DNA from: Cladosporium halotolerans
Taxonomy: Eukaryota
NCBI RefSeq assembly: GCF_011745625.1
Contig: NW_027191463.1
Location: forward strand, 310,001 to 374,000
Direction: 5' to 3'
Length of the DNA: 64,000 nucleotides
Positions 1 through 64,000 of the stretch are shown here, one piece after another; position 1 is the first letter of the stretch, and every line of letters starts with the position of its first letter. Under the pieces are notes generated by a model. The model ran no database searches and had not been told where the DNA came from. It was given only the letters and a program-made list of their open reading frames with translations. A program made the translations under genes and the position numbers.

Positions 1-352
1 GTGAAACGTGAGGCTGGTTTTTTTTTTTTGGCGGTGGCGAGCGGTAAGTCAAGGCAGGGCAGATCAGGGCAGGGCGGAGGGATATTTCTCCTGGTGCCTG
101 GCGGGCGTACCGGGATGAATTGATTGATGGGTGAGGGGAGGTGAGGTGAGGCAGCGCACAGCACAGGCGAGACGCGACGACTGCCACTCTCTTCCGCGAT
201 TCGAGAATTGCTCTCGTTGCGCGGCTGCGTGGAAAGTGCGATGTTTTGATCGTCCAAAGCGCATCGGAATAAACGCAACGCAACGCGACACGACGACGCG
301 CGAAGGAAGCGCGCTGTGAAGCGTGGCATCCTATCCTGCCCGGCTAGGGGGA

Positions 353-374
353 AGAGAGAGAGAGAGAGAGAGAG
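353..374. repeat. (AG)n microsatellite
   Basis: About 11 AG units read directly. Confidence 0.9.
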
Positions 375-1145
375 TTCGACCCTGCGCCCGCCACGCGCGG
401 CGGATCCCTCCTCACGTTTCACTTTGTTTGTGTTCGTTCAACGTGGGCTAAGGAAAGGAAGACGCCTCGTATAGCATCGCATCTCCACAACCCCTCTCCT
501 TGCCTGCGCGCGCGCGCGGCGCGTCCTCGCTCAAACGCTCGGTGTGTTGCGACCGAGCGGAGCGAGTGGACTCAGTGGAGTGGCATCGCGTCGAGTTGCT
601 GTCCCGCCTTACCTGCCGCTCGCGCAGGGAACGAGCGCGAGGAAGAGGGACCGGGTCAACTATCTACCTGCCAGTGGGGTGTATGTAGGGCGCGTGCGCT
701 CGCTCGGGATTCCTGCTACCTAGTAGTGACGATGCTTCGGCATAGGGCCGAACAGCACCGCGAGTCCGGAGGCCTGCGTCCTCGTGGGGCACGGGGGCTT
801 GGCGCGAGCGAGGTGGTGCGAAGCGCACTAGGTAGACGAACACATGGCAGACGCTGCGCGATGGGGTCGCTCGCTGTATGTATGTACGTACTACCGCTCT
901 AGACGTAGATGCCATTCGCACGCGTGCTGGGCTAAAGCCGCGACTCGCACGCGGCACAGAAGCCGGGGATGCCGAGGATCTGGTCGAGCGGGCGGTAGGC
1001 GAGAGTGATGTGCGAGGAGGGCTGGCGATGTCTGCACTCTGTCTGCCCTTCCCCGGGGCGGGCGCGCGCGCTCTCCGCTCCACTTCACCCGCACAGACGT
1101 TGCGGCGGCACCGTCAAGCTCTCGTGGCGCGGCGGCGGCCGAAGA

Positions 1146-1149
1146 ACGA

Positions 1150-1181
<32 letters not shown>

Positions 1182-1183
1182 AC
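1146..1183. repeat. (GAC)n microsatellite
   Basis: About 12 GAC units with one GGC interruption. Confidence 0.9.
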
Positions 1184-3410
1184 AGGATGATGTGAAGCGT
1201 GAAGCGTCACGGATTGAGTTTCTGAGAGCGAACGGCGCGCCGCTGATGGCCGCACGGCTCACCTCACCTCACCAGCGCGCGCAAGGGCTTCACGATTCAC
1301 CCGCCGGCTGCGCTCCGAAGCCTCTCCACAGCAAGACCTCCGGGTGGAGATTGTGGTTGGGCGGCTTTCAAGGGGAACCGCTTCAGCGCGCGCTCAGCTC
1401 ACGGAGAGCGCGAGAAAGAATCGCGCGCGGAACTTGCCTTGGACCGTTGTGCTCGCTCGCTCGCTCGCTCGCGCCAGCGCTTGCAGTGCAGCTTGGGCAC
1501 GAGTGCGCGCGCGCGCTGTCGCGCTATCCGTGCTCGCATCCCGCGCGCGTTCTAGAGGCGGCGGCTGTCGTCGCTGCGCTGCGCGCGGTCAGCAGAGCAG
1601 TCAGTAGGCAGTAGTGTGGTAGTCAGCAACAGCGCAGCGCCGCGCCGCGCAGCAGAGAGCGCGCGCACAATTCCCCGACTCCGACTCTGCCGCCCGGCGC
1701 GCTTCCCCTCGCAGGTGCAGGCTCGCTTGCGCTGCTGCTGACATCCGGCCGTCTCAGCGTGGTCGTCTGTCGTCTGGCGAAACGGTGGGCGCGCGCGGCA
1801 GGGTAGGCACGGCCACCGCGGCTTCGCTGGGAGGCTCGGACGAGGACGGGCGACGACGGGCGGGGCGCGAACCAAGCATTCCCACGGTCGCTGATCTGCC
1901 GCCAGCCCGACGAGAGACGAGAGAGGGGGAGAGCGCATGGGATAGGGGCCGGCGGGCGGGAAGCTCTCAGGTGTGCAGAAGCCGCGCCACGGGCGGCAGC
2001 CCTGTCCGCTGGCGGCACAGCTGTGCGAGGCGGCACGGCGCAGAGGTTGTGAGGAACGGGTATAGCGCGCGGGCGCGCTGGCAGGTGGCAGCGTCTCTGG
2101 CGGCCGAGGCCGACCTCAGTCCTGACTCTGCTGCGCGCGGCGCCGTGAGGAGTCGCCGTGGGCTGGCCAAGGCGGCGAGAGGCCCTGCGCCGCCGGAGAC
2201 GCTGCCACTCGCCAGTGCGCCCGGAACTGCTCGTGCCTGCGCCCGCCGTGCCTGAGCCAGCGAGTGCCCAGCGAGCGGCGCAGTACCGCGCGCACCACCG
2301 GCCGCCGCCGACGCCGCGATCGGGGGAGGGCGCAGGCGGCGCTGGAGGGCTTGGAGTCTGCCGTGGGCGCAGAGGAGCACGAGGAGGGGTGGCGTGGCGG
2401 CAAGACACGACGAGGGGAGGCAGGCGGGCACGGTGTCTAGCTACCTAGCAGGCAGTGCGCAAGGCTGGCTGGCTGGCGGCACGAGCGGGAGGTGCAGCTG
2501 CAGGCGATGCTGGGGGGTGCCGGCGGCGGAGAGATGCGCGCGCTGATGCTGGACGCAGATGGTGGACTGCGATGGATGGAGTGATGCGCGGCGGAGAAGC
2601 GATCGCCGGGCGCACAGGAGCAGCTACCTTGGAGCTATTTTGGGGCCGCCAGGGTCGCGCGGGACATGGGGGCAGCGGGCCAATCAGCGGTGCGCGGCAG
2701 CCGGGGTGCGCGGGCGACGGCCTGAGGCGCACCGGCGTAGCTGCTGTCACGGCCGGGTGCAGGCCGGCACGCAGCAGGCAGGCACGCCGGTGGATGCGCG
2801 CGGGCGTCAGCGGTGGGCAGGCGCGACTGGCCAGAGAGGCCCAAGGGCCGCCAGCCTGTGCGGTGCCTGTGCCTTCCTTCCCCAAGATCCGCCCACTGCG
2901 CGCGCCGCATGGGCTGAGGGAGGCCCGGCACCGCCGCCTCGTGCGCGCCGTTGCCCTTCCCCGTCCTCACTACACGCCCGCCGTGTCTCGCCCTGTGCCC
3001 GTCGGCCGCCCGCCGTCCGTTCGTCTGTCTGCTGTCTGTCTGTGTCTGCTCGCCTCGTCGTCGGCCTCGTCCTGCGCACCTCACTCGCTACCTCGCCCAC
3101 CCGTCGCTCCTCCGCCTTCGACTGCGCACCCTGCCCTCGCTCTCAATGCGCCTGTAACCCGACACCCCCCAAGTCGCTCGCTACCGCAGCCTCTCCAAAC
3201 GTCGCGACATCGCCTCACCTCCTCGCCGTCTCCCGCCGGACGTCACTGCCCTCGACCGTTGCGGCCGCCTCAACGTTCCTTCCGCTCTGCACACCTCCAT
3301 CGCACGACCATACGACCGCCTCACCCACACTGCGCGCTGCCTTCCGCCCTACAAATCCCCCTCGCGAGGGCGGGCCCGTCATTCTGCAGACCCAGCACCC
3401 GCCCGTCAAC

Positions 3411-6022
3411 ATGGACTACGCCAGCACTTTCGCGCAAGCGCCTCTCTATGCGCCCAACTTTGGGAACGTCTCTGCCGAGCAGCTGCAGCAGCACTACCAG
3501 CAGCACTACACTCTCCCGCAAGCAACCTTACCCGAACAGCCCCGGAATCCCTATGCGGCCACCGCCGTCGCTCAACATCAGATCGCCTGCGACATAAAGC
3601 CGCGCCTGACCAAAGAGCAACATGACATCCTCGAAGCGCACTACATGGAACAGACCAAGCCGAACACCAGCACCAAGAAGGGGTTTGCCGAGTCGCTGAA
3701 CGTCTCGCTCGATAAAGTGAATGTAAGCTTACATGAGGTCATGCCGGATCGCTTCGGCGAGCTAACTTTTGATCGTAGAACTGGTTCCAGAACCGCAGGG
3801 CGAAGTCCAAGCAGGACGCGAAGAAAGCGCAAAGCGCGATGCAGGCCTTGAGCGAATCTCACCAAAACCCTCAGCAGATGAGCTCTAGCGGCTCCGAATC
3901 GGAGCCCTCCCCGGCTTTCGCTTCGTCCGAGTACTTTAACATGATGCAGCAGAGCGGCGCCGACAACAGTTCGAACGAGAGCTTCGGCAAAACCTCGCAA
4001 GGCCAGTACCATGAGGCTGCCTCCCTGCCCCAGGATATTCCTCTGCCCGCGAGCGAGCCCAACGACCAATTCCAGGAGTTCGATTTCAATCAAGCCCAAA
4101 GCGACCTGTTTGACAGCCCGCAGGATTTGAACCGTAGGACGCTTACCCAGGAACAATTCAATGCCATGTCGCAGCAAAGCGTCATGCAAGGATCTGGAGG
4201 ATTCACCCTGGACATGGATGTTGAAGCATTGAACAAAATGTACCCGGACTACAGCCAGCCGGATATGAAATCTCAGGAGGCCTATGACTTCCCCGCCTTC
4301 TCAGGGCTGCCGGATTCTCATCAAGGAGCGTCTTTGCCACAGGCCGTTGCCAACCACTCTGTGCCTGGATTCCCCTCATCGAATGCCATGCAGGCTCAGT
4401 CAGTCGTCTCGTCAGCAAGCTCGGATTGGGGCGGCAGCCGGAGCTCGTCTATATCGACTTTTAGCCGCGAGAGCCAGATCGCGCCATCTGCCGCCACAAC
4501 CCAACCGCAAGCAGCGACCGCAAGCTCTCAATGGCGTCCAGGACAGTCTGTTCCCGTCGACTTCAACCAACTTTCAGAGGAGTTCCGTCAGATCGCGCAG
4601 TCCCGCCAACCCCAGCAACAGTACATGCAAGAGCAGCCTCTGGCTTGGCCTGTCGATGAAGCCTATCGCGAAAGGAGGGAGTCACAAACGGCTAGCATCA
4701 CCCAGTCGATGAGCAACGTTGGCCTGAAAACACCACAGCCTCCACAGCACGCGGCTTTCAAATCTCCGGCACCGGCTACGAGTTTGGCGACCAGACGCCA
4801 GCGATCGAAACCGACTCCACTGGGTCTTGCATCTCTTCGCAGCCAGTCTTACAGCGCCGCTTCGCAGCCGGGATCCCCGGGAAACATGTCACAGACCCAC
4901 CATCAACAACAGAACAGTAGCAACCTGGGTCCCGCTCAACCCCTCCGTCGCATCAAATCCTCCAACATGATCAATGGTGTTGCGCAAGGGCGTATTCAAA
5001 AGGCGGTCCCTGGCTCAGCGCAACGATCGCCTCTCAACTGGACTTTTGCTGATGTGATGAACTCGCCCAAAGGCATGCGGAGCATGTCAACATCGAATGG
5101 CTCCAGCTTGGCCCCACCGACGCCTATGTCTCCGAGGGAACAAGCTAGACAGACGCAGCAATGGCAAAGCTCCTCCGGGCAAGTCAGCCGCCAGGCCAGC
5201 ATCAGTGAGACAGATTTAGAGCAGGCCGCACAGCACGTTCCAGCTACAGGACCGGCGGACAACATCTCCTCGCCGCCTCACACTCCAATGTACCCGCCGC
5301 AGCCACCGTTTGCGCAGCAGCGAGTCGGGAAGAACAATGTAACGGAGAATACTCCGCCGCAGTCGGCACCAGCCACGCAGCTGTGCTTTTCCAACAACTC
5401 CTTCATGCCACCTCCACCGCCCAACCCAGTCTCTCAGCACCAAGTGACGACCATGCCTCCACCGCAAGCCCCTCAACAGGCCATGCAGCATATGTTCTCT
5501 GCTCATGCACCTCAAATGATGCCACCTGAGCCACAATTTGCGATGGGCGACATGGGGATGGCACAGCCTCACTTCGCGTTCGCCAATCCTGATCCTATGG
5601 CCAATGCCCACATGCAATTTTCGATGGGAGGTGTACCTATGGTCGATGCCAATGGCAACTTCCAGATGGCCATGCCGCAGCCGCACTACCAACTCGTCTC
5701 CCACCCACCTCCTATGCCGTCCGCCTCAGCGCCGCCTCTCAACCACACGCCGCCGATGCACTTCCCCTTCCCAGCCACGGCTTCACCTCCGCCCGGTCTT
5801 CATATGCCGAACCATGGATCTCACGCAATCCCGCAACCTGAGCTTTTCGTCCACGAGTACCAGCCTCCCGCCGACGTCAAGCGTGCTGCGACCCCGCGCA
5901 AAGTGCCTGCCGAGTCTGGACCTAAGAGTTACACTTTTGCCAACCAGACACCGGAGCACTTCGAGAAAGGCAAGAAGGGAGCGGCGGCGGCGAGCACCAG
6001 CCCGTCGAGCAATTCGTCGTGA
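3411..6022 (+). CDS. Homeobox transcription factor (Pah1/HbxA/Htf1-like); intron 3723-3778
   Basis: KPRLTKEQHDILEAHY...SLDKVN is joined across GTAAGC..GCTAAC..TAG to NWFQNRRAK (homeodomain helix 3). A long Q/P/S-rich C-terminus ends ...KSYTFANQTPEHF... Confidence 0.92.
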
Positions 6023-6937
6023 TTTAGCATACGTAACGAGACGTGAACGAAGAGGCATCACGCTTGGATGGCGAACCATTCTTGGAAACTTCGCACAACT
6101 GCCACTTCGACGGACATGGCTCGACACATCATCTTTCTTCTCCACTGAAACTCCAGCACAACCCGACAAAACTCACCACAAACCTTCCCACACCCGCTAA
6201 TTTCTTCATCTGTTAAAGCGCAAACAGCGAGCACATGAGCGACCTCCCGCCTACCGAGTTTTTCATTTTCTTGTCTTTACAGCCAGAGAGAATACCAGGA
6301 CCCCAGCACTTTGCGAGCCATCGATTCACTTCGTTTCTTTTCTTCTTGGGATCTTTCGGACCATCTGCCCGGCTTTGGGAACGATGCCACGATTTGGATT
6401 TTCACACCTGCCGGCGCTGAGTCAGGCCCGGAAATTTTGCTGGTTTTGGATTCACCATTCTTTTTTTTCTGCTTTGGGCTTCCCTTGAGATACACCCACA
6501 CTCATCTTCCCTTTTTCTGTTCTTTTTTTTCTTTTCTTTTTCTGTCTGGCCTTCCTTTTTTACTCATTAATGCAGGAATCTTTGCTAGCTAGCGGCGGAA
6601 AGGGGGCCAACGGAACGCGAAAGGGCGACGACGCGAGGACGATAATGATACCACATCTCATTTTTTCTTTCTTTTTGATTTTATTGTTTGGTCAATCTTG
6701 CGACTCTCTTTTTTGTCTCTTTTGATGTAAAAGTAGCAGCAGCAGCAGCGGTAGTCGGATCCGGCTTAATCTCGAAGCCTCAAAACTTCGACTGGTCGGG
6801 AGCGACCAGCTAGGCGCGGAAAGCTGGAGAGAGAGGTACAGATACCCAAGATGTCCCGGAGACGGGAAGTAGCAATCCAAATTAACAAATCGATTTCCCC
6901 CCACAAACCTAACCATTCCCCCAAAATCCCCCCCCCA

Positions 6938-7875
<938 letters not shown>

Positions 7876-8600
7876 GGTGTTGTGATTGATTGCGTTTTGG
7901 TTTTCAGAATGTGTGGGGTTTGAGTATCACTCTCGTTGTTGAGCAACAATCGTGATATTTGAAGCGTTCACTTCAACCTGTGGTCAAACTTCATGGCCCG
8001 AATAGGTAAGAGCTGTTGATGGCCTAAGGCATCACAAAATGCATCCACAGCTGTGGCGCGTACGAAGCCCGCTCCGAGGCTCTACGAGGATAAACAGCGG
8101 CTCATTCGCTGATCACCCGCGGTCAGCATTTCCTACACGCGCACCTTTAGACTTGCGCGGCCATCCTGGTATGCTTGCTTGGCCTATTTTCATTAGAAAT
8201 TACAATGATGAAGGGATCCATGCGACCGGCATTCCTGTATGCACAGTAGCGTGAGGGTGTGGCGGAGAGCATGTGCGCGCGCGCGCGCAGACGCGGCCAA
8301 ACTTGTTTTTGCTCACGCCAGGCGAGATGAAAGGAACCATAGGGCACGCGGCGGCTCACCGACACCACCCGGCATCCTTGCAACGTCACCTCATCGCAAT
8401 CATTCGTACACAACACGCACACTGTGGGGTGTCTTCGTGCTTCACGTTCTTCAACTGATAATCAGGCCGCCCACCCCGATCCAACAGCCTTTCACACCAA
8501 CGGGCACTAGCCACGGCCAACTGCCCGGATCTCGCGGACTGCCGAGCACTGCAGTGGCGCACGCTTGACTGGGTCGTGCGGATCGAGGGCAGCCGTTGCG

Positions 8601-11600
8601 ATGGACTTCGCTAGCAGAAGCGCGAGCAAGAGCCCGCCTTCCTCACTCAAGGCCTCTGGCTTCATCGTGCCATCCTCGGCGCCTCTCGAGACCATCATGG
8701 ACGGCGAACCTCCTGGTCGCCCCGAAATGCAGAGTTTCGGCGACTCGTCCGGCACCGCCACGTCTGGCGAATCCATCGATTATGGCTCTGGCCAGGAAGG
8801 CGATTTCTACCCGGACAATGTCGCCGCCAGGCATTTCTCGCCGAATGCGCCCAGCGGGGTCGAAGGCATGTCGCCGTTGACGACCGCCTCCTCTTACGGC
8901 TGGACTCCAAACACTTCTGCCACCTCTTCCCGCATGAGCGGACGGCCGCCGGTGGGCACGCCGTACATCCAGCAGGAAGTCCCACCTGGCGCCATGCACA
9001 GTGCACAACAGAGACCTCCCAGACCGAGCGCTTCACGGCAGCCGTCGAACGCATACAATCCCGCGCGTCGCCCTGCGCAATACGTCAACACCGCCACCGC
9101 GTCCAGGCAGCGCACGAACTCGAGAACCAACCAACGGAACCCGAACGCGGAATACCGGGCGCAAGAGAAGGCATACGTGCAGAGGATACGGCAAGAGGAC
9201 GCACCGACCAACGATTTCTTCGGCGAGCCGCGGACCCCTAGTTTGGATTACAGCGATGAGACGAGCACCGATGACGAGTCGCCCACAACAAGCAATTACG
9301 TCGAGAACGATCCGTACGATCAGGATACTTTGCTGTACTACGGAAATGAGGAGCAAGAGCCGTCGTTGGAGGAGCTGAAGATACCTGCAAACCGAGAAAG
9401 GCTGGAATGGCACGCTATGTTGGCCAATGTCCTCACTGGTGACGTAGTGAAGCAGGAGAAGAAGCGTTTGATCGGTGGGCCTGACACTCAAGAGGACAAC
9501 GCGATGAAGACGGAGATATGGATCGGTGTAAGGGCACGCACTTGCGGACGCAGCGTGGCCACGCAGCGACGATTGATTGAGGAGGGCCGCTCCAAGGTGA
9601 AGCAGACGATTGAAGCGATCATTGCATTTGAAATTAAGGGTGAGGCAGAGGTCGGTAAATCGCCGCTCGAGCAGGTCCAGCAGGTCGTCAACCGCATCGA
9701 AAAGGTCGAGAGGCTCTACCCAACACGGCAGGCTTTCGAGGCTGCGCAACCCCGAGCTGCTTCTGATGCCTACCGGGCTACGTGTAATGCTGTGCTCTCC
9801 TGGCACAACACCACGAAGCTCATCAACACCGAGCTTGGTATCTTGCAGCAATGGGTTGGCAACGTAGAGCTTGACTTCACCAAGCCTAGGAGCGCCGCTC
9901 CTGGCGAGCAGAACGGACACCTTTTCGACGACAGCTCGTTCATCGACCGCATTCTGAAGGAGGACGGTCTGAAGTCTTTGCAAGGTGACAACAGCTTGTT
10001 GAATGGCGTCAATACCGTCATCAACAAGGCCAAGGTCACCCTTATTGAGAATGCCGAAGCATTCGCCAACCAACATCTGCCGCCCTACATCGAGGAACTC
10101 CTGACGCTCATCAACTTCCCTTCGAGGCTTATTCAGGAGATCATTCGTATGCGGCTGTCGTATGCGAAGAAGATGAAGGATCCCGCGCAGCAAGGCGTCA
10201 TGATGGCTGAGCAGACGATCTTGCAATTCAGAATCCTGCTCACGCTTGCAGTCAAGATCAAGGAGGCGTACCTCGTCGTCGCACAGCCTCAGCCTGGATG
10301 GGACTTGCCGCCTTGTATCGATGAAGCGTTTGATGGTGTCGTTATTGACGCTCTATTATTCTACTTCAAGATGCTCAACTGGAAACTCATGGCGAACAAG
10401 AACACATTCAAGGAGGCGGAAATTCTGGAACAAGAGTGGGATTTCTGCTATCAACTGGGCCGTCACTTGGAGGGCGGAGATGTCGAGGTCGCAGAGCAGT
10501 TTTCTTCCCTCACATCGAGATCGCTCAACCGTCTGACGACGCATTTCGAGAAGGAACTGGTGCGAAGGCCAGACGAGATGGGCGGCGCTGAGATGGACAA
10601 GCGGTACAAGTCCATCCTCGACTCGGTCCGTGTCCGACAAAGAAAGATCTTCCGTTTCTCCAGGATTCTCAGCCAGCGTTTCGAGAATGCCACCGAGTAC
10701 AACATCAACATGGCGCAAGAGCACTTCGACGACCTGATGGAGGCGCTCACTCTGACGGGCCACTTCTTGGTCGAGACCCAGCCACCCTCATCCGAGAGCA
10801 AGGACGAGGGCGAAGACTTCTCTTACTGGATCATCGCCTCGCCTACTCTTCAGAACCGACCGAAAGACATCGAAAGCATGCTCGGCACCTGCTACCACGC
10901 TGACGATGCGCCGGAAGATCCGAGCAACCCATACGTCCTCATTCTCGAGCCCGAGTACCCTCTCCAATGGGAGGGAGCCAGGATCCGCAGCGACGTGAGA
11001 CGGACTGACCTAGGTATGAAGACCGGCCGCTTGCGCCTCGTCGCAGACGGCAGTCTTCAACGACTTGCCAACGCCAACGCCACTTTCGCGGCCGTCACGG
11101 GCATCGAGCTCAACGTCCTCGTCGAGCAGCGCGCCAACTTGCTCCGTGTCGATACGGAGCTTACCAGGATCCGTAAGACGGCGTACAAACTGAGTAACAC
11201 GATCATGGACAGCGTGAAGATCGTTCGCAAGCAGACCGCGGGGCTCGAATGTCAGGAACTCATCCAGACGTGCTTCGCTTTCGCGACTGAGTTCGGTCAG
11301 CGTTCGGCCATCTACATGGACCAGCAGCGTCGCGCCATGCACCAGTTGAAATTGACGAAACTCGCCTTGGACTGGGTTAGCTTCATCGGCGACGATTGTG
11401 TTGCGAGCGACCGCAAGACGTTCAGGTGGGCTGTCGTTGCGTTGGAGTTTGCGATGATGATGACTAGAGGTCAGAACATCTTATCCATCAGCGACGACGA
11501 GTATGCTATCTTGAGGGCTAAGGTGGCCGGATGCATGAGCTTGTTGATCAGCCACTTTGATATCATGGGCGCGAGGAGCACGGTGGCCGCCCAGGCTGAG

Positions 11601-12806
11601 AAGCAGAAATTGGAGACTATGGTCGGCAAGATGAAGCTCGATTACCACAAGCTCAAGGACGACGAGGAGAGCAGTAAAGTTGTGCGCGCGCAGCGACTTG
11701 ACGAGCTCGAGAAAATTGATCAAGCTCGCAAGGACCGTGAGGCTGAGAGACAGCAGATGGGACGTGTGCTCGAGGATTCTAACGATGCCGATCGTGCCCT
11801 GACACACTTGTCTGCTTCTGCTGGCAACGTTCACCTCCGCTGGCAGCAGGGTCAATTCGTCGGCGGTGGTACCTTCGGCTCCGTCTACGCCGCCATCAAC
11901 CTCGACTCCGGTCAGCTGATGGCTGTGAAGGAAATCCGCCTCCAGGATCCCAAGCTCATCCCCACCATCGTCTCGCAGATCAGAGACGAAATGGGCGTGC
12001 TCCAAGTCCTCGACCACCCCAACATTGTGCAATACTACGGCATAGAACCCCACCGCGACAAGGTCTACATCTTCATGGAATACTGCTCCGGCGGCTCGCT
12101 CGCAGGCCTGCTCGAGCACGGGCGCATCGAAGATGAAACTGTCATCCAAGTCTACGCCCTGCAACTACTCGAGGGCCTCGGCTACCTGCACGAAGCCAAG
12201 GTCGTCCACCGCGACATCAAGCCCGAGAACGTCCTCCTCGACCACAACGGCGTCATCAAGTACGTCGACTTCGGCGCCGCCAAGGTCATCGCCAACCAGG
12301 GCAAGACGATCGTCATGGACGGGCCCTCCGGCCGCCCCAAGCAGCAATCTATGACCGGCACCCCCATGTACATGTCGCCCGAGGTCATCAAGGGCGGCAA
12401 GCACCACCACGCCCGCCTCGGCGCCGTCGACATCTGGTCTCTCGGCTGCGTCGTCATGGAGATGGCTACCGGCGCTCGCCCCTGGGCTTCTCTCGACAAC
12501 GAGTGGGCGATCATGTACAACATCGCGCAGGGCAACACGCCGCAGATGCCGACCCAGGACCAGCTGTCGGAGCTGGGTCTCGATTTCCTCAAGCGTTGCT
12601 TCGAGCGCGACCCTGCCCGCCGCGCTTCCGCTGCTGAGCTGCTCCAGCACGAGTGGATCCTCAATATCCGCAGCCAGATGGATCTCGAGCCGGAGACGCC
12701 GCAGACGCCGGCTAGTGAAGGCAGTGGTGGTGGCTACACGCCTGCTAGCGCGACAAGCTCGCATGGGAGGAGCAGCTTGTCGCACGAAACGTCGAGTGAG
12801 GATTAA
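8601..12806 (+). CDS. SSK2: MAP kinase kinase kinase of the HOG pathway (Ssk2/SskB/Os-4); start ATG 8601 or 8697
   Basis: Single long ORF. N-terminal RERLEWHAMLANVLTGDVV region is typical of Ssk2. C-terminal kinase has GGGTFG, MAVKE, HRDIKPEN, DFG and GTPMYMSPE. Confidence 0.95.
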   Translation: MDFASRSASKSPPSSLKASGFIVPSSAPLETIMDGEPPGRPEMQSFGDSSGTATSGESIDYGSGQEGDFYPDNVAARHFSPNAPSGVEGMSPLTTASSYGWTPNTSATSSRMSGRPPVGTPYIQQEVPPGAMHSAQQRPPRPSASRQPSNAYNPARRPAQYVNTATASRQRTNSRTNQRNPNAEYRAQEKAYVQRIRQEDAPTNDFFGEPRTPSLDYSDETSTDDESPTTSNYVENDPYDQDTLLYYGNEEQEPSLEELKIPANRERLEWHAMLANVLTGDVVKQEKKRLIGGPDTQEDNAMKTEIWIGVRARTCGRSVATQRRLIEEGRSKVKQTIEAIIAFEIKGEAEVGKSPLEQVQQVVNRIEKVERLYPTRQAFEAAQPRAASDAYRATCNAVLSWHNTTKLINTELGILQQWVGNVELDFTKPRSAAPGEQNGHLFDDSSFIDRILKEDGLKSLQGDNSLLNGVNTVINKAKVTLIENAEAFANQHLPPYIEELLTLINFPSRLIQEIIRMRLSYAKKMKDPAQQGVMMAEQTILQFRILLTLAVKIKEAYLVVAQPQPGWDLPPCIDEAFDGVVIDALLFYFKMLNWKLMANKNTFKEAEILEQEWDFCYQLGRHLEGGDVEVAEQFSSLTSRSLNRLTTHFEKELVRRPDEMGGAEMDKRYKSILDSVRVRQRKIFRFSRILSQRFENATEYNINMAQEHFDDLMEALTLTGHFLVETQPPSSESKDEGEDFSYWIIASPTLQNRPKDIESMLGTCYHADDAPEDPSNPYVLILEPEYPLQWEGARIRSDVRRTDLGMKTGRLRLVADGSLQRLANANATFAAVTGIELNVLVEQRANLLRVDTELTRIRKTAYKLSNTIMDSVKIVRKQTAGLECQELIQTCFAFATEFGQRSAIYMDQQRRAMHQLKLTKLALDWVSFIGDDCVASDRKTFRWAVVALEFAMMMTRGQNILSISDDEYAILRAKVAGCMSLLISHFDIMGARSTVAAQAEKQKLETMVGKMKLDYHKLKDDEESSKVVRAQRLDELEKIDQARKDREAERQQMGRVLEDSNDADRALTHLSASAGNVHLRWQQGQFVGGGTFGSVYAAINLDSGQLMAVKEIRLQDPKLIPTIVSQIRDEMGVLQVLDHPNIVQYYGIEPHRDKVYIFMEYCSGGSLAGLLEHGRIEDETVIQVYALQLLEGLGYLHEAKVVHRDIKPENVLLDHNGVIKYVDFGAAKVIANQGKTIVMDGPSGRPKQQSMTGTPMYMSPEVIKGGKHHHARLGAVDIWSLGCVVMEMATGARPWASLDNEWAIMYNIAQGNTPQMPTQDQLSELGLDFLKRCFERDPARRASAAELLQHEWILNIRSQMDLEPETPQTPASEGSGGGYTPASATSSHGRSSLSHETSSED

Positions 12807-13813
12807 GTGTTGGAAGTGAGCGGGGGCTATGTTGCGTTTTGGGAGCGAGCGATGGCGTTTCGTGGTGTTGGCATGGATATATACACATACCGCCTTGGTT
12901 TCTTTTGATTTGGCCATTTTTTGCGCATTGTTAGCGATCGGTTCTGTATGGGGTCATAAGATAGCACAGCGGACGATGTATGAAACATAGCCATTGATTT
13001 GTTACACCCGCCTTGAATCATTGACGACTCCAACTAGTTTCTGGCCTTTCGCTGGCTTTCAGCGTAGCGCATGCGCCTGAGATGGTAATCTGTTGAAAGA
13101 GACTAATGCATCGTCGCTGAAATACTTTCACCCGTTTCAACATCTTCACATTTAGCCGTGGCGCTTGTCAAACGCTACCCCGTGGAGCCTCCAGGGTCCC
13201 AACCCTCAATCCGGCCCGGCGCAGGGGCCAGCGCGTCTCGGAGCAACGTTATTCCCTTCCGGAGTAACTTCACTCTCTCCGATGGCATCTCTGTACTCTT
13301 TGGACTACATATCTCACCAATTGTACTTGGCCTAAAAAGGTACAGATGCGACAAGCTATATCGCATTTGCTGTTATCAGAATGGCGATCTTTAAGCGCCC
13401 CTCACTTGTATAATTGCGCAACCTCGGAATCATGGATCCCATCGGCACCGAGGCTCAGCTCACATCGGAGCTCGTCGCGCTTGGTTCTCCCATCCCCCGC
13501 CTCCGCGTACTCCGCGCTGGCGCTGTCCATGGCGATACAATCCACCGTAGTGCTTGCCAGCGCTTCGCTCGTCGCAATCTCAACGGATTGAGTAGCGGTC
13601 AAGGTAAGCTCGGCTGGCTCACGATAACTCGCCAGCGCAACCGGCTCCAGGCGGCAGCGAACTGGAAAGCTAGATAAGTCGCGTGCTCGCCCTCTCCTTT
13701 TCCTTCTCTCTTCTCTCTTTCATCTCGTCCGGATAACAGCTAAAGCTCACCACTTGTCTACTTTGAAACTCTACTCGATTCTTCATAGGGTTCGCTGAGA
13801 CCCTGCCGCCACA

Positions 13814-14017
13814 ACGTTCTCCAACCTTCTTAACTCGTAAGTGTCTCTTTCTCCTTTCACGACTTAGTCGAGTGTTGTCTCGATGTATAATTTATCGACT
13901 CGACTGTGGTCTCGGCGAGCAACAAGGCTGACTCAAATTGCCAGGCTTCACCACCCTTACGCCGGTCGTCGCTGCTCTTCAGCAGGCTCACCACCGGACT
14001 CTCTTGACACCAAGTAA
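13814..14017 (+). other. Putative ACG-initiated upstream ORF (31 codons) spanning a 5'-leader intron (13837-13944) of INO1
   Basis: GCCGCCACA-ACG context; intron GTAAGT..GCTGAC..CCAG. The spliced frame reads (M)[30 protein letters not shown] and stops 34 nt before the INO1 ATG. Confidence 0.65.
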
Positions 14018-14051
14018 CCCTTTTATCACAAAAAGGCTTACACGCTCAATC

Positions 14052-15662
14052 ATGGCCCCTCACGCTGAAGGTGCAACTGGCTTCGAAAGCAGCGTTGGCA
14101 CGACTGTGCACAACACCACTGACTCCAAGCCGGAGCTCTTCACCGTTCAATCCCCCAACGTCCAGTACACGGACTCCGACATCACCAGCAAGTACACTTA
14201 CCGTACCACCGAGGTCAATGTGACCGACGGCAAGTATGTCGCCTCTCCTAAGGAGACCCTCTACGACTTCAAGACGGAGCGCAAGGTCGGCAAGGTCGGC
14301 CTCATGCTTGTCGGTCTTGGTGGCAACAACGGTACTACTGTCACCGCTGGTATCCTTGCCAACCGTCAGGGCTTGAGCTGGGACACCCGCGAGGGTCCTC
14401 GCGCCGCCAACTACTATGGCTCTGTCGTCATGTCGTCCACTGTCAAGCTGGGCACTGATGCAAAGACCGGCCGCGAGGTCAACGTGCCTCTTCACGACAT
14501 GCTCCCTATGGTCCACCCGAACGACCTCGCCATCGGCGGCTGGGACATCAGCGGTATGGACCTCGCCTCCGCCATGGACCGTGCCAAGGTCCTCGAGCCG
14601 ACCCTGAAGGGCCTCGTCAAGAAGCAGATGGCTACCATCAAGCCCTTGCCCAGCATCTACTACCCAGACTTCATTGCTGCCAACCAGGAAGACCGTGCAG
14701 ACAACGTCGTCCCTGGCTCCAAGGCCAGCTTGGAGCACGTCGAGCACCTCCGCAAAGACATCCGGGACTTCAAGTCTGCCAACGGCCTCGACAAGGTCAT
14801 CGTTCTCTGGACTGCCAACACGGAGCGTTACGCGGACATCATTCCCGGCGTCAATGACACCGCTGAGAACCTGATGCACTCCATCGAGATCGGTCACGAG
14901 GAGGTCTCTCCCAGCACCGTCTTCGCCGTCGCCTGCATCAAGGAGAACGCGCCTTTCATCAACGGCTCTCCCCAGAACACCTTCGTCCCTGGCTGCATCG
15001 AGCTTGCCGAGCAGCACAAGGCCTTCATTGGCGGCGACGACTTCAAATCTGGTCAGACCAAGATGAAGTCCGCCCTCGTTGATTTCATGATCAACGCCGG
15101 CATCAAGCTGACCTCGATCGCCTCCTACAACCACCTCGGCAACAACGACGGCAAGAACCTGTCCTCGCAGAAGCAGTTCCGCAGCAAGGAGATCTCGAAG
15201 TCCAACGTCGTCGACGACATGGTCGCCGCCAACACAACCCTCTACAAGGAAGGCGAGCACCCAGACCACACCGTCGTCATCAAGTACATGCCGGCTGTGG
15301 GCGACAACAAGCGCGCGCTCGACGAGTACTACGCCGAGATCTTCCTCGGCGGCCACCAGACCATCTCGCTCTTCAACGTCTGCGAGGACTCCCTGCTCGC
15401 CGCCCCGCTGATCATCGACCTCGTCGTCGTCGCCGAGATGATGACCAGGATCTCCTGGCGCGCGCACGGCGCGGGTGAGTGGAAGGGTTTCCACTCCGTG
15501 CTGAGCGTGCTGAGCTACATGCTCAAGGCGCCGCTGACCCCGCCGGGCACGCCCGTTGTTAATGCGCTTGCGAAGCAGAGGAGTGCTCTGGTTAATGTGC
15601 TGAGGGCTTGTGTTGGGTTGGAGCCGGAGAACGACATGACGCTTGAGCACAAGCTGTTCTAG
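14052..15662 (+). CDS. INO1: Inositol-3-phosphate synthase
   Basis: [37 protein letters not shown] and [10 protein letters not shown] motifs; strong C-ending codon bias; starts MAPHA. Confidence 0.98.
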
Positions 15663-17388
15663 ATGAGATAATTGAAGATGACTTTTAAGTATACAGGTGT
15701 GGCACAAAGCGCAGATGACTTTTCTTTTTACAAAATATCTTTTTCTCTTGCATCACATTAGCACAGCAAAAAACAGGTGACCCTATACCTCACGGAAAGT
15801 CCTTCCATGTCGTGCCTCAGGTATCCTCACGAACGTTACAGCCATCCTTCAACATCAACATCTATCTGCTTCTGCCTGGACCCACAATCGAATCCCATCA
15901 CGAGATAATGCGCAGTCTCGCACAATCGAAAACAACGTCCGCGTACCGGCCTCAGCTTCGCGCAGCTGCATCGTGGCGGGGCTTGCATGCTCAAGAACCA
16001 CGGATCGCGGCAATGCGCGTGATGACCTGCCTTGACGACCTCAGGCGCTCTGGGTTTTAGGGTCCACTCGCCGGTCTTGCGCCTTGCGGCAAAGCTCAGC
16101 CTTGCTGTCGGTACTTGCGGGATACATCTATCTCTGGACTTCTCTTCAGGCTGGCCGGCTCGCTCTCCTCCCTTTATCAGACCACGCTGTCGTCCCCTTC
16201 GGTCGAAGCGTCACTGCGATCTTGTGAGATGGTGTGAAGAGCGCATGGCGCAAGAGTTACATGACAATGCGACTTTGGCCAATCTCGGTCCTCAATGACG
16301 CAAACTCCGCCATTCCAGCACGGGTGTCACGCGCTGTACTTACATCTTTCCCATACGAGGCTCAGCCTTCGAGGTTTGCCTTGCGTCGTAGGCAACCAAC
16401 TTTGCCATTGCACGTGAAGAACATGCTCCTTCCGCACACGGGCCGAGCGGGTTTCCGTCGTGGCCCAGGCGTTCTACGGCCTTGCCTGAGGGTCGATCGA
16501 CACACACTTCTTCTCATGTATCACGTCCGCAGGCAGAAGGAATGGAAGCAGGCGGGTACGCGAAACACTATGCAGCTTGAAGGAAAGACCACAAGCGTCG
16601 TCAAGCTCATGAAGGCTCTCGGACGATCGGATGAAGCTGTATCTTTGCTCGAAGGCAACTTTCATGCAGGTAGGAGAACGCCAAACATGTGTTTGGCGTC
16701 ATGCGCTTGAAGCCTTCAGATGCTTTGGTCTGGAGCCCAGCTGTCACAAGTCAGCCTTGCGCCATCATCATGTTGGAAATCGGCTCAGCCTGGCCGAGAC
16801 GGTACCTTGAGGATACTTCGGTCTGTACCATCCGTTTTGTGACGAGTTGTGTTCGCCTATGCCTTTTCGTCTAAGGTCAAGAGTACTCAAGATGACTTTC
16901 TTTCGATAGCTTCTCTAGAATAGGCCTGGACAGAACAATGGCCTTCGCGCAGCGTCATGCATCGTTTGTGGTCTCTTGACTGAATGACTCGGCCACACTC
17001 ACTTCATAGGTAGGATCCTGCAAGGAAAGAATTGACTTTCAGCATCTCGACTCCGGCCTTCCCGGCTGGAGTATCAACACAGCCCGTTCCGATACCTTGG
17101 GAAGGCCCATATGAACCGTCACGCCACCGCGTCAGTGTCCAGTACGTATCGATACTGAAGAGTAGTTTGAGGGTAGCCTGAAATGTGGCTGGTTCTGTCA
17201 CAAGCTGCATGAGGTACCAGCGGATATGAAAAGGGCGCGCAAAGCCTCCACCATCTGCTCTTAAAGGGGATCAAGACAGCCTTCTCAGTAACAGAATGGG
17301 TCTTCTTTTCCATCTCTCCGGCTCAGGCGATAACGATAATAATTCCAAAAGAACAGAAGATAAACAGCTCTCCAGCCCCGAAAGCACC

Positions 17389-18122
17389 ATGAGCCGAATG
17401 AACGCCAACGATCAACACGTAGAGCAGCACGATTCGCACGGCACGTTCAAGAACCTCGACGGCTTCATCGAGAAGGCCGACGCGCGCGACAAACCCAAGT
17501 ATGAGCAGTACAAGCGCGTCCACCTCGAAAACCCCTCGCGGCTCGATATCATCCACATCATACACCACGGCGCCAACCAGGCTCCAATCAACACAAGCAT
17601 CCACCAAAAAGTGCTCCTCGTCATCCAGAAATCGGACTACGGCCTGACGTGCGTCCCTTTCTGCCGCCACGACGGCGACCGCCAGGCCGAGATCGGGGAG
17701 CGGCACTGGGACGTCGTGCAGGACAACACTCCAGCAGACGAGCCGAGATCAAAGACCATGCATTCGAGGACAGTGAGTCGTTGGTCGTTTCACTGAGAGG
17801 TGGTCGGAAGCTAGACGACGGGGTTACCGTCGACATGAGGGGATTCAGGGACGTCGAGTATGATGATCGGGTGCGCGTCCAGGTCATCGGCCATGTCCCT
17901 GATACAGATTGGGCAGGCACGGCCGACAGGCTGATGGTTCTCACGACCTCCTGGATGATCAAGCTGAAGAACGGGGGGAAGTGGCCCACGCCGCCTACTA
18001 CAGTGGTTGACGATGTCTCGACGACGAATACGGAACCGACTCCGCCACTGCCGCCGAAGATCGTCAGGGTGGCGAAGCCGCCCAATGCATGGGTGAGGCC
18101 GTCGCAGAAGAAGCGACACTAG
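17389..18122 (+). pseudogene. Hypothetical protein (DUF6590-like) split across two frames; frameshifted pseudogene, sequence error or very short intron
   Basis: Frame 1 (KVLLVIQKSDYGLTCVPFCRH...HWDVV) continues in another frame (LVVSL...VDMRGFRDVEYDDRVRVQVIGHV) after about 17720-17810. Confidence 0.5.
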
Positions 18123-18374
18123 GTGCGGATGAAGTACTGAGGCTATTGTCAAGAAATTTTTTCTTCGAAGCCTTCCACGAAGGATCATGATCCTGTTAAT
18201 ACCCCTTTCGCGTTTTGCCCTTCTTCTCAGGATGTCAATTGGAAGCTCGTACTATCATATAGACTTTGCGTTGATCGTTCATAGAGGCCAGGCCAATTGA
18301 TGCAATCACCAGATATGTCTGCTGTCATCACACACACTGCTCGTCTAACAGCAATCTCTCTTCCCATACTACTT

Positions 18375-19708
18375 CTACAACTTCGACAGCATAACCTGCA
18401 TCCCCGCCCAAATCTCCTCGCAATTCGGCAGGATCTGCTCAGGCGGCAGAATAAAGCCATAATTGCCCGTATCCCTCAGCTCAAAAGCCATCGACCACTC
18501 CGCGCCCGAAATATCATAGGCGTAATCCGAACTACCGCCATTCGTAGCGTAGATCGTCTGGCACGTCGGCCCGTACACGTACTCTGTCCCGTAGACGCTC
18601 TCGATCGCCTCGGCCGTCGCAGCCATGAGGTCGACGTGCTCCTCGTTTGTTTCGGCAATGGCCTCGCAGCTGTAGCCGTACGGGCTGAGGATCAGCTGCG
18701 AATAGCTGTGCCAGTCGATGAAGAGCTTCAGGCCGTGCTTGGCCGCCAGCTTGTCGGCGAAGTGCTGCATGCCGGACATTTCTGGCTCGGAGCCGGGCGA
18801 GGGGCCGCGGTAGGTGAGCGAGCAGGAGTTGTTCGACGAGCCGGGCCCGACCCACTCGTGCGGCCAGTTGCGGTTGAGGTCGACGCCCCAGCAGGTGTGG
18901 GAGGTGTTGGCGCCGGGGGCGGGCGGGGTGCGGTTCTTGCGCCAGAGGCGGTCCTGCGTCTGCGTGTAGACGAAGCCGTCGGGGTTGACGACGGGCATGA
19001 GGTAGAAGTCGTAGGCGTCGAGGAAGGCCCTGATGGCGGGGTCTTTCTTCTTGTAGCCGTCGATCAGCTGGTAGGCGAGGTACTCGACGGTCATGGTCGT
19101 GATCCACTCGCGGGCGTGGACGGTCCCGTGCCAGAGGATGGCGGTGTTCTTGCCCCTGCCGCGCTTGCCCCAGAGGTGGATGCCCTTTTGGCCACGGCCT
19201 TCGTAGGAGTGGCCGGCGGTGAAGACTTCGGAGTTTTTGGGGAAGGCGCTGGAGAGATCGTCGAGGTACTCGAGGTGCTCGTCGTAGAAGTGGTAGCCGT
19301 CGTACCATGAGATGTCAGGGAGGTCTTTCGGCTTCTTCTTGCCTGGATCGATTGTCAGCCATGCCATCGTCACAAAGAATGTCCGTACTCACCCTTCTTG
19401 TAACTACTCGGCCTCCCCTCATCGGCAATATCCTTCCCCAGATCACTATGCAACTCCTTGACCTCAACACCCATACTCTTCAACTTCTTCGCCTGGTCCG
19501 CCGGAAGCGAGAAGTCAATATGCTTCGAAGCATCATGACTCCACTCTTCATAGTCAAACCCAGACAGCATCTCCTTCACCCTCTCCAGCTCGCCGCCAGT
19601 CTCCATGCGAAGCACCTTATAGCCCTCATACCTAGCAGCCCGGGGCTCGAGATGCGGCGCCGCAGCGGCCAGAGAGACGAGCAGGGCGCTCAATACAGCG
19701 TTCTTCAT
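18375..19708 (-). CDS. Secreted zinc carboxypeptidase, M14A family; intron 19343-19392
   Basis: Signal peptide MKNAVLSALLVSLAAA and a propeptide. HAREW, NPDG, RLWRKNR, GVDLNRNW, DWHSYSQ and FELRD motifs are present. Confidence 0.95.
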
Positions 19709-20391
19709 ATCGTGCGATTGTTAAAGACGTACAAGACCAGACGCAATCGCCTGCTCGAAATCACCGAATCTTCCGCCCCGTCAGTAAGCATCCTTATATA
19801 CATACCTCCATCCCCACATCATCCCACTCGCGCTCCATCTCCCCAAAGCAGCAGGTGTCATGCTCCCTCTTGGCTCCAAGCAGCTGACGTCTTCGCAGCG
19901 CAGGAAAGCGCTTCAGAGCGTAGAGATGATAACGACCCCTCGCGGGGACACAGGCTCCTTCCTGATCCGCGATAGCAGGCGGCATTGGCGCTGCGTGGTC
20001 CAAGACTTTTAGAGAGCGTCGTGAAAGTCGCGATCGGCGGGGCTGGGGGTTGGCGTTCGCCAAGGGTAGGGTGCGGGGACGGGTGAGCAATATAGCGGCA
20101 GGTACCTGGCGCATGCGCGAATAGAGTAGGTAGCTTGATAGCGCGCGCAGATGACGTTGATTAGCTTGTCTTGCTGATACGTGCAGGATGTCATGGCTGG
20201 CTGTTAGAGTACGTCGGGCTTTTTGCGAGAGGACAGTGGGATGTTGGATGTGTTTGACATAATTCCTGATGCTACACCGTCTTGGTTGGAGCTGCTGAGT
20301 TCACTTCCGATCGCTGTCGAACAATGGCTCGAATACAAAAGCTCCAACCAATCAATTAAGCCCGCAATTGCCCCCGAATCGATGTGCCCCA

Positions 20392-23300
20392 TCAAACAAC
20401 ACTATACCTTCCACCAGCCTGCGGCTTACTCGACTCGCCCTCGAGCGCAGCAATCGTGCCCTCCTTCAGCAATCTGACCAGCTCCGCCATCGAGTCCTCA
20501 ACGATAATCTTCGTGGGGCCCTCGACCAAAATGTACAGCTTGGGCAGCTCGCCCTCGCCGGGCACCTTGGGCGGCGCGTAGTAGTTGCCCTTGGTGGTGA
20601 TGGAGACCTGGGCGGTGTCGAGGATCTTGGAGGTGTTGGTGCGGTTGGTGACGGCCCAGCGGGCGCGCTGGGGGAAATCGTTGATCTCGAGGGTGGCGTG
20701 GAAGGCACCGGCGTCGGGGCCGTGGTTGTCGACGTGCTGGCCGGGGCGGGCGGCGCCTGGGAGGGGTGTTATCTCAATGTATCTAGATAGGAACTTTGGT
20801 TTCGACTTACTCTTGTTTCCGCCGACGCGGTTCGTGATGTTCATGGCGGCTTGACGGGCAGCCTCCATGGGGTCGAGAGCCTTGGGGCGTCCGCCAGCTT
20901 TCTGGCCATCGTTAGCGGCCGGCGGCGGCGTCTCGGCCTTCTGTACGTTCATGGCGTTCTTCAGAATGGCAGCAAGTTGAGCAGGGAGCAAAGACTCGGT
21001 TGACTCTTTAGGCTTGCCCGAGGCATCCTCTCCGCCCTCCTTCTTCGCCTCGCCCGCGTCTTCCTCCTCGGGCTGGTCTTCGGTGCGGTACTGTTTGCGG
21101 ATACGAGCTTCGTCAGCCTGGCGAGCGGCGTCCAAGCGCTCGATACCTTTGCCGCCGAAGCCGCCACCGTACTTCTTCGCTTCACCGCTTTCGACTTTCT
21201 TGTTGAACTTCTCCGCCATAGTCTTCAGATCCTCGGGCACTTCCTGGTTGCTGTCGGTTAAAGACTTAGCCAAGAAAGCGGCAAAGCGCTCCTGATCCGG
21301 CATAACGAAGGTAACTGCTGTGCCTGTATTTCCCGCACGACCTGTGCGACCACAGCGGTGAACATAATCCTCGTTGTGGTTCGGGCAATCAAAGTTGACA
21401 ACCAGACGAAGCTGCTTAACGTCAAGGCCTCTCGCAGCAACAGAGGTAGCAATCATGATAGGAAAGATACCCTGCTTGAAGTTCTGAATAGCCTCGTCGC
21501 GGTCGATTTGCTCGCGCCCTCCGTGGATAGAAACAGAAGCGTAGCCTTTTTTGCTGAGCTCCTTGAACAAAATGTCGGCAGTCTCCTGTCTTTCCACGAA
21601 CACCAAACAACGTACGTCGTCATCTTGCACGAACATCTCGCCTAGCAATTGCAGGAGACGGTTAAAGCGGGTGTTAGCCTCTCTAACCTCCACGACTTGC
21701 GTGATCTCTGAAGCCACCACGCTCTTACCACCGACGAGGATCTCAACGGGGTTTCGAAGAGCCTTGCGCGCCATAGCCTCCATCTTGGGCGGGAAGGTGG
21801 CTGAGAAAAGGATTGTCTGTCGATCGGGTCGGATGTTCATGAGAATCTTGGTGATCTGTGGCTCGAAACCCATATCAAACATGCGGTCGGCCTCATCCAT
21901 CACAACGTAAGACACACGACGGAGATTGGTCACGCGACCACTGTTGGCAGAAAGAAGATCGATCATTCGGCCGGGGGTAGCCACGACAATCTCAGCACCG
22001 CGCTTCAGTTCCGCAATTTGATCCTTGATCGGGGCGCCGCCGTATGCGCAGACAGCGCGGAGGTTGAGCCCCCTCAAGAACGGTTTACAATCGCGGTGGA
22101 TTTGTACTGCAAGCTCGCGAGTAGGGGCCATTATCAAACCAATCGGGCCATCGAGGGTCGCGAGAGGGGGCTGGTCCTTGATGTGACGGAACATTGGAAG
22201 AACAAAAGCCATGGTCTTTCCGGATCCAGTTTTGGCCACTCCGATAGTGTCCCGGCCGGACATGATTGCAGGTAGAGCCTGTGCCTGGATAGAACTTGGA
22301 ATACTGAAGTTCAGCTGGTTGATGATCTGCATAATATGCGCACCAAAACCGCCTTGTGCAAACTTCTGAATCGGCCTGGGTGGGTTCTTGCCTTTAACTG
22401 TGATGTTGTCGAGGTCGGCTCGCAACTCTTCGATGTCCTCATCGGTCATCTCCGATATCTCGATGGGCTCGTTGTAGAAGTTCTTGCGGAAGGGCTGGTA
22501 GTTCATCTTTGCATGATCTACCTGAATGAAGTCTTTCTTTTTAGTCTTCTTCATCATGGCAGCAATATCATCAGAAGCAGAACCAATGGCATCAAGGTCG
22601 CCCTCATCGTCACCATTAAAGACGACAGCCGCCTTTTTGCCAAACTGCACGTCGTCGAGGGGATCTGAGTCTTTGGCCGAGTCCTCGAGTGAATTCATGA
22701 AAGCGTCGAGGGGGTCAATCTCATCGTCTTCGTCGACGTCCATGGCTGAACCTGCATCCTTGGCTGTGTCAACGGATTTGGCAGCCGGATCATCGTGGTT
22801 TGCACTCCTCTCGAGCTGTAGGGCGCGTCTCTGCACAGCTTCACGATTCGCCTTGTCAGCATCGTCATTACTACGCAGATCATTGCCGTCATCATCCTCA
22901 TCTTCGGTGTTGTCGGGAATCGCATCCATCGAGACATCGACGGACGGGAGGGAGGGGAGTTTTCCTAGCTTTGGTTTTGCTGACGTTTCCCCTTCGTCCA
23001 ATGCTGACGCGGCTTTAGAGGCCTGGATTTCTGTTTTCCCGGCGACTGCTTTGTTCAATCCGAAACCAGTCACTTTGGCAGTGATTCTACCAGGCTCTGG
23101 CGTAGCACCCGAGGAGCCAACCGATCCGTTACTGGCTAAGTGCTCCGGTGCTGGGGTTGGGATGGCCACATCGCCACCGAGTGGAACATTCTTCGCATCT
23201 TCCTGCTTAGCCTTTGCCGCTCTCAGTCGTTTCTGAATTTCCTTCGGGTCTGGCTTGCTGGCAGGTTGAAGGTCGTTCGACGAAGCGTTGTTAGCGGTGG

Positions 23301-23976
23301 TGGTTGGAGGAGTAGATGCGGAAGGAGACTCTTGAGCCTTATCAGCGAGGAGTTTGGCTTTCCACGCTTCCATTTTGGCACGCCTCTCTTCCTGCTTCCT
23401 CTTCTCTTCGGCCTGCTTGTCAGCAGCAGCATTGTCCGTGTTTGCCGTAGGAGGACGAGGGGTCTGAACGGTCAGCAAGTTGCCCATTGTGCAAGAGAAA
23501 CCCTTTTGACGTACCTCGTCGCCTCTTTCACTTGTTCTCACGGTTGTCCGCCTGTCTCTGCCAGAGTCACGCGCACGATCATCACGCTTAGGTGAGTTGC
23601 TCCGCCTCGGTCGCTTCCTGTCCCGGTTATCGTAGGCATCGCGAGAGTCGCGGTAACGGTCTCTCTCATCGCGCCTGTCTCTCACCGGGCTTCTGTCGCG
23701 AGACCTCTTGCGATCTCTGGATCGGTCGCGGCGTCCATATCGTCTGTCGTCGCGGCGGTCGTCGTAGCGATCGTAAGATCTGTCGCGGCGGCGATACGAG
23801 TCGCGATCGCGCTGTTGTTTGGTTAGGTGGGGTGATCTCTTTTCGGCTGCTGGTCCTCGCGATGGACGCGAGCAATCACGCACCTCTCTGCTGCGAGACC
23901 GACGCCTGGTGCCGCGGTCATCGCGGCGATCACGCACATAGCGGTCTTCGCTTCTGCGGGATGGTGAGTACGCCAT
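20392..23976 (-). CDS. PRP5: Pre-mRNA-processing DEAD-box RNA helicase; introns 23464-23514 and 20757-20810
   Basis: RS/RD-rich N-terminus, DPLDAFM motif, AKTGSGKT, PTRELA, DEAD, SAT, HRCGRTGRAG, and a C-terminal LEINDFPQ KH-like region. Confidence 0.96.
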   Translation of the reverse strand: MAYSPSRRSEDRYVRDRRDDRGTRRRSRSREVRDCSRPSRGPAAEKRSPHLTKQQRDRDSYRRRDRSYDRYDDRRDDRRYGRRDRSRDRKRSRDRSPVRDRRDERDRYRDSRDAYDNRDRKRPRRSNSPKRDDRARDSGRDRRTTVRTSERGDEVRQKGFSCTMGNLLTVQTPRPPTANTDNAAADKQAEEKRKQEERRAKMEAWKAKLLADKAQESPSASTPPTTTANNASSNDLQPASKPDPKEIQKRLRAAKAKQEDAKNVPLGGDVAIPTPAPEHLASNGSVGSSGATPEPGRITAKVTGFGLNKAVAGKTEIQASKAASALDEGETSAKPKLGKLPSLPSVDVSMDAIPDNTEDEDDDGNDLRSNDDADKANREAVQRRALQLERSANHDDPAAKSVDTAKDAGSAMDVDEDDEIDPLDAFMNSLEDSAKDSDPLDDVQFGKKAAVVFNGDDEGDLDAIGSASDDIAAMMKKTKKKDFIQVDHAKMNYQPFRKNFYNEPIEISEMTDEDIEELRADLDNITVKGKNPPRPIQKFAQGGFGAHIMQIINQLNFSIPSSIQAQALPAIMSGRDTIGVAKTGSGKTMAFVLPMFRHIKDQPPLATLDGPIGLIMAPTRELAVQIHRDCKPFLRGLNLRAVCAYGGAPIKDQIAELKRGAEIVVATPGRMIDLLSANSGRVTNLRRVSYVVMDEADRMFDMGFEPQITKILMNIRPDRQTILFSATFPPKMEAMARKALRNPVEILVGGKSVVASEITQVVEVREANTRFNRLLQLLGEMFVQDDDVRCLVFVERQETADILFKELSKKGYASVSIHGGREQIDRDEAIQNFKQGIFPIMIATSVAARGLDVKQLRLVVNFDCPNHNEDYVHRCGRTGRAGNTGTAVTFVMPDQERFAAFLAKSLTDSNQEVPEDLKTMAEKFNKKVESGEAKKYGGGFGGKGIERLDAARQADEARIRKQYRTEDQPEEEDAGEAKKEGGEDASGKPKESTESLLPAQLAAILKNAMNVQKAETPPPAANDGQKAGGRPKALDPMEAARQAAMNITNRVGGNKSKSKPKFLSRYIEITPLPGAARPGQHVDNHGPDAGAFHATLEINDFPQRARWAVTNRTNTSKILDTAQVSITTKGNYYAPPKVPGEGELPKLYILVEGPTKIIVEDSMAELVRLLKEGTIAALEGESSKPQAGGRYSVV

Positions 23977-24790
23977 TGTTGCCGCCGCAAGTGATGGTGT
24001 CGCTGTACCAGACCGGCTGCCCGTACTCGTGTCCGCCCTGCCGTATCCTCGTTTGATGTTTGCAACTTGATGCCTCCACGCACAGCTCTTTGGCCACTGT
24101 CCAAACCCTGCACGTCCCGTTGACGAACTCCGGCACCTTTCTGTACTAACCTTGCCCCTGTGATCCTCCAGCCCTGGTTGGATGCCGTATGATTCCGCGC
24201 GACGCAGGCCGCAAATTTGCCAGAAAGGTTGTCGTCAAGGAAGGTGGGAGTTGAAGATTTGGCGCTCGAGCCTTGCAACCTTGCCCGAGGCAGCGATCCG
24301 CGTTGGTTGGCGCTAACCCTAACCCCACAGCCAAGTTGGGCCTAGCGCATCCATCAGCCATCGCGCGCTGCCACGCTTGCATTCAAGGCTGATTGTCCAG
24401 AGCGCAGGCACGTGAGGCGCTGCGTGGAATGGGGAATGCGCCTGTTCACCCTGGATGCCTGAGATGAAAAGGCACATCCGCAGCTTCTGCATGGAGGCGT
24501 CGCTCTCACACACAATTGACACTCCCGAGCGTTTCAACACCACGCGAACATGGCCGGCTCGCGTATCAGCAGGGTTCCCGTGGTTCCTTACGTAGTGCTC
24601 AGGGGCCCAAGCTCAGCTTCCCAAGCAAGCTCGAACTCTGCTCCAGCCATCGCGTCCTGCCCAAACACGACCATCAGCACGGCGGAAACACCACCTTCGC
24701 ACCCGCTTCCACCACCACCACCACCCGCCAAACCACCGCACGTCGCCGTCGCATAGACCCAACGCATACACACACCCAATCTCGCCCACA

Positions 24791-25911
24791 ATGCTCGGCC
24801 GCCAGATCGCGGTGGCCCTGCGCCGACCGCTCCAGGCGCGTCTCCGCACCCAAACGCCGACCAGCCTTTGCATCCGCACGTTCACCCAAGCGCCACAAGT
24901 CCTCGCCGGTCGCCCCAAGAAGGCCGTCGGCGAGCCCAGCAAGCCCGTCAAGCGTGCCCCAAAAACCACCGCCACCAAGAACACCAAGGCCAGCGACGCG
25001 GCTGCGAAGAAGAAGCTCGCGGAGAAGAAGAAGCTGGCGGCGAAGAAGGCCGCAGATGCCAAGAAGAAGAAGGCCAAGCGGGAGCTGACGCCCGAGGAAG
25101 TCGAGAAGCGGAAGGCCCGTCTGCAGAAGGCGGAGGTGAAGGAGTTGAAGAAGGCGGTGCTGCCGATTCCGGCCGAGTCAGTGTACAAGACTACCAACGC
25201 CTACGCCGAGTTCATTCGCGAGCATGCGGACAGGTTCAAGAGCGGGATGGCCAACAAGATGACGCCTGCGGAGCAGCAGGCTACCCTCAGCGAGATCTCA
25301 AGAGGCATCGCTTCGGAATGGAAGGCCCTGTCCTCCTCGCAGCACGCTGTGAGTCCCGCTGTGCCGACATCGACGGCCCCGTGACGAAAAACGACGCGCT
25401 TACTGACTTCCTTTCTTTCCCACAGCACTACAACCAACTCGCCAACGCGACCAAAGAGAAATCCGCCGCCGCCTACAAGCGCTGGGTGGAGTCCCACACC
25501 GTCGAAGAGATCAGCATCGCCAACACCGCCCGCCGCGCCCTCAACCGCCTGCACGCCGCGGGCAAGATCCGTTTCAAATACCCCCTGATCTCAGACGAGC
25601 GCAGCGTGAAGAGGCCCATGACCGCCTGGAACCAGTACTTCACGAGCCGCATGGGCAGCAGCGACTTCTCAAACGTGGCCAACAATGAACGCGCGGGTCA
25701 CGTTTCTCAGGAGTGGAAGGCTCTGGACGAGAGCGAGAAGAAGGTACGACGCTCTTTCCCCTGCGGATTTGTTCTGACTGCGGCCCGGACGCTGACCTCT
25801 GTGCAGAAATTCTACGACCTCGCCAGCAAAGACACGGAGCGCTACGTGTCCGAGTACACCGCCGTCTACGGCCGCGCGCCGAAGCACGTCTCTCCCCAGC
25901 CTGCCGCGTAA
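24791..25911 (+). CDS. Mitochondrial HMG-box DNA-binding protein (mtHMG1/HmgB-like); introns 25349-25425 and 25744-25806
   Basis: Arg-rich presequence, GRPKK AT-hook-like motif and K/A-rich tract. Two HMG-like boxes (NAYAEFIRE..EWKALS; KRPMTAWNQYF..EWKALDESEK..Y). Confidence 0.85.
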
Positions 25912-26593
25912 AGCGGCTCGATCGCAACCAGATGGCACTCCTCGGCCTGCGGAGTTCTGACCCAGGCCCGACCCCGACTGTACTAATCCTTGCATGACCG
26001 CACTTTTTCGCCACGGCGCAGGAGGGGGGACGCAGCCGGAAGTCCCGGCGACTCTCGGATGCCGACGTCTCAGTCTCATCGGCAAGAGGAACTGTGCACT
26101 TCCTCATGTACGCGATGTCAGGTCTATCGCCTTGTCGCCTTAGGGACGGGTGGGGGGCTCGCGGCGGCTTTCCTTTTTCCTCACGCTGAATCGATTGCTT
26201 GCTTGCTTTACTGTGCTCGTTCGCTGGACAATACCCCCAGTGGCGGCTGTCTTTTGATTCTTTGCGTAGACGGGGATCGCGAGTCTTGAAACGCGAGACG
26301 TGTTTGTGTTACAGTGAAGGGTATCTTTTAGTATGCAGAACTATGTGATTAAGAACCTTCATCTTCCATCGCAATTTGTCTGTGAGGCAATCGGAAGTGT
26401 TACGCGTCTACACATCGTGCACGCCTCTGGGCATATGGCGGCGTGGATTCGCGCTCGGACGTCGTGCCCGCCGATCTTCCACAGCGAACGACGTCTCCGG
26501 CGATAGGATCCCACACGGTCCTCCGATTCAGGGCGGTGCCGATCGGCTCGCCGATGCGATGCGGCGACGCATCTCTTAAAAGAACTCTTCCAC

Positions 26594-28215
26594 TCACGCC
26601 GCAGCCGCCTGGCTCGCCTTCAGCGCCCCGACGACCGAGAAGCATATGAGCGGCGAGACCGCGTACGAAACCTGCAACCGCATTATTAGCTGCCTCGTCC
26701 CCCTAAACCAGGGTTCACATCCAGATACTGCACATACCGTCAAGAACTTCGCAATCCCCAACTTCACCTCCTCGCCCGCGCCGCTCACGTCCGCCATGGC
26801 CGTGATGCTCAGCGCCGGCGGGCCGACGGGCATCAGCATCATCGCAAACCACAGCATGGGGTCCTCGTCCAGCCAGCCCGTGCGCGTCGCGCACGCGTAC
26901 ACCAGCGGGATGGAGAGCGCGGGCCAGAGCACGAAGCGCACGAGCGTGACGGCGGCCCAGGGGCCCCAGGGCATGGCGCCGGAGGCCTCGCCCTTTTTCC
27001 ACTTGAGGAGGGACGAGGAGAGCTTGATGCCGACGACGATGACCTGCAGGGCGGCGAAGAGGTCGCCGACGTTTTTGAGGGCGGCGGTGAGCCAGGCGTT
27101 GAGGTAGCCGCCGTGTTGCTGGTCGGCGAAGAAGAGGGTGTGGAGGGAGGGGACGAGGCCGATGAGGGCGCCGAGGCAGGTGCCGATGAAGGGGGGGTTG
27201 AGGAAGGGGGCGAGGGAGGAGAGCAGGCGGCGGAGGGGGGTGGGGAGGGAGGAGTAGAGGGTTTGAAGGCGCGCGATGAGGGCGTATTGGCTGTGGGTTG
27301 CGGTGCGGGCGGTGCGGTGGGGGAGGAGGGAGGTTTGCTCGTTGGCGGCGGCGGCGGAGTCGCGTTGGGATTCGAGGGCGGCGGAGTCGGAGGGGGAGTT
27401 GAGGGGGTCTTGCGGGGTTTGTTGGTCGTCGGAGGCTTCGGTGTCTTCGGGCGTGTCGAGGAATTTGGGGCCGAGGGCGAAGGTGAAGGAGTTGGAGATC
27501 ATGGCGTTGACGAGGAAGTAGGATTTGGCGCGGTCGACGACGTCCGGGGAGGAGTCGAGGCTGGAGAGGATGCCGGAGGCGTCGAGGGATTGGACCAGCA
27601 GTAGTGGGAGGCTGGTGGTGTTGTTAAAGGCGAATGCTGGGGTGACCCATTGAGGGAGGTGGAATAGTTTTGTTGCTCCAACGCCAATGCCTAGGGAGGC
27701 GAGTTGGTAAAAGATGGACCAGAAGATAATGGGAACATAGCGAATGCCCTGACGATGCCGTTAGCGTTCTGGTTGGGCGGCGCCGAAAACATGTGCATTT
27801 GGTGATAATCTCGCGGTGTAGCCATGTTGCTTGATAGCCAATGGCTCATCAGTCCAGTATCTTGAGAAGACAACGGTGCACGACAAAGCTGTTGTAGCCA
27901 TGGTCAAGTGTAACTAATTGTGGATACAGACCGCATGGCCATGTCCACCTCGAAATCTAAAGCTCGCCCGGGATATCAATGCAGGCCAGCAGGGATGCTT
28001 ACGGTATCAGCGTGGAGTTGGCTTCCGACGTTGACGATCAGGAGTGCCGGCAAAAATAACCGCACGGCGACTTTCGAGATCTCTTTGGACGAATCGGCGC
28101 CGATCAGCTGGAATTGCGAGGCCAGGACACCGGCGAAGATGGTCAAGAGAACAGCGACAGAGGCTTGCAGAGCGCCCAGGAAGGGAATGAGCAGCTCTTG
28201 GGTGGCTTGCCCCAT
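26594..28215 (-). CDS. Auxin efflux carrier (AEC/Mem_trans) family membrane transporter; introns 27749-28002 and 26672-26737
   Basis: PFLGALQASVAVLLTI, LFLPAL, FNNTTSLPLLL, NPPFIG and MMLMPVGPPA motifs; many TM segments; splicing keeps the frame. Confidence 0.88.
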
Positions 28216-29066
28216 TGTGTACTGAGAGAATGAGAGACGAGGGTGTCTAAAGAGGGGACTGGATCATGGTACGATAGCTGGAAAGGCAGGGCTGGAGCGA
28301 GAAGAGTACGAGTTTGCTTTGTTTTTCGCGACCAAGGCGAGATGGGACCTTGCTGTACTAGCGAGGGAGGCGAGATAGCGTGCGAGATTGCCGGATTGAG
28401 ACGTCATTTTGCCGCCGTCGTGTCGCGTCGACCAGGTTTGGGAGGGGCTTCGGCAAGGAGATGGAGTGTTGGCGCTTCTTCTATGGATGCTGTCTGATGG
28501 CCAGCGGTAATCCCAGAGAATGGCAGTCGTGAAGATAGAGCGCGTATATCGGGAATGTGCCAAACACAGCGCAATCAGGCGTGTCTCCGGCGTTACAGGC
28601 TGCGTCTCACACACGCAAGCTGCTCACGAGTCGCGAGGGGGCTGACGGGGCTGAGATCCACAGCGGAAGCCGGCAGTGGCTTGTGGAGGGCGGTGGGCGC
28701 TGCGTGCGCCCGGGGCCCTGCAGCCTGCCAGAGCACTCGACTCTCTCAAGTTCGCACCGCCCGCACGCAGCGACGCTTCTGTTGCTGTTGTTCTCTCGTC
28801 GCAGGCGACACTCCGTCTCTTGACCCTACAACCAGCGCCGCCGTCCTGCCCGCCGCGCCCGTCCACCGCCCCCGATCCACCCGTCCGCAGCAAAACGCTC
28901 TCCCTCGACTGTCTCTAGCCCTCCGCCTCTGCCGCCGCCGTCCCCCGGTGCACGAGCTTAAAGTCACCTTTCCATTGCATCACCATCTCGAAATCGGCGT
29001 TGCGCCTGCCTCTGTCTGAACCCCCTACCGCGCCATCAGCCCGTCGCCCTTTATCTTCTCGCAATC

Positions 29067-30245
29067 ATGGTGGTCAACGAGACCCGGAAGCGCCTGTTGC
29101 GCCAACTCAACTCTCGCTGGATCAAGGGTCGCATTGTAAGAGTCGCCATCACACCACGCCTCGTGCGCTCTGCGTTCACCACCGGCGCTTGCTCGTCCAC
29201 CCTTGCCGCATGAGCGCTGGCTACACAAAACCGCTTGCTCTCGTCGGGAAAGTTTGGGCTTCGCGAGACCGCCGTGGTGCGCAGCGCCTGGCTTCGAGGA
29301 ATGCACCGCTGACACTTCATCTCGCCAGCCCTTGCTGCACACCATCGTCTTCCTGATACAGCTTGCCATGGTATCGCTTCTTGTGCGCAAGTTCAACGCC
29401 TACTATGCCGCCCGACCACTCCTCACGACGATGATCACCAACGCCGTATGTCTCTTCCCTGTCTGCCCATACACTGAAGAAACACGCTTGCTGACGACTG
29501 CCCCAGGTTCTTGGTGGCATCGCCGACACAGTCGCACAGACACTCACCGCAGTCCGCATGAGACAGGCTCGTCGCGACTCTATCGCTCCTCACAACCAAG
29601 ACGCCCACAAGGATGACTTCTTCAACGTCGAGATTCATGAGCTGGAAGGCAAGGTGCCGTGGCCCGAACCAGACTACCTGTCCCCCAACGCACAGAGGAA
29701 GCTGCCTCCGCCGTTTGACTTTGAGAGAATGGTCAGATTCATGGCATACCCCTGCATCATGGCGCCGGCGCAGCTCAGATGGTTCGCCTTCCTGAGCAGC
29801 ACCTTCCCGCTCGGTGGCGGCAAGAGCACAGTCAACGCTATGAAGCGTGTAGCTTTTGATCAGCTCCTGTTTGCCCCAGTTGGTACGTATCCGATTTGGA
29901 GAGGCAGACCAATGCCCCAGAGACTAACAGTTTCCCAGGTCTTGGTTGTTTCTTCGCATTCATGACAGTCGCAGAGGGCGGTGGAAGGCGTGCAGTCGTC
30001 CGCAAGTTCCAGGACGTTTACGTGCCTGCGCTCAAGGCGAACTTCCTCATTTGGCCCGCGGTTCAGATGCTCAACTTCCGTGTTATCCCGATCCAATTCC
30101 AGATTGTAAGTTTCCGACCGCGATCCACCTCCACAGCCGAGGCCACCGCTAACAACCCCGGAAGCCCTTTGTGTCCACCGTCGGTATCGCTTGGACCGCC
30201 TACCTCTCCCTCACCAACTCGGCCGAGGAAGCCGCAAGCCCTTAG
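29067..30245 (+). CDS. Mpv17/PMP22 (SYM1-like) membrane protein; introns 29136-29328, 29446-29506, 29883-29938, 30106-30164
   Basis: RPLLTTMITNA|VLGGIADTVAQ, FDFERMVRF, KRVAFDQLLFAP, KANFLIWPAVQMLNF and WTAYLSLTN motifs. A second in-frame ATG lies at 29368. Confidence 0.9.
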
Positions 30246-30773
30246 GAAGACTTGTCTTCCGACTGTCTCACATACTACGAACCCTGACTACAACACATCT
30301 TTTTGCATATACTGCGGCGCTTTTGCGCAGATTCGGGGCTGCGGATGCTCCCTATCAGGAGTTGTTACCTTATACATCGTACGGCGTTGGTGGAGTTTGA
30401 TGTCATTGCATTGAGATATAGGGCAGGACCGGCCTGCGGTTTGCTTAGGGTGTACTTATCCACTAGACGTGATACCCTGTGATCGTATGAATTGCTTAGT
30501 CCTGAATTTATTACCTCGCTTCCCTAACAATCCTCGTCGCGCTTCCTGCCATTACGGTCCTACCCCGTATTTGGCCGATGATCGGGCTGATGACTAGAGT
30601 CGGTCCGTGACGACGTTTGGTGGGCTGCGGGGCAGCTCCGATATCTGTTGAGACTCCCTCAAGTTTTCCCAGCTTGTTGACCACAGACTCATTGTCACAC
30701 ACAGCAAAGGTACGTTCGCACTCCCCATTCCGTTCACACACGGCTTTGCTAACCGCCCAGCAGCACAGCAAAG

Positions 30774-31331
30774 ATGTCTCTCGCCAGCAAGCTCTCCATC
30801 ACCGACGTCGACCTTAAGGACAAGAGGGTCCTCATCCGCGTATGCCCCTCCATCAACACCCCTCATCGACCATTCGCACCGCAAAGCTGACAGCATACTC
30901 CCAGGTCGACTTCAACGTGCCCCTCGACAAGGAGACCAACTCCAAGATCACCAACAACCAGCGCATCGTCGGCGCCCTCCCCACCATCAAGTACGCCATC
31001 GAGAATGGCGCCAAGGCCGTCGTCCTGATGTCCCACCTGGGCCGCCCCGACGGCAAACCCAACCCCAAATACTCCCTCAAGCCCGTCGCGGCTGAGCTCG
31101 AGAAGCTCCTGAACGGCAAGAAGGTCACCTTCACCGACGACTGCGTCGGCGAGGCCGCGGAGAAGACCGTCAACGGCACCACCGACGGCGGCGTCGTGCT
31201 CCTCGAGAACCTGCGCTTCCACGCCGAGGAGGAGGGCAGCAGCAAGGACGCCGACGGCAACAAGGTCAAGGCCGACAAGGGCGCCATAGAGCAGTTCCGC
31301 AAGGGCCTGACCGCGCTCGGCGACGTGTACA

Positions 31332-31362
<31 letters not shown>

Positions 31363-32101
31363 GCACAGCTCCATGGTCGGCGTCGACCTGCCGCAGAAGG
31401 CCTCCGGCTTCCTCATGAAGAAGGAGCTCGACTACTTCGCGCAGGCGCTCGAGCAGCCCAAGCGCCCCTTCCTCGCCATCCTCGGCGGCGCCAAGGTCAG
31501 CGACAAGATCCAGCTCATCGACAACCTGCTCGACAAGGTCAACCTGCTCATCGTCTGCGGCGGCATGGCCTTCACCTTCAAGAAGACGCTCGAGAACGTC
31601 TCCATCGGCGACTCGCTCTTCGACGTCGAGGGCAGCAAGAAGGTCGCCGGCCTCGTCGAGAAGGCCAAGAAGAACAACGTCGAGATCGTCCTGCCCTGCG
31701 ACTACATCACCGCGGACAAGTTCTCGCCTGACGCGCAGACCAGCACCGCGACCGACGCCGCCGGCATCCCGGACGGCTGGATGGGCCTCGACTGCGGCGA
31801 GGAGTCGATCAAGCTCTACCGCGCGGCCATCAACAAGGCGCAGACGATCCTGTGGAACGGCCCGCCGGGCGTCTTCGAGATGGACAAGTTTGCCAACGGC
31901 ACGAAAGCCACCATGGACGCGGCGCTCGAGGCCTCGGCCGCCGGCAAGATCGTCATCATCGGCGGCGGCGACACCGCCACCGTCGCGGCCAAGTACGGCG
32001 TCGAGGACAAGCTCAGCCACGTCTCGACCGGCGGTGGTGCGTCCCTGGAGCTGCTCGAGGGCAAGGAGCTGCCGGGTGTCACTGCTCTGTCGAGTAAGTA
32101 G
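30774..32101 (+). CDS. PGK1: Phosphoglycerate kinase; intron 30840-30904; 5'UTR intron 30710-30760
   Basis: [12 protein letters not shown]...[51 protein letters not shown] and [15 protein letters not shown] motifs. Confidence 0.99.
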
Positions 32102-32476
32102 ATTGTTCCTGTCCCTTTCTGAAAGGAGGGTGGGAGCGAGTTTAGATATTCCCGACGACAAAAATACGAAAAATGTGTTTATGACCTGACAATTTGTGTT
32201 CTTTCTCAAGGCCGGGCGGCGAAGACCTCTTTGCTCTAATTTTCTATCGGAATTGAGTTGCTCTAGATCATCCGTGGACTAAAGAAAGCGTGGAAGAAAA
32301 TACCACCATTCATAATTCACGCACACATCCCGTGCACATATAGACAGCGACAATGCTAAACGAAAAGAGAGAGTACTGGGAGAACATGCGGCATCAGAGA
32401 AAGACGACCTCATTAGCCCTTTTCTCCACCAACATCGGATCTATGAACAGTACCCCTCCGCATCTATCTCCCCCTC

Positions 32477-34907
32477 TCACGTACTCGTCAACGCAAGACA
32501 AGCGTCCACCGCCCTTCCCACATGCCCCTCCTGTGCCCTCACAACGTCAAAAATCACCTCCCGGTCCAGGTTCGGGAACATCCCCTGTAGCGTCCTATGA
32601 AATCACCACTCGTCAGCAAAAGCGACCCCACTCCAAAAACAAGGCAAAGGACAAAACTCACTCAACAACCAACCTCTCCTCCCTAGCCCTCGCCCGCCTC
32701 CCCTCCTCAGCCTCCAAACTCGCCTTCTTGACCGCCTCCCTCTCCCCGGGATACGGCCGCGGCGGCACGGGCGGCGGCGCCTGCTGTTGCTGCTGCTCAC
32801 TACCGCTTCCATTCCCTCCGTCGTCCGAGAATATCCGCCCAATGCTCGACAGCGGCTTCTGGATGCTCCGCAGCAAGCCCCCCACGGCGTCGAACTCCTC
32901 GTCGTGCATGCCGGAGCCGTGGATCGTGTCTGACGAGGCACCGGTGCGCGGGTTCGCACTGCGGCTGCGCTGGGAGCTTTTGCGCGGCGACGAGCGCTCG
33001 CCGTCCATGCTGTTGCGGGGCGTGACTTCGGGCCTCGCGGGCGTGGACTTCTCGCTCAAGTGGTGCAGGCCTGGGAGGGGGCCTGTTGCGGCGGGCTGCG
33101 GCGGCGGGCGCTCGGCGATGGCGCGCACGGCGGTCTCGACGTTGCGCTCGAAGTCCTCGTCCGAGACCGTCAGGCTCGTGCGGTCGAGGGATTCGATGAA
33201 CGTCACCACGCCGGTCAGCGAGGACATGTAGTAGCCGGCTTCGCCGCCGAGCTTGTCCTGGTTGCGGAAGCGCCAGATGTACTGGACGTTGCTGACGAGG
33301 TGCTCGGGCGCGGCGCGCAGGACCGTGTAGATGAGGAGTGGGACGAAGGCGTCGGCAGATTGGTCTGCTTTGCTGCTGCTGGACTTGAGGTAACCGAAGA
33401 GGACCTTGCAGGTGTTGAGGACGCAGATGACTTTGTCGCGGGGGGCGCGGTAGGTGTTGATTTTGAGGAGTTCTTTTTGGGCCATGGCGAGGAATTTTTG
33501 GGACTTCTCGCCCGTCACGGGCTGGATGTCGAGGTGCTCTTCCTTTATCCAGCCGTAGATGCGCATTTTCTGCGCGATGACCGCGTCGCGCTCGACGTCC
33601 TCCTCGTGCTGGCCGCGCCGGCCGGGGCCGTGGGGGCTGGCGGCGTCGGCGGCGAGGCGGCCGGTGCGGCCTTTGCGGGGGGTGTTGGGCGCGCTGGGGG
33701 CGGGGATGGCGGGCGAGAAGGTCTGGGTGTATAGGCGGTTCATGACGAGCTTCTCCATGCCCTCGCGGGCGTTGTCGAACTCGTCGTCGTTGAGGTTCGC
33801 CCAGACCTCGCACTGCGCCATTTTCTTCGTGATGAACTCGAGGAAGTCGCCGATGATCTTGACTTGCTCGTGCACGGCCCATTGTTTCTTGACGAACTCT
33901 TGGAGGAAGGACCGGAGGTAACGGGCGACGGGGTCTGCGGTTCGGTGTCGGAGTTGCTCGAGGAAGCGGTGGAAGTCGAAGGCCGCGGGAGGTTCGGGGT
34001 CGGGTGAGGGAGGAGGTGGCTGGAAGAGCGATGTGCGGTGAGATGTGACGGAAGCGCCATCGTCGGTTGATCCACCACGCTCGGGGCGAGGAGAAGCCAT
34101 GGGGGCGCTTTCTGGCGTGAAAGGAGATCCGAAGAATTTTTCCGTGTCCCGTCGTTCGATTTTAGGTATGGGCGGCTCCTGGCGATCATCTTGATTCTCC
34201 AGGCTCGATGTACGTGGAGGTAGGTGGAATATGGGTTGTTGCTTCTCTAGCCTGGGAGACATGATCTCCTGCTCGCCCAGCGCAGCCTCTTCCTGGAATT
34301 GGTGCATGATCGTCTGGATCTCTTCGCCCGTTTGCTCTGTCGTCCCGGTGGGGGCTTCGGGCACCTCTTGGTTGAATCCCTCCTCCGGAGCGGACTTCTC
34401 GTTGAATTCAGGCTCCTCTGTAGCCTTCCCTTTGTCCTTGCTCTCCCTATGTATGTCGTCCTTCTGTGGTACAGGCGGGGGTGGTGGGCTTGCAGGTAGC
34501 TCACCCTCATTTTCGGGTACCAGAGTAGTCTCTTGCTGTTCGCTCGTATCCGCTGCCTCTGTTTGTACACTCATTTCCGCGGCTCGTCGCGCCAGGTGTT
34601 CGCTGGCCCTCCTTTCGACCTCCGCACGCTCATCCGGCGTTTCTGTGCCCATGTCGATGCCCATGCCTACGGGAGCGGGGGTCGCGGGCTGATCATCTTT
34701 ATGGTCCGCCGCAGAAGGTTCACTTGTAGGAGCATCTACTGCTGCCTGGCCGTCATGAGCGACATCTTTCTCTTGCTCTTCCTTGACGTCGGCTTTACCC
34801 GGTGCAATTTGCGCCGTGGAAGCCTCTTCCACGGGCACACTCGCCCCCGCTAGCTGTCCATGCTCCCTTTCATCTGTTTGCTCCGCTTGCTGGCCTGGGC
34901 TGGACAT
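32477..34907 (-). CDS. VPS9: Rab5/Vps21 guanine nucleotide exchange factor with C-terminal CUE domain; intron 32595-32661
   Basis: FDFHRFLEQLR, EGMEKLVMNRLY, YRAPRDK, SADAFVPLLIY and GEAGYY motifs. The last exon (TLQGMFPNLDREVI..DACLAL) is CUE-like. Confidence 0.95.
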
Positions 34908-35241
34908 AGACGGTGAAATGGCGAGGGTGTATGTTGGGTCCGGTGGCTGTGGCGAGCATGCCGCTTCCTGTCAATCGCCTCGGGGTAGTTGGTCTGCGCG
35001 GCGTTCGGCTCGATCGATTAACAACTCGGCCGGGCCTTCAAGTGCTTGGGGGCTAACAATCAAACCGCAATAACAACCCCAGCGCACTTCCATCAAGCGG
35101 GATGACGATCGTGGCACGTGCCACGCAGCGCCTTCGGTGAAGGGTCTCGCCGAGTGAGACTCGCCGACGGGCCTTGCTTTGTAGGTACTTCCGTTGCGCC
35201 AACTCCTGCGGCGCGCCATCTGTCGAGCTCACACATGCAAC

Positions 35242-37137
35242 ATGTGCGGCATTTTCTGCTCGCTCAGCAGAAACGCACATTTGCCTCCTGACCAGCGGGT
35301 GTTAGACCTGCTGCAACGCCGAGGGCCGGACAGCACGGCTTGCGTGCAGCACACTTTTTGCGGTGGTCAGAAGGCCTCTTCAGATGCATGTGAAAACGCC
35401 ACGGATGCGTATCTGACCTTCACCTCGACGGTCTTATCTCTTCGCGGCTCAAGGACGGTCACTCAACCACTTCGGAACGAGGATGGATCGAGCGTACTCT
35501 GCTGGAACGGCGAGGCATGGTCAATCGGTGGCCAATCAACTCTAGGAAACGATACCGAGGCGGTCTTCGATCTTCTGTCACGAGCAGTGGCATCATCGCA
35601 AGATGCAAAGCAGAACACTAGCGAAGCAACCCTCCACATAGCCAAGCACATGGCTTCAATAGCTGGACCGTATGCTTTCGTTTTCTACGACGCCCATGCT
35701 GGGAGGCTGTACTTGGGCCGAGATCTTCTCGGGCGACGGTCATTACTGTGGAGAACCACAGACGACGGCAACCTCCTGGTGAGCAGCGTCACTTCCGGGT
35801 CTGACTACGGCGCTTGGACTGAAATCGAGGCCGATGGCGTTTACTGCGTTGATTTGGCCGCCGAGCCTTCTCAGTCACCCGATGCGCTCGGTAGTTTCGC
35901 AGTCACAAAAGTACCATACCAGGTCTCTAACGACGACCAGTCAAGTGGCACACTTTCTGTAGGTGATCAACGAACATCCGTGAGCGGCAAATGCTCATGG
36001 TGAGGTAGGTCATTCCATTTCTATCTCTGAACGGAGAAGCATCATCAAGCTATACTCAGCTGAAGCAAAACTCTCCTTCTGTTCTGCGTCTAGAGGAGCT
36101 TTTAGCCGACTCGGTTGCGTTACGCGTATTGAATATACCAGATCCTCCCTCGATGACAGAAGTATCACACGGAGACAGCAGCTCGACACCCACACGACTG
36201 GCAGTTTTGTTCTCTGGCGGTCTCGATTGCACCGTTCTAGCTCGCTTGGCTCATTCGCTCCTTCCTATCTCGGAACCTATCGACCTACTCAACGTCGCCT
36301 TCCAAAACCCTCGCATCCACAAGGCCACCGACGACGATGAGCAGTCATATCTGGCCGCCTTCGAATCATGCCCAGACCGCATCACAGGCCGAGCGTCTTT
36401 CGCCGAGCTATGTGAAGTCTGCCCGGACCGGCAGTGGCGCTTCGTCGCGATCAATGTGCCCTACACGGAAACAGTTGCGCACCGAGACACAATCATCACG
36501 CTGATGCATCCTCACAATACCGAAATGGACCTTAGTATTGCGTGTGCGCTGTACTTCGCAGCACGCGGCACGGGTCTCATGACCACCAACGAGGCAAGCG
36601 CTTCTGCGCCCCTTCCTCAATCTTACACAACGCAAGCTCGCGTCCTGTTATCAGGTCTTGGCGCCGACGAACTTTTCGCCGGCTACACACGCCACGCTAC
36701 GGCATACAATCGACTCGGCTTCCAAGGCCTTCTCGACGAGCTGAATCTGGACATCGGCAGACTCGGCAAACGCAACCTCGGGCGCGACGACCGAGCCATC
36801 ACGAATTGGGGTAAGGAGGCGCGCTTCCCGTTCCTCGACGAGAGCCTCGTCGCATGGGCTCTCGCGGCGCCTGTATCTGACAAGTGCGATTTCGGCGCAT
36901 CCGAGAACACCGACGGCGATCTGAGCGCACAGCTCGAGTCCTGCAAGAAAGTCCTGAGATGCCTCGCCTGGCGGCTGGGCATGCACAAGGTGGCAGCGGA
37001 GAAGAAGCGCGCGGTACGTTCACATGACGGAACGCAACACCATGACAATATTGCTAACAGTATCCTAGATCCAATTCGGCGCCCGCACGGCAAAAATGAC
37101 AACCGGCAAGACAAAAGGCACAACACCCCTATCCTAG
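35242..37137 (+). CDS. Asparagine synthetase domain-containing protein (ASNSD1/YML096W-like); introns 35959-36008 and 37014-37068
   Basis: N-terminal MCGIF, RRGPD, WNGE, GRDLLGRRSL, LFSGGLDC, SGLGADELFAGY, RNLGRDDR and KKRA|IQFGAR motifs. Confidence 0.93.
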
Positions 37138-37951
37138 CTCACGCCTCATGAACACACCGGTATGTCACTTCCACATCTCCTTCTCTCCAACTCCCCGCAC
37201 ACGGTGATGAGTCGGAGCATTGCAACCGCGGTGCTTCGTTACACAGATACTTTCGAGCTGCTTTCCTCGACGGATAGACGGGCAAATTCCGCGAGGTCAA
37301 GTTCCGCGCGGATCAGACCTGCTCTCGGGCTGTGGTTTCTGCGGGCCCTGCTTTCGGGTAGGGCTTGTTTGCAAGCCTGGTCTGGGAGTGAGGGTTTGGG
37401 CGCGCGGCGCAGCTGTGAGACTCTAAAGGCAAGTCTGAGACTTGTGCGGTGGATCAGTTTGGGAAGGGCAATGTGTTTTTCATGGTTGTAAGAGTGAATT
37501 TACTGAATCGAAGCATTGCAGGAATTGATACATTCCCAACGATCACACGCCTACGAAGTTCAGCTGGAGGTGTCGAGCGCCCTGCCGTCAGATCTCGCGG
37601 TCCATAGCACATTGCTACAGTCGCTGCGGGCTGGTCTGGCCTCTTCTCACGAATTCTGGCCTTTGACAGCCGTCGCGTTCATGATGACCGGACATTCGAT
37701 CGAAGTCGGCTGGATACTCTCGTCGATTCCAGGCAGCGCCGTTATCTAGAAGCGATTCCTATCGAAAGGAAGGCAAGGAGCTAAATAGCATGCGAATACC
37801 CCGAGTACAATTCCCCCTATCTCCTCCAGAACATCTTCAGCTTGCTTTGTAGTATCACCAACCTTACCTCATCCTTGCCATTCACATTCCCACTCTTCGG
37901 CAACGGCCAACCACAGGTCGTCAGCAGCCAAGCTTTCACATTTTTTTCACG

Positions 37952-40900
37952 ATGGTGGCCGGATTCGGTGACATCGTGAAGACTGGTTTCGATATCGTAG
38001 GTGACGCAGCTGGAGCAGTTTTCGGCAGCAGTGATGAACACGAGCCGTCGCAGGCACCCGTCGAAGCAGCACCGCCCCCCACTCAAGCCCCCGCTGCAGC
38101 AGCTCCGGTGGCTCCGCCGCCTCCGACGGTTGTTTACATCACCCCTCCTGCGGTCCAGGCCCCTCCACCTACGGTCATCGTCCCGCCTTCGACCGTCATC
38201 GCGGCTCCCGCCGTTACGGTCACCCCTTCAAGCAGTGATAAAGCGGAGGAGGACACTGAGAAGTCTGAGAAGTCTGGAGATGCTCCAGCGGAGTCTGAAC
38301 CGGAGAGCGACGAGTCGGCTTCGGAGGAAAGTGAAGGTTCCGCGGAGCCAGAGGATGCGCTTCCAGAGAGCGAGCTAGAAAGCGATGTATCGGAGGATCC
38401 TGAAGAATCCCTGGAGTCTGAGGTTGCTTCTGAGGACTTCGAGTCGGGCGGCGACGAGTCGGTTCTGGAGGATGCTGAGGAATCCGCGGAGTCGATGGAC
38501 GAGGCCCTGGAGAAAAGGATGGTGAGCGATTCTCTGGAAGACACTGAAGAGCTGATTAGCGATGAGTCGGTCGCAGAGGATACTGGAGGCCCCACAGAAA
38601 CTACGGATGTTCTTTTGGAGGACGAGCTGGCAAGCGATTCTCTGGGGGATACCGAAGATTCTGATGAATCGATTGACGCCACTACGGAGACCGAGCCATT
38701 AAGTGGTTCGGTGGAGGATACCGAAGATTCCAGCACGTCAACGGATGATCTTCCAAGCACTGAGTCGGCAAGCGACGCACCGGACTTGGATGCTTCCTCG
38801 CCCATGATTGCGGATGAGTATGCGGCATTGTCACCAAATGATCGCATGGAGGCTACATCCATGGAGAGCACCACGGGCTTAGACAGCCCTTCGATTGGTG
38901 AGAACCCTGACGAGAGCCCACTAGGTCACAAAGCTATCTCAGGTGAAGAATCAGCAATGGATGATACTGGGACAGATCAGACCTTCGACAAAGATATTTA
39001 CGATGATGACGAACCTCTGAGACGTCGCTTTGCTGCAATCATGCCGAGACTGGTGTCGTCCACGCTCATGGCTCTCAGCGGTGTTACAAGCTTTGCCACT
39101 CCAGAACATGCAGCCTTGATTGGCAGTACACCGGCGACGGCGACGACATCTTCACTCCTAAGCATACGGCCGACTTCCGTTGGTTTGGGAACTTACAATG
39201 GAAGTCCTTTGGTATTGAGCGCAAGATCCCAGCCTACAGCAGTCCCTGACGCAGTGCAAGCAATGGCCGCGCCGGTGACATATACGACATGTGTTCCTGG
39301 ACAAGCCTGCTATGGCATCAACGGGACTTTGACGACTTCGCTTTCTCTACCCATGACCACTACACCTCGTTCGCCCAACGAGACTAACGCGACCATCACC
39401 ATGAATGATGCCCTCCATCCCACATCCGCATTGTCTCCTAGGCAAGCCTCCGATCCCATGTCCAATCCAGCCACCGCCGGAGCCTCAACCATGCTCAATC
39501 CAAATGCAACTTCGAGACTACACCACAGGAGGTTTCAAGAACCTCCCGCGTCTATCCTAGAGACTCTGAGCCCTCCAGGTCTGCTAGCACCTCTGATCAC
39601 GCACAACGGGGTACCGACGACGCTGGCGACAAGTCCAATCCAGACCAACATGGGCGGCTCAGCAGCCCACTTTGGTCCGACTCCTGTGGTCCAGTCTGCG
39701 TCTGGACTGCCGCGAACGGAGCCTATGGGCGAGCCGCTCATGCAGACAGCAGTACCCCCAGGTATTCTAGCAGGAGCAAGCTCAAGTGCTCTCCCATCGA
39801 TGGGTCCTGTGGGCCAGCTAAGTGCCTTGCCCTCGGGTAATCCGGCAGGTACAAGCCAAAGTACTCTCCCATCGATGGGGCCTACAGGCAACCTAGATCC
39901 TTTACCCTCAGATAGTCTAGCGGGTTCTAGCCCAAGCATCCTCCCATCGACGGGTCTTGTGGGCCAACTGGATGCCTCAAAGGGCGGACCTGGTTCACAG
40001 TCGACACCTTCAGGATCTTCCGAGGGCAACAAGCAAAATGACTTTCCCGTCAAGATAGATGTGGTCCTTGGCCCGAACGACAAAGAGCTGGACTACATTA
40101 AGATTGGCGTGCCTCTGCGGGCTGGAAGCGACGAACCTTCAAATCCTCGCGGTAAAGCTTCACCACAAGCTCCTAAGGATGGGTCGAATGACCAAAGTCA
40201 AAACAACAACGCTCAAAGACCCAGCGATCAAGGCTCCTCTGGTCAAGTTGCCAGCGGTCAAAGTCCCAGCGGTCAAGCCTCCTCTGGTCAAATTCCCAGT
40301 GGTGAAGTCTCCAGCGGTCAAGCTTCCACTGGTCAAATCTCTAGTGGTCAGGTCTCTAGTGGTCAAGTCTCCAGCGGTCAAGTCTCCAGCGACGAAAGCT
40401 CCAACAGTCTAGTCCCCAGCGGTCCCAACAAGAACAGTGCACAAAGCGCCCAGAAGATCACCAGCCGCATCTCTCGCCGTACTCCCAATCCCCCACGCAG
40501 CGGCTCCTCCAACCCCCAAGGCAGCGAATCCCCAAACCGCCTGCGCAGCGCCATCGGCAGCTTCCGCAGCAGATTCCGGCCGCAACGGAACCAGGGACCC
40601 CCTTCGAACCCGCCCGCCGCCCGCCAGCCCGGCAATCCGCCACCCTACAACGCCAGCTCAGCGGAGAGGCTTCGCGCCCAGGGCACCCCTCCGGTGTACT
40701 CTGGTCCGCCCTCATATCACACTCAAGATCAGAATGCCGCTAGCCGTGCGGCCAGCTCGCACCAGTCGTCCTTACGAGGGCAGCCGGCTTCTGGCAGCGG
40801 GGCCCGCACGCCGGCGGGCCATGAGCATTTGGGGATGCATCGGGTTCAGGGCGATGCGAGCTCGACGATGGAGGATTTCGAGCCGGCTGGGATTCTGGAT

Positions 40901-41312
40901 CCGAATGGGCGTCAGGGTCAAGGGCATGGAGCTGCTGGTTCTGGGGGAGGAGCGGTGGGTTCGAGTTCTGGGGCCCAGGGAGGGGCGTCTGCTGGCCAAG
41001 GGCCACAGGGAAGTAGTCCTGGGCCTGGGCGAGGGCCGTCGAGCCAGCCTGGTGGGAATCATCGGTTGAGCAAGCGGGGTGTTGGTTTGGATCGATATCA
41101 CGACGATGGAGATGAAACCTTGTTCGCCGATGGTGATTCTGGCGACACAAGGCTCGTTAAAAGGGCCAGGACGTCTCGAGCGCCTTTCGTTCGCCTTGTA
41201 CGTCACGGCCGTCGCTAACTGAGCTCACATGAATCCGCAGGACGGTGATGATGGTTACAGCGACCAGGGAGCTAGTGGTGCCGATGGAGCTCACGAGTGG
41301 TTGAAGCGATAA
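37952..41312 (+). CDS. Large low-complexity hypothetical protein (P/A-, D/E/S-, S/G/Q-rich) with internal repeats; probable terminal intron 41198-41240
   Basis: 1088-codon ORF. GTACGT..GCTAAC..CAG adds the exon DGDDGYSDQGASGADGAHEWLKR*. The true N-terminus is uncertain. Confidence 0.7.
39767..39975 (+). repeat. About 3 copies of a 75-nt (25-aa) coding repeat, LAG.S.S.LPS.G..G.L
   Basis: Recurring CTCCCATCGA core at about 75-nt spacing. Confidence 0.75.
40235..40399 (+). repeat. About 11 copies of a 15-nt coding repeat, (S/P)SGQ(V/A/I)
   Basis: TCCAGCGGTCAAGTC-like units read directly. Confidence 0.9.
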
Positions 41313-41470
41313 GCAAGTTCCCTTTGGTTTCAGAAGCGGTGCTCTTTGGATTTACGAGCGGAGTCGTGCAAATATCTACCTCAAGTAATCCAATCATTAA
41401 CCACTACAATAAGTACACACCCAACCCGCCCCTCTCTCCCTTCCCGCAACCACCCGTACCAGACCAATAT

Positions 41471-41704
41471 TCACGCCCCACCCTCCCTCTTCGCATACTC
41501 CCCCTCAATCCTCTCCTCATACAGCTTCTCAGCTGCCTCCTCAGCACTCCCGTGCTTCACCTCCGACTGGCCAGGCTTAGCCTCTTGGTTCGAACGCTCG
41601 CCCGAGAGCACGTTGTCCTGGGCGTATAAGTCCTTGCCACCGGTTTCCGAGCTCGAGGGCGTCTCGGTGGTCGGGTTGGTGGACATGTGGGGAGCGGTGG
41701 ACAT
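41471..41704 (-). CDS. Small acidic protein (77 aa) ending in LYEERIEGEYAKREGGA
   Basis: ACCATG start context. The C-terminal EYAKREGGA motif is one I recognise from small uncharacterised Pezizomycotina proteins. Confidence 0.8.
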   Translation of the reverse strand: MSTAPHMSTNPTTETPSSSETGGKDLYAQDNVLSGERSNQEAKPGQSEVKHGSAEEAAEKLYEERIEGEYAKREGGA

Positions 41705-42298
41705 GGTGGGATCAGAGTACTTTTCAATGTAGTCTTTGGCCTTCGCTTGGTGAGATAGAGTATTGTGGCGCGGTTCGTTTTGGCAGAGTACTACTCTTCG
41801 GTCGCCTGAGAGCTCGACCTGCGGTACCTAGTCACGTGCCGCCCTCCCATCTCCCCACCCCACCTCAGCATCGCGGTCTTAGTCCCGCCGGAACGCAACA
41901 AGCATGCGGCTCACGCGCAGCAGACCTATTCTAAGCTCTGACGTGCGAAGCCTGTTCTGCCGCGGCGGACGTTGCATTGGATGCTCGAGAGCGGGCGCTA
42001 GCGGGTGTCCTCGATTTCGGCGCGAACACCGCCTGTGTACCGGTGAAGGTTTCAGCTGTCGTGGCCGGTGCTCCGTCGCCGAGCTGGCTCGGTTGGAGAC
42101 GGCTGGGCTGAGGGTGAGAGGTTTTTGGGGGGGATTATGTGAGGCGGGCTGGTGGGCGGGTTTTGCTGCGGGATCAGGAGGGCTTCGGTATTGATGATTC
42201 TTTAGCGATATTTGCAGGGCAGGGACGGTTATCGCAACCAATTCTAGAAGTTTATGACAAGGAATATATTTAATGCAATTGTATTACACCGTCATCAA

Positions 42299-42379
42299 GG
42301 CGTTGTAGCAAAGTGGTTAATGCGATTGACTAGAAATCAATTCCCTTCGGGGGCGTAGGTTCGAGTCCTGCCAACGTCG
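42299..42379 (+). tRNA. tRNA-Ser(AGA), intronless
   Basis: Acceptor GGCGTTG/CAACGTC, anticodon arm ATTGA-CTAGAAA-TCAAT, long variable arm CCCTTCGGGG, T-arm GTAGG-TTCGAGT-CCTGC, and downstream T-runs. Confidence 0.96.
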
Positions 42380-44886
42380 ACGTTTCTTTTGCACTTTTTG
42401 CATGCCTCTCATTCGTGAAGCTTCTCCGAACATAGAACAAGTATCCTCAGCCCACGATATAAACATGGGTGATGGGTGAATGCAAGAGTGCATAGTTGGA
42501 GCGGAAGCCACTCGCAGGGAGCTGCATCCACGCCTATCTCAACCTCACTCTACCAAAGAGATCTTCGACGCCCTGTCAAGCAACAAACACTTGCATGAAC
42601 ACCTCGCAAGGATCCCGGAAAATTCCTTGTCTTTTTGCGACCATCAGATCTCCCACGCATCCAAAGAAAGCACATGTCACGTCGGAGTTGACGATCGGCG
42701 CTGATCGACGGTCGGGGCAATTACCGGGCTGCCAGCTGCCCTCGCGCGCCTCGCGTCCCAAATCTTGACCGAAGCAGACCCGTTCGCGCGCGCACGGCAC
42801 ATGCCGCACAATCGTGATGTGAACACCGCGCGCTTGAGTGCTTTGGAGAGGCGATCGTCGAGTCCTCCTCCGACGACGACGAGGCACGCGAAGAGGTCAG
42901 GCCTTATCTTGGTGTTGAGCCGAAACCCTATCTGGTGATACGCTCTGAGCTCAGCTAGAAATGCTTGCATGGTTTGTGGCTCGGAGTCTACAGATCATCC
43001 AGCATGTGGTGAGAAAAGGGTATTCGCGGCTGTGGCGCCTTGCAACCAGACAAGCTCACGTAGGATCTGGCATGCCCGACCAACATGTTCACCGGCTGCC
43101 GCCCTAAGCCTACGGGATCAGATCAAGGATCTGCGAGCTGGGTCTGTGGCGAGCCGCAGAGCCGCATCATAACACACGGGTTGTAGGGAAGAGTATCGGA
43201 GTAGCGTCTTGTGGCTTGCATATCCGCGGCCGAGTCTAATCATCTACGGGATTTGAGATCTGAGACGTGGATCTCCTACTTCGAATGGACAACGCAGCAC
43301 CAAAGTAGGAGAAAGGCACGGCAGACGCGGCTCAAGACCCAGCAGTAGTGACAGCATCACGGTTGCATCGCGTGAGGCATTTGATGAGGTCTCCGCACAG
43401 TGGAAACGGCCACACGGCTTTCGAGCAAAACTAGAGACGAGACCCTTTCGGGACTTGATCACGAAGTCCAACGGCTCCCCTCCCCTCTCATACACGCCGT
43501 TGGGGTCTCAGGCGAATCTGCAAAGTCTAAGACCCAGCGCGTTGACACAAGCTCCGGTAGACAGCGTGAGATTGTCTTCCCTGCCGTGTATACAGATCGC
43601 GTGGGGACGTGGTCGCGAGTCCAGGGATGCATCTATCTCTAGTGACACGAGCACTATGCGTTTGTTGTATAAGCCACCTATCTATCACGCACTTACACCT
43701 CGCTACGAGCCCTGTGGCGGTCCCCCAGACAACAGGGATCGCCGACGCACCGCGATAATGAAAGCCCACCTCCTTAAAACCGGCTTGACGACACGGCGGA
43801 CGGACTGCAAAGCGGCTGACTCGACCCACTTCACAGCTGGCATGACGAGACCGGGGCGATTGAACGGTTGACCTTAGTCCGGGCGCTAAAGACACCATTA
43901 AATCGGATCACAAATTTAGATGTCGGAGATCCTGCGACTGGTCTGTCAGGCAAGTCGCCCGCTTTCCAACAGCGCGCGCCGCGCTCAAGCGCCCCTTGGC
44001 CTACATCGCCGTGGCTCTCGGAGGCGGCTGTTGTGGCTGAACGACAGGCATTGTTCGCTTGGCACGATAAGCAGGCCGTGGAGAGATGTTACCGGTCGTC
44101 TAGCAAGCGCGCGAACAGGTACAGTACATACTTTTTCGCACGGGACGCCGAACAGGATCGCTAGCACACCTCCTCCATCCCGCGAACCTGGAGGCGGCGG
44201 GCGTGATACGTATGCGGCTGACGCGACGGGCGCCCAACGGAGCATATTTCGACCTGCGCTCTGCCCTACGCCGAACGCGTAGTCAAGCATTGAAGGCGCT
44301 GCGGCTCCTTCGGTGGTGGCGGCGATCCGACGCATGCGAAATTTCAGGCACACCCGCTGCAAGGCTGGCCCGAAGCGATACCTAATCGCTGGTGCCGGCT
44401 GCCGGTTACGTCGCTTCAATAGGATATGATATTGTTCAGTATTAGTTGGCATCGATGTTATGACACGACACGCAACAGACTCCGAGTGCTCGCCACGTCC
44501 AAATGTCTTCAACCCCCTCCGCATCAAAGACACGAGGCGGCAGCAGTGGGCCGCCCAACGGCTTCCCTCATCAGTAGGGCATTTCTGCCCGTGGGCACCG
44601 CGCTTCTGCGTGTGCAGAGTCAGTGCTCCATGATCCACTCTATCTAGGTCAATTAGCGCCATGCCATGTGTCTCACGGATACCCCTGCCGCCTGCCCAAT
44701 GCCCACCCGTCCATGGGCCGTCCACCGGCTCATTCCTGGTCGCATCTCTGTTGCCCATCCGGTCATTGCTGGACGCGACTTATTCTTGGCCACGGCCACC
44801 GCCCTACACGTCCCTCGTTTGCATTTGTTACCTTCAGTCGCTCCTTCAGACTTGCCTGCACTCTTGACTCACTCGTTACGGTCAAG

Positions 44887-46762
44887 ATGCGTTTCGCTTC
44901 TGCTTCTCTGGCGCTCGCCAGCGCCACCATTGCTGCCGCCCAGCAGTACGCCGGCGATGTCATCCCCGGCACTCTCCCCCAGGTCGACAACGCAGAGGTC
45001 GCCTTCTGGAAGATCCGCGACCCGACTGATCAGAACGCCAACCTGACCCTGATCAACTACGCCTCCCTCAACACCCAGGGCCAGCGCCCCGACCAGTCCA
45101 AGATCCAGCGTGCTGTGCTTTCCATCCACGGTCTCCTCCGTGACCCGTGGAACTACGAGAATGACGTGCGTTCATGCCAGTGGACTTGACGGAAGAGCTT
45201 GCTTGCTGACGATCGTCTAGATGCTCAACGCCCTGAACGTGGCCACTGGCTACAACTCGAGGGTGAACCGTGACACCGTCTCCGTTATGGCTCCCTACTT
45301 CGCGAGTGGCTCTGACAAGACCTTCGCCTACCCTTGGGACGAGAGCGCGAAGGCCGGCCGCGGCTCCAACACCAGCGCGATTGTCTGGAGGGGCTCGCAG
45401 TGGTCTGCTGGTGGTAACAACCAGTACCCCCACAGCCACAAGGGTGACATCTCCGCCTTCTACATTATGGATGAGATCATCAGGCACTTCGACGACAAAT
45501 CCGTCTACCCCAACATGAAGACCATCGTGCTGGTCGGCCACTCCCTTGGTGGCCAGATGATGCAGCGCTACGCTGCCGTTGGTGACAAGCTCGACACCAG
45601 CGCCCGTCTCGTCTACTGGATCGGCAACCCCAGCAGCTACACTTGGCTCAACTCCTACCGCCCGATGTACATCCCCGACTGCCCTGACTACGATGTCTAC
45701 CGTGACGGCTACGCGGACTACGAGGACTACCCCATGACCTACGGCGCGGACCTTGTCGCCAAGGGAACTGATGCCATCCTTGAGAACTACGACTCTAGGC
45801 AGATTGCCTACGCCCGTGCTCTCCAGGACATGGGTGATCACAGCTCCACCTGCGGCGCCAACACCACCGGCGCCAACCGCAACGAGCGTTTCTTCAACTA
45901 CATTGACTGGTTCCGTCCGAACTGCCCCGACCCCGCTGGTGAGAACTGCGACACCGTCGACCTGATCGACACCTCCCACAACAACGGCTACATGTTCAAC
46001 TCTGCCGCCGGCCAGTCCCGTATCTTCCACGACAACTTCGACGGCAACAAGGACATCGCCTACGACTACGGCTACCCCCGCGCCCAGGACGGCGACGACC
46101 CTCACCCTGACCCCACCGCCTCCGCCAACGCCGGCCCCTACCTCAACTCCATCCCCCAGGAGTGGGTCTACGGCGGCAACATGACCTTCAAGGGCTGCTG
46201 GAGCGACGACCAGAGCGCCACCCTCGAGCACCAGCAGTTCTCCGACAACACCGTCAGCGTCGACGGCTGCACTGAGTCCTGCGCTGGCGACAACTGGGCC
46301 ATCGCCGGTATCAAGGAGGGCAACCAGTGCTGGTGCGGCAACGCGCTCGAGGGCTTCACCTCCCGCGTTGTCGACATGTCCTGCCACCTCCCCTGCGCGG
46401 GCAACACCGGCCAGACTTGCGGCGGCCCCGGCCGCCTGTCTCTCTACAGCGCCGAGGACGAGTCGAAGCTGACGAAGCGCGACTCCGCCGCGGCCCCCAT
46501 GCGCTTCGCCCGCCTCAACGAGCGCCTCGACGCCATGAACAAGAACAACTGGCGCCCGCGCACCGACAGCCTGACTAAGGACTCGCCCAAGCCCGATCAG
46601 GGCGTCTCGCAGGAGGACGCCGTCAACGACGTCATCCCCTCTGGCGAGCAGTCTGAGGAGGAGCAGAACATCGACCAGGGCACTTCCGGCGAGCAGCTGC
46701 TCGGCGAGAACAACGGCAACAGCACTGCGCCGCCGTCGTGGGCCAACGTCCCTGCTCAGTAA
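44887..46762 (+). CDS. Secreted alpha/beta-hydrolase-fold protein with C-terminal WSC domain; intron 45166-45220
   Basis: Signal peptide MRFASASLALASATIAAAQ, IHG and GHSLGG nucleophile motifs. WSC Cys pattern GCWSD..C..C..AGIKEGNQCWCG..C..PCAG...CGG. KR site before an acidic tail. Confidence 0.9.
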
Positions 46763-47700
46763 GCGTGATGTCGCGCTCGGCAGTGATCATCGACGAGGGT
46801 TTCGAATGCGCATTTCTCGTAATCTGCGACTGAGTGATGTCCCGGACGTCACGCAGGCCTTTTTCCTTGTCTCTTCTATAATTTTCTCTTCTTGACCTCC
46901 GAATACGATACACTTTTTTTGTCCTGACCTAGCCCGGTTTTTTCACGTTTCCCTTTTCCCCTAGGCTCGGGTGTACGAACACACTGCATGAGATTACTGT
47001 ATACAGCGTATAGACTACTAGACAGATACCCTTTAATACGGCGATTCTGACCGAATACGAATGAGTCTACATTTGCTCACGTTACTATCCCATTTGAAAC
47101 TTAGCAAAATGCACCAGCACACTGCACCGGCTAGGGCTCGATTTCACTTCTCTTTTTCCCTGCCATTGCATTTCTTTTGGTAATTGCGTAAGGTTTGGGG
47201 CTCTGAGCAGCCACCAGCCCTTGATTTACCCCAACCCTAACCCTAAGTCTCAACCTCTCGATGTTTATTGAGCGTTCAGGACGTGATTTGGGGGCAAGGA
47301 CGTAATCAGAGTACTTTCCCTTTTGTAATAACAATCGTGAGTTGCGAGTGCATTGTTTATTCGTTGTTTAAGTCGACATTGAGAAAAATGCAGGCCCAAC
47401 GTTGGAGTGGTGGAGGGTTGGTAGACACGTTGTTTGGAGAACACGATGATACCGGCAACATGGCATTTCAATCCTTTTATCGAATCAAGACTGGTCTAAG
47501 TTTTCACTTGGATCGGAATTTACTTGTTGATGTCAATTCACACGGCACATCAATAACAAGAAACGGCTTGATATCATCCAAGTACGTCGTCAATATCCAC
47601 CGTAGACCGTGAGGAACTCAACACCCCCATCCAACGCCATCGCTAAGACCCACAAGCAAAAAACTCCCGAAGCCCTCTCAAACCAACAGTCTCCCCAATC

Positions 47701-49288
47701 TCACCACCTCCCCGCCTTCATAGCAAACCCCTCCTCCCCCCCAAACTCCCCCCGATTCCACCGCCTTATATCCCCCCCGCACAGCTCCCAAAGCCTCCGA
47801 TCCCTCAGCCTCCTCCTCTCCGCTTCCGTCGGTGGACTCGCCGACTTCCTCACCCTGCTAGACCCGGCCGCTGCGGCTGTCAAACCCGCCGGCCGGCCGA
47901 ACAGGTTCCGCACCTCGGCGCCCTTCTTCGCGGGCGTCTGGAACAAGCCGCCTGTGCGCGCTTTGCGGGGCGAAGGGGAGGGTTCGGCCATTGTTGTGTC
48001 GTCTCCTAGGCCTGCGTTGGTGTAGGGAGAGTCGGAGGCGAGGGGTTGCGAGAGGGCGTTCGGGGGCGTGAAGGTGCGGGCGCCCGGGGCGAAGAGGGCT
48101 GCTGTGCGGCTGCCTTCGGGGTTGGTGATGAAGGGGTTTGGTGCCTGGGGGCGTTGGCGTTGCTTCGCAGGGGATTTGGAGGGCGATTTGCGTGGGCTGG
48201 GAGGGTATTCGGGTTCCATGTCGGAGGGGTCGGTGTCAGAAGGTGAGGGGTCGGAGAGGGTTAGCTCGCCGAGGGGGACGGGTGGGGCGCCGTGAGGGCG
48301 GCGGGGGGTGAGAGAGGGTTTGCTGGTGCTGGGCGGTTGGCGGGGTTTCGCTGGCGAGAGGGCTGCGTCGTTTTCTTGGTCGGCGGAGGTTGTGCTTTCG
48401 TTGTCGTCTTCGTCGGAGGAGGATGGGTCGATTTGGGGGGTGCCGATGGGAGGGTCCTCGCGGATGGAGATGCCGAATGGGTCGCCACTGCTGCTTCCTT
48501 GTGTGACGAAGGGTCGGCTGCTGGGTCCTGGTGGGTGCTGTTGTCTGCGCAGATTCACGGCGCCGGGAGAGCTCTCGGACCGCCTACTCGCAGCTGCACT
48601 GCGCAATCGCGCGACCCCTCTTCGTCGCCTTACAGGCGCCGGTGGCCTGCCAATAGAATCCTCCACCTGCGTCTCGTCAATTTGTCCCTCCTCTTGTGAC
48701 CGTCGCTCGACCTCGACCTCCTGACCCCTCGTCTGCGCCTCCCTAACCCCATCCGCCAGCGCCTTCGGTATGCCCGCATTGATACTCGTCATCAACCTCG
48801 CCCTCCTCTCAAACACCTCATAGCTTTCCTGAATCAACGCGCCCGCCTCCGCATTCAGCGCGCTGTCTGGGTTCGGCTGGATGAGCAAACACGAGACCGT
48901 GACCAGCACATCGCGCAGCGTCAGCTTCGCATCCCAGTCGCGCTTGAGCGTCTCGACGCACACGCCTCCCGTCTGCGGGTCTACGTTCGGGTGGAAGATG
49001 GGCGTGCGGAAGTTCGCGGTCGGCGGGCTCTGAGGGTATTCCGGCGGGATAGTGAGGTGGAGTTTCCAGACGCCTGCGGAGAAGGGGGTGTAGAGGGGTC
49101 CAGCGAGGAGGATATCGAGCTCGGTGAGGTCGTCGGAGTCGTTGGCGTTGGGAGGGAAGAGGTAGTTTGGTGGGAGAGGGGAATTGTGGAGGGCGCCGTG
49201 GTCGGCTGCTAGGCGGCGGAGGCTTTTGGAGTTCTATGGGCTGTCAGTCTTGTCGCTGGTCGGCTGGGCACATAGGCTGGTTTACCAT
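47701..49288 (-). CDS. Ubiquitin-conjugating enzyme E2 (UBE2S-like) with long disordered C-terminus; intron 49234-49285 directly after the ATG
   Basis: M|NSKSLRRLAADH..LAGPLYTPF..YPQSPP..FHPNVDPQTGGVCVETLKRDW (catalytic Cys) ..PNPDSALNAEAG. Confidence 0.9.
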
Positions 49289-49757
49289 ATTCGAATGCGT
49301 TGTATGTTATGCAATCTTCCGAACGCTGTTACCGTAGGATGTTGGAGACCAATTATAACCGCGCAGGAATCGCGCTACTCCAATGTGTTTCTGCCGTGTG
49401 CTGAATCAAGTCATCAAGTCATTTCAAAAATAGTGTACTATGAAAGGTCATCGCAGTCGGCATAGGTATCCTTGCCCACGCATGCGCTTGCTGTGTTGTT
49501 TGGCTTGCCCGCCGTGCCCGCTTCGGTCGCGTCGCAGTCGCGCTCCGCGTCGTGCGCTGTCACGTGCTCCATAAATGGGCTCTCACCCGACCTCACTGGA
49601 CAATTTGCTTCACCGTCCGGCGCAAAGCCTACCGCTCGTGAATCGTTCTGTATTTGATCTAGAGAATACACGCTATAATTTTACTTTTTGTCATCCCAAC
49701 GCTGATGCTTGCGCCTATCTACATGGCATAGACTACACATTGCACGCCAATCCTGAA

Positions 49758-52088
49758 TTACTGCTTCGACAAGAACTCGGCCTGCAACACCTCTCTCGCC
49801 TTATCAGGAACGTCTTCCGGCATAGGCGTGAGGGCGCTGCGCAGGCGGGCGCTCTGGTCCTTGATCGCGGGGTGGTCGGCATCGATCGCTTGAAGAGCGT
49901 GCAGGCACTTGAGGGCCGGGAGGTACTTGTCTACAGTAGGATATACGTTAGCAATTGTGCCCTTCAAGATGTCAACTGGAAAAGGTCGTGACTTACTCCG
50001 CCTGATGTAGACCTCAAACCCAGCCGTCTGGCTCGCAGCGTTCTTGTCTGACAGCTCCAGCAGCGGGGTGAGGTACTTCATCGCCTCGTCGAGCGGCTTC
50101 TCGCCAACCTGCTTCAGAAGGTCCTTGCCTTGAGGATCCTGGTCCTCCTTCTTCTTCTCGCCCTCGTCCTCCTTTGCGGGTGCGGTGGCCTTCTTTGCGG
50201 CCGCGGCCTTCTTCTCTGCCTCCTCCTTCTCCGCCTGCTTCCGTGCTTTGGCAGCCGCCTTCTTGTCCGCGGCAGCGTCACCGCTGCCGTTGACCTGGCC
50301 ACCGGTCGCGAGCTCGGGCTTGTCGTGAAGCATGGTCAGAATCTTGACAGCTGACTGTGCTGCGCGGCTGTAGAAGGGGTGCTGACGAAGGGTGTCTTCC
50401 CATCGGATCATGTCGACGTATGCGCGAATCATACCCTTGCGGAAGCTGAAGGAGTGGAAGTCGAATTGGTCCTCGGTCCAGGTATCGAAGATGTTATAGA
50501 CTTGCTGGAACCTCTTGAATGCGAGTGCCAGCTTGTTCTGGCGCAAGTAGCTCTCACCGTCCTCGATCAGGTACCATACGCACTGCATGTCGAGCAGATC
50601 TCCGAGAGGTCCGCCAACAGCCTCCTTCCTGGTGAACATGCCCATGGTCGCAATCGCAGTCTCGTTCTCGTCGTTGCGTAGCTGGTACTTGGCGCATTTT
50701 GTGTTGATGTAGCGATCCTTGGGGTCCATCTCACGGGCTTCGTTCATGGCCTTCGAGGCTCCGGGGATGTCGCCCTTGTGCTTGATTATCCGAGCACGGG
50801 TCATGTGGAAAGTGTAGTCGTTCTTCAGAGGGTTGAGTGCGATCGCCTTTTCGACAAATTGTGATGCCTTTTCAAGGTCGCGTGACAGGTGGTAGTCGTA
50901 ATGCTGAGCGAGGAAATAGTTGACACTCAAGTTCCAGTTCAAAGCAATATCCTCGGATGAAGGCGCCTTGCCCTCAGATCCATTGACGCTGCCATTTGGC
51001 TCGGCACTGCCGTTGGCCTCCGGCGTCTCCTTTGTGTAGCTCTCGACCAGGTCGATAATCGTTTGCTTCTTCGAAGGGTTGGCGTACAGCTGCTTGACGT
51101 TCGCAAATGTGCTGGGAACACCCTTCCTGAACATTCTTCGCAAGTATTTGTCGGCATGCTCTCTGAAGACATCGCCCTCCAAAAAGTCCAAGGGTATCCG
51201 TCGTGCGGCGTCTCTGCGCTCGCTCTTGTTTGCCTCCTCCTGGTACAGCTGCACGAGCTTCTCCTGGTCTTCCTTCTTTGACTTGTGCAGACCCAGCGAT
51301 TTCTCCAAGCCGGTGAAATAATCCCTCCTCTCCGCGTTCCTGTTCAACAGTGCCCTGTAAGCCTTCTCAGCCTCCTCCTTCTTGTCCAGCTTCAGCAAGT
51401 AATCCGCGCGCATCTCCATGACCGCCGTCCGGTCAACAGCCTTCTTGAAGATAGCATCAACCTCATCCAACGCACGCTGAACATCTCCGCTCTCCGCGAT
51501 AATCGAAATCTTGTACAGCACAGCCTCGTGGTGCTCCAGATCGCCCTTGTGGGGCGGCTGCTTGAGGGTCTCCTCAAACTTCTTCAGCACATCCTCCGCT
51601 CCAGCAAGATCACCGCTCAGGTGAAGAGCCACCGCCAATGCCGTCCAGTTCGACCTAATGCCCGGCTTCGACTGTACAGCCTGCCGTCTGCTCTGGACCA
51701 AGCCAGCATAGTCGCGCATCTGCATCTGCAGGAGCGCCAGGTCGCGCGCGATCTGCGGGCTTTCGGGTTCCAGGCGCAGCGCAAAGCGGTATGCTTTGAT
51801 GGCCCCCTCGTAGTTGCGCACGCCGCGGTACAGCAGGCCGTAGACGTGCCAGCAGACGTGTGACTTCATGGCGTTGCGCAGCGCGAGCTTACACAGCTCG
51901 AATGCCTCGGCCTCTTTGCCCTGGCAGCTGAGGACGAGTGCCTTCATCGCCTGGGTGTCGCCATGGTTGGGGTGCTTGCGCAGGATCTGGTCGGCGCACT
52001 TGATGCCCTTTTTGTATTGCTTCGATTCGTAGTTTTGGACCAAATGGCGGAAGAGCGTCTGCTCTTTTGACGGGAGCGGCTGCGCCAT
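49758..52088 (-). CDS. NAT1: NatA N-terminal acetyltransferase auxiliary subunit (NAA15); intron 49931-49996
   Basis: MAQPLPSKEQTLF..YESKQYKKG, HGDTQAMK, SHVCWHVYGL TPRs, DRYINTK and DQFDFHSF motifs. Confidence 0.96.
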   Translation of the reverse strand: MAQPLPSKEQTLFRHLVQNYESKQYKKGIKCADQILRKHPNHGDTQAMKALVLSCQGKEAEAFELCKLALRNAMKSHVCWHVYGLLYRGVRNYEGAIKAYRFALRLEPESPQIARDLALLQMQMRDYAGLVQSRRQAVQSKPGIRSNWTALAVALHLSGDLAGAEDVLKKFEETLKQPPHKGDLEHHEAVLYKISIIAESGDVQRALDEVDAIFKKAVDRTAVMEMRADYLLKLDKKEEAEKAYRALLNRNAERRDYFTGLEKSLGLHKSKKEDQEKLVQLYQEEANKSERRDAARRIPLDFLEGDVFREHADKYLRRMFRKGVPSTFANVKQLYANPSKKQTIIDLVESYTKETPEANGSAEPNGSVNGSEGKAPSSEDIALNWNLSVNYFLAQHYDYHLSRDLEKASQFVEKAIALNPLKNDYTFHMTRARIIKHKGDIPGASKAMNEAREMDPKDRYINTKCAKYQLRNDENETAIATMGMFTRKEAVGGPLGDLLDMQCVWYLIEDGESYLRQNKLALAFKRFQQVYNIFDTWTEDQFDFHSFSFRKGMIRAYVDMIRWEDTLRQHPFYSRAAQSAVKILTMLHDKPELATGGQVNGSGDAAADKKAAAKARKQAEKEEAEKKAAAAKKATAPAKEDEGEKKKEDQDPQGKDLLKQVGEKPLDEAMKYLTPLLELSDKNAASQTAGFEVYIRRSKSRPFPVDILKGTIANVYPTVDKYLPALKCLHALQAIDADHPAIKDQSARLRSALTPMPEDVPDKAREVLQAEFLSKQ

Positions 52089-52533
52089 TGTGGTGTGGTA
52101 TGATGCAGGGCGAGGGAGGGTGGTGGTGGTGCGTAGCGCTGACTGTACGTGAAGATGCCAGGCCAACAGCTGTTGGAGGTGGGAAGTGCGGACTTCGTGT
52201 GGTGGGCTGGTGTGTCGTCACCTAGCGGAAGTGACGGTCGAGTGCCTTCGACACACGAGCGGGATGAAGCACTAGAAGGGGGACAATGTATATATTGTAG
52301 AAGCACAGAAATTGCGTGCAAGCGCAGGGAATTATCACAGAATAGGGAGATATTTCCACATGAAAAGTAGGTGGTCGACAGTTGCTCTTCACGGTACCTT
52401 ATACGGACGGGCCACGCCGCCTCAGAAAAGCCTCCCCAGACCCTGAGGCTGCATCGCCAACAACCATTGGTGGCGATCAGGTGTCACGATTGTTTCTGCC
52501 TACGAGTACCTAATATACCATTCTTCTGTTTTC

Positions 52534-54123
52534 ATGTACTCACCCATACAAAGAACGACTGGATTACTCCACATTCGACGATATCTTTCGCGAGCGGGGA
52601 AGTTCAACAGGCACATCTGCAGCCTTCATTATTACGCTTCTGCCGGTTCTGCACGCAGCCAGCCCGTGATTCGACAATTTTGCCCAGATCAGCATCAGAT
52701 CGGGTTTGCATCCCGCTATTATTCAAGCAACACGCCACAAATGCCTTCTATGATCCCCTTAGGAAGGCATGCAGAGTTGTCACAGGCTCGCTATGCACTC
52801 AAACTCTCGACTGGAAAACGACTGGTCCTTTTCCGGTTACCAACACTCCCATCTTCTAGCACATCTTCCACAGAAAACAGTATTGGCGGCTGGACCTACT
52901 ATGCCATGGAACAGGAATGCCCGCATGCCGGCGGCCCAATGAGCGATGCTCAAGTCGATATTGAAGACTCCTCATACGTCGCTTCATGTCCATGGCATGC
53001 GTACGACTTCGATCTCGACACCGGCAGCTCAAGCTACGGCGTCAAAGCCTGCGTCTTCCCTGTCAGAGTCTCGGGTGACTTCCTCGAGCTCGAATTTGAC
53101 CGCGAGGAAGGCGTCGGATTGTCAAGCATCGAGCCGATCAGCGAGAAGATCAAGTACAAGCATGGCGCAAAGCCGACTGCAAATGTCCCAGACGCCAACG
53201 GTGTTGCGGAACCAACATCAAAAGCGTACTCACTTGGCGAAGATGCTACCGTCTGCGACTGGTGTGTTCACATTCTCAACACCTCCGATCCAGAGCTGAA
53301 GATCGAATTGACGACGCAACTATTTTCATTGTTCGCGACCCGTGAACAGACCGACAACCCAATGGCCATCGGTGCAGGCACCGTACAACCTCCTGACGAA
53401 CCTCCTCGTCAGGACCTCGAATCAGTCAAACCTTGGCAAATTCCAAATCCGGGACGTGGTGGAACAGTCAAGTCAAGAATCAACATGCTACATGCTCTGG
53501 CCAACATTGAACAATGGGCGATCGATCTAGCCATTGACATTTGCGTCCGCTTTTCGACATTCCAAACCATCCCCTCCGAAGGCAATGAAGCAACCGCTCT
53601 CCCTCGTACTTTCTACTACGATTGGCTCAAGGTCGCAAACGACGAAGCGAAGCACTTCTCCCTCCTGAGATCCCGACTGGAGGAGCTCGGCAGTTACTTT
53701 GGCGCGCTTTCTGTCCACCATGGCCTATGGGAATCTGCAGAGATGACGAAAGACGACCTTAGAGCGCGTATCAGCGTGATTGCTCTTGTACACGAAGCGC
53801 GCGGGCTAGACGTGAACCCCATGAAGATCGACAAGTTCCGCAAAGCCAAAGATCAGGAAAGCGTAGATACGCTGACCATCATTCACAACGACGAGATTAC
53901 ACACGTAACGACGGGACATCGATGGCTGAGCTGGATCTGTCAGCACGAAGGTACAGATCCTGTGCAGGTCTTCCGGTCAAATGTTACGAGGCACTTCCGC
54001 GGTGCTGTGAAGGGCCCTTTCAACGCAGAGGCGAGGCAAGAAGCTGGTATGGACGGGAGGTATTATGAGAACCTTGTGGGTGAACTGCCATCACGAGGAG
54101 GTCATATCATTGCTGGCGGGTAG
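52534..54123 (+). CDS. Rieske [2Fe-2S] domain + DUF455-like ferritin-fold di-iron protein; alternative start ATG 52741
   Basis: CPH...CPWH Rieske ligands. HALANIE, DEAKH, HEARGLD and DEITH di-iron motifs. C-terminal PFNAEARQEAG. Confidence 0.88.
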   Translation: MYSPIQRTTGLLHIRRYLSRAGKFNRHICSLHYYASAGSARSQPVIRQFCPDQHQIGFASRYYSSNTPQMPSMIPLGRHAELSQARYALKLSTGKRLVLFRLPTLPSSSTSSTENSIGGWTYYAMEQECPHAGGPMSDAQVDIEDSSYVASCPWHAYDFDLDTGSSSYGVKACVFPVRVSGDFLELEFDREEGVGLSSIEPISEKIKYKHGAKPTANVPDANGVAEPTSKAYSLGEDATVCDWCVHILNTSDPELKIELTTQLFSLFATREQTDNPMAIGAGTVQPPDEPPRQDLESVKPWQIPNPGRGGTVKSRINMLHALANIEQWAIDLAIDICVRFSTFQTIPSEGNEATALPRTFYYDWLKVANDEAKHFSLLRSRLEELGSYFGALSVHHGLWESAEMTKDDLRARISVIALVHEARGLDVNPMKIDKFRKAKDQESVDTLTIIHNDEITHVTTGHRWLSWICQHEGTDPVQVFRSNVTRHFRGAVKGPFNAEARQEAGMDGRYYENLVGELPSRGGHIIAGG

Positions 54124-54430
54124 GATAACGAAGAGAAAATGGATGTGATGGCAAATAGCTATGAGTGAGCGGAAAGAGTACTATAAGTGAATTGAACGAA
54201 AGCGCGGTCAAACTTTAAGTCACGTGAAGACGTCACCGGCACGGTCGTTCCTTCCTTGACAGACAAGAAACGCGCACCTTCCCTGTCAACAATCTGTCAA
54301 CTAAAACTGCTCGAAGAAATTATGACCGCTCCTTCAACAATTGCCTACTCCACCACCTGACACTCATATCCATCAACGAGCTTGAATCTCTGCCAACTCA
54401 AACAACTCAACAAGCGAAACTCCTCTTACC

Positions 54431-55315
54431 ATGGCGGTACCCGACTCTCACCACATGGGAGATTGCACTCACCCGGCACCTCACCCAGCGATGGATGCCT
54501 CGAACGGCAGCGTCGCATCAGATGCGAAGAACACCTCCGGTCAAGCTCCCACTTCACAGCCGGACTCCCCTTTGTTCCGCAGATTCCCAGCTGAGCTGCG
54601 CAACCGCATCTACCACTTCGTTCTCGTCTCAGACGACGACGTCGAAATCACCACAGTTCACCGCCCAAACGAAGCCGGAGAGTACCGCAAGCATCTCACC
54701 GTCGTGCCTCCGCTGCTCCAGACCTGCAAGCAAATCCGCCACGAAGCGGCCGACTTCTTTTTCGTCGACAACACCTTCGCGCTCACCCAAGAGGCGATGA
54801 AATTCAATGCGATCAAAACTCTGGACCGCATCCTGACACCCTGGACCCGCAAGATCGAGAGATTCTCCGTGTGCTTTTCCTTCACCTTCCCGTTCAACGG
54901 CAGCTACCCGCGCTATACAGGCGGGCACTTCGTTATCGAGAGCAAGGCAGGCGGAATCCGCATCGTCGCGGTCTATGTCGAACCTTCCGAGATAGGGAGG
55001 GCGCAAAAGCCCTGCTTGTGCAACGCCCTACTGTTGGCGAGCAAGCACCCCTATGTCAATGTCTGGAATTGGGTTCGGTTCTACGTCGCTAAGCACGCAA
55101 AGGACTTTGCCTCACTGCCGCCGTACGTACCGAACTGCTGGACCTGCGGAGGCCGTAATGTGGCGCTTATCTTGGGTGCATCCTTGAAATCGCCATCACC
55201 GCTGCACCAAATGGTAGATCGTCAGCCGGCTCTCCCCCGTAATGACGACGAGGTCGAGTACTTGCGCGACCTGCTTGAAGAGAAACTGCTCTCGGAGGGA
55301 GGAGGATCCCCATAA
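54431..55315 (+). CDS. Hypothetical protein with F-box-like N-terminal motif
   Basis: SPLFRRFPAELRNRIYHFVL...PPLLQTCKQIRHEA..FF..NTF, a pattern common in expanded Dothideomycete hypothetical families. Confidence 0.75.
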   Translation: MAVPDSHHMGDCTHPAPHPAMDASNGSVASDAKNTSGQAPTSQPDSPLFRRFPAELRNRIYHFVLVSDDDVEITTVHRPNEAGEYRKHLTVVPPLLQTCKQIRHEAADFFFVDNTFALTQEAMKFNAIKTLDRILTPWTRKIERFSVCFSFTFPFNGSYPRYTGGHFVIESKAGGIRIVAVYVEPSEIGRAQKPCLCNALLLASKHPYVNVWNWVRFYVAKHAKDFASLPPYVPNCWTCGGRNVALILGASLKSPSPLHQMVDRQPALPRNDDEVEYLRDLLEEKLLSEGGGSP

Positions 55316-55818
55316 TGGACGGCTGTCAATCCGGAATGAACCGCACAACGACACTCCAGATCACCAACAACGGCAAAGAACAGCGCATTCAACTGGCTGG
55401 TCTTGGCCGGAACACCACAACGTGAGTACTTTTTTTTTCCCCCGTTCAAGGAGATTCCGATGCAGAAGTGGCCTTGGTTGTTCTTTTTCTCTTGTATGGT
55501 TCAAAGCCCCAGCAACAAGGACAGGGTATAGCGTACCGAAGACCACCGAAACTCACAAAAACAACTAGCACAACCCCTCTTCACTTCACCAATGTCCCCT
55601 TTTCACTCACCGGAACCCCCTCTCCACATCACCGACACCCACTCCACAACGGCACAGCATAGTCAAGTCGCACCAGGAAACAGCGACCATCACAAACCAG
55701 CACCCACGACCCCTCTCCACTCCACTCCACAACAGAATTAGCATAGCATACCATAGCAAACCAAAACCAACATCAACCCCCATCCCACTCCTCCATTTCC
55801 AAAACAATCCCACCTTCC

Positions 55819-58112
55819 CTAACTCCCCCCATGATCCAAAAACGGCACATACTGCTCATCGTCCAACCAAAACGGAATATCGAACCCCGCAAACAACTCC
55901 ACATTGTTCAGATCAAACAGACTGTCCGACGGCCACGCCGCGCCGCTAGCCCCGACTCCGGCCGCCGGTTGCTGCGTCCCTCCCGCTTGTCCGAAGAACG
56001 ACCCCGGCGGGAAATCTGGATTATAACCCCCGTGGGCCGCCGCGGGGAACGCCTGGTTGGCGGCGAAGGATGTGTCGTCTGCGGGCGCGGGGAAGGCGCT
56101 CGGAGTGGCAGTGGGGATGTAGGCTTCGGTTGCCGCGGTGGAGGCGGAGTAGGGGTTCTGGGGCTGAGGCGGCGGCGGCGGCGGCGGGGCGCCGAAGGGC
56201 GTGGAGCGCGAGGCGTCGTAGGCGCCGTGGACTTCGGCGGCGCCGGCGAGGGTGGAGAGGGCGTCGGCTGGAGAGGGGGAGGGGTTGGTGTGGCCGTTTG
56301 TTGGGAAGCGGGCGGAGGGGCCTGGGGGATTTGTTCTGTGGTCGGGTTCGTCGGGGGAGAGAGCGGGTTTGCTGGCGCTGCGGGAGGGTTTGTTGAGGTG
56401 GCGGCTGAGGTCGCGGATGGAGGCTGCGCAGGCGTTGGGCCAGACGCCGCCGCGCGCGGTGATGTGTTTGAGGACGTCGACGGATTGGTCGGCGAGTCTG
56501 GGGGTTGGTTAGCGGGGTAGTTTTGATGGGTGGGTGGGATGGTGTGGGATGTACCTGCTGGCGTTCTGCTTGGGTAGCTCGCCTTCCATGGCCGCGTAGG
56601 TGGCGATGAACGCGCTTTGCCACGCCGCCCAGGTGAAGGACGGCCATAGCAGTGGGGTGAAAGTTGCCTGCTTGTCGCTCTGAATGACTTGCGTCAGATA
56701 CTTGTGCAGTATGCCGATGATGGCTCTCGAAGCGCCAATGCAGCTCTGCAGTGCAGCTTTGTAGTCCTGGGTATCTTTACCCATGGCAAGCAGCGGTCTG
56801 TTCAGGATGATAGTGCATTCGTGCTGAAGCACTGACAGAGTCGTGCCGTGATATTTGTTCAGTATCGGTTTCGAGTCATGCGTAGTGTCCAGTATGGTTT
56901 CGAGGTCATTTCGCCATTTGTTCATTCTCGCTATGATAGCGGTAGATGCATCCGGGTCAGCCTGTCGATGATTGATAGATTTGTGGCACAATTCGACAAT
57001 GAGGCCTTTGATCTCGGCATGGCGCACGAGGAATTGCAGCAAGATTAAGCGGTCGTCCGGAGCTAATCAGTCAGTCAGTACCACAATCGCCATGGGAAGA
57101 AGTATGAATACCTACCGATTACTATCCCAGTTTTCGACGTATGCCTCTCAAAATCCAGATAACACACATCAATATCGTCGTCACGCACCCCCAGTGGAAG
57201 CCCAAGCGACTGGCAGATATGTCGATCGAGGCAGTACACCGTCCAGAATATGCGCTTCCGCAGCTGGATGTCTTCCAGAGTAAAGCTCGCGTACCGGACC
57301 GGACATCTATGCAGCCCGATTTGGAACGTCATCCGCACGATCAAGCCGCCCAGCCTCGAAGCTGCATTGTGCCGGAGCATGGAGACGAGGAAGACCTGCA
57401 CGCTGAGCACGGCTTGGATGCCCTTGATCGACGTTGGTGTGGAAAGAGTCCGCTCAACGCTGTCGATCGCTGACGTGAAAGACTTGTAGACCAGTACGTG
57501 AGGGACGGGTTTCAGCCCTGATCCTTGAGCTGCTTGACGGCGATCGGCAAGGGAGATGGAGAGAACGGCGCGCACCATGGCCAGATCAAGAGAGTGGATG
57601 ACATCTGGCACGCGCCCAAGTGGGATCATAGAGATCTTCTTGAAGAGCGCTAGGATACTGGGCGCGTGCAGGAAGGGATACGCCGGATGCCAGTTGTCGA
57701 AGTAGCTTTGGGACCATTGGATGAGGTTGTGGAAGACGACTTGCGAAGTGTCGCTTTCTGTATAGGACACTTCGTGCGGCTGCCAGAGAGGTTTCGTGCT
57801 GGGGCTGCTGCTTACATCCTGCAGTTGGTCTTCCTCTCCGGGCACCAGGTTGCGATCAGGTGATTGCTCTGGCGAAGCAGCCCGTGATTTTTCCGCTTCC
57901 ACCGCGCTGTACACCGACCGGATGAAGTGGATGCCACTGGAACTGCCCACGAAACTCGCTGCGTCGCTCTGAGGCCGCCATCTCATCAGCCCGATTTCCC
58001 GATGCCGTCCTTGAGCAGTCGACGGCAGGCTGAGCCGAACCCGCTTCTGCGGTGGCTCGCCGTCGCTGGGGTAATTCGTCTCGCCCGTCTGCGCTTCTGA
58101 GCTGGATGCCAT
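55819..58112 (-). CDS. Fungal-specific transcription factor (Fungal_trans middle homology region); introns 57063-57115 and 56498-56554
   Basis: FVGSSSG, YFDNWHPAYPFLH, IGLHR, RKRIFWTVYCLDR and LGLPLG motifs; acidic tail FAGFDIPFWLDDEQY. No Zn2Cys6 cluster seen. Confidence 0.88.
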
Positions 58113-58672
58113 GGTTGCAGCCGCGCGATATTCTGCAGCAAAAATTGGCGGAGTGGGGAGGCAAAGATGGCTTCTCCGATACACCAAGAGGTCTCGGATG
58201 CGACAGACGCGCTAAGATCCGCACCAGAAGCGCATGGGCAGGTGAGCACCACAACCTCCTCCCGAAAGCGCCCGGTGTTCTCTGTCGTTGTGCACGCTGA
58301 TTTCGGCCATACACGGTTGCAAGGCCGCTGTCGCTTTGGAAAACTTCGCTCGCCAGAGAGTATCACGGGCTCACAGCGCGTCTCTAGAGTTGAGGTCGAG
58401 GTAGCTTCCGAAAACGGGAAGAGTGCAAGGAGGAAAGGTGAGTCCGGGCTTGCGGACTCTCATTTGCCCGGGCTCGTCGTCACTACTCCAAGCATTTGAA
58501 GGTGGAATATATATCGCCAGAAGCACGCTCATCAGACATAGATAATATCACCCAGTCCTGCGTACAGTCTGCAAGGCTCATCACTCGACCAGGACAAAAT
58601 ATTGGGCACACATATTCACACATCACATCACCCCGCCACATCCAACATCACACATCACAAAAACCACCCACC

Positions 58673-59776
58673 ATGTCCCCCCACTCCCTCCAGCACCCCA
58701 AACCCTACAGCATCGCCTGTATCCCAGCCGACGGCATCGGGCCCGAAGTCATCGCGGCCGGCGTGCAGGTCCTCAAAACCCTCTCCGCCGCCAGCGGCTC
58801 CTTCCAACTCTCCTTCACAGACTACGACTGGAGCTCCGAGACCTACAAGAAAACCGGCCAGTACATCCCCGCCGGCGGGCTCGACAGCCTCAAGGCGCAC
58901 GACGCGATCCTGTTCGGCGCCGTCGGCGCCCCGGACGTCCCCGACCACCTGTCGCTCTGGGGCCTGCGCCTCGCCATCTGCCAGCCCTTCCAGCAGTACG
59001 CTAATGTCCGGCCGACGCGGATTCTGAGGGGCACGGAGTCGCCGCTGCGGAAAGCGGCGCCGGGCGATCTGGACTGGGTGATTGTGCGCGAGAACTCGGA
59101 GGGCGAGTACGCGGGGCAGGGCGGGCGGTCGCACAGGGGCAGGGCGTGGGAGACGGCGACGGAGGTGTCGATTTTCACGCGCGCGGCGGTCGAGAGGGTC
59201 ATGCGGTTTGCGTTTGAGACGGCGCGGGGGAGGCCGAGGAAGACGCTGACGTATGTCACGAAGAGCAATGCGCAGCGGAACGGGATGGTGATGTGGGATG
59301 AGATTGCGCTGGAAGTGGCGAGGGAGTTCCCCGATGTGAAGGTCGATAAGATGCTGGTTGATGCCATGACGTGCCGCATGGTGCTGCAGCCGCAGAGCCT
59401 GGACACGATCGTCGCGACGAACCTGCACGCGGATATTCTGTCGGATCTGGCGGCGGCGCTGGCGGGCAGCATTGGAATTGCGCCGACGTCGAATCTGGAT
59501 CCGACGAGGGAGCACCCGAGCATGTTCGAGCCGATTCATGGGTCGGCGTTCGACATTACGGGCAAGGGGGTTGCGAATCCCGTGGGGACTTTCTGGACGG
59601 CGGCGGAGATGCTGAGGTGGCTTGGGGAGGAGGAGGCGGCGGACAAGCTTATGGAGTGCATTGAGAAGGTGTGTGAAAAAAAGATTGTAACTCGTGATCT
59701 GGGTGGTGAGGCTACGACGAAACAGGTGACGAGCGCGGTTTGTGAGGAGATCAAGCAGGCGTATGCCGGGAAGTAG
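58673..59776 (+). CDS. Tartrate dehydrogenase/decarboxylase (isocitrate/isopropylmalate dehydrogenase family)
   Basis: IPADGIGPEV, PDHLSLWGL, QYANVRP, RENSEGEY, TKSNAQ, DILSDL, FEPIHGSAFDI and ANP motifs; intronless. Confidence 0.92.
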   Translation: MSPHSLQHPKPYSIACIPADGIGPEVIAAGVQVLKTLSAASGSFQLSFTDYDWSSETYKKTGQYIPAGGLDSLKAHDAILFGAVGAPDVPDHLSLWGLRLAICQPFQQYANVRPTRILRGTESPLRKAAPGDLDWVIVRENSEGEYAGQGGRSHRGRAWETATEVSIFTRAAVERVMRFAFETARGRPRKTLTYVTKSNAQRNGMVMWDEIALEVAREFPDVKVDKMLVDAMTCRMVLQPQSLDTIVATNLHADILSDLAAALAGSIGIAPTSNLDPTREHPSMFEPIHGSAFDITGKGVANPVGTFWTAAEMLRWLGEEEAADKLMECIEKVCEKKIVTRDLGGEATTKQVTSAVCEEIKQAYAGK

Positions 59777-61045
59777 ATGTGAGCGAAGGATAGCGAGTTT
59801 GTTTACTATGCATAGTTGAGCAGGTACGATCTGTATGAACGTCACGATACTGAATGAAAAGTTCAATCCGGGTTCATCGCCGTTGTCAGCGATCCAGCTC
59901 TCGAAGTAAGGCCGGGGTTTGCTGGTCAGGCTGGCTCTCAGGCCACAAGGTCTCTGCCTGCTTGGGGATGAGACATATTGCACCCGAACGCCGGGGTTTG
60001 TGCGCTATTAATAATGTCCGCGCCTGTGCGCGGTGGCTGGAGTTGGAGATAGTACCCCATGGATTACCACATCGAGGATCTTCCTGTCCAGTGCTTCAGG
60101 AGCGCTCTAGCAGCTATATGATCAGAGCGATATAGCCGCGATGTGCGCGGAAAGGGCGTGCTCGCTGCGAGCGTGTCTCGACCGCCATGCGAGAGTCAGC
60201 AGGGCGACGTGAAGATCGAGCGATGATCCGGACACCGAGCGTGGCGTCCCAAGCGATGGCCGCCTATGCCTGTTCCTGGCAAGCCGCGGCGGGTTGGCGA
60301 AAGTGCGCGTGAGACACGCGGTCGACGCACGACACGAGCGATGGATGCGGCTGCTCGAGCACTGCTGTGGCCACAGACGAGCGTGCAGAGCGTGCAGAGC
60401 AGGCAGCCCCATCACGACACCGGTGCTGAATCGCTGATGGCGCGATGGAATAACGCGATAGCCGCAGGCGACGGGGCGGTCCTTGGTCGTGTCAGCGCAG
60501 GCCGAGGGCGCAGCGGCGGGCCCAGCAGGCGAAGGATGCAGGGCACGGGTAGCCCGGCCGACGGCCACGGTGGACGCCCACACGCCCTCGCCGCAAGGGC
60601 CGCGCACGCAAGAGCCAGGCCGGCGCGGTGATGGTGTGGGTGATTGGCTGTGTGCGCGAGCCTGATTCTCACACCCTCACACACCCCCTGTTCTCGCCTG
60701 GTCTGACATCCGGCCGCTAGACCCCATGGAGCTCGTCCCCTGCTCTTTGGCTGCATTTCCGGGGCCGCTGCACGCCGCGAAGGGCGATGCTTTCGCTCGC
60801 CACCACGCCCAAGCCTCAACAAGGCAGGAGGACGCGTTGCTTGCAGCTTGCGGCTCTGGACGTTGCTATTAATTGCCCGCCTATATGAGGCCTTTGTTGT
60901 TCGCGTGGTAGGCCTGCTGTATCTCTCTTCTCCCTCCCACTTTCTCCACCCTACACGCTCACGCTTCCTCACTGTCGTTGCCGATAAACATCTTGCGAGA
61001 AGACACTCACATCATCTCTACCCGACAAACCACAACACAGTCACC

Positions 61046-61726
61046 ATGAAGTACCAGCTCGTCGCCCTCCCTGCCCTCGCGGCCACCGTCGCCGCTCAGG
61101 ACCTGTAAGCCAACCTCCATCGATCCACATCAACAAACCGCAAACTGACCTCACTCCCCAGCAACTCCATCCTCAACGTCCTCCAGACTGCCCTCCCCAG
61201 CTCCCTCGTCGCCGAGGCCATCACCAACTCCGCCGCCGTCGCGAGCGACATCTCCTCCCAGTTCGCCGCTGGCGAGACCCCCGCGTGGTTCACTGCCCTG
61301 CCCACCGACGTCCAGGGCTACCTCGTCCCGACCGACGCCGCCGGCCTGTCCTCTCTGACCTCCGCCGCGTCCGCCCTGACCTCCTCCCTGGGCAACATCA
61401 CCACCGGCCCCGGCCCTGTCACCACCGCGCCCCCTCTCGTCGGCACCGGCACTCTGCTCGGCCCCAACGTCACTGCCGCTGGCAACATGACGGGCATGCG
61501 CAACTCTACCATGGTCTCTAGCGCCACTCTCACCACCAGCACTTCGTCCGAGGACGCCAGCTCCACCGGCGGCTCCTCTGGCTCTGGTTCTGGTTCCGGC
61601 TCCGGCTCTGACTCTGAGAGCTCTTCCACTGCCACTGGCGACTCGGGCGCCGCTGCTCTGCCCACCGGCTTCCTCAGCATGGGTCTTGCTGGTGCCGTTG
61701 GTGTCATGGGCGTTCTCGCTCTTTAA
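61046..61726 (+). CDS. GPI-anchored Ser/Thr-rich cell-surface protein; intron 61105-61161
   Basis: Signal peptide MKYQLVALPALAATVAAQ, TPAWFTALPTDVQGYL motif, S/T/G-rich stalk and hydrophobic C-terminus GLAGAVGVMGVLAL*. Confidence 0.9.
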
Positions 61727-63515
61727 ATTGATCGCATCTGATCTGATATGATCTAAAAGTCGCTTGGGATATCTACCTCTACGGAGAGGACATCTGATCG
61801 ACGGAAAACCCTATTCTTCTCGTATATGGCGTTGGACATCCTAGGAGGGAACACGATGCCATTGTCATCTTTGCTGTACAGTCGTCGCTACCTAGCCCGG
61901 GTCGATCAGATCCGTGGCGTTGTCGGCTAGTGAAAAAGAACCACTCTATTAATTAATGTGTTTTACGATCCACTCCTCTTCCCGTCTTTCTTTCTTTCTT
62001 TCTCTTCGCCATCAGTGTGCATTTTTCTCGACAGCTTCCACATCGTGACACCGTCGCCGCGCTGAGCTGCCTTCCCATCGTCTCGTGCCCTGTTTTGTCG
62101 TTCCGACTAAACATCTCTCGACGGTTTGCACTGTCGCAAGGCGTCCAGCAACGCTCCCTTCCGTTTCCCGTCCACAACGTCCGCCACCCCCCCGTTCGTC
62201 CAACCCGGCCGTGTCTTCCGATCCAGTACCGTTACCGCACGGCGTGCCACAGGGCTTGCAGCCACCAACGTCGCCTCACCTCACCTCACTTCTTGAACTC
62301 GGCACGGCACGTCAGAGAATGGAAATCGGGATCCGTAGCTGGAATTTCTCGCCGGGCAATGGACGGATCTCACGAGTGAAGTCTGCGCTGTCATCGCGAA
62401 GTGGTGCTTCGGTGCGATTACCGAAGGCACGCACCCGTCGGAGCTCGTGGGTTGGCGGGTTCGCACAGCACGAGGCGCGTGCTACCACGCGAGCTATGCG
62501 CGCGACGCGCGAGTGGCAGCAGTGGCGATGTGTCTGTCCTACGGGAGTACTGTACTTCGTGGGACAGTCGCGTACGCGGAATACCTTGAGGCTTCGGACG
62601 TCGTATTACAACTAAGGTACAGCACGCGCGTGTAGCGGCAAGCTTCGAACGTGTTTACGACCACTCCCTGAACACACATCTATCGGATAGATGATCACGC
62701 GCTGTCGGATCGCAATCTCACTCCCAGAGCTATAGCTATAACTACAGCTACCTACCTTACCTTACGACGCGACCCCGATATCACAGCTCGAGCATTAGGA
62801 GTGAATCGGTGTGATGGTTTGTGACCAGCACGCAGACCCAACGGGCGAGCAGCAGAACTCTATATACATACCCACAACGACAGACTCAAGGCGCAGGCAT
62901 TTCGCGCCCGGCAAACTCATTCCGGAGGCGCGTCTATTTTCGACTCTTTTCGCAATCAATAAATCTGAGCGCTTCATCGAGGCTCGCTTGCCGTCAAGTC
63001 GCAGGGCCAGACCACCACATTGCGACATCCCTAGCCGGCGCCTTGATCCAGCAGGCGCCTGAGCTGCGATTGGCGGGCGGGCTCCGGCGGCACAGAGAGG
63101 GAGGGAATAGGAGCGCTGCGCGCCGCCGCCTGCCGCCGCCTCACCCTCCCGGACAACCACCAGCGCCCTCGCGCAGCCGGCGGGCAGTCCTAAGTGCGGC
63201 TTCCTGTCAGGGCATTGCCGGCGACGGCGTATGGGTACGGATGCTTGGATGGTGGCCTTCTTCTCCTATGCAGCAGCACCACGCCACGTGGTGGGAGCAG
63301 CAGAACGCGAGACATTATTACTGCGTGGCTGCATATGGTGGTGTTCGCTATAGTCGTATAGCGGCCGGCCGGCCGGCCGAATGCAGGTACCGTTGGGCGG
63401 TTCCGAGACAGCCAGGACAGGAACAGGAAAGGGAAGAGGAACCGGACCCTTTCGCTCGAGTCTCGAACCGGACGATCAGAGCCCTGCACACTTGCACTAC
63501 CCGACCCTTCAGATC

Positions 63516-63546
63516 TGCCTTGCCTTGCCTTGCCCTGCCCTGCCTT
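63516..63546. repeat. (TGCCT/TGCCC)n pentanucleotide repeat
   Basis: tgccttgccttgccttgccctgccctgcctt. Confidence 0.8.
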
Positions 63547-64000
63547 ATCGTCGGCGTGGGGGCGCTTTCGTCGAAAGCAGGCAAGCCGGGCACGTTTAGA
63601 CCGGCTGCTAACAGGCGCTGCTCGATGCGTGAAATGAAGATGCGCCGCTTCGTCCAATCCTCGCCGCAACTGCGGACGGACAAGGCGAAAGCCCCTTTGA
63701 CGGCCGCTATGCCGGTAGCGCCAGATGTGGCCCCGGCTGGCTGCAGGAGTAGAGAGGCTAGGGTGGTGCTTGGCGCCCCTTGAAGCTGCCCGCCTCCTTG
63801 AGTACCGGCGATTGGAGGTATTGGAGGTAGCATTATTATTGTCCATGTAAGATGGATGCATGCTACGCGCGCGCCAGCAGTGAGAGGTGCGCTGCCTGGG
63901 CGGGTGTGTGTGTAGCAATACTTCCTCTCTGCAGCACGCGATAGGCCGTCCAGCACTGTTAGTACATGCCAGCGCTTGTTTGTTTGGCGAGATTATTGGG

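Follow-up and report, generated by a model that had tools for sequence, protein, structure and literature searches.

The window analysed here is a stretch of 64,000 nucleotides of Cladosporium halotolerans, and its sequence served as the reference in comparisons with other loci. It harbours INO1, encoding the myo-inositol-1-phosphate synthase, whose protein matches the Pfam families PF07994 (at 7e-144) and PF01658 (at 1.3e-35). Ahead of INO1 lies a spliced leader with an intron-split upstream open reading frame (uORF), predicted to begin at ACG. The features of the locus are as follows.

13730..13836, forward strand: leader exon 1 in its minimal extent, ATG-free, placed by the 5' ends of spliced contigs from sequencing runs X1 and X4.
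13787..13804, forward strand: small hairpin with arms AGGGT/ACCCT and an 8-nt loop, 9 nt 5' of the ACG, from the MFE fold.
13805..13813, forward strand: initiation context GCCGCCACA with A at -3 (13811), read from the window.
13814..13836, forward strand: uORF part 1, comprising the ACG (13814-13816), six codons and bases 1-2 of the Ser-8 codon, with the motif FSNLLNS.
13837..13944, forward strand: leader intron of 108 nt (GTAAGT..CTGAC..CAG), phase 2 in the Ser-8 codon, from spliced contigs.
13945..14017, forward strand: uORF part 2, comprising base 3 of Ser-8, 23 codons (with the motif HHPYAGRR) and the TAA at 14015-14017.
14018..14051, forward strand: spacer of 34 nt from the uORF stop to the INO1 ATG at 14052, ATG-free and unconserved.
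14052..15662, forward strand: INO1, a single exon of 536 aa, from ORF reading and Pfam.

The intron starts with GTAAGT from 13837, possesses a branch-like CTGAC at about 13928-13932 and ends with the AG at 13943-13944. After its removal the uORF consists of 31 sense codons followed by the TAA at 14015-14017, in a frame different from that of INO1. On rereading, all positions and lengths given for the uORF in the initial annotation (ACG at 13814, 31 sense codons, TAA at 14015-14017 and a gap of 34 nt to INO1) were exact. Going back from the ACG, the nearest in-frame stop lies five codons away, with no near-cognate codon among them. Read without splicing, the window sequence stops at once after the ACG (TCG TAA), and an ATG inside the intron, at 13883, would open a 44-codon frame that shares the exon-2 peptide. 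An N-terminal extension of INO1 was rejected, because the frame differs and a conserved stop intervenes.

Among the 20 near-cognate codons of the spliced leader of the window (214 nt), one opens a frame of at least 30 codons, namely the ACG at 13814. However, 986 of 2000 shuffled leaders contained a near-cognate uORF of at least 30 codons with a purine at -3, so that the 31-codon frame of one sequence alone is not beyond chance. The significance of the uORF is due to its conservation across loci.

Removal of intron 13837-13944 had been proposed in the initial annotation, which named an unspliced intron or a TSS downstream of 13814 as refuting the uORF; assembled contigs agree with splicing and with an RNA start upstream of 13814. 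The junction 13836|13945 was present in contigs of three of the four runs examined (X1, X2, X4 and X5), the RNA nature of which is only guessed, as none is on record as RNA. The contig of run X1 (518 nt) comprises 13730-13836 and 13945-14355, and that of run X4 (164 nt) comprises 13735-13836 and 13945-14006, each with no letter differing from the window. Run X2 yielded a contig of a relative (2235 nt) with the equivalent junction and one base substituted, which extends to 13343, and the contig of run X5, likewise from a relative, is unspliced. Since the window carries the intron and the X1 and X4 contigs are letter-identical to it, the joined form is most simply spliced RNA. These two contigs extend beyond the ACG by 79-84 nt on its 5' side; since a contig end does not mark the transcription start, the RNA reaches at least to 13730. 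The spliced contigs run from 13730 across the junction into INO1, which places the uORF wholly inside the 5' leader.

Loci of other species present the same arrangement. Three mRNA-sized contigs (L024, L041 and L042) carry the uORF contiguously, together with uninterrupted INO1 ORFs of 537, 536 and 543 aa, respectively, and in their genomic relatives L030 and L034 the INO1 ORFs are interrupted. An interruption of the INO1 CDS at aa 242 marks locus L025 as genomic; the leader intron has been lost there, and the uORF frame is retained exactly. The expected conservation of the intron position was found in 39 of 39 intron-bearing uORFs, a count partly set by the detection rule, of which the position formed a part. 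Intron retention was also considered as a conserved switch and rejected as a general one: the introns of L005, L006, L007, L026 and L031 are ATG-free, and 5' splice sites vary between loci.

A pattern search found the full intron-split uORF in 42 of 56 metagenome INO1 loci. The detection pattern constrains codons 1-7 and 10-11, and counts on these codons are therefore partly circular. In loci L009 and L021 the exon-2 part is present as far as the contig reaches (peptide HMM E-values of 1.2e-11 and 3.9e-08). The set contains 24 distinct peptides and 28 distinct nucleotide sequences. The peptides comprise 31-32 residues, their length differences being whole codons, and share a core in which S3, N4, S8 and H10 are invariant and P-F/Y-A-G-x-R is nearly invariant. 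The stop is TAA in 42 of 43 uORFs. A Pfam scan with three contiguous INO1 uORF peptides gave no family at E<=10.

Amino-acid conservation across orthologous leaders, a check set beforehand in the initial annotation, was found. In the uORF frame, pN was lower than pS in 375 of 378 pairs of the 28 distinct sequences (median pS 0.63, median pN 0.27), compared with only 84 and 58 of 378 pairs in frames +1 and +2. No stop interrupts the uORF frame in any of the 28 distinct sequences, but frames +1 and +2 contain stops in 14 and 19 of the 28, respectively. Considering only columns free of the detection pattern, pN remained lower than pS in 339 of 378 pairs, and in 71 of 78 with 13 clade representatives; sequence pairs are phylogenetically related and hence are not independent observations. 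Entropy at codon positions 1, 2 and 3 was 0.66, 0.59 and 1.14 bits, respectively. Switches between codon families preserve the residue, such as TCN to AGC at Ser-8 (L028) and CGN to AGA at an Arg (L025). Median nucleotide identity to the window was 0.69 for the uORF and 0.68-0.69 for the INO1 CDS, compared with 0.51 for the intron and 0.49 for the spacer. The two halves of the uORF are conserved only as a spliced unit, which is contiguous in L025. This substitution pattern shows purifying selection on the predicted uORF peptide.

The uORF is not present at every INO1 locus. In L022, L044, L046-L049 and L055, each of which has at least 680 nt upstream, the peptide HMM matched nothing in the upstream 1500 nt, or in as much of these as the contig contains. 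Loci L022 and L044 group with uORF-bearing loci on the INO1 tree, and L046-L049 possess short intronless leaders behind a TATA-like box. With seven loci lacking it, two of them amid bearers on the tree, the uORF is therefore, judging by this distribution, dispensable in some lineages.

The start codon and its context vary together. ACG is paired with A at -3 in 33 of 33 uORFs, and ATG, which substitutes for ACG at exactly one codon, is paired with T at -3 in 10 of 10 uORFs from two lineages on the INO1 tree. All 43 uORFs have T at +4. In L020 and L026, a stop codon immediately precedes the ATG start. The prediction of a conserved near-cognate start thus held, with ATG and T at -3 as the only alternative. 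The near-ideal context described for the window held in part: A at -3 is conserved (with T at +4), but GCCGCC is clade-specific. These pairings show selection on the predicted start codon and its context. Because the weak codon goes with the strong context and the strong codon with the weak context, they also argue for selection for a leaky, intermediate initiation rate at exactly that start codon.

Between position -80 and the main ATG, 26 spliced leaders contain one ATG, compared with 54.8 expected, and this ATG abuts the main ATG and is in frame with it. Leader introns contain 49 ATG compared with 32.8 expected, and hence are not depleted. The counts show that AUG is excluded from the predicted mature INO1 leader. 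Of 28 distinct leaders, 27 have a spacer of 31-73 nt, and L026 has one of 169 nt.

The peptide was also found among the proteins of named fungi. Searching 1.84 billion proteins with a profile of four contiguous peptides yielded 43 cluster representatives at E<=0.001. The peptide forms the C-terminal end in 35 of 38 retrieved proteins, and one further protein, P0021, reads through the intron. Eighteen of the 20 records looked up are NCBI 'hypothetical proteins' of named Pezizomycotina, and the uORF would explain this set of spurious gene models in public fungal annotations. Classes with the peptide, one species each looked up, are Pezizomycetes, Dothideomycetes, Leotiomycetes, Eurotiomycetes and Sordariomycetes, and the named bearers include Aspergillus, Penicillium, Fusarium, Trichoderma, Colletotrichum and a truffle relative, with records of A. 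niger, Fusarium oxysporum and Choiromyces among them. In 35 database peptides, the residue at the start position is T (28), I (5), V (1) or L (1). Directly before it, 32 of the 35 have K or T, which implies A at -3. P0001 and P0002 are tied to INO1 leaders by upstream in-frame residues near-identical to those of L029 and L037; among the database proteins only these two could be linked to INO1 leaders, the others being matched by the peptide alone.

Upstream of the ACG, the MFE fold of positions -45 to -1 in the window contains the hairpin at -8.1 kcal/mol (z = -0.20). Hairpins of at least 4 bp occur at the equivalent place in 24 of 28 distinct leaders, compared with 5 of 28 and 13 of 28 in two control windows. 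In an alignment fitted with a covariance model, 67 of 67 cells pair, and three pairs have changes on both sides. Energies are unimpressive, with a mean z of -1.03 (25 sequences), z below -1 in 13 of 25 compared with 6 of 25 in a control window, and per-sequence shuffle P from 0.00 to 0.57. RNAalifold on a MAFFT alignment (-40 to +3, 28 of 30 distinct upstream sequences) gave no pairs, the unequal-length loops being misaligned. The search of 13300-14100 against Rfam, on both strands, gave no match at E<=1. The hairpin at 13787..13804 is regarded, with moderate confidence, as a candidate accessory RNA structure.

On the strength of its conservation the predicted uORF is a real element, and it most likely represents a metabolite-responsive brake of the kind of plant GGP and fungal arg-2. 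That it is translated and acts as a regulatory uORF on INO1 is very probable from the comparative data. We give about even chances to the fuller explanation, namely that the spliced INO1 leader carries a translated conserved-peptide uORF which acts in cis, and at which effector-dependent stalling lowers INO1. Scanning 43S complexes would enter the AUG-free leader, and the majority would scan through the weak start, which is ACG with A at -3 or, in some lineages, AUG with U at -3, and initiate at the INO1 AUG, 31-73 nt past the uORF stop. A minority of ribosomes would start at the ACG and produce the peptide of 31-32 residues. When a certain small molecule is abundant, most likely myo-inositol or a close derivative, the nascent peptide would stall the ribosome from within the exit tunnel, at or near the TAA. 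Scanning complexes arriving after the stalled ribosome would be held up by it. Queuing may make initiation at the ACG more frequent, and nonsense-mediated decay may come to act on the mRNA; either route would lead to less INO1 enzyme.

The committed step of inositol synthesis is that of INO1. Supplying inositol to A. niger is reported to lower ino1 mRNA even in an ino2 disruptant (PMC6962311). The location of the uORF before a gene with this place in the pathway and the indirect observation in A. niger are the only hints of inositol as the effector, and for a translated regulatory uORF we lean slightly towards an inositol-related one. More tentative, and as a whole rather doubtful, is a ribosome-arrest sensor of myo-inositol or an inositol phosphate that dates to the root of Pezizomycotina, with the leaky start setting its sensitivity, the hairpin as an aid and queuing as amplification. 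In such a sensor the start codon and the -3 base would compensate mutually across lineages, and the hairpin about 10 nt upstream would help to hold the scanning complex at the start. The 31-32 codons correspond to about three ribosome footprints, and a queue behind a stall at the stop could load onto the ACG and so amplify repression.

The structural and evolutionary evidence fits equally well with a translated regulatory uORF that responds to a signal other than inositol, as none of it singles out inositol. The uORF could then be a constitutive peptide-dependent brake, a trigger of mRNA decay, or a receiver of another input; start-codon stringency (eIF1/eIF5 balance), polyamines, glucose-6-phosphate and a phospholipid-related metabolite are possibilities. 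Near-cognate starts are inherently sensitive to general initiation stringency, but a pure stringency sensor would not need 31 conserved residues. Moreover, peptide uORFs before committed enzymes usually report the product of the pathway, like arginine for arg-2 and ascorbate for GGP, as described in PMC5640933 and PMC11066809. We regard a signal other than inositol as possible, though not probable. Since purifying selection alone cannot tell cis from trans action, the 31-32 residues could also be a free-standing micropeptide acting in trans, on the enzyme or at the membrane, with the leader position serving co-expression. This seems improbable: keeping the start weak would be strange for a product that is needed, the peptide belongs to no Pfam family found by the scan, and the leader-wide exclusion of ATG preserves scanning to INO1. 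The fixed length of 31-32 residues also approximates that of the ribosomal exit tunnel.

Leaders can hold structured elements, and the small hairpin just upstream would suit a conserved block that works as RNA or DNA without being translated, for instance as a protein-binding site, as a structure or as a promoter-proximal element, with the open frame incidental. Nonetheless, variation is concentrated at codon position 3, the uORF frame alone is open throughout the distinct sequences, the Ser and Arg codon-family switches preserve the residue and length changes are whole codons. The replacement of ACG by ATG at one codon exactly, the nearly constant TAA stop, the lack of Rfam matches, and the conservation of the halves only as a spliced unit, contiguous in L025, likewise disagree with an untranslated element, which we consider highly improbable. 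A frame that is open by chance, in a leader rich in GC and with an ordinary 5'-UTR intron, would agree with the frequency of such frames among the shuffled leaders. However, 42 of 56 loci share the frame, as do named species whose five classes looked up span the subphylum, with coding-type substitution; the comparative data refute chance, and its probability is negligible.

In budding yeast, INO1 serves as the textbook example of lipid-precursor synthesis controlled at the level of transcription. How inositol synthesis is matched to supply is much less clear in filamentous ascomycetes, for which the uORF offers a concrete and testable mechanism. It points to an undescribed translational brake on inositol production, and would be a fungal addition to the near-cognate-initiated metabolite-type uORFs, of which very few are known. 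The trade-off between start codon and context in nature bears on the tuning of leaky initiation rates. If the arrest-sensor reading is true, inositol synthesis would gain its first described translational feedback loop. By analogy with editing of the GGP uORF (PMC11066809), the element may provide a handle for higher inositol output in industrial fungi.

In the literature searched, which left subscription journals and bioRxiv supplements outside its scope, no description of a uORF in an INO1 or MIPS leader was found. The Ino2/Ino4-Opi1 circuit of yeast INO1 is described as acting at the promoter via UAS_INO (PMC6962311). It concerns the same gene and presumably the same need, the matching of inositol synthesis to supply, but the element described here sits in the mRNA leader and would act on translation. 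The sucrose-control peptide uORF of plant bZIP11, at the stop of which a sugar-like metabolite causes stalling (10.1101/2023.08.27.554957), is similarly a conserved-peptide uORF; it differs in its AUG start, in preceding a transcription factor and in its unrelated peptide. The INO1 uORF resembles the uCC of AZIN1/ODC in having a near-cognate start in a favourable context and a conserved peptide. The uCC starts at AUU and carries a proline-rich C-terminal stall motif, and queuing behind the stall has been proposed to raise initiation at the weak start. In antizyme inhibitor and ODC homologues it is described as combining a near-cognate start in good context with a conserved peptide and polyamine control (PMC2811004). 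The pathway is different, and no proline-rich stall motif of the uCC type was found in the 24 + 35 aligned INO1 uORF peptides. The length of 31-32 codons would, speculatively, be suited to queuing.

The arginine attenuator peptide starts at AUG and has about 24 residues, and Pfam holds a CPA1 leader-peptide family. In N. crassa arg-2 and S. cerevisiae CPA1, arginine and the nascent peptide stall ribosomes and lower initiation at the main ORF, according to PMC5640933. Similar to this peptide, the INO1 uORF is a fungal peptide uORF before a biosynthetic enzyme. In contrast, it starts at ACG or ATG and encodes 31-32 residues, and at E<=10 its peptides match no Pfam family, the attenuator family included. 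The uORF of plant GGP (VTC2, GDP-L-galactose phosphorylase) encodes about 60 residues. Ribosome stalling at high ascorbate, the product, has been proposed for it, the change of ACG to AUG strongly lowers main-ORF output, and the transcripts are possible NMD targets (PMC11066809). Compared by description, the INO1 and GGP uORFs differ in kingdom, pathway and peptide; that of INO1 has fewer codons and is interrupted by a conserved intron, and from lineage to lineage its start codon changes together with the context.

The leader of the myo-inositol-1-phosphate synthase gene INO1 in the window harbours an ACG-started upstream open reading frame (uORF) split by an intron. The following features were read from the sequence:

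13787-13804, + strand, small hairpin with stem AGGGT/ACCCT, seen at the same position in the INO1 loci of metagenome contigs L001-L052
13814-13816, + strand, uORF start ACG, preceded by GCCGCCACA, with A at -3
from 13837, + strand, leader intron donor GTAAGT
near 13928, + strand, CTGAC branch-like motif
13943-13944, + strand, intron acceptor AG
from 13945, + strand, exon 2
14015-14017, + strand, uORF stop TAA, ending the 31 sense codons of the spliced frame
14052..15662, + strand, INO1 ORF of 536 aa, its ATG 34 nt past the uORF stop

The uORF, intron and stop coordinates of the initial annotation, which had proposed a hidden inositol-sensing uORF here, were exact on re-reading. Pfam identified the 536-aa ORF as myo-inositol-1-phosphate synthase (PF07994, 7e-144; PF01658, 1.3e-35). 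With the RNA 5' end set at 13730, the spliced leader of 214 nt contains no ATG and 20 near-cognate codons, of which just one, the ACG at 13814, opens a frame of at least 30 codons. A near-cognate uORF of that length also arose in 986 of 2000 shuffled leaders, so the frame in this single sequence is weak evidence by itself. Going upstream from the ACG in frame, the window has no near-cognate codon before the first stop. Directly upstream of INO1 and on the same strand, 8601-12806 encodes a 1401-aa ORF with C-terminal protein-kinase-like sequence.

Contigs from four sequencing runs (X1, X2, X4 and X5) were aligned to the window, and the joined, intron-less form was found in three of these four, which were guessed to be RNA, none being recorded as such. 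The X1 contig (518 nt) joins 13730-13836 to 13945-14355, and the X4 contig (164 nt) joins 13735-13836 to 13945-14006, both with no mismatches. The 2235-nt contig of X2, a relative diverged by a few percent, has the same 13836|13945 joint with one base substituted and reaches 5' to 13343; that of X5, another relative, is unspliced over 13421-14104. Since the window DNA has the intron while X1 and X4 are otherwise identical to it, the simple reading of their joined form is spliced RNA. The X1 and X4 contig ends, which are not transcription starts, extend the leader RNA at least 79-84 nt 5' of the ACG. Thus, the anatomy proposed by the initial annotation is right, as intron 13837-13944 is spliced and the ACG is within the RNA; the uORF lies in the mature INO1 leader.

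The X2 contig reaches 390 nt farther upstream than those of X1 and X4, over 13343-13730, where several ATGs and two 81-codon ORFs (13346..13591 and 13432..13677) occur. This extension could stem from a leader isoform that is long and hard to translate, from fusion in assembly with a neighbouring or antisense transcript, or from read-through. Were the intron retained in the window, the ACG frame would end immediately (TCG TAA, 13835-13840), and an intronic ATG at 13883 would start a 44-codon frame sharing the exon-2 peptide. The latter frame is not conserved, because several orthologous introns are without ATG.

Scanning of metagenome contigs with INO1 residues 1-183 yielded 56 loci of 46-92% identity. 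Their leaders were searched for the exon-1 codons followed by GT at the same position, and then for any AG acceptor 32 to about 480 nt on with His-His or His-Asn after the junction. The full uORF was found in 42 of the 56 loci. Two further loci contain the exon-2 part up to the contig end (L009 and L021, HMM E 1.2e-11 and 3.9e-08), and L002 the uORF tail alone (HMM E 0.05). Upstream sequence amounted to 43, 58 and 0 nt in L023, L032 and L056, and to 125 nt in the distant L053. Neither the pattern nor the peptide HMM detected the uORF in L022, L044, L046-L049 and L055, despite at least 680 nt upstream. As the INO1 tree groups L022 and L044 with loci that carry the uORF (98/97 support), the element seems to have been lost in both. 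L046-L049 possess short intron-free leaders downstream of a TATA-like box.

Including the window, the comparison set comprised 43 uORFs (28 different nucleotide sequences encoding 24 different peptides), and the peptide-level conservation predicted by the initial annotation was found across these leaders. Entropy at codon positions 1, 2 and 3 was 0.66, 0.59 and 1.14 bits, the third position being the most variable. pN was lower than pS in 375 of 378 uORF pairs (median pS 0.63, pN 0.27), counts that are not independent trials because the sequences are related by descent. In frames +1 and +2 of the same alignment this held for only 84 and 58 of the 378 pairs, with stops in 14 and 19 of the 28 rows. 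Because the detection pattern fixes codons 1-7 and 10-11, the count was redone on the columns free of it, giving 339/378 pairs, and 71/78 with one representative for each of 13 clades. The Ser-8 codon is mostly TCN and AGC in L028, and one Arg codon is mostly CGN and AGA in L025. Residues S3, N4, S8 and H10 are invariant in all 24 peptides, and L6, G15, R18, S20, G23 and D28 nearly so. Among the 22 loci outside the clade of the window, median nucleotide identity to the window was 0.69 for the uORF and 0.68-0.69 for the INO1 coding sequence, versus 0.51 for the intron and 0.49 for the spacer.

The split follows the second base of the Ser-8 codon in 39/39 intron-bearing uORFs, a position that is part of the detection rule, and intron lengths range from 52 to 319 nt. 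L024, L041 and L042 are mRNA-sized contigs with an uninterrupted INO1 ORF, which is interrupted in the genomic relatives L030 and L034; they are recognisable as cDNA-like, displaying the spliced uORF in other species, and start 107, 114 and 79 nt before the ACG. In L025 the uORF is contiguous (190-282), though the INO1 coding sequence is interrupted at aa 242, which marks it as a genomic locus; there, the leader intron has evidently been lost precisely, with the frame preserved. Across 26 distinct spliced leaders, the stretch from -80 to the main ATG has a single ATG besides the uORF start, versus 54.8 expected from composition, and this one adjoins the main ATG in frame; the leader introns contain 49 versus 32.8 expected. 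In all but one of the 28 distinct leaders, the uORF stop and the INO1 ATG are 31-73 nt apart. On an mRNA of this layout, ribosomes would reach INO1 by scanning, either through or past a leaky start lying upstream.

All 33 ACG-started uORFs have A at -3 (11 distinct hexamer contexts), and in all ten with T at -3 (3 distinct contexts) ATG replaces ACG at the same codon. The ATG-started uORFs form two lineages on the INO1 tree, the clade of L011-L018 plus L020, and L026; in L020 and L026 a stop codon immediately precedes the ATG. Selection for an intermediate, leaky rate of initiation at precisely this codon would yield such pairings, in which a weak codon has a strong context or vice versa. All 43 uORFs have T at +4, the stop is TAA in 42/43, and the length is 31 aa (n=32) or 32 aa (n=11). 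These comparisons show selection on the uORF peptide, on its weak start and its stop, and on the lack of other AUGs.

The distance from the 3' end of the small hairpin to the uORF start is 3-17 nt, most often 10-11 nt. The hairpin was present in 24/28 distinct leaders versus 5/28 and 13/28 in two control windows. Its stems vary by clade (GGGC/GCCC, GGGCT/AGCCC, AGGGT/ACCCT, GATCACAC/GTGTGATC, AGAC/GTCT) with complementarity mostly kept. In a model-fitted alignment of 23 matches, which leans toward structure and omits GATCAC-type stems, 67/67 cells pair versus 6-69% with partners slid, and three pairs show changes on both sides. Hairpin energies are modest relative to shuffles, and the stem is broken in L012 and L015, two members of the ATG-start clade. 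The case for the hairpin as a candidate element is evenly balanced, with moderate statistics; one possible role is as an accessory to near-cognate initiation.

Among 1.84 billion cluster representatives, a profile built from four contiguous peptides matched 43 proteins at E<=0.001, 16 of them at E<=1e-10. We examined 38, the other five being multi-stretch matches, and 35 of the 38 are short predicted proteins ending exactly in the uORF peptide. In P0021 both uORF halves are present and the reading runs through the intron, while P0003 and P0043 were rejected as unrelated repeats. Across P0001-P0042, the public fungal models terminating exactly with the peptide are 44-151 aa long. NCBI 'hypothetical proteins' of named fungi accounted for 18 of 20 looked up, from Plenodomus, Xylaria, Hyaloscypha, Thermocarpiscus, Thermothelomyces, Trichoderma, Colletotrichum, Thermoascus, Thermomyces, Aspergillus niger, Paecilomyces, two Penicillium, two Pseudogymnoascus, Choiromyces, Claviceps and Fusarium oxysporum. 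Five species looked up, one per class, represent Pezizomycetes (Choiromyces venosus), Dothideomycetes (Plenodomus biglobosus), Leotiomycetes (Hyaloscypha variabilis), Eurotiomycetes (Aspergillus niger) and Sordariomycetes (Xylaria scruposa). Of the database proteins, P0001 and P0002 alone could be tied to INO1 leaders, by near-identity to the upstream in-frame residues of L029 and L037. The short models look like gene-caller artefacts, in which the leader frame was extended to an upstream ATG.

The start-position residue of the 35 database peptides is Thr (28), Ile (5), Val (1) or Leu (1); those with Ile or Val (P0035, P0036, P0038, P0039, P0041 and P0042) are from Eurotiales. Ile is encoded solely by AUH codons, which are likewise near-cognate. 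Read from residues, not codons, AUH or GUN near-cognates probably serve as the uORF start in Aspergillus, Penicillium and Thermomyces. The preceding residue is K or T in 32/35, and therefore A at -3 is implied. The uORF family is old and widespread, and annotations either lack it or mislabel it as hypothetical proteins.

In the mechanism we propose, most scanning complexes would leak past the ACG and reach INO1, whereas initiating ribosomes would make the 31-32-residue peptide and, in the presence of an effector, arrest close to the stop. The arrested ribosome would block scanning complexes, possibly queuing them onto the ACG, and may trigger mRNA decay. Ribosome queuing is also proposed for the polyamine-responsive uCC class of uORFs. 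Inositol or a derivative is the most plausible effector, since INO1 is the committed step of inositol synthesis. An indirect hint in this direction comes from A. niger, in which supplementing inositol reduced ino1 mRNA even in the absence of the ino2 activator (PMC6962311). INO1 mRNA is described as increased in a upf1 mutant of Cryptococcus (PMC12934609), a basidiomycete that is not among the species in which the uORF was seen.

The peptide matched no Pfam family and the leader no Rfam family. Full-text searches of the open literature, PMC5487733 included, brought up no uORF in an INO1 or MIPS leader; subscription-only papers were outside this scope and may hold a prior description. Of known systems, the plant GGP uORF is the most similar: PMC11066809 describes initiation at ACG, peptide conservation and a proposed stalling that depends on ascorbate. 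It is followed by the fungal arginine attenuator peptide (PMC5640933) and the uCC class (PMC2811004). By its anatomy and conservation, the INO1 uORF is a new family in the known class of conserved-peptide, near-cognate-initiated regulatory uORFs.
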